A stretch of DNA of 37,104 nt. Source: Octopus sinensis. Taxonomy: Eukaryota. A program made the translations under genes and the position numbers. A model generated the notes under the pieces. That model worked only from the letters and a program-made list of their open reading frames with translations. It had not been told where the DNA came from and searched no databases. The stretch is taken from contig NW_021836825.1 in NCBI RefSeq assembly GCF_006345805.1, positions 1 to 37,104 of the forward strand. The letters are read 5' to 3'. Positions within the stretch are counted from its first letter, which is position 1, and the number at the start of each line of letters is the position of its first letter. Below, in pieces: positions 1 to 37,104 of the stretch.

Positions 1-240
1 GTGTGTGTGTTTGGTGTGTGTGTGTGTGTGTGTGGTGTGTTTGTGTCTGTGTTTGTCCCCCAGCATCACTTGACAACCGATGTTGGTATATTTACATCCC
101 TGTAACTAAACAGTTCAGCAAAAGAGACTGATAGAATAAATACTAGGCATATAAAAAATAAATCCTGGAGTCAATTTGTTTGACTAAAGGTGGTGCTCCA
201 ACATGGTCGCAGTCTAAGGACTGAAACAAATAAAAGAATA
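1..240 (+). mobile_element. 3' part of an octopus-type tRNA-derived SINE (family A), cut by the window edge
   Basis: Internal (GT)n followed by a body and a 'ggtgctccaacatggtcgcagtc...ctgaaacaa' tail, shared with the copies at 3896-4223 and 26448-26815. Confidence 0.75.
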
Positions 241-340
241 TCCATTCTATTGGCAAATATGTGTGTGCATATTTTTCTGACTTATGGATTCTTATACAAC
301 TAAGTATAAAACCCAAAACACACACACATATATATAAATT

Positions 341-630
341 GAGTTTCAGTTACTCCAATCAATGGAACAGCCTGCTCATGAAATTAATGAGCAAGTGGTT
401 GGGGACTCCACAGACATAGTAGTTCTCATGGAGATTCAGTATGATACAGAATATGACAAAGCCAGCCTTTTGAAATACAGGTACTACTCATTTTTGTCAG
501 CTGAGAGGACTGGAGTGATATGGAATAAAGTGACTTGCTCAAAGACGCAATGTGTCACCATTGGATAGTGAACTCATGAGCTTTCGATTGTAATCTGAAT
601 ACCTCTAGCCACTAAACCACATGCCTTCAC
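341..630 (-). mobile_element. Second tRNA-derived SINE family (B)
   Basis: The minus strand starts with a tRNA-like head (gtgaaggcatgtggtttagtggctagagg...gagttcactatcc...gtctttgagcaagtcac); sits next to a (TA)n tract. Confidence 0.6.
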
Positions 631-631
631 T

Positions 632-669
<38 letters not shown>

Positions 670-699
670 TACCTCTATATACCTATATGAGTGTTGTAC

Positions 700-1190
700 T
701 GAAGGTAATACTAAAGTAGGTTTGATGTTTTATTAATTGACATAATTTATTCAAATTGCACATATAGGTACAGTAACTTTTTCTCTATAGTGACTCTTCT
801 GCCTATTCTTCTTCATTGCAGGCAAATAATGGGTTCCAAGCAGAACCAATGTGACATCATTGAGTTCCTATTGAAGGCAATATGCTGGCTGTCTAACATC
901 CCCAGAAGGCTATGGTTTGATTATAGAGATTACCCTATTGATAAGAGCAATATGTACAAATAGGTAAGGAAGTTTAAAGAAGAGGAAACCAGCATTGAGA
1001 ACAAAACATGCAGTGGGATACCATCAATTGTGATCACTGACATGAATTGCTGACAAGAAGACAAATTCATTTGTGCTGACAATGCATCACAGAAGCTAAT
1101 ATGTATCTTGCGCAAGTTTGTGAGCATGAAATCAACAACATAATTGGCATGGAATACTGACAAGTTTATGGCATCCCACTTTGAAAGCTA
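700..1190 (+). mobile_element. Highly decayed 5' fragment of a mariner transposase
   Basis: Broken translation NQCDIIEFL...VRKFKEEETSIENKTCSGIPSIVITD resembles the mariner N-terminal HTH and 'ED..RSGRP' linker; boundaries approximate. Confidence 0.45.
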
Positions 1191-2720
1191 CCTTCATGCA
1201 ATTCAAAAACAAGCGATTCCCACCAAGTACTTACAGCATAAAGGGCAGAAAATATTGACAGACAACAAATGTAGGCTGTGCAAGACCAAGACTAAAGACA
1301 TCAATCACATTATTGACAACTGAAAGAGAATGCCTTCTAGATATTATCTTCTTATGAGGCATGATGTGGTGGCCAGAACATGCTGGAACAGGATATAAAA
1401 ATAAAATACGAACAAAATCGACTATATTGAGGCTGATGGGTCGAAAGAATATTGGTAAAACTTAAAAATTAAAAGAGGCAAGTTAAAAAATAAAAAGTTG
1501 CATAAGAAAAAATTTTGTTCTATTGTTGGAACCTATATTTTTCTGACCATGTTGGTACATTCTGGGCATGGTCAGAAAAATACGGGAGAAGGAATATGTC
1601 TAAGAAGTTTTCAAATCCAATACCCAAGATACACTTCCAGTTGCATACTTCATCATAATTGGAGCAACCAACCAACTTGAAGCAAAGTGTGGCTGAACTT
1701 GGGTTAGTAGGGAGAGAATACAACTCCTTGATTCATATGCTACAAATGATCAAAATATTTGGGGCAATAAAAATCTGCAAGTGCTTCTTAAGATTTAAAA
1801 GATGATGAACAAACTAAGATGAATAAGATGCTTTGCACTACTATCTTAATACCAAGCAGGTGATCATCAAAATTAACTTTAAACTAAAAAGCAAAGAGAA
1901 AACACACATACATGAGGTAATATAACATGCAAGTTTTCTTCCACAAGTTGTAATCAAGAGGATGTTGAGAAACATCATAGTGAAAAGAGCACCACCCCAG
2001 GAAGTGCTAAAATCATTCTGGTCAAAGATCAAGAACAAAAGGCAAGATTTTAATCAGAATACCACAGTAATATAAGAAAACTGCACCAACATCAACAGTA
2101 AAGAGTGTATGATGAATGTAGAAACTTTTACCAAAGCTGAGGGAAAGCTTCATAATAGTGATGCACCAGGAAGAGACATCTAGCTACTGGTACATGACAT
2201 TGACCTTATATAGAAAATCAATAATACACATATTTAAAAGGAGGGACAGAGTGATATACCAAACTGGCTTGCCATAGCATGAACAAACACTGTCACCAAG
2301 AACCAAATCATTCTTCTGGCAGAGAATTATAAGCTTATAGATTGTATGAACATTATGTACAAATTGTACACCAGCTGCCTGAACCAGTTTTTTCAAGATC
2401 ATTGAAAGTCTAACGATATCGCAGAAGGGTGAAAAGAAAGGAATGTGAAGAAACATTGTGACATATGGCTTGATTCCAGAAATGCATTCAATCCCATTCC
2501 TCATTCATGGCTATTGAAGTCACAACAGTTGGTAAAAGTACTTTTTGCCTTAGTTTCTGCCATTGAAAGGTTAATGAAGACCTGGTGCACAATTCTCATT
2601 CTTTTGACTGAAAGTGGAATAATTGCCCCTGATGTTATTAATATTTCAACAGAATTATCCTAAGGTGAAAGTCTATTTGTGCCTCTGTTTATTTTGGCCC
2701 TAAATCCATTGTCATTTTTT
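1190..2720 (+). mobile_element. Decayed R4/Dong-like (RLE-type) non-LTR retrotransposon fragments
   Basis: AIQKQAIPTKYL and DNKCRLCK...HII (C-terminal zinc knuckle) at about 1200-1320; RT motifs WLDSRNAFNPIPHSWL (2445-2663 ORF) and QG.SL..PLFILALNPLS at about 2660-2715; many stops. Confidence 0.65.
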
Positions 2721-2808
2721 TGCTCTTGAAAATCCAGTGCTTATGTCATAGGAACTGTGAAAATATGTTTGATATGTGACAATTGGCATTGTTGGTATCC
2801 AAAAGGAA

Positions 2809-2895
2809 CATACATACTTAAATACATACACACATACATACTTAAATACATACACACATACATACTTAAAAACATACATACTGAAATACATACAC
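2809..2895. repeat. About 22-bp tandem minisatellite (acatacatacttaaatacatac-like), roughly 3-4 copies
   Basis: Repeat visible directly; produces the repetitive ORFs YVFKYVCV / ILKYIHTY. Confidence 0.75.
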
Positions 2896-3088
2896 ACATA
2901 GCAATGTCTTATCGACAGTGTCTAAAACTTGTGTTCAGCAGTTCCATGATTAATCATTCACTGTTGTACCTCTCATTAATATTTTACCAATTAATATTTT
3001 ACCATTAACCTGTGGTATACAAAGACAATCTTTATCACACAAACCACCTCTACTTTCCTCAGGTTCCACATTCAATTTTGTTTCCTAC

Positions 3089-3259
3089 CTTTGTCTGGAT
3101 TACATGTTTTGCAGCAATGGGCCCTTTGTGCCTGATTAACACAAACTCCTGGAACCAATTCTAAAAGTTGTCTACAATTTGATGGTACAATCGTTTTGTC
3201 ACTGCCTGGAAATATCACCGTAAACCGAAGATTCTCATTATCTCCAAATGGACATTTCT
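3089..3259 (-). CDS. ADAMTS-like exon, 171 nt: KCPFGDNENLRFTVIFPGSDKTIVPSNCRQLLELVPGVCVNQAQRAHCCKTCNPDK (PLAC-like 6-Cys module)
   Basis: Acceptor ttttcccatcttttcAG and donor GTagga; phase 1 to phase 1; open frame with C..C..C..CC..C pattern. Confidence 0.9.
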
Positions 3260-3499
3260 CTGAAAAGATGGGAAAATGGAATGAATGAATAACAGGACGA
3301 ATGGGAAAATCTACAAGAATATGATGTTAGGTTCAATTCCACTTTACTGCTTCATTTATAGTATATTATCCTACAACCTCTCTTTAACCAATGCCTTGTG
3401 AGTGTAATTTGATGAATAGAAACTGTAAGGAAGTCTGTTTTATATGTATACATAATATATATAAACGATGAACACATTACACATATATCTATATATGTA

Positions 3500-3538
<39 letters not shown>

Positions 3539-3846
3539 TCATATATATACATACATACATACATAATACATACACATGGATTTTTAAGGTGTGACCTAAA
3601 ATGAAGATATGATTTTCTTGGTACATATTGGTCATTGTTAAATGCTCTGAATTTCATTATAATTCTGCATAAGGATTGTTGGATTTACCTGTCATACATG
3701 GGGATTTACCTGGGATTTGTATTCTACTTACATTTTCTGGTATCTACTTGTTCGACATTTAACCTTATTCTTCTATACTGAATGCTTACTTGATATCTGC
3801 CAGGATTTTTTAATCCCATGTTTTCTTTATATATATAATATATATA

Positions 3847-3895
<49 letters not shown>

Positions 3896-4223
3896 TCTTT
3901 CTTTTGCTTCAGTCATTTGAATGTGGCCATGCTGGAGCACTGCCTTTAGTTGAACAAATCAATCCAAGGACTTATTCTATCAGTGTCTTTTGCTGAACTG
4001 CTAAGTTACGGGGATGTAAACACACCAGCATTGGTTGTCAAGTGATGGTGGGGGGACAAACACAGACACACAAACATATGCATACATATATATATATGAT
4101 GGGCTTCTTTCAGTTTCTGTCTACCAATTCCACTCACAAAGCTTTGGTTGGCCTGAGGCTATAGTAGAAGACACTTGCAATGGGACTTAACCTGCCACCA
4201 TGTGGTTGGTAAGCAAGCTTCTT
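3896..4223 (-). mobile_element. tRNA-derived SINE family A, near full length
   Basis: Reverse complement aligns with the 26448-26815 copy (head, internal TA/CA tract, ccagcatggcc tail). Confidence 0.8.
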
Positions 4224-6224
4224 TATTTCATTAAATTGGCCATATAGGCCTTACAAAGAGAAGCTTGTGGGCTGGACATGGACAAGATGAGATGAAATGA
4301 AACAAAATGATACGGATGAGAGGGATGTCGGCGCCCACCGACCGACAAACCCTCGAATACAAAGTTTCTTACAACAATACAAAGTTTCTTACAACAATTC
4401 TCTTTGTCAGATCCCCCAAGCAAAGTGACTTGCTGCCTGCAGACAACTCTGCATCGACAAGTCGGGGCCTGCAAAGAGGAAAGCAAATTCTTCCTTGTCA
4501 AAGGTTGGTAAATTTTAAGATTATTTATGGTCATGTATATGCATGCTTGTGTATTGGCTTGTATGTATTTATATAAATGCTGGTTGTGGGGGGACAAAAT
4601 TTATACTTGCTCCTCAAATGTAGAGGAGAAAACACTGATGGGAGAAGAGCTAACTCTTCTCTTAGTTTGTTAAAATATACCTGCACTTTGGAGGGCTAGA
4701 GGAAAAGACTTCACATTTAAACTTTTGGTAGACACCTGGGTGAAGGAGCTCTTCTATATGATTTTTGCTGCCACATAGAGTCTGCATCTCCTAAAGCTGT
4801 TAAGGTAATGGTTGTGCTTTTTTAGTATTTCTCATTTAATGTAATGTGTTTTTCTACAATGTCCATACATATCTCATCTGAATTGTGACATCATATTTCT
4901 ACTGAATATTAAATGACAACTTGTGGTTGTTGAACCTGGTCCTGAAGAGACATTTCATCACATCTGCATATTTCCATGTGTTGTCATTCTCTAACATCTT
5001 TCTACCTTTGCCTCATATACTGTTTAGTGAGCATGTGGTGTTACTGCTGCATGAGAAGCATGCTTCTGTGTTAGGTTTAGAGTATTTACTAGTATTTTCT
5101 TTATATTGGCTGTACAGCTAAAGAGAATCTCAAAGTATGTCTATGCATCTAAGAAAAATGCTTAACAACTAAATTAAGAAAGATTGTAGCTATACAAGTT
5201 TTTACATTAAGGGAAAATAAAGATATAAATCATTTGACGTTATGGTAGTGTTTTTCCTTGTTGGGGGGTTAAAGTTGAACATATAACAAATCTTATCTTT
5301 GAAACAAGTAGTGACCAGGGTCTTTGTTGTTGTATAGGGCTGTGGCTTTGAAGATAGCTTGGAGACTCTTAAGTTAACTCCCTTCACCAGGTTTTTGCAA
5401 ACTATAGCTAGATTCCTGTTTTCTTTACATCTCGTCATCTTGACTTTTCTATTGATATCAATAAAATAAGGAGCAGAGAAAATGCTGGAGTTGATATAAA
5501 TGACTAAAACCCTTGAAAGCGATGTCCCTGTATGACCACAGTCTATTTACTGAAACCAGTAAAAAATGTGTTTTCTTATAATTATTTATTATATAATTAC
5601 TACATTTGTTGGTGTATAAAGTTACTTTCACACTCCTATTTTACAAGTATATTTGAACAAATTTAGTATGTTTCATCATACACTCATTTAAGATATTTTA
5701 AAGTGATTATGTAGGAGAACATATATTTTCTCTGCATTTAAATACAGGGTAGCACATAAAAAAGCAACCCAGGTTCTGTAGCATAGTGTAAATACAGAAA
5801 TAAATTTATACACATGAAAAAGCACTCAGCCTTTCATTTGCAACACTCAAATCCATGATGTGGCCACATTAGATGCAAGGCAATTTTTTGATACATTTAA
5901 AAATTACAAAAAAAAAAAAAAATCCTTATGTGACAGCAAATATGGTAATAAATATTTCTACTTTTACTTAGATTTTACACACTTTTATTATTGACATCAT
6001 TGAAACATTTGTTACAGGAGATGAGAATGCTCCTTGGCCATTGATGTTGTCATAAGTCTGTACCCCTATTCAACTACCCAAGTAAATAAACATTAATGTC
6101 ATTAGAGTGTACCATCTCTGCTGTGCAGGTAAGTCAACATTAATTTCAATAATAGTTTGTATCCCAGCTCTTGTATCCAAGTAAGTGAGCAAGTGAACAT
6201 TAATTATATTTATAAAAAAACAGA

Positions 6225-7243
6225 TGTTATCATTATCATCCTCATCATCCAGTGTTTTAAATCCAGGTTTTGTCCCCATTAACAGGGTATGTGTGTGTGT
6301 GAGTGTGTGCCAGATCTACCTCAATGCCATAGCAACCACCCTCACACTATCTCACCATCTTGCCCTGACTTGGGCATCCTCCCTTCTCAAGCCAACCCTT
6401 CTAATTTCCTCCTCCACCTGTCTCCTCCACATTTTCCTTGGTCTACCTCGCTTTCGCACTCCATTTACCTCAAATTCAAGTACCCTCCTCAGAACATGCT
6501 CCTCATCCCTCCTCAATACATGCTCATACTACCGCACTCCATTTGTCCTTGCCAGCTGTTGCACCAATTCCTCCAACCCCAGCATCCTCATCAAGTTTTC
6601 AGTTCTCCTTTTATCAAACAGCTTCACCCCACACATTTCTCTCACCATTGCTCTCTCAATCCTTCTCAAAATTGCCATCTCTCTTTCTCTCAGACACCAT
6701 GTCTCACTCCCATGTTCCACATTTCCTGAACTTCACCCAGCCAAGACTTGCTCTTGCTGTCACAGATGCTTCACATCCACCACTTACATCCACCCTATCT
6801 CCCAAATAACAAAACCTTCTCACTGTTTCCACCTCATCACATAGCATTTTCACTGGTTCTGCCAGCCCTCCAATTCTTTTCTCACATCTTCCACAAACAA
6901 ATTCTTTTGCTAATCTTAGGGTCACCATTTTCATACATCTACCATGAATCCATTTCTCACATCTCATAGGCAACACTACATTTGCCATTACCCTCTTCCC
7001 ACATACACTACATGGATCCACTTTACTCACTAACACTTCTCTTTCCACCCCGCTCACTATCACCTTTGTCTTCTCAAAGTTTACCTTCAAACCCTTGCTT
7101 TCAAACGCCTCCTTCCATTTCCAAAACTTCTCCCTCAATCCTTCCATTGTCTCACTCATCAGAACAAGGTCATCCACATACAGTATCTCCTTTATCAACT
7201 TCTCTCTTGCACTGTCCGTCACCACATCAACCACTATTGCAAA
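6225..7243 (-). mobile_element. 5'-truncated, decayed RTE-clade LINE
   Basis: ORF 6704..7252: FAIVVDVV...LYVDDLVL...KGLKVNFEKTKV...YLGD; ORF 6529..6720: HGSETW...ERAMVR.MCGV; (GAT)n-like tail at about 6225-6250. Confidence 0.85.
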
Positions 7244-7249
7244 ACTCAC

Positions 7250-7301
7250 CATCTATTTTAGGGGCTGCAGTATCATATACACATTTTCCAGATACGCACC
7301 A
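7250..7301 (-). CDS. ADAMTS-like exon, 52 nt: WCVSGKCVYDTAAPKID(E)
   Basis: Acceptor ttcttatctgtttcAG and donor GTgagt; phase 0 to phase 1; continues CGSKK-WC..G.CV. Confidence 0.92.
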
Positions 7302-7389
7302 CTGAAACAGATAAGAAATATCATATTAGTATATAATGGCACTATAAGCAAGGTGTATTTATAATTTATTTAGTAAAGAATACCAGTAC

Positions 7390-7441
<52 letters not shown>

Positions 7442-8217
7442 CTAGCATATCCATGTTGTCAAAAATGCTGACAGTTTTATTAATTATAGAAAATGGCACA
7501 TCAACACAATGGATGAAACCATTGCTAAATGTCAGCAATCTAGAAAATAAAAGTACATACACAGAATTGAAGCATTTGAAGTATTGTTCACATAATGTGT
7601 GTGTGTGTGTGTGTATACATGCATACACATATCACACACACATACACACACACACACACAAAGCGAATAAGTAGCAAGGATGTCAAAATATTAGTGCATA
7701 ATGGCCATTTCAAGCAGCTCCATTTAATCGATCAATGCAAACATTACATGAATTTGGAATAAACCAGGATACTCCATTATAATTTTTTAGCAAATTTTTC
7801 ATCAGTACTAGAGACTAAAATACATTGCTTCTTTTTGCTAAATTCATTTGCTAAATTCATTCTGCTACAATAATTTCGGAAAAAAATACCTAAAGCCTAC
7901 TTTAATTTAGAATGGCAGGAAATAAGGGGATCAAAGAAGAGGAATGATGATAGAGCTACATTCATCTTTATATAATAACTGCAACAAGTAAAAATTTTTT
8001 TAATTCTAGCATTGATACATTTGACTAAAAAATTTTCAAGGTGGTTCCTCAGCATGGCCACAGTCTGATAACTGCAACAACTAAAAAGGAAAAAAAATTC
8101 TGGGGTTGATATCTTCAACTAAAGATTCTTCAAGGCAGTGCTCCAGCATGGCTTCAATCTAATGACTGAAACAAGTAAAAGGTGAAAAAAACAAAAAAAT
8201 AATCGAAATATATAACT

Positions 8218-8290
8218 GGGGCTTTTGTCCAAGAGGCTTTTGTCCGTGGGGCTTTTGTCCGTGGAGCTTTTGTCCAAGGGGCTTTTGTCC
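8218..8290. repeat. 15-bp tandem repeat GGGGCTTTTGTCC(GT/AA), about 5 copies
   Basis: gcttttgtcc recurs with period 15 (8221, 8236, 8251, 8266, 8281). Confidence 0.9.
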
Positions 8291-8489
8291 TACACTCATT
8301 TTAACTGTGTAGTATCTCCATCACTCACACAACACGTGTAAACACACTTGCCACATTACGATCCAATCAACATAAGACCATTTCTGTCCCCAACCACCAT
8401 GCACAAAAAAATGAAACGTAAATTAAATGATACCCGTATTATTCAACCAAAGGATAAGAAACGGGAAATATGTACTTAAACTTGTAACA

Positions 8490-10865
8490 CAAAAAGTATG
8501 AAAAACTACATGTGCAAAACCATTTAACACCAGAAATGAATGGACCGGTACCCTATGAAAATGATGACCATCAAAATAAAGGGCCAGGCATTATTCCTCA
8601 TGTCCCACAAATAAAACCAAAAAAGAATAAACGGACATGTGAGGAATATATTTTAATCCTACATGCTTATTTTACAGCAGTGCTCCACCCACAGAATGAA
8701 AACACAACAACATATACAGATAAAATCTGGAAGAAAAATAACTTAGATAAAATTTGGGTACAGCAATGAATCATAATAAAGTAGCTAACAAAATAAAAAC
8801 AAGAACAAAAAAATACCAGAAATAGAAAATGAACACTTAAAAGGAAAAATACAACAGGAAAACGTAGATAGTAACCACACAGCAATAGCAAATAATATCA
8901 TAAGCACTGGGACTGTAAAATATGAAGACAGGTGTAACATGTCCAACAAAAATGAAGTAAACAACAAAAGACAACAAACCCAGATCATAAGAATGTATAA
9001 TGATGAGCAAAATGCACCAAGCCAGAACACCACAAACAAAAATATGAACAGGAGGGAATACGTACAAATCTAAAACATGGAAACAGCAAAGGTGAAACTA
9101 ATGATTATGATACTCTACAAATGAGTATAATCAAAGAATTGAAAGCCTCAGATCTCAATATGGGCCACCCAGAAATTAAAATTGATAATAAAACAACATC
9201 GATAATAAATAGCATGAACCTGGCTATCACAGAACTTATAGCCAGAGAAACAAATGTCAATATGACCAGGCTAAATGATATAATGTATGCAGTAACCTCT
9301 GTGACCAGAAAAGAAGCTGGTTACCTCCTAAAACCCACCCAAACAGGAGCATCACCACACAAACAAACTCTGTGGATATATAATATCCAGAAAAAATAGA
9401 AAATAAGAGAAAGGATCTGTCAATTCTTAATGAAACTAGTAGACAATCAACAGAAGAGAAGAAAAATCCAAGGCAACAAGAAGAGAAGAAAAATACTATG
9501 TAAATACAAAATTACAGAACAAGGTATATCTGAGGTAAAAGGACAGCTAAAGCAAGATATCCTCACCAAAGCACAAAGAATCCATCAGTATGAGAAACGC
9601 CAACATTTCTTTGAACAAAATGAACAGTTCAACTCTCATCCCAAAAGATTCTGCCAAGAACCTGGCAAAAATAAAATTGAGATCAATGCAGTACCAACAG
9701 CAGAAGTGGAAGAATTTTGGAAAGGAATATGGTTGGCGAAGGAACAACCACAGCAAAAATCTATCAAAACAATGAACATAGCACCTGAACAACAATTGAA
9801 GAGGTCAGCCAGGCACTGCAAAAACTAAGCAATGGGAAGGCACCCGGGCATGATAAGATCCCCAACTTCTGGTTAAAATACCTAACAGGAACATATAAAA
9901 CACTGGCTGAGAAATTTAATGTAATACTAGCAGAGCCAGAGTCAATGACTGAATGGCTCATGGAAGGGAAAACAATCCTAATTCCCAAATCCACTGAAAC
10001 AGCAAACCCATAAAATTATAGACCGATAACTTGTCTCCCTACACTTTACAAAGCCTTTACTGCAATAATATCGCAGAGAATGAGCAAACATCTGGAAGAA
10101 TATAACCTGTTTCCAGAAGAGCAGAAGGAATGCTGCAAGGGCTCATGTGGATGTAAAGAAGGGTCTAAGTATGGCCTGGTTTGATTACCAAAAGGTTTTT
10201 GGTAATATTCCCCACACATGGATCCTAGAAACACTAGCCATGAACAAGGTAGCACAAATAATCATAAGATATATAAAACATTCCATGAATAAATAGCAGT
10301 CAGTGCTACAGTTCCAGACAAAAAAGGGACTCATAAAAACCAAAGCCAATCCCTTTAGAAGAGGAATATTCCAGGGAGACATGCTCTCTCCACTCCTTTT
10401 CTGCTTGGCACTGACACCTTTATCTAACATGCTAAGCAGAAATGGATATGGATATAACTGTTATGACAAAATAATCAACCACCTGTTATATATGGATGAT
10501 CTAAAACTGTAAGCTACAAATGTTAAACAGCTGGAAACGTTACTCTAGACAACATGGATTTAACAAAGAAATAAGCATGAAATTTGGCTTAGAAAAATGT
10601 ACCAAAGCAACCTTGAAAAGAAGAAAACTAGTTAAGAGTAGCAACATCACACTAGATAAAGCAAATGAAATAAGAGAATTAGACCATAGCCAGGCATACA
10701 AATACTTAGGAATCAATGAACTAGATATAATACAACACACACAAATGAAAGAGAAGATAAGAAAAGAATACTATAGACGAGTTAGATTAATACTAAAAAC
10801 AGAGCTCAATGCAAAAAACAAGATAATAGCTGTCCCAGTTATAAGTTATAACTGGGTTCAAAATT
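8490..10865 (+). mobile_element. R4/Dong-like non-LTR retrotransposon, element A (N-terminus to RT, decayed, 3' part absent)
   Basis: N-terminal RTCEEYILILHAYF; GKAPGHDKIPNFW at about 9835-9870; NYRPITCLPT at about 10015; GIFQGDMLSPLLFCLAL...YMDDLKL (ORF 10303..10512); KFGLEKC...YKYLGI (10520..10867). Confidence 0.85.
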
Positions 10866-10869
10866 AACT

Positions 10870-12654
10870 AATCAAAATTATGGAATGTATGAATCTATTT
10901 GGTATTGCATCAAATGTTGAGCAATTGCTTGAAAAATGTATGACAAATTGGAGGATGGACCTGACAGCATTCAGAAGTTTAGGGACAGTAGAAATTAGGA
11001 AGGGCATCTTCCAAGGGGACTACCTGTCCCCACTAATCTTTGTACTGTGCTTGATACCACTGACACTGATTCTGAGGAAAGCAAAAGCTGGATATGTATT
11101 CAAAAGCCGCCAGTAAATAGTCAGCCCTTTGTTATTCATGGATGATCTGAAACTTTATGGTAAAGATGAAGCCCAAGTCAGTTCCTTCATTGATACAGTG
11201 TATACTTTCAGTGCTAATATCAGAATGAAATTTGGACTGAGAAAGTGTGGTGTATTAGTCTTGAAGAGAGGCAAAATCAAATGTATGGACAGGCTAACAG
11301 TACTGTCGGGAAGGTTATGAAGCAGATAGAAGAGATGGGCTATGAGTACTTGGGGATTTTGGAAATGGATACATTGATGGAGAAAGAAATGACAGAAAAA
11401 TTTAAGGTGGAGTACTTGCACAGTCTGAGACTGATCCATAAATCGATTGAAGCTATCAACCTAGTTTCACTCCTTAGATATGGAGCAAGAGTAATCGCAT
11501 GGACAGTAGATGAACTAAACAGCTTAGACAGAAAGACAAGGAAGTTGCTAACTAGGTATGGGACTCTCCACCCAAAAAGTAACACAGACAGACTATATGT
11601 ACCAAGAAAAAGAGGGGGAAGAGGACCTATTGGATGCGAACACAGCATTAAAGCAGAAGAAAACAACATAGCATGGTATGTAAAAAATGCTACAGAACTG
11701 TTATTATTAGAAGAATAATTGTGTAGGATGAAAGATTGCAATGATAAAGCAGTGTACAAGCAATTGAAAATGAATGAAACTGAAAATAGGTGGGTAAAGA
11801 AAAGAATGCATGGACAATTTCATAAGGATGTTAAAGATAAGACATACAGAGAAAAAAGATGGCTGTGGATGACTAAAAGTGATTTAAGACTGGAAACGGA
11901 GGCTCTAATCTGTGTTACCCGAGAGTAAGCACTAAGAACAAACTACATAAAATATAGAATAGACAACACACCAGAAAGTGATAAGTGCAGAATTTGTGGA
12001 CAAAATGGTGAAACCGTATGGCATATTACCTGCCAATGTACGCCACTAGCCCAGAAGGAATATAAGAGATGCCACAACAATATAGCAAAGCATGTCCATT
12101 GGACACATTGCAACAAGTATGGATTTGACAGAGAAAAAAATTTGGTATGACCACAAACCCGAAGGCATCATTGAAAATGATAATGCAAAGATCCTGTGGG
12201 ATTTTATGATTCAGTGCGACCATGAGATAGAGAATAGGAAGCCAGACATAGTCTTAATTGGGAAAGATACCAAACGATACTGGATCATAGTTATAGCGTG
12301 CCCAGCTGACAACAATATATGTGATAAGGAAGAAAGAAAAGTCAATAGATATGACAAGTTAGCTTGGGAGGTTAAGTAGTTGTTGCTGAGAAAGGTGGTA
12401 GTAGTACCAATAATTGTTGGAGCCCTGGGAACAGTGAGTAAAAACCTTGAGAAGTACATGGAACATATAGGGGCTGCAATAAGGGTGGAACACTTGTAGA
12501 AAACTGAACTGCTTGGGACCACTTGAATACTCCGGATGGTGCTTGAAAAATAAGGGGTGTTACCTTAGTTAGTTCAGTGGTAGTGAACAGCTGGCACTGT
12601 AGTACATCTGCAGTGTTAGAAGCTGTGTGAAGACTATAAATAATAATAATAATG

Positions 12655-12692
<38 letters not shown>
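10870..12692 (+). mobile_element. R4/Dong-like non-LTR retrotransposon, element B (5'-truncated: RT, zinc knuckle, restriction-like endonuclease, (TAA)n tail)
   Basis: GIFQGDYLSPLIFVLCL, LFMDDLKLY, KCRICG...ETVWHI.CQC, ILWDF.IQCD...RKPDIV...I.IACP, PIIVGALG; frame ends at about 12551; short 3'UTR, then (TAA)n at 12638-12692. Confidence 0.88.
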
Positions 12693-12696
<4 letters not shown>

Positions 12697-13250
12697 GCCC
12701 TGATGCAGTACCAGGCAGTGGTTCTCATGGCTTCTGATCTTAATTGACTGGATGTGTTATCATGTACATTGTTTTGTCTTGGTATAAAAGATGGGCTACA
12801 GCAAATATTCTGCTCAATACCACAGATTTGCTTGTCAGTTGTTTGACCTTAACCAGTTGAGCATGTCCCTTAGTGGCTGACGATATGTGCATCTCTGATC
12901 ACGAGCAGAAGTAGTGGGGGAGCATCATAGCCATGTGTTGAGAGGGATTCTTTGGGGTTTGAATAATTCACCTCTGGAAACATGGGTGGTTCATTCAACA
13001 TCCTTAAACAACCCTTATTCAGGGACCTTTTGAGCGGGATGGGCTACTCAACCTGAAGAAAATTCTAACTGGGCCCCACCTGCAAGGTCATGTGCTGTTT
13101 ATCTTTTTATGAGATCACAATATCGTGCACATATGGTTGTGATGCATGTGCCTGGTGTACCCTTATCAGACGGGTAGTCATGATGGGTATACCGGGCTTC
13201 GTATATTTTACCCCAGTGTCACTTTGATGGCATGAACTGCTCTCTCACTC
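12693..13250. mobile_element. About 560-bp non-coding interspersed element flanked on both sides by (AAT)n
   Basis: GC-richer block bounded by (TAA)n at 12638-12692 and (AAT)n at 13251-13265; no ORF of note. I recall it as an abundant octopus repeat, but this is unverified. Confidence 0.55.
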
Positions 13251-13299
13251 AATAATAATAATAATATCAAGCCAAAAGAAAGAAGGAAAATTTGCCAAC

Positions 13300-13413
13300 C
13301 TTTTTGCTTCCACACGATGTCTTATGTGCAGCATGTTGCTCTCTACAGGAATTGGCACCTTCCAGACATTGTAAATTTAAACACAGCTGAGATAAACTCT
13401 GATTGAAAAATAT
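13300..13413 (-). CDS. ADAMTS-like exon, 114 nt: IFFNQSLSQLCLNLQCLEGANSCREQHAAHKTSCGSKK
   Basis: Long polypyrimidine acceptor (ttctctttttattttgtAG) and weaker donor GTtggc; phase 0 to phase 0; Cys spacing 'C..L.C....C......T.CG..K' of the ADAMTS Cys-rich module. Confidence 0.9.
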
Positions 13414-13519
13414 CTACAAAATAAAAAGAGAAAACAAAAAATATAAATGAAGTGACTACAAAGAATTTGTTATATTCTATAAAATGTTTATTTGAAATAC
13501 TGTAGGTGCAAACATTCCT

Positions 13520-13670
13520 ATATGGTTAAGAAGTTTGCCTCCCAACCACATATTTCTGGATTCAGTTCCACTGTGTGGTACCTTGGCTAGATGTCTTCCA
13601 CTATACTCCTGGGCCAGCAAAAGCTTTGTCAGGGGATTTGATAGATGGAAACTGAGAGAAGCTTATATAT
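13520..13670 (+). mobile_element. 5' half of SINE family A
   Basis: Aligns to the head of the 26448 copy and ends in the internal (TA)n. Confidence 0.65.
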
Positions 13671-13820
13671 ATATATATATATATAATATATATATATATA
13701 ATTATAATGTAATGGATATGCATGATAAGTGCTTGGGCTAGTTTTACTACTAAAACTCTGACCTAAACTGCAACTAAAACATAAAACAAAAGTGGTGCTG
13801 TAGCTGCCTAGCAATGATGG

Positions 13821-15028
13821 TTATGATGGCTGAAAAGTTCAGAAGCTGACCAAGATACTCTCATAGAATGTGACCAGATGAGGTTTATTTTTCAACATAT
13901 CTCTTCTTGCAGTTCACACATATCTTCCATCAGTGTTGTAGTGCTTGAATCCTTTTGCTGAAGAAACTTTTATTCTGTTGGCCAAAAAAGTCATCAACAG
14001 TAGATATAACATCATCATCATTGCAATATTGCTTCTGGCAATCATCTATTGGGGTACAGATGATAGTCAGATGTGGTAAAATCAGATTAGGGGTGGGGTG
14101 ATCAGCCAGTTCAAAGCAACAGTTGCACACAGCAGCCATTGAAAGCAGGACTTGTATGCTGGAGTATTGTCTTGATGAAAGAAGACATCTTTTGTTAGTT
14201 TTCCTGGGTATTTGGTCCTAATAGGCTTTTGTAATTACCTCAGCAAGCTGGTGTGGCCCTTTTTAAGATAGTCAATAAACACAATGTCTTTTGCATCCCA
14301 AGAAACAGAAGCCATCATCTTCCCTGCAGATGAAACAACTGCAGGTGAGGAGGGAGTGTTTCCATTTGCATGGAATGTCTATTTGTCTCTGGCTCAAAGT
14401 GATGAACCCAACAATTGGGCAGCTTGGGAAAACATTCAAGGAAACTAGCTGGGTCTGGTTCAAACAATATCAGATTTTCCTGTGATGTGATCAGCCTGGT
14501 GCGCTTTTGATCAGGTGTCAGAAGATGTGGCACCCACTGAGCAGAAACCTTCATCATGTTAAGTTCATTGCGCAGAATATTCTCAACTCTCTCACGGGAT
14601 ATGTGAATAGCACTGGCTATTTGATTTATAGTCAATTGCCTCTCATCCATCACCATGTGGTGAACATGATTGATGTTTTCGTCTGATGGCAAATTCTTCC
14701 TTCACCTCCTAAATTCAGTCGCCCACTTTTGCATTATTGATAAAGTTGGAGCGTCATCTCATAAGGTATCAATTATGTCAGTATGAATGTCCTTGGGGAC
14801 ATACTTTTTCTGCAGGTCCTTGATAACATCACAATACCGAATTTTGTTCATTTTCAAGAGAAGTTGCTACTAATTACTTTTGAAGTCTTCTTTGAACAGT
14901 CAGATGTTAGTTTACCTGGCAGAAAATAAGTAGTTATTAATAAGTGTTGAAATTAAAGCATGCAAGATTTCACAGCTTTAGCATTACTCTTCATAGCCAA
15001 CCTATGACCTTTTCAATGCACCCTTGAA
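13821..15028 (-). mobile_element. Decayed mariner transposon (irritans/Hsmar2-like)
   Basis: ORF 14315..14692: KVSAQWVPHLLTPDQK...WVHHFEPET; decayed HPPYSPDL region in ORF 13930..14139; degenerate TIRs (ctgaaaagttc at the left end, gaccttttcaa at the right end). Confidence 0.8.
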
Positions 15029-15202
15029 TAAGTAGTTCTTCATTGAATAGGTATATATATATAGGTATATATATATGTTACTAAGGTATGTGTGTATATA
15101 TATGTATGAGTGTATATATATGTATGTGTGTGTATATATGTATGTGTGTGTATAAATGTATGTGTGTGTATATATGTAGTATATATATATGTATATATGT
15201 AG

Positions 15203-16729
15203 TCCTATTTATCATAGTCCTCCAGGCAATAACGGAGGAATTCAAGACAGGATGCCCTTGGGAGCTCCTCTATGCTGATCACCTTGCTCTAATTGCTGAG
15301 TCACTATCAGAACTGGAGGAGAAGTTTCAGGTGTGGAAACAAAGATTAGAATCGAAGGGCCTTAGAATCAACCTAGCCAAAACCAAAGTCCTAATAAGTA
15401 GGAAGGTAGACCAATCATAAACGACTTCAGGTAGATGGTCCTGCTCGATCTGTAAAAAAGGTGTAGGTAGAAACTCTATAAGGTGCACCAAGTGTAAGCT
15501 TTGGACACATAAGAGGTGCAGCAATGTCAAAGGAAGGCTAATTAGGAAAATAGTTTTTGTCTGTGGCAGATGCTCAGGAGCAATAAACACTGGAAATGTG
15601 CAGTGATCAACTTCTACCACGTTCCAGGGAGAAAAACTAGAAGTAGTTGATAGCTTCCGCTACCTAGGTGACCAAGTCAGTAGCTGGGGTGGGTGTGCTG
15701 AAAGTGTAACTGCTAGAGTAAGAATAACCTGGGCAAAGTTTAGAGAGCTCTTACCCCTGCTGGTGACAAAAGGCCTCTCGCTCAGAGTAAAAGGCAGACT
15801 GTATGATGCATGTGTATGTACAGCCATGCTACATGGTAGTGAAACATGGGCCGTGACTGCTGAGGATATGCGTAAGCTCACAAGAAATGAAGCCAGTATG
15901 CTCCGATGGATGTGTAATGTCAGTGTTCATAATTGACAGAGTGTAAGTACCTTGAGAGAAAAGTTGAACCTAAGAAACATCAGTTGTGGTGTGCAAGAGA
16001 GACGTTTGCGCTGGTATGGTCATGTGACGAGAATGGATGAAGATAGCTGTGTGCAAAAGTGCCACACCCTAGCAGTTGAGGGAACCTGTGGAAGAGGTAG
16101 ACCCAGGAAAACCTGGGACGAGGTGGTGAAGCACGACCTTCAAACTTTAGGTCGCACCAAGGAAATGACTAGAGACCAAGACCTATGGAAGTGTGCTGTG
16201 CGTGAGAAGACCCGACAAGACTAGTGAGACCATAACCCGTGGCCTCTACCTGGTATGTAGCCAGTCGACTTATACATACCTTTCCTTCTTGGGACACAAA
16301 ACTCCACTTGTGAAGACCCGTTGAGGCAAGTGAAAATCAAAAAATCAAAAAATCAAAATCAAATCAGATATCAGAAAGCAGAACCAAAATCGAAGTCGAT
16401 CAACATCAATGGAAATTGCGGCTGTGATACCAGTGCCGGTGACAAGTAAGCGAACCATCCGATTGTGACCGTTGCCAGCGCTGCCCCGACTGGCCTCTGT
16501 GCCGATGACACGTAAAAAGCACCATCCGTTCGTGGCCGTTGCCAGCCCCGCCTGGCCTCCGTGCCGGTGGAACATAAAAAGCACCATCTGTTCGTGGCCA
16601 TTGCCAGTGCCGCCCCGACTGGCCTCCGTGCCGGTAGCATGTAAAAGCACCATTCGTTCGTGGCCATTGCCAGCCTCACCTGGCCCCCGTGCCGGTGGCA
16701 CGTAAAAGCACCATCTGTTCATGGCCGTT
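15203..16729 (+). mobile_element. 5'-truncated RTE-clade LINE: RT C-terminal part to stop at 16224, then a 3'UTR with tandem repeats; interrupted at 16729
   Basis: LFIIVLQAITEEF...LLYADHLAL...KGLR.NLAKTKV; YLGD; HGSETW; RRLRWYGHV.RMD...GRGRPRKTW; few stops. Confidence 0.9.
16474..16729 (+). repeat. GC-rich tandem repeat in the RTE 3'UTR, units of 67/62/66/61 bp
   Basis: Units start at gccag 16474, 16541, 16603 and 16669. Confidence 0.85.
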
Positions 16730-17006
16730 TCAAAGATTTCACTGATATTATTCCAAGGGAATAAATGGTGTAAAACAATGTAATCTTCTCTTCAGGGAAG
16801 TGAAGAAATGAAACTCGTCAATAAGACATTTTAACAGAAAATGATGGATATGTATAGTGATTTACTGAACGCTATTAATATTGTTTGAAAAAAACGTTAT
16901 ACGATATAATGTCAGAAGTAGCCTATAGAAAGAGGAGGGATATTTTTTTAGTTAATGTTAAATATAAAAAGAAAATTAATGTTTAAATTATATATACTGA
17001 TAGAGA

Positions 17007-17579
17007 TTACTTATAGGAACTAAAGGTGTGTTTTTGCCAATGTTTACATCGATATGCACACTCTATAACTATGTTTACTAGGGGATTGTTAGAAAATATA
17101 ATGAAAAATAGTTCAGAATTACAGAGAAGATAGAATTCCTTGGCTTTGTCATAAGGTATTGAGATTGAGAGAATCAACCATTCTAAATTAAATTGTTCAT
17201 TGTGGTCTTTTAGATCCCAAATTAATTTACTGAGCCCAGTACTGTTACGTTTATTCCTATCCCTAAATGTTGAGTAATGGATAGAAATTCTTTTAGATAA
17301 CTCTAACGAGCTTCCAATGTAAAATCGTACTTTATTATGAGTACTGATTATACACTGGTATATAGAATTTTTTATTTTACAGTTACTTAACATAAACTTA
17401 ATTCTGTTGGAATTGACTTCAGATACAATAACCTTGTTATTAATATTTCTAGAAAGATGGATGGTATTAGCTAAATTAATGTTAGTATTAGTAAATGTAT
17501 TTATATTTAACAGGTTGTTATTATGTGAAGGGATAATTTGTAAGAGATTTTTTGTGTTGGAAAAACTAATCCTAACCAT
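17007..17579 (-). pseudogene. Penelope-like element C-terminal GIY-YIG endonuclease remnant (left-arm copy, 190-aa open frame)
   Basis: IIPSHN..LL...NSIYQC...FYIGSS...KRISIHYSTF...NSTGLSKLIWDLKD...LEWLIL...LLCNSE...CKH follows the PLE endonuclease pattern; no RT is present. Confidence 0.8.
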
Positions 17580-17701
17580 ATTTTTTCCGTGTTAATTGTT
17601 AACAAGGGGAAAATACACTCATCTATTTATATATATATATATATATAAGAAAGAAAGAAAGAAAGAAAAAGTGAAAAATGTGGTATCACTTTAGAATATA
17701 T

Positions 17702-18130
17702 AATTTATAATTCAATATAATTGCAGAGTTGTTAGATTAAGAAATAATGCATAGAGTCTCTCACAGTTGTTTCTAGACTAGCTGTGCATAGGGTGCATAA
17801 ATCATTGAGCAAAGATTTCCATATAAGCCAAACTGTCTTCAGAGAGGAAGAATCAAAGAATATTCTTAAAGGATATTAGTAGTTATCAGTTCTGTCATTA
17901 AAGAATTAATGAATATCCTTAGTAAAAGATAACAGTAGTTACCAATTCCATCATTGAATACTACTCGTTTTTTTACTAAGGATATTCTTTGATTCTTCAT
18001 AGTTGGCTTGTATGGAAATCTTTGCATAATGATTTATTACAGCATTTGCACAGCAATTCTAGAAACAGTATTATTTCTTAATCCCTTATTTACTCTAACA
18101 ACTCTGCAGTTACATTTGAATCATAAATTT
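17702..18130. mobile_element. Old MITE-like imperfect internal palindrome (left-arm copy)
   Basis: Self-complementary halves, e.g. tgcagagttgttaga/tctaacaactctgca and gaagaatcaaagaatat/atattctttgattcttc. Confidence 0.65.
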
Positions 18131-18210
18131 CATGCTCTAAAGTAACATCATATGTTTTGCTTGTTCTTTTTACCTTATCATCATCATCATCATTTAGCGT
18201 CCGTTTTCCA

Positions 18211-18413
18211 GCTCCGTCTGGCACCTGTGTGGGTGGCATGTAAAAAGCACCCACTACACTCGCGGAGTGGTTGGCGTTAGGAAGGGCATCCAGCCGTAGA
18301 AATACTGCCAGATCAGACTGGGTCTGATGCAGCCTTCTGGTTTCACAGACCCCAGTTGAACCGTCCAACCCATGCTAGCATGGAAAACGGACGCTAAATG
18401 ATGATGATGATGA
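18211..18413 (+). mobile_element. Resumed 3' end of the RTE LINE interrupted at 16729 (last repeat unit, conserved tail, (ATG)n)
   Basis: ccagctccgtctggcacctgtg...taaaaagcacc continues the 3'UTR repeat unit; the tail is homologous to 22193-22560 (reverse); ends in atgatgatga. Confidence 0.85.
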
Positions 18414-18460
18414 TAAGGTAAAAAGAACAAGCAAAACATATGATGTTACTTTAGAGCATG

Positions 18461-18886
18461 AAATTTATGATTCAAATGTAACTGCAGAGTTGTTAGAGTA
18501 AATAAGGGATTAAGAAATAATACTGTTTCTAGAATTGCTGTGCAAATGCTGTAATAAATCATTATGCAAAGATTTCCATACAAGCCAACTATGAAGAATC
18601 AAAGAATATCCTTAGTAAAAAAACGAGTAGTATTCAATGATGGAATTGGTAACTACTGTTATCTTTTACTAAGGATATTCATTAATTCTTTAATGACAGA
18701 ACTGATAACTACTATATCCTTTAAGAATATTCTTTGATTCTTCCTCTCTGAAGACAGTTTGGCTTATATGGAAATCTTTGCTCAATGATTTATGCACCCT
18801 ATGCACAGCTAGTCTAGAAACAACTGTGAGAGACTCTATGCATTATCTTAATCTAACAACTCTGCAATTATATTGAATTATAAATT
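18461..18886. mobile_element. Old MITE-like imperfect internal palindrome (right-arm copy)
   Basis: Mirror copy of 17702-18130. Confidence 0.65.
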
Positions 18887-18989
18887 ATATATTCTAAAGT
18901 GATACCACATTTTTCACTTTTTCTTTCTTCTTTCTTTCTTATATATATATATATATATAAATAGATGAGTGTATTTTCCCCTTGTTAAC

Positions 18990-19880
18990 AATTAACACGG
19001 AAAAAATATGGTTAGGATTAGTTTTTCCAACACAAAAAATCTCTTACAAATTATCCCTTCACATAATAACAACCTGTTAAATATAATACATTTACTAATA
19101 CTAACATTAATTTAGCTAATACCATCCATCTTTCTAGAAATATTAATAACAAGGTTATTGTATCTGAAGTCAATTCCAACAGAATTAAGTTTATGTTAAG
19201 TAACTGTAAAATAAAAAATTCTATATACCAGTGTATAATCAGTACTCATAATAAAGTACGATTTTACATTGGAAGCTCGTTAGAGTTATCTAAAAGAATT
19301 TCTATCCATTACTCAACATTTAGGGATAGGAATAACGTAACAGTACTGGGCTCAGTAAATTAATTTGGGATCTAAAAGACCACAATGAACAATTTAATTT
19401 AGAATGGTTGATTCTCTCAATCTCAATACCTTATGACAAAGCCAAGGAATTCTATCTTCTCTGTAATTCTGAACTATTTTTCATTATATTTTCTAACAAT
19501 CCCCTAGTAAACATAGTTATAGAGTGTGCATATCGATGTAAACATTGGCAAAAACACACCTTTATTTCCTATAAGTAATCTCTATCAGTATATATAATTT
19601 AAACATTAATTTTCTTTTTATATTTAACATTAACTAAAAAAAATATCCCTCCTCTTTCTATAGGCTACTTCTGACATTATATCGTATAACGTTTTTTTCA
19701 AACAATATTAATAGCGTTCAGTAAATCACTATACATATCCATCATTTTCTGTTAAAATGTCTTATTGACGAGTTTCATTTCTTCACTTCCCTGAAGAGAA
19801 GATTACATTGTTTTACACCATTTATTCCCTTGGAATAATATCAGTGAAATCTTTGAAACATGTGTTGGAAGTAAAAGTAT
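18990..19880 (+). mobile_element. 3' end of a Penelope-like element (GIY-YIG remnant, 3'UTR, hammerhead), right-arm copy
   Basis: Reverse complement of ORF 17007..17579 starting at ATG 19007, with 1-nt deletions near 19085 and 19333; followed by a hammerhead. Confidence 0.8.
19785..19872 (+). ncRNA. Type I hammerhead ribozyme, PLE-associated, with minimal stem III
   Basis: Stem I ACUUCC (19785-90) / GGAAGU (19867-72); core CUGAAGA (19791-97); stem II GAAGAUU/AAUCUUU extended by CAUUG/CAGUG; GAAA (19855-58); stem III ACA/UGU; cleavage triplet GUU (19864-66). Confidence 0.8.
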
Positions 19881-20009
19881 TTGAATTATACCTGCATTAA
19901 GCTCTATTTATTTATATATATATATGCAGGCAGAAATGTCGAGAAATTCAACAAAAGAATTAGTGACAGTGCAGGAGAATTCGAGGGCAGAATGGAAGGA
20001 TTGAACAGG

Positions 20010-21050
20010 AAGGAGTCAAGATGATATATCGTCAAGATCATCATCATCTATATATCATCTTGACTCTTTTCCTATCCAATCTTTTAATCCTGCCCTTGAA
20101 TTCTCCTGCACTGTCTCTAACTCTTCTGTTGAATTTCTCAACATTTCTGTCTGCATACACCACTCTGCTCTCAACACATCCATCTACTGCAAGCACACAG
20201 ACTCACACTTTTATCTTAATTTCTCCTCTTCTCACCCTACCCACACCAAGCTCTCGATTCCCTACCCCAAATTCCCTTGTCTATGCAAATTCTGCAGTGA
20301 CGACCATGACTTTGAGACCTAGTCTCAACTCATGGCTCACCACTTCACCCTATATGGATATCCCCCTCACCATTATCTACACTGCCCTTGTCTGGGCACA
20401 ATCTGTGGACTGTGCATCTACTCTTTCCCCTTGCACCTGCCCCACTCTTACCTGTCTGCTGTTTCCCCTAATCTACCACCACTCCAATGCACCATTCTCT
20501 GAGCCTTCTGGTGACTCTAGCCTAACTCCTCCACCTTGCACATCTTCCCTAAGTCACTCCTTCCTTCCTTCAAACAAGCCCAAAACCTGCATGACCTCCT
20601 GGTCCACAGTTTCTCCCCTACCCCTGTCTCTCAGCTTGTCTCCTTCCCTGCTCTTACCCACACTGTTGCATCTGCCCCTACCTCTCTAACACCACTATCC
20701 TCACTGGCACCCACTGCTGTCCCTATTACATCACTGACTCCTTTACCTGTACCTCCAGTAATGTTATTTACTGCATCTCCAACTCTCTCTCTGTCCTTCC
20801 CAGTACATTGGTCAAATGGGACGCTACTTGGCTGACTGTTTCATGGAGCACCTCCAAGACATCAGACTTGGCAATGACACCCTGGTCTCAGGCCACTTCT
20901 GCTCTACCTGTCAATCACTACATCTGTCTGTGTTTGGACTATCTCTGCACAGGGGCCACCTGGACTCTCACCTTTGCCGTGAACAGGAATTAAGCTTCTT
21001 CTTTTGTTCGTTATGGGCTCAACTTGCTTCCTCTCATCATCTGACATCAT
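20010..21050 (+). mobile_element. Decayed Penelope-like element fragment (RT thumb and GIY-YIG), a different family from the one in the palindrome
   Basis: Frame-hopping translation EFLNISV...SIYCKHTDSHFYLNFSSSHPTHTKLSIPY...CSDDHDF...GYP; FTCTSSNVIYCI; YIGQMGRYLADCFMEHLQDIR...VSGHF. Confidence 0.75.
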
Positions 21051-21499
21051 CCCACACACCTCCCACATTCAACTGCCCCTCCCCTTCACCTATACACCTG
21101 CATATCACCTACCTCAGTACCCTCACCACACACACCATTATGCAAACACCCATATTCACTGTTCAACTCATTACTCACTTCACATACCATTACACACACA
21201 TCTGCAAACACATTCCCACTTCACACACACTAGCACCAAACACTTTTCAGCACCCACACCACACACCATTATCCACACACTCTTCAATAGCGTCCCCACA
21301 CATACCACTATACAAGCACTCCTACACACTGTTCAACTTAGTACACACACCACACCATCATGCACACTCCCACACCCACACATAAACACATGCAACATGC
21401 ATAGACACAGATAACTTTTGCCCACAAGCATACACTATACACATGCACAACAATTTTATAAGACTGACAGAGGTAGTTGAGTTTAACTCAAGGAGTTAA

Positions 21500-21554
21500 G
21501 AGTTGCTGACAAGGATTAAGATGCTATGCATCAAAATCCAAAATCGTTTCATCT
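21500..21554 (+). ncRNA. Decayed (probably inactive) hammerhead ribozyme relic downstream of the second PLE
   Basis: CUGACAA (consensus CUGANGA); stem II GGAUU/AAUCC plus GAUGC/GCAUC; AAAA (consensus GAAA); stem I 4 of 5 bp. Confidence 0.5.
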
Positions 21555-22192
21555 AGGTAAGCTGGGGACTTACCTCCCTTTGCCAGTCATTCACTAAGTA
21601 AAGTGCTTTGTGGCTTTGGAGTTGTTTCTAGCTCTTGTTTCTAGTAATAGCTGGTGCTGGTCATTACCCTCTGTCACTTTTGTGACCTCTATTAATTTTG
21701 CCTATATGTGTGTGTATGTGTGTGTGTGTGCGTGTGTGTGTGTGTGTGTGTATGTGTGTGTGAGTGTATGTATATATGTAATATATCCAAGACATACATG
21801 CTACAATTCAAACGGAAATCAATTTGCCCTGAAGAAGTTTTTGCTTTCAACTTCATAAAGCAAATGTGCAAATTTGGATAGTGCAACAAACTGAAACGTC
21901 TCATAGGCAATATGACTATGATAATTAATTAATATATATATTGATTATCCTCTGTATGTATTCTCCATTTTTATTTATATTGTTAAAATTTTTTCTCCTA
22001 TACTGAAAATAATGGAAACCTCTATAGAGACAACTAGAATTTCAGAAGTCTAAGGTACTAATATCGAAGAAGAATGAATGATAAACTCTAGTACATATAC
22101 ACATATGCAACTTCCAATATCATTAATCAATATAGAGTGTATGCTGGTGTATGCTTGGATAGAACAACCTCTTTCCATACAAACACATATAT

Positions 22193-22560
22193 ATCATCAT
22201 CATCATCGTTTAATGTATGTTTTCCATGTTAGCATGGGCTGGACAGTTTGACTGAGGTCTAGAAAGCCAGTGGCTGCACCAGGCTCCAATCTGATCTGGC
22301 AATGTTTCTACAGCTGGATGCACTTCTTAACACCAACCACTCCGTGAGTATAGTAGGTGCTTTTTATGTGCCACTGGCATGGGAGCCAGTCAGGAGGCAC
22401 TGGCATTGGTCATGTTCGGATGGTGCTTTTTATGTGTCACAGGCACAGGAGACAGTCAGAAGGCCCTGGCAATGATCACATTTGGATAGTGCTTTATACA
22501 GGCCAGTCAGGGGGCATTGGCATCGACCACGTTTGGATGGTGTATTTTATGTGCTACCAT
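22193..22560 (-). mobile_element. 3' tail of the same RTE-type family (3'UTR repeats and (ATG)n tail)
   Basis: Reverse complement aligns with 18211-18413 and with the 16474-16729 repeat units. Confidence 0.75.
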
Positions 22561-22561
22561 A

Positions 22562-23578
22562 TAGCTTAGTTTTTCCTTGGGGCTGGCCAGATTGGAGCAA
22601 TCTCGAGTATAACCAGCCGAAATTGCAAAGATAATCTAGAACTCGACTGAGGATAGAAAACTTTGAATGACCCGTCCTTGTTTTCTTTGTATCTTCTGTC
22701 TGGATGTTTTGTTGTCTCTTTTTTGTATCACCTAACTGTCTGGATGTTTTGCATTCTTGTCCCACTTGTGTATTTTTTATATATAAAAAAAATATAGCAG
22801 CGTACATACACTTTGGTCTCTTATATGTAAGTATATATATATCTAAATTTTGTATGACTCTATTATTCTTTCTATTCTTTAATTCCTTCTTTCTATCAAC
22901 CCTTTCACGCTTACTTGTTCATTCCACTCTTTGTTCTTTTATTCCCCCTCTCTCACATTTCCTGACCTTCTCTTCATGCTAACTTTCCCTTCTCTCTTAC
23001 TTCACTGTATCCCTTTCATTTTTTTCTTGCCCCTCCTTAATTCTTCTATCTCTCTGCCTCTACATCTCTCTCCTCTCCCCACGTGACTGGTGTTTGGCCA
23101 AGCCTGACCTTTCTTTCTTGGTTCGACTCCCATCCGTGCAACATCTATATTCCTCCCTGTGTCTGTCTAATCCTATGTCCCTGCCATAAGGCTTTATTTT
23201 CACACACACCAGCTTAATTTAATTCATCCTTAGTCAAAAGACACATGTTATTATGTCCTGTTATTTGCATTTGTATTTGTGTAACATTCTCTGTTTTTTT
23301 TTCCGTGCTTGTTTTCATATACATTCGCTGCTTTCTTCCAAGGAATCTAATGCTCTTAGTTTAATTTTTCCTTGGGGTTGGCCAGATTGGAGCAATCTCG
23401 AGTATAACCAGCCAAAATTGCAAAGATAATCTGGAACTCGACTGAGGATAGAAAACTCTGAATGACCCATCCTTGTTTTTTTGTATCGTCTGTCTGGAAG
23501 TTTTGATGTCCCTTTTTTGTATCACCTAACTGTCTGGATGTTTTGTGTTCTTGTCCCATTTTTGTATTTTATATATAT
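22562..23578. mobile_element. Non-coding element with ~220-bp direct repeats (22562-22785 and 23357-23578) around a ~570-bp core
   Basis: The two copies align closely (ORFs 22547..22807 and 23356..23559 are near-identical); no TG...CA ends and no TSD seen. Confidence 0.7.
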
Positions 23579-23583
23579 ACATA

Positions 23584-24847
23584 TCAGGTCATCCCATAAG
23601 TGCTGTCCGATTTTACCTTTTTTAAAATTGAATGAAATTTAATAGTATTTTAGGATGTCTAATGGAATTAAAAATTATTATCATGCATTTGTGTACATTT
23701 AAACTAATTAAATATTATTTTACAGAATAATAGAATTAAAATTTCTTTGATTAAAACCCTTTCTAACATGGAAGTATCTAAAGAGCATTTGAGGCACATA
23801 ATGCTTTATGAGTACAAAAAAAGGAAACTCTGCAGCTGAAGTGACTCGAAACATACACTCAGTTTATGGGATAGAACGCTTGAATGAAAGAATTTGCAGA
23901 AGACAGTTTGCAAAATTCAGAAGTGGAGAATTTCAGCCTTAAAGATGAAGATCAAACAGGACATCCAGCTGAGTTTGATGATGAGATCCTTGAGGCATTA
24001 TTTGAAGAAAATCCTGCATTATCAGTTGAAGAATTGACAATAAAGCTTAGTTCAAACCATACAACTGTTCATTGTCATCTTCAACAAATTGGAAAGGTTC
24101 CTAAACTTGGAAAATGGGTGCCTCATGAATTGTCTCAATGCAATCACAAATCCTGAGTTGACATCTGCTCTTCTCTCCATTCTCATGAACTCATTTCACC
24201 TTTTTTGGATAGACTTGTGACTGGTGACAAAAAATGAATTTTCTGTCAAAATGTTAAATGTTGTAAACAGTGGCTTGGTAAAAGGGAAAAAGCTCAACCA
24301 CAACTGAGAAGGGAACTTCATGGGAAAAAGGTTCTTCTCTCTATCTGGTGGGATTGCAAAGGAGTAATTCACTTTGAATTGTTATCACCTAATGCAACAG
24401 TCAATGCTCAAGTCTACTGTCAGCTTTGAAGAAAAAAGATCCACTTTAGTGAATTGAAAGGGAGTAATGTTTCATCAGGACAATGCACAACCCCACACTG
24501 CAAATATCACATCACAGAAGATTGAAGAGTTTGGTTGAGAAAAAATTCCTCATCCACCTTATTCTCCTGACCTTGCTCCTTCAGACTACCATTTGTTTTG
24601 TAGTTTACAGAATCATTTGGGGGATGTAACTTTCGCAAGCCAGGAGGAGGTCGAAACAGACATTTCAGAGTTCTTCGCTTTGAAACCAAAAGAGTTTTAC
24701 ATTCATGGGATTAAACAGCTTGTAAATAGACAGAAGGAAGTCACAGATAATCAGGTAAAGTACAAGGATTATTAAATTTCAATTAAATATAACATTTGAT
24801 CACTTTTCTTTATTCAAAATTCAGACAGAACTTATGGGATGACCTGA
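23584..24847 (+). mobile_element. Full-length (1264 bp) decayed mariner transposon, Hsmar1/cecropia-like, with TA target duplication
   Basis: TIRs tcaggtcatcccataagtgctgtccga and its reverse complement (about 27 bp, 2 mismatches); TA on both sides; ATG at 23768, MEVSKEHLRHIMLYEY; GKWVPHEL; TGD.K; HQDNA.PH; HPPYSPDLAPSDYHLF; stops and frameshifts. Confidence 0.93.
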
Positions 24848-24991
24848 TATATATATATATATATATATACATATATATGTTTATCAGTTTGTTTTGCAAG
24901 ATTCCTGATGTGAAATCAGGTGTTGAAACAGATATTGTTGTATTTCGGGCTGGTCATTTTTTTTTTGCCAAATAAGCACACACACTATATA

Positions 24992-25063
24992 TAAAGTAAT
25001 AAACGAGTGAAGAAAATATATATACATATTTTTTTTTCTTTTCTTCACTCATTTATTACTTTA
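24992..25063. repeat. 25-bp inverted repeat with a 22-nt AT-rich loop
   Basis: taaagtaataaacgagtgaagaaaa (24992-25016) versus ttttcttcactcatttattacttta (25039-25063); one mismatch. Confidence 0.85.
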
Positions 25064-26447
25064 CTTATTTTATTATTTTAACTCATGACCATTGACCGGA
25101 AATCTTTCGTCACATATCTGTGATCTCTTTGGCAACGCTTTTCATAATTGTGTGTGTTCTTGCTCCACTTACTCCATTCTCTTCTTCTAAGATAGGTATG
25201 CATATGTTTGTGTCCTTGTTTTTGTGTGCACATGTTCATGTTTGTATATGTGTGTATGTATGCTTGTGTGTGTGTCATAGTGTTCAGCAGCAGTGTGACC
25301 TTCCCTTCAGCCCCATCCTCTCACTCCATTGTGCTGCTGCTGTCCTAAGACCTGAAAATATGGTACAGTTCCTGTATTCCTCTGTGTATGTGTGTTTGCC
25401 CATGGTGTTGCCATCATGGTTGTCACTGCCACTGCTGCTGTCATTATTAATCATGAATGCAATGAATATAACAGGAACAGGCTTACCTTGTATGAACTAA
25501 AGAAGCAAGGAATACAAATACTTCGAGATCAATTGATTTCACTTTTTATATGAATATATTTAAAGCTTGCCAACTGGATATATATAACATTTGAAGCAAA
25601 CCCATACACACACACAAGAAATTTCATGGACAGCCACAAAAATGTCAACAACATGATTAACAATGACAGCAGCAGCAGCAGTGACAACAATGGCAATAAC
25701 AGCTACCACGATGTAAAAGTGAACATTTGAGTGATGATAATGATGATGAAAATGATGATGATGATAGTGTTATTTACTGCTTTTTCATGACTGTGAAATC
25801 TTTTGGCTTCTAGATAACATTTTATGGCAATCTGTTTCGAGTCTGGAGTGTAATTTCATTGAATAAAATGAACATAGTTTCAGACAGATTACTATTTAGG
25901 AGTTAATGATTATAGTTTGATACCCCAATCAAGTAGTGATTGATACCACTTAAGCTCTTATCAAAACTGCTCTAGAGGTATGCTATAGACTTGCATTGAT
26001 GGATAACAATACCTGGTGAGATGCAATATTGTCAGCTTCTGTAGCACACACAAAAAGTAGTTTCCTGTTTTGAAGAAATTTTAAATACCTTGACAGATTT
26101 CAATTAAAGAAGGACAATTCCCAAGAAGTTAGACCAGCCATGGACAAGCAGTTTATGACTCAGTTTACGCCTAATGTCACATTTATTATTCACACTGGGC
26201 TTGCCAAATGAAAGGACATAATTATGCCCAGGATGCTACCCATACATACAGATGCACCAGAGTCATGGTAAGATGTGCTCAGAAGACACTGTAAAGTTGT
26301 TGGTGATAGGAAGGGCATCCAGATAAAGGAAACATGCCAATGTATGAGGCAAGACATAGTCCCCTATCTGTCAAGAAGGGGAGGAATCCTATATAAGAAC
26401 TGATTTAATTTAAGATAATCCTTCTAACTCATGTCATCACAGAAAAG

Positions 26448-26815
26448 TAGTGTGGCTGCGTGATAAGAAGTTTGCTTTCCAACTGCAATGGTTTCAGGTT
26501 CAGTCCCATTGCATAGCACCTTGGGCAAATGTCTCCTATTATAGCCTCAGGCTGATAAAAGCCTTGTGAGTGGATTTTGTAGATAGAAACTGAAAGAAAT
26601 CTATTGTGCGTGTGTGTGTGTGTGTATTTTTGTCCTCATCACCACTTGACATCCCGCATTGGTTTGTTTATACTTCAGCAACTTAGTTCAGCAAAAAAGA
26701 TCAAGAGAATAAGACCCAGGTTTAAGAAAATAAGTATTAGGGCTGCTTTATTCAACTAAACCCTTCAAGGCAGTGCCCCAGCATGGCCGCAGTCCAACAA
26801 TTGAGACAAGTAAAA
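26448..26815 (+). mobile_element. tRNA-derived SINE family A, full length
   Basis: tRNA-like head (gtggctgcgtgataag...ggttcagtccca), ccttgggcaa motif, internal (GT)n, tail ggcagtgccccagcatggccgcagtc and A-tract. Confidence 0.8.
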
Positions 26816-27012
26816 AAAAAATGCTGCTGCTGATAGTGGTGATGGAGCTGATGATGATGATGAGGTTGATGGGGTGTTTGACGTTGATGAGAACAATGGT
26901 GATGATGACAATAACTACAACGATGATGATGATAATGATGTAAATGATTATCTTTCGATAATTAACAGTTTAATTGTAATTGATAGTTTACTTCAATTAA
27001 ATACGAACTTAC

Positions 27013-27139
27013 TGAGCAAAGTCCTGTAGAACCAGTGAATGTCCTGCATTGTTCTTGAGGACTGTAGACTTGTCCAGTAGGTCTACTAACAGTGGGTATA
27101 TCATTAAATAGTTTTCCTGGATTTTCCAAGCAGTTATTT
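27013..27139 (-). CDS. ADAMTS-like exon, 127 nt: NNCLENPGKLFNDIPTVSRPTGQVYSPQEQCRTFTGSTGLCS (end of catalytic domain, start of Cys-rich/disintegrin-like module)
   Basis: Acceptor ttttacatttgcAG and donor GTaagt; phase 2 to phase 0; GQVYSPQEQC resembles the ADAMTS 'PGQ.Y....QC' motif. Confidence 0.93.
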
Positions 27140-28111
27140 CTGCAAATGTAAAATATATTATATCTATAAGACATATTAATTGCATAAACATTTATAACTT
27201 CTTAATCTAAGCCCCTTTTATCTTATACATATAAATGTATAAATCTATAAATCCCTCTCTCTAGCAGCATGGTCATCTTACCTGCATATATCATACAATG
27301 TATCTGGACATCATGTTGTTCTCAGGGGTCAATCGTGCTCAGCCTTTCACATAACCTAATAAACAATACTGAACTCTTCAGTTGACTGTCTATTATTTCA
27401 ATGCTATTGTTAATGTTTTTATCATTGAACTTTTAATTATGAAGTATTATACTAATATTTTACTACTTTGTATATTTTTTCATTCATTAGGTTCTGACTT
27501 GTTCAACTCCCTGTTACACTAATCATATAGCTATCACTTGCCCCTTTAAGATTATTAATATTCACTCTTCCTTTTATCTAAGCCTACTTATATTGTTTTC
27601 ATCCTTTCAATTTATTCTTGTCTCACCATCTTCTTGCTATCTCTCTTCTTTTCCATACTTCTTTATTTTCTCTTTGAACATTTACGATTTCTTTGAAGCT
27701 ACTCCAAAAATACCCATCTCAACTGATTTATGATACTCTGTATAATGATACACACATTTAACATTGTTTTACTTTCTCAATTAGACAACTGTCTGAGTAT
27801 ACAGACTAACTAATAAAGCCAGCTTCAGAAATGATCTTATCAATTATTACCCAAAATCTATCATTTTTACCTTTTCTTTATTTGCATGTTTAGTAGAATC
27901 TCCTCCTACAAGAATATGAATGCCTTCTTGTCTGTAAGCCCATGTAGGTGAATTCTTTCAAGTTTTTCTCATATGACTTTATTCATTCAGTCATAATGAA
28001 ATGACTATGAGTTTTATGCTAAATAATCAATATTTTATCATCAATATTACACAATCATTGCTTATAATCATGTTTTCCAATTTGTTAAATATATATTGAG
28101 AGAATGTGAGA

Positions 28112-28125
28112 GTGAGTGAGTAAGT

Positions 28126-28196
<71 letters not shown>

Positions 28197-28255
28197 GAAG
28201 AGAAGAAGAAGAAGAAGAAGAAGAAGAGAAGAAGAAGAGAAGAAGAAGAAGAAGG
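28112..28255. repeat. Compound microsatellite (GA)n-(TAA)n-(GAA)n
   Basis: Seen directly; explains the low-complexity ORFs 28027..28299 and 28124..28414. Confidence 0.95.
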
Positions 28256-29609
28256 CTACCTAAGGTAATCCATTGTTTCCTTTTACTGACTGTTTTCATC
28301 TGGCATCATGCTGTGCTTGCGAAGACCCACCCATCTCAGCAGAACTCATGTTCTGTCAAGCCTTCTCCCACAACTCAGCTTCTATTTTACTCACTTTCTG
28401 CTACACTGAACTAATTCCCTGTCTCTAATTATCTGTCACACCATTTTTACTCAGTGCACTTCCTATTGTCTCATATTCATGTTGTACCTGAATCTCACAT
28501 CTTTTTCTTTCTCTCTCACTTTCCTTGTGGGAAACCTCTTCAGCAAGACACTTGCTCCTCTACCTCTATCACAGTTTCTTTCTCCAGTCTATACCCCACT
28601 CATTTGAGGGGTCTTATCTTGTGGGTACTCAACAACCTCATTGATGCTGATGCTATGTAAAAAGTATGCAGTATCTGCTGTTAAGTTATTGACACTAGGA
28701 AGGGCATCCAGCCGTAGAAAACCTGGCAGAGCCCTCTGGCTTATTTATTCTTGTCAAACTAAACCAACTCATACCAGAATGGAAAAAAAGGAAGGAGGTT
28801 AAATGATGATGATAATGACTGTCTTGTTGTCTATCTCATCCAGGTAAAGGTGACATTTGAAAACCTTGCACCATCATCTATATACAGCTGATTTGTAAAC
28901 CAATATTTATATACCCCAGCCTTGCATTCTGTAATTTATATACCCCAGACCTTTACCTCACCATTTACATACATCAATCTTGTATATACCCTAGTCTAAT
29001 ATTTCATCATGTGCACCCTGTTGTCTATATACCCTAGCCATGTATCACACTCATGCATTGAATAAATTCCTTAAGTACCAATATGATGTGATGGTGATAC
29101 TACAAGACAAGAAAAGACTACTATGTGGTCAACCTGCTAGAAATAGCAGTGAAATTTTACTCAAAATACACAGTGCCTTATTAAAAAAAGACACACATTG
29201 GATAGTGTGGTCATGGGGATGCATTGTGCCTTGTGAAAAGATGGGATGGTCACAACAAGTAAAACAGCTTTGATTCCAGATTTGGCTCATCTCAGTTGAC
29301 CTGGGGCTAAACAAAAACAACAACAACAACAACGATAATGATAACAATGACTATAGTAAGAAAAATCAAAACTGAAGTTAATAATTAGAGAATGGTAGAA
29401 TTGGTAGATTGCAAAACTAAATACTTCAAGCTATTTACTTGTCCCTTTACTTTTGGAAGTGAAATCCTGCCAAGATAACTTTGTTTTGTTTCCATAGAGA
29501 GTCAGTAAAATAAAGTACCAGACAAATTTTGGACAGTACATCTCTACCAATCCCAACATATCATATTATCACTAGGGTAGAAAACTATATTTATTTCCAA
29601 TAAACTTAC

Positions 29610-29774
29610 GACAGATCTTGCACAAATCTTTTCATTGTATTGATACTACAGGGAGAGAATAGAAAACTGTTCAGTTTTTGTGATGGTGATTGATTATTCA
29701 CAACACTTGCTGACATAATATAGGAATCACTCTCAAGACACTCGTTGTCAATTCCATCATGTTTACTGTTCAAA
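29610..29774 (-). CDS. ADAMTS-like metalloprotease exon, 165 nt, third zinc ligand and Met-turn: LNSKHDGIDNECLESDSYIMSASVVNNQSPSQKLNSFLFSPCSINTMKRFVQDL(S)
   Basis: Acceptor ttttcattatAG and donor GTaagt; phase 2 to phase 2; completes HEIGHSLNSKHD, YIM Met-turn and FSPCS; lies within ORF 29606..29869. Confidence 0.95.
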
Positions 29775-30085
29775 CTATAATGAAAAACAAATATACAAAA
29801 ATTAAAATTAAAAAGAAAAACAAAGAAAAATGTAAGATTAATTTTGGAGAGGCAAATAATAAAAATCAAAATTAAAATAAAACATTAAAATTGTGAGGCA
29901 GTTATCTAGAATGTCTTTGTGAAGATGGTCATAACTGTTATCTGAAATTATTACTTTTGATTAACAAATTGATTATTGTAAACAAAATGCCATTGATAAT
30001 GGCTTTATATATTTAAATATTTAAATAAAGTTATTAAATGTCCTCATTTTTATGAGGGTTTGATCCACTATTCCTTGATCCATAC

Positions 30086-30191
30086 CTGTGTCCAATTTCA
30101 TGAGCAGCAATTAAGACTTCTGTGAAACCTCCATTTTGAACAACAACAGAAACACTTTGCACTGTGCACATTGCCCCAACATTTGCTATCC
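30086..30191 (-). CDS. ADAMTS-like metalloprotease exon, 106 nt, carrying the HExxH zinc motif: IANVGAMCTVQSVSVVVQNGGFTEVLIAAHEIGH(S)
   Basis: Acceptor tacatgtttcAG and donor GTatgg; phase 1 to phase 2; encodes HEIGH. Confidence 0.93.
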
Positions 30192-30565
30192 CTGAAACAT
30201 GTAAAATAACATGTTAAAAACACTAATTTCTGTGGTAAAGCAGAAGAAAACCCTGGAAATAAATTATATACAACACCTGTATCTCCTATACATACATGTA
30301 CACAGACATGCAAATGTACATATCCACATACACATAATATACACATGTATCCTCATATGCGCGCGCACACACACACACATCCACATACATGTCAACAGGC
30401 ACTCACTTGCCATTAAAAGCAACAATTACCTCTCACACTTTCAGTTAGTCAGAAGCCAAAGACATGAGTAGCCCACATGTGCTTTGCCCTGGATCTCTCC
30501 AATCTTTTCTTACCTCTTTACTTTCTTCCTTGGACTTTCTGCTTGTATCCAACAGAGGCTGATGT

Positions 30566-31618
30566 CACTGTGCAACACTCAAAAAAGTACAAGAGATCTG
30601 TGGCCATTTTTATATCCAAAATGACATGGGAAATCCATTTCTGGCCTTCTTTTTGTTGAATTAGGCAGGGTTTCTACAGAATTGTCACTGTATAACCTTT
30701 TTGTCATTATTACTAAATAAAATTCTCTACCACATTGTAAAATAGGTTTCTACCCAGGGCTAGAGACCAATCTTAGTAACACCTACAATGTGATTCAAAG
30801 TTTGTGCTTAATGTTATTTTTTATCTTTCAGATCTTATTTGTTTTCAACAGATTCTGTTATATCTGTGGGGAATTGACTTTTGCTAAAGAAAAGTGCAAT
30901 ATTACATGCAGTATTACAAGAAAATATACAAGGTGTACTTTGATTGTTATTTAGGAGACCAGGATAAGTCATGGGCTCCTCATGTGTGTTGCCTTACATG
31001 TGTGAAGACATTGAGTGCCTGGTATGCAACAAAAAACGTTCACATGAAGTTTGGTGTGCCAATGATTTGGTGTGAGCAGAAAGATCACTCTAATGATTGC
31101 TATTTCTGTCACCATGACTTTACAGGCTGTACTACAGCAAAGAAAAAGAAACACATTGTTTACCCAAATTTGCAATCAGCAATGTGCCCAGTAGAGCACT
31201 CAGAAAATTTACCTGTGCCCAAACTTCCAGATCAAGAAATACAGAGTTCCAGCAGTACTGATGAACATTCCAGTGGTGAATGTGTGGAGCCCAATGATCC
31301 TGAAAATGAGAATAAACCAATACCATTTTCTCAAGGGGCTCTAAATGACTTGTTCAGGGATATCTAATTAACCAAAGAGAAAAGTGAGTTTCTGGCATCA
31401 AGGCTTCAAGAACATAATCTCCTTGAGAAATGAGTGAAGATAACACTGTACAGAAAACGTACAGAGGATCTGCTTGCATTATTCACCATGAAGAATGACT
31501 TGTGGTTTTGTAATAACATCACTGAAATTTTTGAGCAACTGGAAATACCATATGATAAAACCAACGGGCAATTTTTCATAGATGCATCCAAGGACAGCAT
31601 CAAAGCTACTTTATGAAA
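30566..31618 (+). mobile_element. 5' part of a CMC-superfamily (Chapaev3-like) DNA transposon; transposase truncated after the first catalytic Asp
   Basis: FCYICGE, YFDCYLGDQDKSWAPHVCCLTC, KFGVPMIWCEQKDHSNDCYFC, YPNLQSA.CPVEHS.NLPVP, NDL.RD...K.E.LASRL, FIDASKDSIKA; putative terminus cactgtgcaac at 30566. Family assignment from memory. Confidence 0.7.
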
Positions 31619-31619
31619 T

Positions 31620-32107
31620 CCCCAGTTTACAGGTTTTATGTTTCAGGTACAAGATCCAAATTTTGAAGTGCATGTTACCAAGAAATTTATAGAAAGCATA
31701 GAAAAGCTTCTCTTAAGCAAATAACTCTAGACTTGTTTTATAAAAAGAAATCTACAAGTCCATCTATGAATGCTTGTGAATTGGCAGTCATGTATACAAG
31801 TGATGGTATGCATGAATCTAGTATGAGTGAAAGTGATTCAGAAAATGATTAAAATAATAATAATATTTTTTTATTATAAATGATCTTGACATTCTTTTTA
31901 TATTACATAAAATATTCTTTCCATTCTACTGTTGTTTTATTGCCATTTATTTACAAGTATTATAGATTTTATATGTAAAATATTTTTCTGGGAATGAATT
32001 ATGATTCATAACATTGTTACTATGGGAAATTATTGCTCTGCTTTATGAGTTTTTGCTTTATGAGTGGCCTCCACAAACAAATTAACTCATATATTGAGGC
32101 ATTACTG
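31620..32107. mobile_element. One end of a Tigger/pogo-like DNA transposon
   Basis: Reverse complement of 32107 downward reads cagtaatgcctc...atgagtt...ttcccatag, a Tigger-type terminus, followed by TA; inner boundary approximate. Confidence 0.45.
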
Positions 32108-33095
32108 TATATTGTTTTGAAAATAAAAACACATGCACTGATTTTATTTCCCTTCTTTTTATTGTTAATGAACTAATTAATCAATTAACTTATTTGTCAC
32201 ATGACTAATTGCTTGATTTTTTAATCAACTAATCAGCTGGTTTGTCACAGTTCTTTCATTGCCATTTGTGACCACACCATTGACATGGCTTCATTGCTTC
32301 AGCTCTGCAATGATGTATCCACACAGGATAAACTAAGGCTTGTTATTGTAATTATATATTTTGGAATATGTATGAGAAATTGAGTGAGAGAGTATGTGTG
32401 TGTCACTGGTGATGAGATTTCTTTGTTTCATTTGGTCAGTGTCTGTGAGCACAGATTGCATGTATGTGGGCATGTGCATACATGTAAACATATGTAGTGA
32501 CAACTTAAGGCATGGACACACTGGATAGTTACCTATGGACTCTTACAGGTAGAGGGGCTCAATTCTAATCTATGTATATTGTGGCTTGCTGTCGATAAAT
32601 AAATACTATAGGGTCTAGTGCATTGAATTGCCAAGCTGCCTACAATACTGCTAAGAAGACCCCAAGCATATGTGTATATGTGCATGCATTTGGGTGAAGG
32701 AGTTTGATGGTCACTTAGTCCTGTATGTTCATCACATGTCTGTGATAGTGAGATTCTGGTTAACTAACTCAATTTTGATTCTCTACTGAAGCCAGTTTAA
32801 TATTCTTCCCTGATCTAAAAATCAATACCATTGCAAACTAATTTAAAAAGTGAAACTCTCGACTATTGTATTGTTTTCCTCTGGTCTATGATATTCTGTC
32901 TTTTAAACATTCTGTCATGATATTCAATCTTTTAAACATTCTGTCAATCAATATGTCTTGAATTTGTAGGCATCTTCTTTTCTTTGTAATTCATTATGCT
33001 ACAGTAGTCACAAGCCTTCTTTGGGACAAAATCATTAATGAAGAAAACGAAAGGAGCACAACAATTAACTTCAAAAAATGACAATAATTACTTAC

Positions 33096-33130
33096 CAACA
33101 GTTGAAGAAGCACCAGCTGAAATTTTGTAT
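33096..33130 (-). CDS. ADAMTS-like metalloprotease exon, 35 nt, (x)YKISAGASSTV(G)
   Basis: Acceptor tttttattgcAG and donor GTaagt. It ends in phase 1 and joins the next exon to give STV-G-IANVGAMC, matching the reprolysin 'T.G.A..G.MC' motif. Confidence 0.8.
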
Positions 33131-33899
33131 CTGCAATAAAAATAAAAACCATTTTTTCAACGTTTTATATGGCATAAAATATATGCAATTGGAAAATGTT
33201 GATACATTAATTGATGTACAAAGGCCTAAAAAACTATGATGTATGGAGTATTAGAGTGAAAAACTAATGTAGAAAAACCTAAAAAAACTGTATTATATGC
33301 AGAATTGTATTTTATGATTTTACTTGTCATTGACTGTGGTTCAGCAGTTAGCAGTGGTTGTGGTTCAGTACCACTGTATGTCACCTAGGGCAAGTTTCTT
33401 CAACTATAGTTCCAAACCAATCAAAAATTTGTGAGTGCAGAAAAACTGAAAGCAGATTGTCATTTGTATTGTGTGTGTAAGTGTGACTTTAAACAGCATC
33501 CACTAGCAGGGTCCTAGTATGGGAATGCCAGAGCTTTGGGGTGTGTTGAACCACTTCTGAGCCATTATTGTTCCCAGGTCTACTCTGACCTGGAGTAGTA
33601 GCACTTGTTAGGATCCCAGATATGTGATAATTACTTTGTGAAGGACACCTACTTCTCATTAAAACTTCCCTCTAGAAGGTAAATCCCTATATATATATCT
33701 ATGTGTATATGTATACACATATATAAATACACATACATACATACATACATACATACATACATACATACATACATACATACATACATACAACATATATGAT
33801 CCTCATTTAGCATTCAGTTCCTATGCTTGTATGGGTAGGATGGTTTGGCAGGTATTGAAAGGCTAAAGTATGATAGAGGGACAGGTACATGTGTTTCTC

Positions 33900-34720
33900 T
33901 ATAGAGAAGATATATGGCTGAAGGAGATAAGAAGGTAGTGAAAGGACAAGAAGGTGAACATAAGAGGATAGGGGCAGTGGGTCATGGAAAGTGATGAGAA
34001 ATGTGATGCTTTCATAAAAGTGTGAGGAAGGAAGTTAATGTAGTGAGTGATGAACAAGAGTGTGGGTATGATGGGGATATATCAGTGTGTAGAGTGGATA
34101 AGATAGAAGATATTAAAGTGGCTCAGGAAAGAGAATAGAACAGAAAAAAGTTGAATGATGTGCAAAGTGTAAGAGCAGTGGAGAGGGAAATATAGGGAAT
34201 GTATCCTGATATTTACCTCTCCACTGCTCTTACAGCTATAATATGAGGATCATGATGGTAGATATGGGAGTGCATTGAGAATGATAACAGATAAGGAAGG
34301 TGTTTAGAATGGAATATACCAGAAGGGAGAAAGAGCAGTGATTGAAGGTACAGAAAGGAGGTGATTGATTGAAATAGTGATGGTAGGGATGTTGAGGAAT
34401 GGAAGCAGTTCTGGGGAGTGGTGTGAGACCATGTGGGAGGAGATGGCATGTAATGTGTGCCAATACTGCTTTTGGATGAGTACAGCAGTCATTTAATGTA
34501 GTACCATAGTTGGGAGAGGGATGAAAATGGAGGGATTGCTTGACATGTCAAAGAGAGGAGGAGCAACAGGGTCTCACATGTACAAGCATAACTGAGCAGT
34601 TTTAAGATATCATTTTTGCTGTAATGGACAGGTCTTTTCAAGTATGGTAAAATGCCAGTCATCCCAGGCCTTTGTCGGCTCCTCTGTAAGGCTAGTTAAC
34701 ATACATGTGCAGGACATGTT
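33900..34720 (-). mobile_element. Heavily decayed Penelope-like RT fragment
   Basis: ELLPFLNIP.ITISINHL motif (ORF 34304..34492), resembling the RT thumb at about 20110; boundaries approximate. Confidence 0.45.
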
Positions 34721-34889
34721 TGTAGCTACATAAGTACATTTGCATAAAGGTATATAATATAATAATGAATTTGATATTAATAATAATCACAATAATGGTA
34801 ATAACAATAATAATGATAATAAGGGTAATGAAAGTGGTAAAAATATGATGTTGAATATAACTGGGTGGCATACAAGTTATATTGATGTC

Positions 34890-35130
34890 TTTTATCTTTT
34901 ATTATTTACATGTTTCAATCATTAGTCTGCAACCATGCTGGAGTACTATCTTGAGGAATTTTGTTTGAACTAATTGACTCCAATGATTATTTTTCTATTT
35001 TAAGCCTGGTACTTATTCTATAAGTCTCTTTAGCTGAACTGCTAAGTTATGGCGATGTAAAAACACAAATGCTGGTTGTCGAGTGGCATTGGGGGACAAT
35101 CACAAACACAAAGACACACACACACACATA
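34890..35130 (-). mobile_element. 3' half of SINE family A
   Basis: Aligns with 3896-4080 (ccatgctggag, gctgaactgctaagtta...gatgtaaa, ggttgtc...gggggacaa). Confidence 0.65.
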
Positions 35131-35185
35131 TTTGTATAGATATGTGTATATGTGTGTGTATATATATATACATACACACACACAC

Positions 35186-35345
35186 CCATGGAAATATGTG
35201 GGATGTACTGGGAATTCTCTCAAGCAGCGTCTTTCCAACCATTTGTACTCCTTCAGAGTTCTGGAAAGGAGTTTACTAGCCTTACAGAAGAGATCTCAAA
35301 GGCCTGAGATGAATAAACTTCCACACAAGTGTAATCACTGATTCC
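35186..35345 (+). mobile_element. Tiny internally deleted PLE GIY-YIG remnant
   Basis: KYVGCTGNSLKQRLSNHLYSFR...KCNH in ORF 35069..35341. Confidence 0.45.
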
Positions 35346-35429
35346 AAGGACACTTATGTGGCATCTAGCTACCTTGTAATTAGTCCCTTGAATCTTTCAT
35401 ATATATATATATATATATATATATTTATT

Positions 35430-36445
35430 GGTTGGTTGGCATCCTTTTTGTCTCGGGAGACAATGGAGTTGCGCATAAAGTAGTCTAGTCCGGCTTTTAC
35501 ATTTCATGTCCTGATACATTTCCTGCTGTGGCTGTGTAGTCCTATCCTGGACAAACACTCGCTCTGGCAGGTACCGCAAATGTAGCGAAGACTGTTCCTG
35601 GCTGATTGTAATGCCATAGTTTCTTGTTGACGTCTTTTCTTGTCTTTCGATTTCTCCTCTCTCTCTCTGTCACTCCTTTGTATTCCCTCTTTTACGGTAC
35701 GTTGCCAGTCCCCACGGTTGCCAGCAACTGCCTCCTAACTGCTAATATTGATGTTGCAGGCCTTCATGTCCCTTTTGCAAACATCCTTGTAACGTAAGAG
35801 CGGTCTACCCACAGACCTAGTACCCCTAGAAAGCTCTCTGTAGAGTATGTCCTTGGGGATTCTGCCATCTTTCATATGGTTAACATGCCCAAGCCATCTC
35901 ATACGTCTTTGTGTGAGGAGTGCAAACATGCTTGGTATTCCTGCTTGCCTGAGGACATCTTTGTTGGGGATATAGTTCTGCCATTTGATGCGGAGGATTT
36001 TCCGGAGGCAGCGCAGGTGAAAGATGTTTAGGCGATGCTCTTGGCGTGTGTATAGCGTCCAAGTCTCACTTCCTTACAGTAGAGTGCTAAGTACACATGC
36101 CTGGTAGATCTTCATTTTCGTGGTCTTGGTCAGCTTATTGTTGTCCCAAGCCAATTTAGAGAGTTAGGCCATCGCAGCAGCTGCCTTGCCAATGCGTATA
36201 TTGAGCTCAGCGTCGAGGGATAGGTTGTAGGTGACGGTAGAGCCCAGATAGGTAAACTTCTCCACCTCTTGTAATCTGTGGTCTCCAATATGTATGTTTG
36301 GGATGTCCGATGTAGCCTGGCCCATGATATTGGTCTTCTTAAGGCTGATAGCTAAGCCAAAGTCGTTACATGCTTGCTCAAAACAGTTAATGAGCATTTG
36401 GAGGGCTTCTTCTGTGTGTGATACCAGGGCGGCATCATCAGCAGC
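35430..36445 (-). mobile_element. 5'-truncated RTE-BovB-like LINE fragment
   Basis: ADDAALVSHTEEALQ...FGL.ISLKKT...FTYLGS...RIGKA; GSETW; RRMRWLGHV.HM.DGRIPKDILY...GRP.LRYKD.CKRDMK. Confidence 0.88.
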
Positions 36446-36781
36446 AAATATATATTAATATATATAATATATATTATTATATATATATGTATAATATATA
36501 TATGTATATATATATATGTATATTATAATATATATGATATGTATAGATATATGTATATATATATATGTATATATATATATGTATATGTATATATGTATAT
36601 GTCTATATATATATATATAATATATTTATAATTATATATATATATATATAATATATATATATAATATGTATATATATATATATGTATATATATATAACTA
36701 TAAATAGCAATAATAATTCTCTAAACGAGTATATATAATATATATATATATATATAGAAATATATATAGATATATCTATAA

Positions 36782-36820
<39 letters not shown>

Positions 36821-36868
36821 CATATATATAATATATATATATATGATTGATTGATTGATTGATTGATT
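36446..36868. repeat. About 400-bp (TA)n-rich low-complexity tract followed by (GATT)n
   Basis: Seen directly. Confidence 0.95.
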
Positions 36869-37104
36869 CCAGTTTCAGCCCATGAGCTGTGGCAATGCTG
36901 GGGCACCGCCATTTGGTGTTGCTACTTGGTTTCACTTCATGGAGGCTTTCTAGCAACTGCTATTTGCTGCATGAGAGAGTTCGATGCAGCTGCCCTCATC
37001 TGCCCCTCCTGCCGTGAAGTTGGTTCATCTGGGACACCTGACAGGAAGAGATCCAGCTTCATTTTAAAGACATCTGTATCCACCCCATGCAGGTCTCTCA
37101 GGTT
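36868..37104 (-). mobile_element. 3' end of a CR1/L2-group LINE (continues beyond the window)
   Basis: Minus-strand frame NLRDLHGVDTDVFKMKLDLFLSGVPDEPTSRQEGQMRAAASNSL...stop, then a short 3'UTR and (AATC)n tail. Confidence 0.65.

Follow-up and report, generated by a model that had tools for sequence, protein, structure and literature searches.

A truncated LINE and its 3′ end

The window analysed here, 37 kb long, takes up the whole of one unplaced contig in a noisy-long-read assembly of Octopus sinensis, which comprises 2.72 Gb in 13,516 contigs. On its forward strand lies an ORF remnant of a LINE (15208–16224), encoding the C-terminal part of a reverse transcriptase (RT) followed by a PHD-type zinc finger. 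The ORF pieces (15085–15420, 15421–15606, 15607–15936 and 15937–16224) all belong to the same frame, which contains three in-frame stop codons. Pfam searches matched RVT_1 (E = 7.7e−7, 15208–15417) and PHD (E = 5.7e−6); the RVT_1 bit score of 29.5 falls marginally short of the 29.6 required by Pfam, and the domain is represented by its C-terminal third alone. The copy is 5′-truncated at about 15208 and the endonuclease region is therefore absent. All aligned copies of this LINE end in (ATG)n, where similarity stops, that is, in a trimer tandem repeat and not in poly(A). Such short tandem trimers in place of poly(A) are typical of RTE elements. Based on the RVT_1 match and the trimer-repeat 3′ end, we describe the host element as RTE-like. 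RTE-clade LINEs with UTRs of about 600 nt have been reported in octopus (PMC9115989).

The LINE 3′ UTR carries a GC-rich tandem repeat (16433–16729, forward strand) of 4.6 copies of a 62–65-nt unit, delimited by TRF and by alignment to 10 other copies. The remainder of the 3′ UTR follows only after an interruption, as a single-copy stretch of 170 nt (18211–18380, forward strand), here called B, which according to the alignment to other copies continues the upstream part, A (the LINE body and tandem repeat). The LINE tail, its last 34 nt including (ATG)n, scored by TRF as (ATG)5.7, occupies 18381–18414; the end at about 18414 is where matches to other copies stop (query position 458). When A and B are rejoined, the alignment to other genomic copies (at least 40, at 89–94% identity) passes through the junction without a break, and the rejoined 64-mer occurs 121 times in the genome at no more than three mismatches.

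A near-perfect palindrome and its source

Between A and B lies the left arm of a near-perfect 3.1-kb palindrome, detected by a repeat search and by self-BLAST as one antidiagonal match. The left arm, C′ (16727–18210, reverse orientation, 1,484 nt), is an inverted copy of the right arm, C (18381–19859, forward, 1,479 nt), and B is the spacer between them. The match spans 1,485 alignment columns with 99.46% identity. Global alignment with all differences listed revealed a single substitution (C at 17020 versus the complement of 19565) and six small indels (at 16943, 17250, 17500, 17658, 17742–3 and 17876), each within a short A/T run or an AAGA microsatellite. Outside the arms, self-BLAST detected no inverted similarity between the flanks, and no further inverted repeat of at least 150 nt was found across the 37-kb window. 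A 1.48-kb match at such identity cannot be due to chance. The initial annotation of this DNA had proposed a 3.13-kb palindrome with arms of about 1.48 kb and a 170-bp spacer, arranged as A-C′-B-C and with the left arm interrupting the RTE tandem repeat. Self-BLAST and global alignment bear out the palindrome, A and B rejoin as a contiguous LINE 3′ end as in at least 40 copies, and TRF places the end of the tandem repeat exactly at the left junction.

Beyond the LINE tail, the right arm is a mosaic of unrelated repeats. A MITE-like foldback (18415–18918), which is 70% self-complementary and 72–80% similar to a dispersed family of about 280 bp matching both strands, is followed on the forward strand by TRF-defined (TTTC)n and (TA)12 microsatellites (18920–18963) and by one copy of a dispersed repeat of about 915 bp (19006–19915, forward) with at least 40 copies at 88–94%. 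This last copy runs about 56 nt beyond the arm boundary at 19859, as other copies do, while in the left arm it stops at this point. Because the native copy continues uninterrupted past the end of the right arm, the right arm is the source, as had been suggested. All 24 private substitutions and the 3-bp deletion that mark the 915-bp repeat copy of the right arm recur in the left arm; one arm was therefore copied from the other, and the two did not insert independently. The initial description of the duplicated block as a mosaic holds for its RTE tail, MITE-like and microsatellite parts, but not for the ‘PLE end’, since the 915-bp repeat has no support as a PLE; a Penelope-like fragment is located beyond the arms, at about 19923–21400.

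Divergence between the arms is 0.07% (one substitution in 1,484 nt), as compared with a private divergence of 2.8% (24/848) for the 915-bp repeat copy, which preceded the duplication and is common to both arms, and of 4.4% (20/458) for the LINE 3′ end, in addition to the three stop codons in its ORF. The duplication is thus far younger than its component repeats. (TA)12 and (ATG)5.7 are also of equal length in both arms. A very recent event, as claimed initially, is accordingly upheld by arm identity relative to component divergence, but not by the argument from palindrome instability, which is weak with a 170-nt spacer (PMC7999016). In all four of the four arm differences that could be polarised, the right arm is derived. 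Dominated by indels and derived in the right arm, the differences look like residual consensus error, and local assembly quality appears imperfect.

Junctions

The left, outer junction contains the microhomology GTTT (16727–16730), shared by the target (…GGCCGTTT followed by GCCA…) and, in reverse complement, by the end of the right arm (AAAC, 19856–19859). At this site 10 of the 10 aligned LINE copies read GGCC[G/A]TTTGCCAGC. Since every other LINE copy reads GGCCGTTTGCCAGC, the sequence of the empty site, the microhomology is GTTT (4 nt) and not GTT, as originally given, although the string quoted for this junction is present as written. Comparison over 12 nt identified no extended inverted repeat at the outer junction beyond these 4 nt.

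At the inner junction (18199–18210) the arm ends in GTCCGTTTTCCA, the reverse complement of the LINE-tail motif at 18381–18392. This arm end and the target GGCCGTTTGCCA agree in 10 of 12 nucleotides, and the final 3 nt (CCA) could be assigned to either of them. Here too the quoted string is present and CCA is shared, but the junction sits in this wider homeology, in view of which the ‘lost G’, taken initially as a 1-bp deletion at the empty site, is better read as a G-to-T replacement. The probability of at least 7 matches at the 9 additional positions is 1.3e−3 (calculated post hoc). The pair GGCCGTTTGCCA / TGGAAAACGGAC forms an imperfect inverted 12-mer, 10/12 complementary, that brackets the spacer; it is conserved in all 10 aligned copies and, judging from them, predates the duplication. 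In the single-stranded DNA ensemble computed for the reconstructed ancestor, the two 12-mers are predicted to pair with a probability of 0.42–0.61. Location of the inner junction in a pre-existing inverted 12-mer bracketing the spacer is a hallmark of fold-back or template-switch inverted duplications.

No target site duplication (TSD) is present at the palindrome, as had been noted: the apparent CCGTTT direct repeat is explained by the source sequence and not by duplication of the target. A and D, the outermost segments, are intact around the structure, with at most 1 nt altered at the target. Examples of junction-specific k-mers are CATGGCCGTTTCAAAGATTTCAC and TAGCGTCCGTTTTCCAGCTCCGT.

Origin of the palindrome

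Taken together, the palindrome is probably a one-off, evolutionarily very recent inverted duplication generated by a two-step, microhomology-guided fold-back (snap-back) template switch and not by transposition. As to the enzymology, the choice between break and fork and the direction of synthesis, we infer the following scenario. The ancestral order would have been A, B, C (LINE tail and flank) and D. A 3′ DNA end, derived from a double-strand break or a stalled nascent strand, would have arisen within the last repeat unit, between …GGCCGTTT and GCCAGC…. After resection of the right-hand break end, the 3′ tail (…GCTGG[C]) may have folded onto the CCA that lies 170 nt along the same strand, the remnant of the pre-existing 10/12 inverted 12-mer closing the stem-loop. 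Trimming of a 1-nt flap would have been followed by copying of 1.48 kb of its own strand from the folded end; the new 3′ end (…GAAAC) would then have come free and, by means of the 4-nt microhomology, joined the other break end (…GTTT). Alternatively, the same product could result from strand switching inside a replication fork, involving the leading strand and the lagging-strand template, similar to ODIRA, FoSTeS or MMBIR, which in one orientation would also use the 10/12 homeology for return to the departure site. By sequence, the break-based and fork-based routes are indistinguishable. Some observations count against this overall reading: microhomologies of 3–4 nt are weak, 1.48 kb copied with a return no more than 1 nt from the start is long for Pol-theta-type templated insertions, and six of the seven arm differences are 1–2-nt indels in short homopolymers.

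The assembly contains neither an empty allele nor a second instance of the palindrome. Its right-junction 28-mer is unique in 2.72 Gb, and an assembly search yielded no second example among the thousands of other copies of the same LINE tail. Both flanks are unique in the assembly, and the locus is therefore represented by this contig alone, which is not a spare haplotig. An exact look-up of three junction-spanning ORFs gave no match in records that may omit those of the source genome itself. The contig probably reflects the animal's DNA, with a minor but appreciable chance that the palindrome is an assembly or library artefact, absent from the animal's genome and produced by chimeric molecules or reads (in vitro strand-switching by a polymerase, or mis-joined reads). 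The contig is small, unplaced and one of 13,516 in a long-read assembly that offers no second allele for comparison, and indels, typical of unpolished long-read consensus, prevail among the arm differences. In addition, the palindrome is centred at 18293, a mere 259 nt away from the midpoint of the contig (18552), a coincidence of about 1.4% that we cannot account for. Inverted repetition in long-read-derived sequence is documented for foldback, missed-adapter and MDA palindromic chimeras, and in vitro strand-displacement switching also leaves microhomology (PMC12870357, PMC6218980). However, such chimeras are symmetric over the whole read and have no native asymmetric spacer, whereas here an internal 1.48 kb is inverted around 170 nt of native LINE sequence, the flanking sequences do not mirror one another, and the window contains no SMRTbell adapter. 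The structure also requires two precise junctions, one of them within a pre-existing inverted 12-mer; unique flanks imply that the contig should have normal read depth and not derive from a single odd read; and arm identity of 99.5% implies a multi-read or polished consensus. Moreover, foldback reads were almost absent from the PacBio data of one study (PMC12870357).

If the palindrome is real, it could still be old, with arm identity kept by gene conversion as in the palindromes of sex chromosomes and the structure perhaps retained via a long hairpin RNA. Near-identical arms around a spacer are also seen in conversion-maintained palindromes (PMC6790999), and the polarisable differences all fall in one arm; nevertheless, given equal (TA)12 and (ATG)5.7 lengths and a single substitution, youth is the simplest reading, and with arms made of dead repeats, a structure unique in the assembly and no evidence for transcription or function, we find great age improbable. 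More improbable still is an origin at LINE insertion, where the cDNA 3′ end (…GCTGG) made by the LINE RT would have snapped back on its own strand at CCA and, before returning to the RNA, copied the tail together with 1.45 kb of target flank. Target-primed reverse transcription leftwards through B is compatible with the geometry and with the two microhomologies, and elsewhere a 5′-truncated copy has a 5′ junction guided by homeology at this same motif. The LINE copy, however, is old (truncated at its 5′ end, with three stop codons and 4.4% private divergence), 2.8% private change had built up in the arm's 915-bp repeat before the duplication, and the assembly search found the junction in no other copy of the family; arms formed at insertion should differ by several per cent, not by 0.07%, and this age mismatch disfavours the RT. 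As for a DNA transposon, of foldback or other type, inserted into the LINE, a 3.1-kb unit with inverted ends in a region rich in transposable elements may suggest arms that are long terminal inverted repeats (TIRs), a reading with next to no probability. The arms are mosaics, their outer end is the interior of the 915-bp repeat, which goes on at the right only, and not its terminus, and the 52-mer spanning the LINE-tail/flank junction occurs nowhere in the genome outside the window; the arms are therefore not TIRs, in agreement with the initial annotation. Furthermore, the tail of the host LINE itself is part of the inner ends, the 28-mer at the junction occurs once in the assembly and there is no TSD, so that a transposon is refuted for practical purposes.

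A recent fold-back or template-switch duplication, if real, would be an unusually legible natural case of kilobase scale, with both breakpoints resolved to the nucleotide and source distinguishable from copy. Because thousands of sister LINE copies give the ancestral state, even the nucleating short inverted repeat can be identified. It would show that a structured retrotransposon 3′ UTR is able to seed a long palindrome in an animal germline, and provide a polymorphic marker worth genotyping; in practice, the locus may be useful for testing quality control when repeat-rich cephalopod genomes are assembled. We see very little chance that the palindrome has been retained and homogenised by gene conversion to supply, from a read-through transcript, a 1.48-kb perfect hairpin RNA, be it to silence the 915-bp repeat and the MITE family via small RNAs or as a substrate of cephalopod ADAR, or that the conserved stem-loop at the base of the LINE 3′ UTR is a recurrent fragile site, prone to fold-back and seeding palindromes.

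Comparison with known rearrangements

The locus combines an inverted copy and a spacer, inverted 12-mers at the spacer boundary, and junction microhomology with neither TSD nor transposon termini, features that define the fold-back/template-switch class. Fold-back inverted duplications at double-strand breaks likewise have a single-copy spacer between inverted and direct copies, with short inverted sequences at its edges (Hermetz et al. 2014, PMC3907307), with a few nt of microhomology and loss of a small heterologous flap, trimmed by Pol delta (Al-Zain et al. 2023, PMC10622511). Known events, however, are large and terminal, yielding hairpin-capped or dicentric chromosomes with deletions or translocations, whereas here 1.48 kb was copied, the second junction lies no more than 1 nt from the start, nothing was lost and the chromosome is intact, presumably through second-end capture. 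A classical fold-back with terminal deletion is ruled out, as A and D are intact and at most 1 nt changed at the target.

ODIRA resembles the present case in that leading-to-lagging switches occur at short, pre-existing, interrupted inverted repeats (Brewer et al. 2024, PMC10766186); the 170-nt interruption is also close in size to the eukaryotic Okazaki initiation zone of 100–200 nt (PMC7999016). Its products are inverted triplications that contain a replication origin and have both junctions at inverted repeats. ODIRA proper does not apply here, with two copies only and an outer junction of 4-nt microhomology free of an extended inverted repeat. Palindromes maintained by conversion on sex chromosomes similarly have arms at least 99.5% identical around a unique spacer, but these arms span 10 kb to Mb, carry genes and are conserved between species (PMC6790999). 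The arms described here consist of dead repeats and measure 1.5 kb. In FoSTeS/MMBIR templated insertions and quasipalindrome template-switch mutations, synthesis leaves its template, re-primes on the nearby opposite strand, copies and returns. They share with our palindrome a four-point event, microhomology at both joints and a hairpin that is created or extended. Template-switch mutations, however, typically involve tens of nucleotides and Pol-theta inserts fewer than 50 nt, far shorter than 1.48 kb. The palindrome reveals no new mechanism and is a clean case of a known kind of rearrangement.

Palindrome geometry and anatomy of the arms

The palindrome consists of two arms, at 16727-18210 and 18381-19859, which lie 170 nt apart, as established from the chain of inverted matches in a repeat search of the 15000-22000 region. 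Self-BLAST returned it as a single match of 1,485 columns with 99.46% identity; nothing further was detected along its antidiagonal, the flanks are not inverted copies, and no other inverted repeats of at least 150 nt were found within the window. When the left arm was globally aligned to the reverse-complemented right arm, the differences amounted to one substitution (17020 C vs 19565) and six small indels (16943, 17250, 17500, 17658, 17742-3 and 17876). Checked against the sequence and this alignment, the coordinates, arm length, spacer length and junction strings of the initial annotation are all correct. The inverted duplication itself is confirmed, and its reading as an inverted insertion into the 3′ UTR of an RTE-like element is supported, albeit with refinements.

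The host is a 5′-truncated LINE remnant (15208-16224) with one reading frame containing three in-frame stop codons, a C-terminal RVT_1 match and a PHD-type finger. Its 3′ UTR carries a GC-rich tandem repeat (16433-16729; 4.6 units of 62-65 nt), the last base of which is the left, or outer, junction (16729/16730). When this LINE part (A, ...16729) is rejoined with the spacer (B, 18208...), at least 40 genomic copies align unbroken across the joint with 89-94% identity, and a 64-mer across the rejoined site has 121 occurrences at ≤3 mismatches. Similarity to LINE copies stops at window position 18414, after the (ATG)n tail. Thus, the left arm (C′) has divided a single LINE 3′ end into two halves, A and B. 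Since they rejoin exactly, we rejected both the insertion of a LINE into a pre-existing palindrome and the chance abutment of two LINE fragments.

The right arm (C) starts at 18381, 34 nt ahead of the LINE 3′ end. Next comes a MITE-like foldback (18415-18918) with 70% self-complementarity and 72-80% similarity to a dispersed family of ~280 bp that has matches on both strands. A (TTTC)n(TA)12 tract follows, and then one member of a dispersed repeat family of ~915 bp (19006-19915; at least 40 copies, 88-94%). The arm boundary is not a terminus of this repeat: the repeat runs ~56 nt past the arm end at 19859, just as in seven or eight other copies, whereas the left arm ends at the equivalent point and then adjoins the LINE tandem repeat. 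This identifies the right arm as native and the left as its copy. Independent insertions of one repeat in opposite orientations were rejected, because, compared with the family consensus, the arms share 24 private substitutions and one 3-bp deletion, and they also have the MITE-like part and the LINE tail in common. A heterozygous inversion mis-joined by the assembler was also rejected, because B follows C′ in forward orientation and the junction is clean. Nor can the arms be the long TIRs of a transposon, given their mosaic make-up, the uniqueness of the structure and the lack of a TSD. An Rfam scan for hammerhead and tRNA-like motifs produced no match.

Other elements surround the palindrome. 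A 5′-truncated fragment of a Penelope-like element (19923-21400, plus strand) was recognized by eye from its motifs, without a Pfam hit; these are an RT-thumb-like stretch ('FLNISV...TSIYCKHTDSHFYLNFSSSHP', ORF 20005-20322) and, with a frameshift, a GIY-YIG motif ('NVIYCIS ... QYIGQMGRYLADCFMEHL', about 20757-20900). The fragment is headed by an 89-nt inverted repeat (19923-20011/20069-20157, 87%). The LINE tail and tandem repeat recur on the minus strand at 22193-22499, 3.8 kb downstream of the spacer; this second, oppositely oriented copy shows 82.5% identity across the final 183 nt and has no part in the palindrome. ORF fragments at 13930-14701 (minus strand; e.g. 'QLTINQIASAIHISRERVENILRNELNMMKVSAQWVPHLLTPDQKRTRL') look by eye like a mariner/Tc1-like transposase remnant, with Pfam giving only a weak helix-turn-helix-type match. 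Two more dispersed repeats were found, one of ~1.3 kb with mutually inverted ends of ~45-70 nt (23570-24885; at least 40 genomic copies, 87-91%) and one of ~1.8-2.4 kb (10877-13266; many copies at 82-88%).

Junctions and an ancestral inverted 12-mer

The split point reads GGCC[G/A]TTTGCCAGC in 10/10 aligned LINE copies. The left junction is ...GGCCGTTT/CAAAG (slash marking the junction), with GTTT common to the target and the reverse complement of ...CTTTGAAAC (19851-19859). The microhomology noticed in the initial annotation is therefore real but 4 nt long rather than 3, GTTT being present in all ten aligned copies. At the right, or inner, junction (18210/18211), which reads ...GCGTCCGTTTTCCA/GCTCC, CCA is shared. 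Beyond CCA, the arm end GTCCGTTTTCCA matches the target GGCCGTTTGCCA at 10/12 positions, and the same 12-mer is the reverse complement of TGGAAAACGGAC (18381-18392). It follows that the ancestral LINE 3′ UTR held an imperfect 12-nt inverted repeat bracketing the present spacer. The chance of at least 7/9 extra matches at this junction is 1.3e-3, calculated post hoc. When the reconstructed ancestor (225 nt) was folded as an ensemble with DNA parameters, pairing probabilities at the ten complementary positions were 0.42-0.61. A change does exist at the site previously interpreted as a 1-bp deletion of G, but it is better described as replacement of the target G by the source T. The reported absence of a TSD is borne out, the apparent CCGTTT direct repeat flanking the insert being already present in the source.

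The 28-mer across the inner junction is unique at ≤2 mismatches except for one 5′-truncated LINE tail on C6, with the flank ending GTCCGTTTT; given this single look-alike, such events are not a regular feature of the LINE family. At L036, a locus on that contig (G000:C6:111413827; 1500-1730 of the locus), a 5′-truncated LINE-tail copy begins at CCAGCTCCGTCTGG, the same point as spacer B, and the flank ends ...GTGTCCGTTTT, mimicking the LINE's own CCGTTTG. This resembles a retrotransposition 5′ junction guided by homeology.

Locus uniqueness, age and rival explanations

The window is all of contig C13296 (37,104 nt) in an assembly of 2,719,151,902 nt and 13,516 contigs, including one 105,892,736-nt scaffold; a 2.72-Gb O. 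sinensis genome is attributed to Li et al. 2020 in PMC12564688. Near-identical copies of the flanks 7500-15200 and 19700-27000 are absent elsewhere in the assembly, and these flanks match dispersed repeats only, with 82-91% identity. The contig is therefore the sole representation of the locus and not a redundant haplotig. A search of the assembly for an empty allele or haplotig found neither: the exact 64-mer match at C4:92231668 is another LINE copy, missing the locus-specific tail/flank 52-mer, which has two occurrences in 2.72 Gb, one per arm. The junction k-mers are CATGGCCGTTTCAAAGATTTCAC and TAGCGTCCGTTTTCCAGCTCCGT. Exact look-up of three junction-spanning ORFs matched no record, which says nothing either way about the junctions.

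The arms differ by 1 substitution in 1,484 positions (0.07%), compared with 24 in 848 (2.8%) accumulated before the duplication between the 915-bp repeat copy and its family, and 20 in 458 (4.4%) between the LINE 3′ end and its closest relatives. The component insertions are therefore older than the duplication by a factor of at least ~40, unless gene conversion homogenises the arms; an old palindrome maintained in this way is a possible alternative. The (TA)12 and (ATG)5.7 tracts are equal in length between the arms. It had been argued that long palindromes are unstable and hence that this one is recent, but a spacer of 170 nt makes the argument a weak one: inverted Alus separated by 12 bp stall eukaryotic forks and those separated by 52 bp do not, and wild-type yeast stably maintains two inverted 6-kb Ty elements with 280 bp between them (PMC7999016). 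The presumed recency thus rests on arm identity. Reverse-transcriptase snap-back during LINE insertion, the geometry of which fits, is disfavoured by the mismatch between the 0.07% arm divergence and the ages of the components (2.8% and 4.4%; the LINE ORF with its stop codons).

All but one of the seven arm differences are indels of 1-2 nt within short runs. Such a spectrum resembles errors left in a long-read consensus more than it does mutation, and so there may be no true difference between the arms. At all four differences polarisable against other copies of the 915-bp repeat (left/right: 16943/19643, 17020/19565, 17250/19335 and 17500/19086), the family state is found in the left, copied arm and the derived one in the right, source arm. 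Consensus errors may be concentrated in one arm, or the template copied may have been a homologue or sister that carried ancestral alleles. The imperfect-looking consensus is among the points in favour of an assembly or library artefact, that is, chimeric molecules or a mis-join absent from the animal's genome. Furthermore, this is a small, unplaced contig, whose midpoint (18552) is separated from the centre of the palindrome (18293) by only 259 nt (chance ~1.4%). The near-midpoint position could hint at contig construction, although not at a whole-read foldback, because the flanks are not inverted. Reads with foldbacks or missed adapters are palindromic throughout and have no native spacer (PMC12870357), whereas here only 1.48 kb is inverted, a native spacer is present and the SMRTbell adapter is absent, so this form of artefact was rejected. 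More generally, an artefact would require two precise junctions, one of them within a pre-existing inverted repeat, in a locus that is unique in the assembly and, for that reason, expected to have normal read depth. Overall, we consider an artefact unlikely.

Comparison with known inverted duplications

The A-C′-B-C-D product, where D is the right flank, is the signature of fold-back or template-switch inverted duplication. The assignment to this class is based on the single-copy spacer, short inverted boundary sequences, 3-4-nt microhomologies, lack of a TSD and essentially no target loss. The event is a clean instance of a known rearrangement class or, with a probability we regard as small, an artefact. 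What is contributed here is its nucleotide-level reconstruction, with a pre-existing inverted 12-mer at the inner junction.

Fold-back inverted duplications are known to have a spacer and short inverted sequences (PMC3907307), and foldback priming with flap trimming by Pol delta has been described (PMC10622511). By such a route, a break would occur between GTTT and GCCA, the right-hand end would be resected by at least 1.65 kb, and its 3′ tail (...GCTGG[C]) would fold onto CCA 170 nt off; after trimming of one nucleotide and copying of 1,479 nt, the left end (...GTTT) would capture the new end (...GAAAC). Alternatively, at a fork, the nascent top strand could leave after GTTT and copy the complementary strand from 19859 back to 18381, giving an identical product. 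The new 3′ end GTCCGTTTTCCA could then re-anneal, at 10/12 positions, to the site of departure, which would explain the switch-back exactly there. The break and fork routes are equally compatible with the sequence, and we infer the enzymology of both. Leading-to-lagging strand switching is known at short interrupted inverted repeats (PMC10766186), and the 170-nt interruption of the palindrome falls inside the 100-200 nt range of the Okazaki initiation zone quoted in PMC7999016.

Follow-up and report, generated by a model that had tools for sequence, protein, structure and literature searches.

An inverted duplication in the 3' untranslated region of a LINE

The window analyzed here, a stretch of 37,104 nucleotides from Octopus sinensis, carries an inverted duplication that we confirmed as real, very recent and nearly undiverged. 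DNA template switching, which the initial annotation had named only as the alternative to copying from a ribozyme-cut RNA, explains this duplication better.

The left arm (16727-18210, minus strand) is, by reconstruction of the empty site, the derived, inserted inverted copy, and the right arm (18381-19859, plus strand) is the source copy. They are separated by a spacer of 170 nt (18211-18380, plus strand). The arms, about 1.48 kb each, were 99.46% identical over the 1485 columns of their alignment. They differed by one substitution (17020/19565) and six indels of 1 to 2 nt in short A/T runs, the right arm being the shorter one in five of the six. On its outer side, the right arm stops at C19859 of the GAAAC box, as the initial annotation had stated. 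At either junction we found a 3-nt microhomology common to the arm and the target, GTT at 16727-16729 and CCA at 18208-18210.

Elsewhere in the window this LINE/SINE 3' end occurs a second time, with array, body and (ATG)n tail (22185-22640, minus strand), which served as a yardstick for the empty site. When the flanks of the left arm were joined, they were colinear with this copy. The left arm was inserted at GGCCGTT/GCCAGC (slash at the insertion point) inside a GC-rich array; one base (G) was lost and there was no target-site duplication. The two microhomologies and the status of the left arm as the inserted copy, both claimed earlier, were borne out by this comparison.

The host of the insertion, called an RTE in the initial annotation, is better described simply as a 5'-truncated LINE (15085-16221, plus strand) whose C-terminal reverse transcriptase (RT) part is retained in degenerate ORF pieces of the same frame. 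Pfam RVT_1 matched it with an E value of 2.2e-6 over profile positions 128 to 193 of 205 only. A microsatellite (15086-15194) lies directly 5' of the coding remnant. Since the LINE is 5'-truncated, it has no promoter of its own. Its 3' untranslated region (UTR) includes a tandem array of 62- to 67-nt units (16433-16729, plus strand; TRF period 62, 4.6 copies; repeat families D2/D4/D5), and the array ends in ...GGCCGTT, the insertion target. The spacer is the body of the LINE 3' UTR and was contiguous with the array in the ancestral state. In the right arm, the LINE tail (18381-18415) is followed by an old foldback repeat (18422-18926), a microsatellite and, from about 18965, the remnant of a Penelope-like element (PLE). 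The ancestral locus was shown to consist of a 5'-truncated LINE ending in array, body and (ATG)n tail, then the old foldback repeat and last a 5'-truncated, probably Hydra-type PLE, of which the 3' part is present with endonuclease ORF, 3' UTR, hammerhead, short extension and (TA)n. The copied block had been described as non-PLE sequence. This holds for about 600 nt of each arm (LINE tail, foldback repeat and microsatellite), but the outer 900 nt or so of either arm is the 3' part of the PLE, with the GIY-YIG endonuclease ORF, 3' UTR and hammerhead.

The Penelope-like remnant and its hammerhead

The endonuclease ORF (17007-17591, minus strand; 194 codons) is open in the left arm only, and its right-arm counterpart is split by frameshifts at 19086 and 19335. 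It matched Pfam GIY-YIG with an E value of 0.0011 and 19.7 bits, below the cut-off of 22.6. A scan of ORFs and translations found no RT upstream of it in either arm, this PLE copy being 5'-truncated. We found 1506 relatives of the ORF. In the long relatives P0023, P0129 and P0052, the GIY-YIG domain is C-terminal, after an RT-like region; DKT occurs in P0023 and P0129; CxCX5C and CxxC...CxH, motifs of the linker, occur in P0129 and P0008. These Hydra-clade motifs were read by eye against PMC8557442, with a GIY-YIG domain that lacks the CCHH motif, C-terminal in an RT protein with DKT and a CxCX5C linker, as the clade criterion. A Pfam scan of nine relatives, P0008 excluded, found no domain. 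The remnant is probably the 3' part of a Hydra-type PLE, an assignment made by motifs in relatives. It resembles Hydra-clade PLEs (PMC8557442) in the apparent C-terminal GIY-YIG domain of its relatives, a hammerhead near the 3' end, insertion at (TA)n and 5' truncation. It differs from them in the loss of the RT, the frameshifts in the right arm and an unusually long helix II (7+5+7 bp).

The hammerhead begins 206 nt past the stop of the endonuclease ORF. It could be drawn exactly as previously proposed, as a type I motif (19785-19872, plus strand; hammerhead A) with a long helix II, a short self-complementary helix III (ACAUGUGU) and predicted cleavage after U19866. Helix I is formed by 19785-19790 and 19867-19872, and helix II by 19798-19804 and 19848-19854. 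The core is complete, with CUGAAGA at 19791-19797, GAAA at 19855-19858, U19865 and U19866 (A15.1-U16.1; H17 is not G). Rfam Hammerhead_1 aligned with it end to end, at 18.0 bits against a gathering score of 34 (E = 0.059 over all 4227 families). This match was seen only in a search of 181 nt; an E-value search of 8 kb missed it because of the search filters, and a search of the whole window at the gathering threshold gave no match. Rfam likewise detected nothing in a second motif, hammerhead B (21824-21910, plus strand), or in the hammerheads of the family copies L003, L013 and L015. Our own descriptor, which identified hammerhead B, found two hammerhead motifs in the window, compared with 0.0033 expected per Markov-1 random window.

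The motif of hammerhead A recurs in four other copies of the family. Across the five independent copies, eight pairs of helices I and II were changed on both sides, compared with one to five in slid controls. The covariation score was 0.252, compared with at most 0.128 in the controls, and none of 500 shuffles reached it. Folding energy by itself did not single out hammerhead A (z = -1.4). By these sequence comparisons, hammerhead A is a genuine PLE-type motif, beyond chance, with predicted self-cleavage. It shares its core nucleotides and a 6-bp helix I with Rfam RF00163 and the minimal PLE hammerheads (PMC4209133), and its long helix II with the Schistosoma PLE motifs (PMC4209133). It is unlike RF00163 and the motifs of PMC4209133 in a 43-nt insertion in helix II, with an Rfam score well below threshold. 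The short, self-complementary helix III implies action as a dimer. Hammerhead A also has U17, and the G10.1-U11.1 pair is found in three of the five copies, hammerhead A included. From these three features, a lone hammerhead A would be expected to cleave poorly.

Homology with the copies L001, L003, L013 and L015 continues downstream of the hammerhead into a 3' extension (19873-19909, plus strand) that the left arm lacks. The end of the element, at about 19905-19909, adjoins (TA)n at about 19910-19922, and the right arm has some 46 to 50 nt beyond 19859 that are not present at the left arm. In this small sample, 5/5 family copies kept the whole hammerhead and reached a microsatellite only 35 to 70 nt beyond the cleavage site, and 0/5 ended at the position equivalent to 19859. 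None of the copies L008 to L012 reaches a hammerhead. L002, the sole match of one metagenome pattern scan, was set aside: by a rough estimate it is about what chance would give, and it has no endonuclease ORF nearby.

Beyond the (TA)n lies a second, probable 5'-truncated PLE (19923-21920, plus strand), which contains hammerhead B. Its translations show RT-thumb-like and frameshifted GIY-YIG-like motifs, it has a short inverted 5' piece (19923-20011 versus 20069-20157), and BLASTP matched it to P0129 (E = 0.006). It gave no Pfam match, homologues or significant profile match, and a six-frame Pfam search of 19860-23400 found neither RT nor GIY-YIG; it stays a probable PLE.

A probable template switch or foldback on a DNA template

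A microhomology-mediated template switch or foldback, acting on a DNA template, probably made the inverted duplication. A growing plus strand, whether a leading strand that had stalled or a broken end, would halt in the GC-rich array at ...GGCCGTT. Some 1.65 kb further on, the GAAAC box of the hammerhead offers an AAC in the plus strand; the 3' end would pair with it by GTT/AAC and would then copy the plus strand backwards for 1.48 kb. Copying would stall three bases into the 14-nt perfect palindrome CCATGCTAGCATGG (18370-18383), and the strand would go back to its own template via CCA. A mirror version has the same sequence outcome: after one double-strand break, the resected right end would fold back with a 170-nt loop, be extended and then be captured by the left end. 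In both versions the hammerhead would be a bystander that happens to provide an AAC where the sequence is AT-rich and such sites are few.

The locus shows what such a mechanism leaves behind, namely an inverted nearby copy with a single-copy spacer, and microhomology at two junctions without target-site duplication. A copy 170 bp from its source is the default outcome of a local template switch and unnatural for retrotransposition. The inner breakpoint (between 18380 and 18381) lies inside the 14-nt palindrome, one of only about four perfect palindromes of at least 14 nt and not AT-only in 37 kb. Seven TGG sites in the spacer are nearer than the one used, and all were left unused, which points to a stall at a structure rather than to free choice of microhomology. 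At the outer end, we counted three AAC sites in 19700-20000 and 43 in 18384-20500. With so few sites locally, base composition would by itself make the GAAAC box a likely place to land. The lack of ordinary family copies with an end at 19859 also counts for a DNA template switch.

Known systems offer the same topology. At yeast double-strand breaks, foldback with a 41-nt loop is followed by synthesis and by capture with 0 to 5 bp of microhomology (PMC11724301), and a fold-back origin of human inverted duplications with spacers is described in PMC3907307. FoSTeS/MMBIR and foldback systems resemble this locus in the adjacent inverted copy, the single-copy spacer (loop), short junction microhomology, local origin and lack of target-site duplication. 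The yeast insertions (PMC11724301) measure 2 to 150 bp, compared with the 1.48-kb tract here. The large human cases (PMC3907307) are terminal duplications with deletion, whereas here an interstitial insertion returns to the original template.

Several points count against a DNA switch. The outer breakpoint is no more than 7 nt from the cleavage site, in the 3' module of a retroelement, where its enzymes act. As claimed at the outset, the predicted cleavage site after U19866 follows C19859 at a distance of 7 nt; the chance of this is about 2% (1/43, AAC sites within 2 kb taken as equally likely). The polarity, with the 3' end of the element fixed and its 5' end variable, is of the target-primed reverse transcription type, as the initial annotation had noted. 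The tract is far longer than the yeast foldback insertions, and 3 nt is a minimal microhomology. Also counted here is that DNA and RNA templates look the same in a single sequence.

Alternative origins of the palindrome

Mechanisms templated by RNA are, taken together, rather unlikely. Another source would be the PLE machinery working without ribozyme cleavage: either an RT that began on uncleaved local RNA, at a second, 'tail-less' start close to 19859, or an endonuclease nick in the element's own 3' terminal region that seeded a DNA rearrangement. PLE copies often carry a one-ended 'tail' of 30 to 40 bp, matching two RT starts (PMC8557442, PMC11167929), and the stretch present only at the right arm recalls such a tail. 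PLE endonucleases recognize and cut their own terminal region (PMC11167929), and the second probable PLE, at the same (TA)n about 60 nt downstream, suggests an earlier strike there. However, no tail-less copy was found among the five of the family, 46 to 50 nt exceeds the published tail length, and both RT starts of the studied PLE are downstream of its hammerhead (PMC11167929). The left-arm target is not (TA)n, and the RNA version keeps the problem of locality. We consider this origin unlikely.

A tethered RNA template, which would make a ribozyme-linked route to palindromes, is likewise doubtful. Here a plus-strand RNA of the locus would be reverse-transcribed into the left arm, and the PLE 3' module would define the 3' end available for this, by hammerhead cleavage or by an adjacent internal RT start. 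The RNA would stay where it was made, perhaps as an R-loop across the LINE 3' UTR, and the cDNA would be primed from a nick 1.65 kb upstream and halted where the RNA re-enters the hybrid.

An assembly or library artefact, such as in-vitro template switching by a polymerase or a chimeric long-read backbone, is improbable. Six short-homopolymer indels against one substitution do resemble unpolished long-read error rather than evolution, and complex PLE structures are known to trouble assemblies (PMC8557442). No independent assembly of the junctions was found, and exact look-up of three ORFs of the window in public assemblies returned nothing. However, the common read artefacts give a complete fold-back (A-B-B'-A'), whereas this locus has an inverted insert that returns to the original sequence through two junctions with microhomology. 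Moreover, the arms cannot just be one molecule read twice, since the endonuclease ORF stays in frame in the left arm but is frameshifted in the right.

The mechanism originally proposed fares worse and is very improbable. In it, a plus-strand transcript self-cleaves after U19866, a nicked ...GGCCGTT-3'OH primes on the AAC 7 nt from the RNA end, reverse transcription runs to 18381, and CCA serves for joining. The hammerhead is real and PLE-borne, and geometry and polarity fit. PLE RT starts internally on its RNA and can extend both target strands (PMC11167929), and both inverted copies and the mobilization of other RNAs in trans have been reported for PLEs (PMC8557442). The initial annotation had itself held that ordinary family copies not ending near this site would speak against it, and the five copies all run past the site. 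From this extension, the RNA would normally be copied uncut there, with the normal RT start downstream. The family ends agree with published work, in which the RNA is uncleaved and a PLE RT begins 3' of the hammerhead (PMC11167929). The sole PLE studied in vitro inserts without cleavage, cleavage requires the PLE protein, and RNA ends at the cleavage site were not seen (PMC11167929). Poor cutting by the lone hammerhead, as expected above, would add to the difficulty. Moreover, an RT is missing from this PLE copy, as are a 5' end and a promoter from the LINE. The target is GC-rich, whereas the Hydra clade prefers (TA)n, and a retro-copy 170 bp from its own source requires extra, undocumented tethering. 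Compared with target-primed reverse transcription, the locus thus has neither the usual 3' end of the family (five copies, a small sample) nor an AT-rich or (TA)n target.

PLE complex insertions (PMC8557442; PMC11167929) are alike in head-to-head copies, 3' ends outward and a one-sided extension, but here target DNA, the body of the LINE 3' UTR, lies between the arms and not outside. With about 600 nt of non-PLE sequence per arm in addition, the pair cannot be one PLE insertion event. We therefore rejected a single PLE insertion with an inverted 5'-truncated partner, since the spacer is LINE 3' UTR body and the arms include non-element sequence, and also twin priming and models of one PLE or LINE insertion event, which predict target DNA outside the pair or direct duplications, whereas the LINE 3' UTR runs through the spacer.

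If an RNA-templated origin were true, local palindromes could arise from the ribozymes of retroelements, and self-cleaving RNA would be tied to genome structure in a new way; a single locus is insufficient to establish this. The genome-wide survey of breakpoints suggested in the initial annotation would, on its own, leave cleavage of the RNA and nicking of the corresponding DNA by the endonuclease indistinguishable. The analysis also documents, in this genome and in a set of public sequencing runs, a probably Hydra-type PLE family with a covarying hammerhead of long helix II. If the DNA template switch is right, the locus is a clean inverted duplication at kilobase scale in which both junctions and the empty site can be read, and it would show small palindromes and rare microhomology sites steering template switches.

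The inverted repeat and its derived arm

The initial annotation had described an inverted repeat whose outer end lies at a GAAAC box. The repeat was indeed present: its arms, 16727-18210 and 18381-19859, are 170 nt apart in the window and were 99.46% identical in a global alignment, and the right arm terminates on C19859 of that box. A single substitution (17020/19565) and six 1- to 2-nt indels distinguished the arms, every indel being located within short A or T runs. The right arm was the shorter one at five of the six indels.

Ahead of the left arm lies a C-terminal segment of a LINE reverse transcriptase (RT) (Pfam RVT_1, E=2.2e-6, profile positions 128-193 only). A microsatellite directly precedes it; therefore, the LINE is 5'-truncated. 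It is followed by a tandem array of 62-67-nt units (16433-16729). A second copy of the same LINE 3' end is present at 22185-22640 on the minus strand, where the array runs straight into the body and an (ATG)n tail. When 16560-16729 was joined to 18207-18420, the product was colinear with this second copy, which indicates that the left arm is an insertion within ...GGCCGTT-G-CCAGCTCCG.... The empty (pre-insertion) site would read ...GGCCGTTGCCAGCTCCG... around the target. GTT and CCA are common to target and insert at the junctions, a single G is missing, and a target-site duplication is absent. The spacer between the arms is LINE 3' UTR body. Because the final 35 nt of the LINE tail (18381-18415) are present in both arms, the duplication postdates the LINE.

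Other repeats were observed in the window. A degenerate LINE interrupted by numerous stops and frameshifts lies at about 8800-12400 (+), with a Pfam RVT_1 match (E=3e-7) just above the cut-off. A direct repeat of unassigned nature (22562-22785 and 23357-23579; 224 nt, 92% identity) has its copies about 800 nt apart, and the stop-free stretch at about 22677-22790 (+) gave a weak, sub-threshold Pfam match to a LITAF-like zinc ribbon (E=0.00066, 20.2 bits; cut-off, 23.8). About 400 nt at 36448-36855 is AT-rich, strongly self-complementary and microsatellite-like, with related blocks at 3440-3900, 15047-15200 and 33680-33800.

The copied block and the neighboring Penelope-like elements

The copied arm had been taken as sequence unrelated to Penelope-like elements (PLEs), a view that does not hold. 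The right arm is a mosaic of the LINE tail (18381-18415), an old imperfect foldback repeat of about 505 nt (18422-18926, corresponding to 17662-18169 in the left arm; 70% self-complementary), an (AAAG)n/(AT)n microsatellite and, starting at about 18965, the 3' portion of a retroelement. The imperfect palindrome, of unassigned family, is possibly a foldback or MITE-like element.

In the left arm, an open frame of 194 codons (17007-17591, minus strand; DNA of 28% G+C) matched the Pfam GIY-YIG domain slightly below the cut-off (E=0.0011, 19.7 bits). An exhaustive HMMER search recovered 1506 relatives of this ORF, among which short fragments predominate. In the long relatives (P0023, P0129 and P0052), the GIY-YIG domain is C-terminal and an RT-like region stands before it. 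By eye, DKT and YRDDGL were read in P0023 and P0129, and a CxCX5C linker with CxxC...CxH was read in P0129 and in another relative, P0008. Craig et al. describe the DKT, linker and CxxC...CxH motifs, together with absence of the CCHH motif, as characters of the 'Hydra' clade of PLEs, whose members are also short, insert at (TA)n and always carry a hammerhead (PMC8557442). Since a Pfam scan of nine relatives detected no domain, putative membership in the 'Hydra' clade rests on these eye-read motifs.

The ORF open in the derived left arm is frameshifted twice in the source arm (18996-19579, plus strand), at 19086 and 19335. At 19335 the left-arm frame is the ancestral one, because the YIG...H and T.LSK.IW.LK blocks stay in a single frame, as in the relatives. 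The difference between the arms could reflect an error in polishing, a mixture of alleles within one arm, or genuine decay.

A probable second PLE, 5'-truncated and with a short inverted 5' piece, lies downstream, 5' of hammerhead B (21824-21910, plus strand). Its identity rests on eye-read motifs, one weak BLASTP match (E=0.006) and hammerhead B itself; Pfam, a homologue search and hhalign returned nothing for the element, and Rfam did not detect the hammerhead. At its 5' end is an inverted pair of 89 nt (19923-20011 and 20069-20157; 57-nt spacer, 87% complementary). The right member encodes part of the RT-thumb region of this element, so the pair resembles a 5'-terminal snap-back in a truncated insertion. 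The same pair drew sub-threshold matches to plant microRNAs in Rfam.

The hammerhead motifs and the ends of family copies

Judged from its sequence, hammerhead A (19785-19872, plus strand) is a genuine motif, with self-cleavage predicted after U19866. Rfam Hammerhead_1 aligned with it end to end at 18.0 bits (gathering score, 34), with an E value of 0.059 when 181 nt was searched on both strands against 4227 families, or about 1.4e-5 counting that family alone. A custom descriptor (CUGANGA, helix II of at least 4 bp, GAAA, A15.1/U16.1, H17 and helix I of at least 5 bp) matched exactly twice in the window, both times on the plus strand; the random expectation was 0.0033 per window (300 Markov-1 windows). 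The second match, hammerhead B, has CUGAAGA at 21829 (C3), GAAA at 21893 and H17 at 21905, with a helix I of 5 bp, a helix II of 5+4 bp and the same C3-to-G12 spacing as hammerhead A (64 nt). The predicted centroid fold of hammerhead A contained helix I and a long helix II (7+5+7 bp); helix III was not stable. ACAUGUGU is self-complementary when G-U pairs are counted, a feature shared with the dimer-type architecture of PLE hammerheads (PMC4209133).

Four more family copies (L001, L003, L013 and L015) were recovered from public short-read assemblies, each with the endonuclease ORF followed by the hammerhead motif. In the five-copy alignment, 8 pairs showed changes on both sides, versus 1 to 5 in slid controls, and the covariation score was 0.252, versus at most 0.128 in slid controls; no shuffle matched it. 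The core has decayed in some copies, with GAGA in L001 and CUGGCGA in L015. The sole metagenome match to the hammerhead pattern (Ga0194135_10005141, 3245-3320) reads CCCTGAAGAGA...GGAATAATATCA then GAGAGTGTGTCGAAAG, with no endonuclease ORF close by; in this eukaryote-like DNA the motif is a relic or else arose by chance.

The five copies all retain homology across the entire hammerhead and for 35-70 nt beyond the cleavage site, and each then abuts a microsatellite of its own: (TA)n, (TG)n, (TATC)n, (TACA)n or a TA-rich run. In the window, the PLE ends at about 19905-19909, adjoining (TA)n at about 19910-19922. None of the five, a small sample, terminates at the position equivalent to 19859. 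This extension past the hammerhead agrees with the single PLE studied in vitro, in which reverse transcription begins internally, downstream of the hammerhead, insertion is normal with ribozyme mutants, hammerhead cleavage requires the PLE protein, and the cleavage site is without mapped RNA ends (PMC11167929).

Origin of the duplication

The duplication probably arose by a DNA template switch or foldback. A 3' end ...GGCCGTT would pair with AAC at 19857-19859, synthesis of the reverse complement would proceed to 18381, and the end would rejoin through CCA. Either a DNA or an RNA template would reproduce the observed sequence. The distance between copy and source, 170 bp, favors DNA: a template switch inside a fork or at a break would land close by as a default, whereas retrotransposition would need an undocumented tether. 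The inner breakpoint is three bases inside CCATGCTAGCATGG, which is among about four non-AT perfect palindromes of at least 14 nt in 37 kb, and seven TGG sites lying closer within the spacer were passed over; together these point to a stall at structure. The target site (16716-16733) is itself able to form a small stem-loop, TGGC-CGTT-GCCA, with the break at the junction of loop and 3' stem; therefore, short self-complementary motifs occur at all three switch points. AAC sites are locally rare (three in 19700-20000; 43 in 18384-20500) and the GAAAC box is invariant, making the hammerhead box a likely landing site by composition alone. The odds of breakpoint and hammerhead coinciding are then about 1 in 43, without correction for the choice of landmark in the initial annotation. 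We also counted for a DNA template the insertion target, which is GC-rich rather than (TA)n, the LINE without its own promoter and the PLE copy without RT. The inverted insertion has the same topology as foldback at yeast breaks, where the loop measures tens of nucleotides and synthesis is followed by capture through 0-5 bp of microhomology (PMC11724301).

That PLE enzymes took part, without ribozyme cleavage, appears unlikely. Four points would suit either these enzymes or an RNA template. The duplication has the polarity expected from target-primed reverse transcription, and the outer breakpoint is inside the PLE 3' module. PLE copies often have a 30-40 bp 'tail' at a single end, reflecting two RT start sites, and here about 46-50 nt on the right arm is missing from the left arm. 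The terminal region of a PLE is cut by its own endonuclease, and the second probable PLE was inserted about 60 nt downstream. An assembly or library artefact is a little less likely still. The arms differ by indels more than substitutions, resembling unpolished long-read error, and an independent assembly of the junctions was not found; however, usual read artefacts are complete fold-backs, not an inverted insert returning to the original sequence with two microhomology junctions, and the arm differences fall where the ORF is affected. Least probable is the ribozyme-defined retro-duplication of the initial annotation, which was right about the palindrome, the GAAAC end and hammerhead A, and which had named family copies not ending near the site as evidence against itself, the situation found in all five copies of this small sample.

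An endonuclease nick in DNA, if true, would produce the same genome-wide enrichment of breakpoints as the ribozyme model, so a genome-wide survey alone is unable to separate the two. The rearrangement adds a new example to a known class, and the adjoining retroelement is a putative new member of a known clade.
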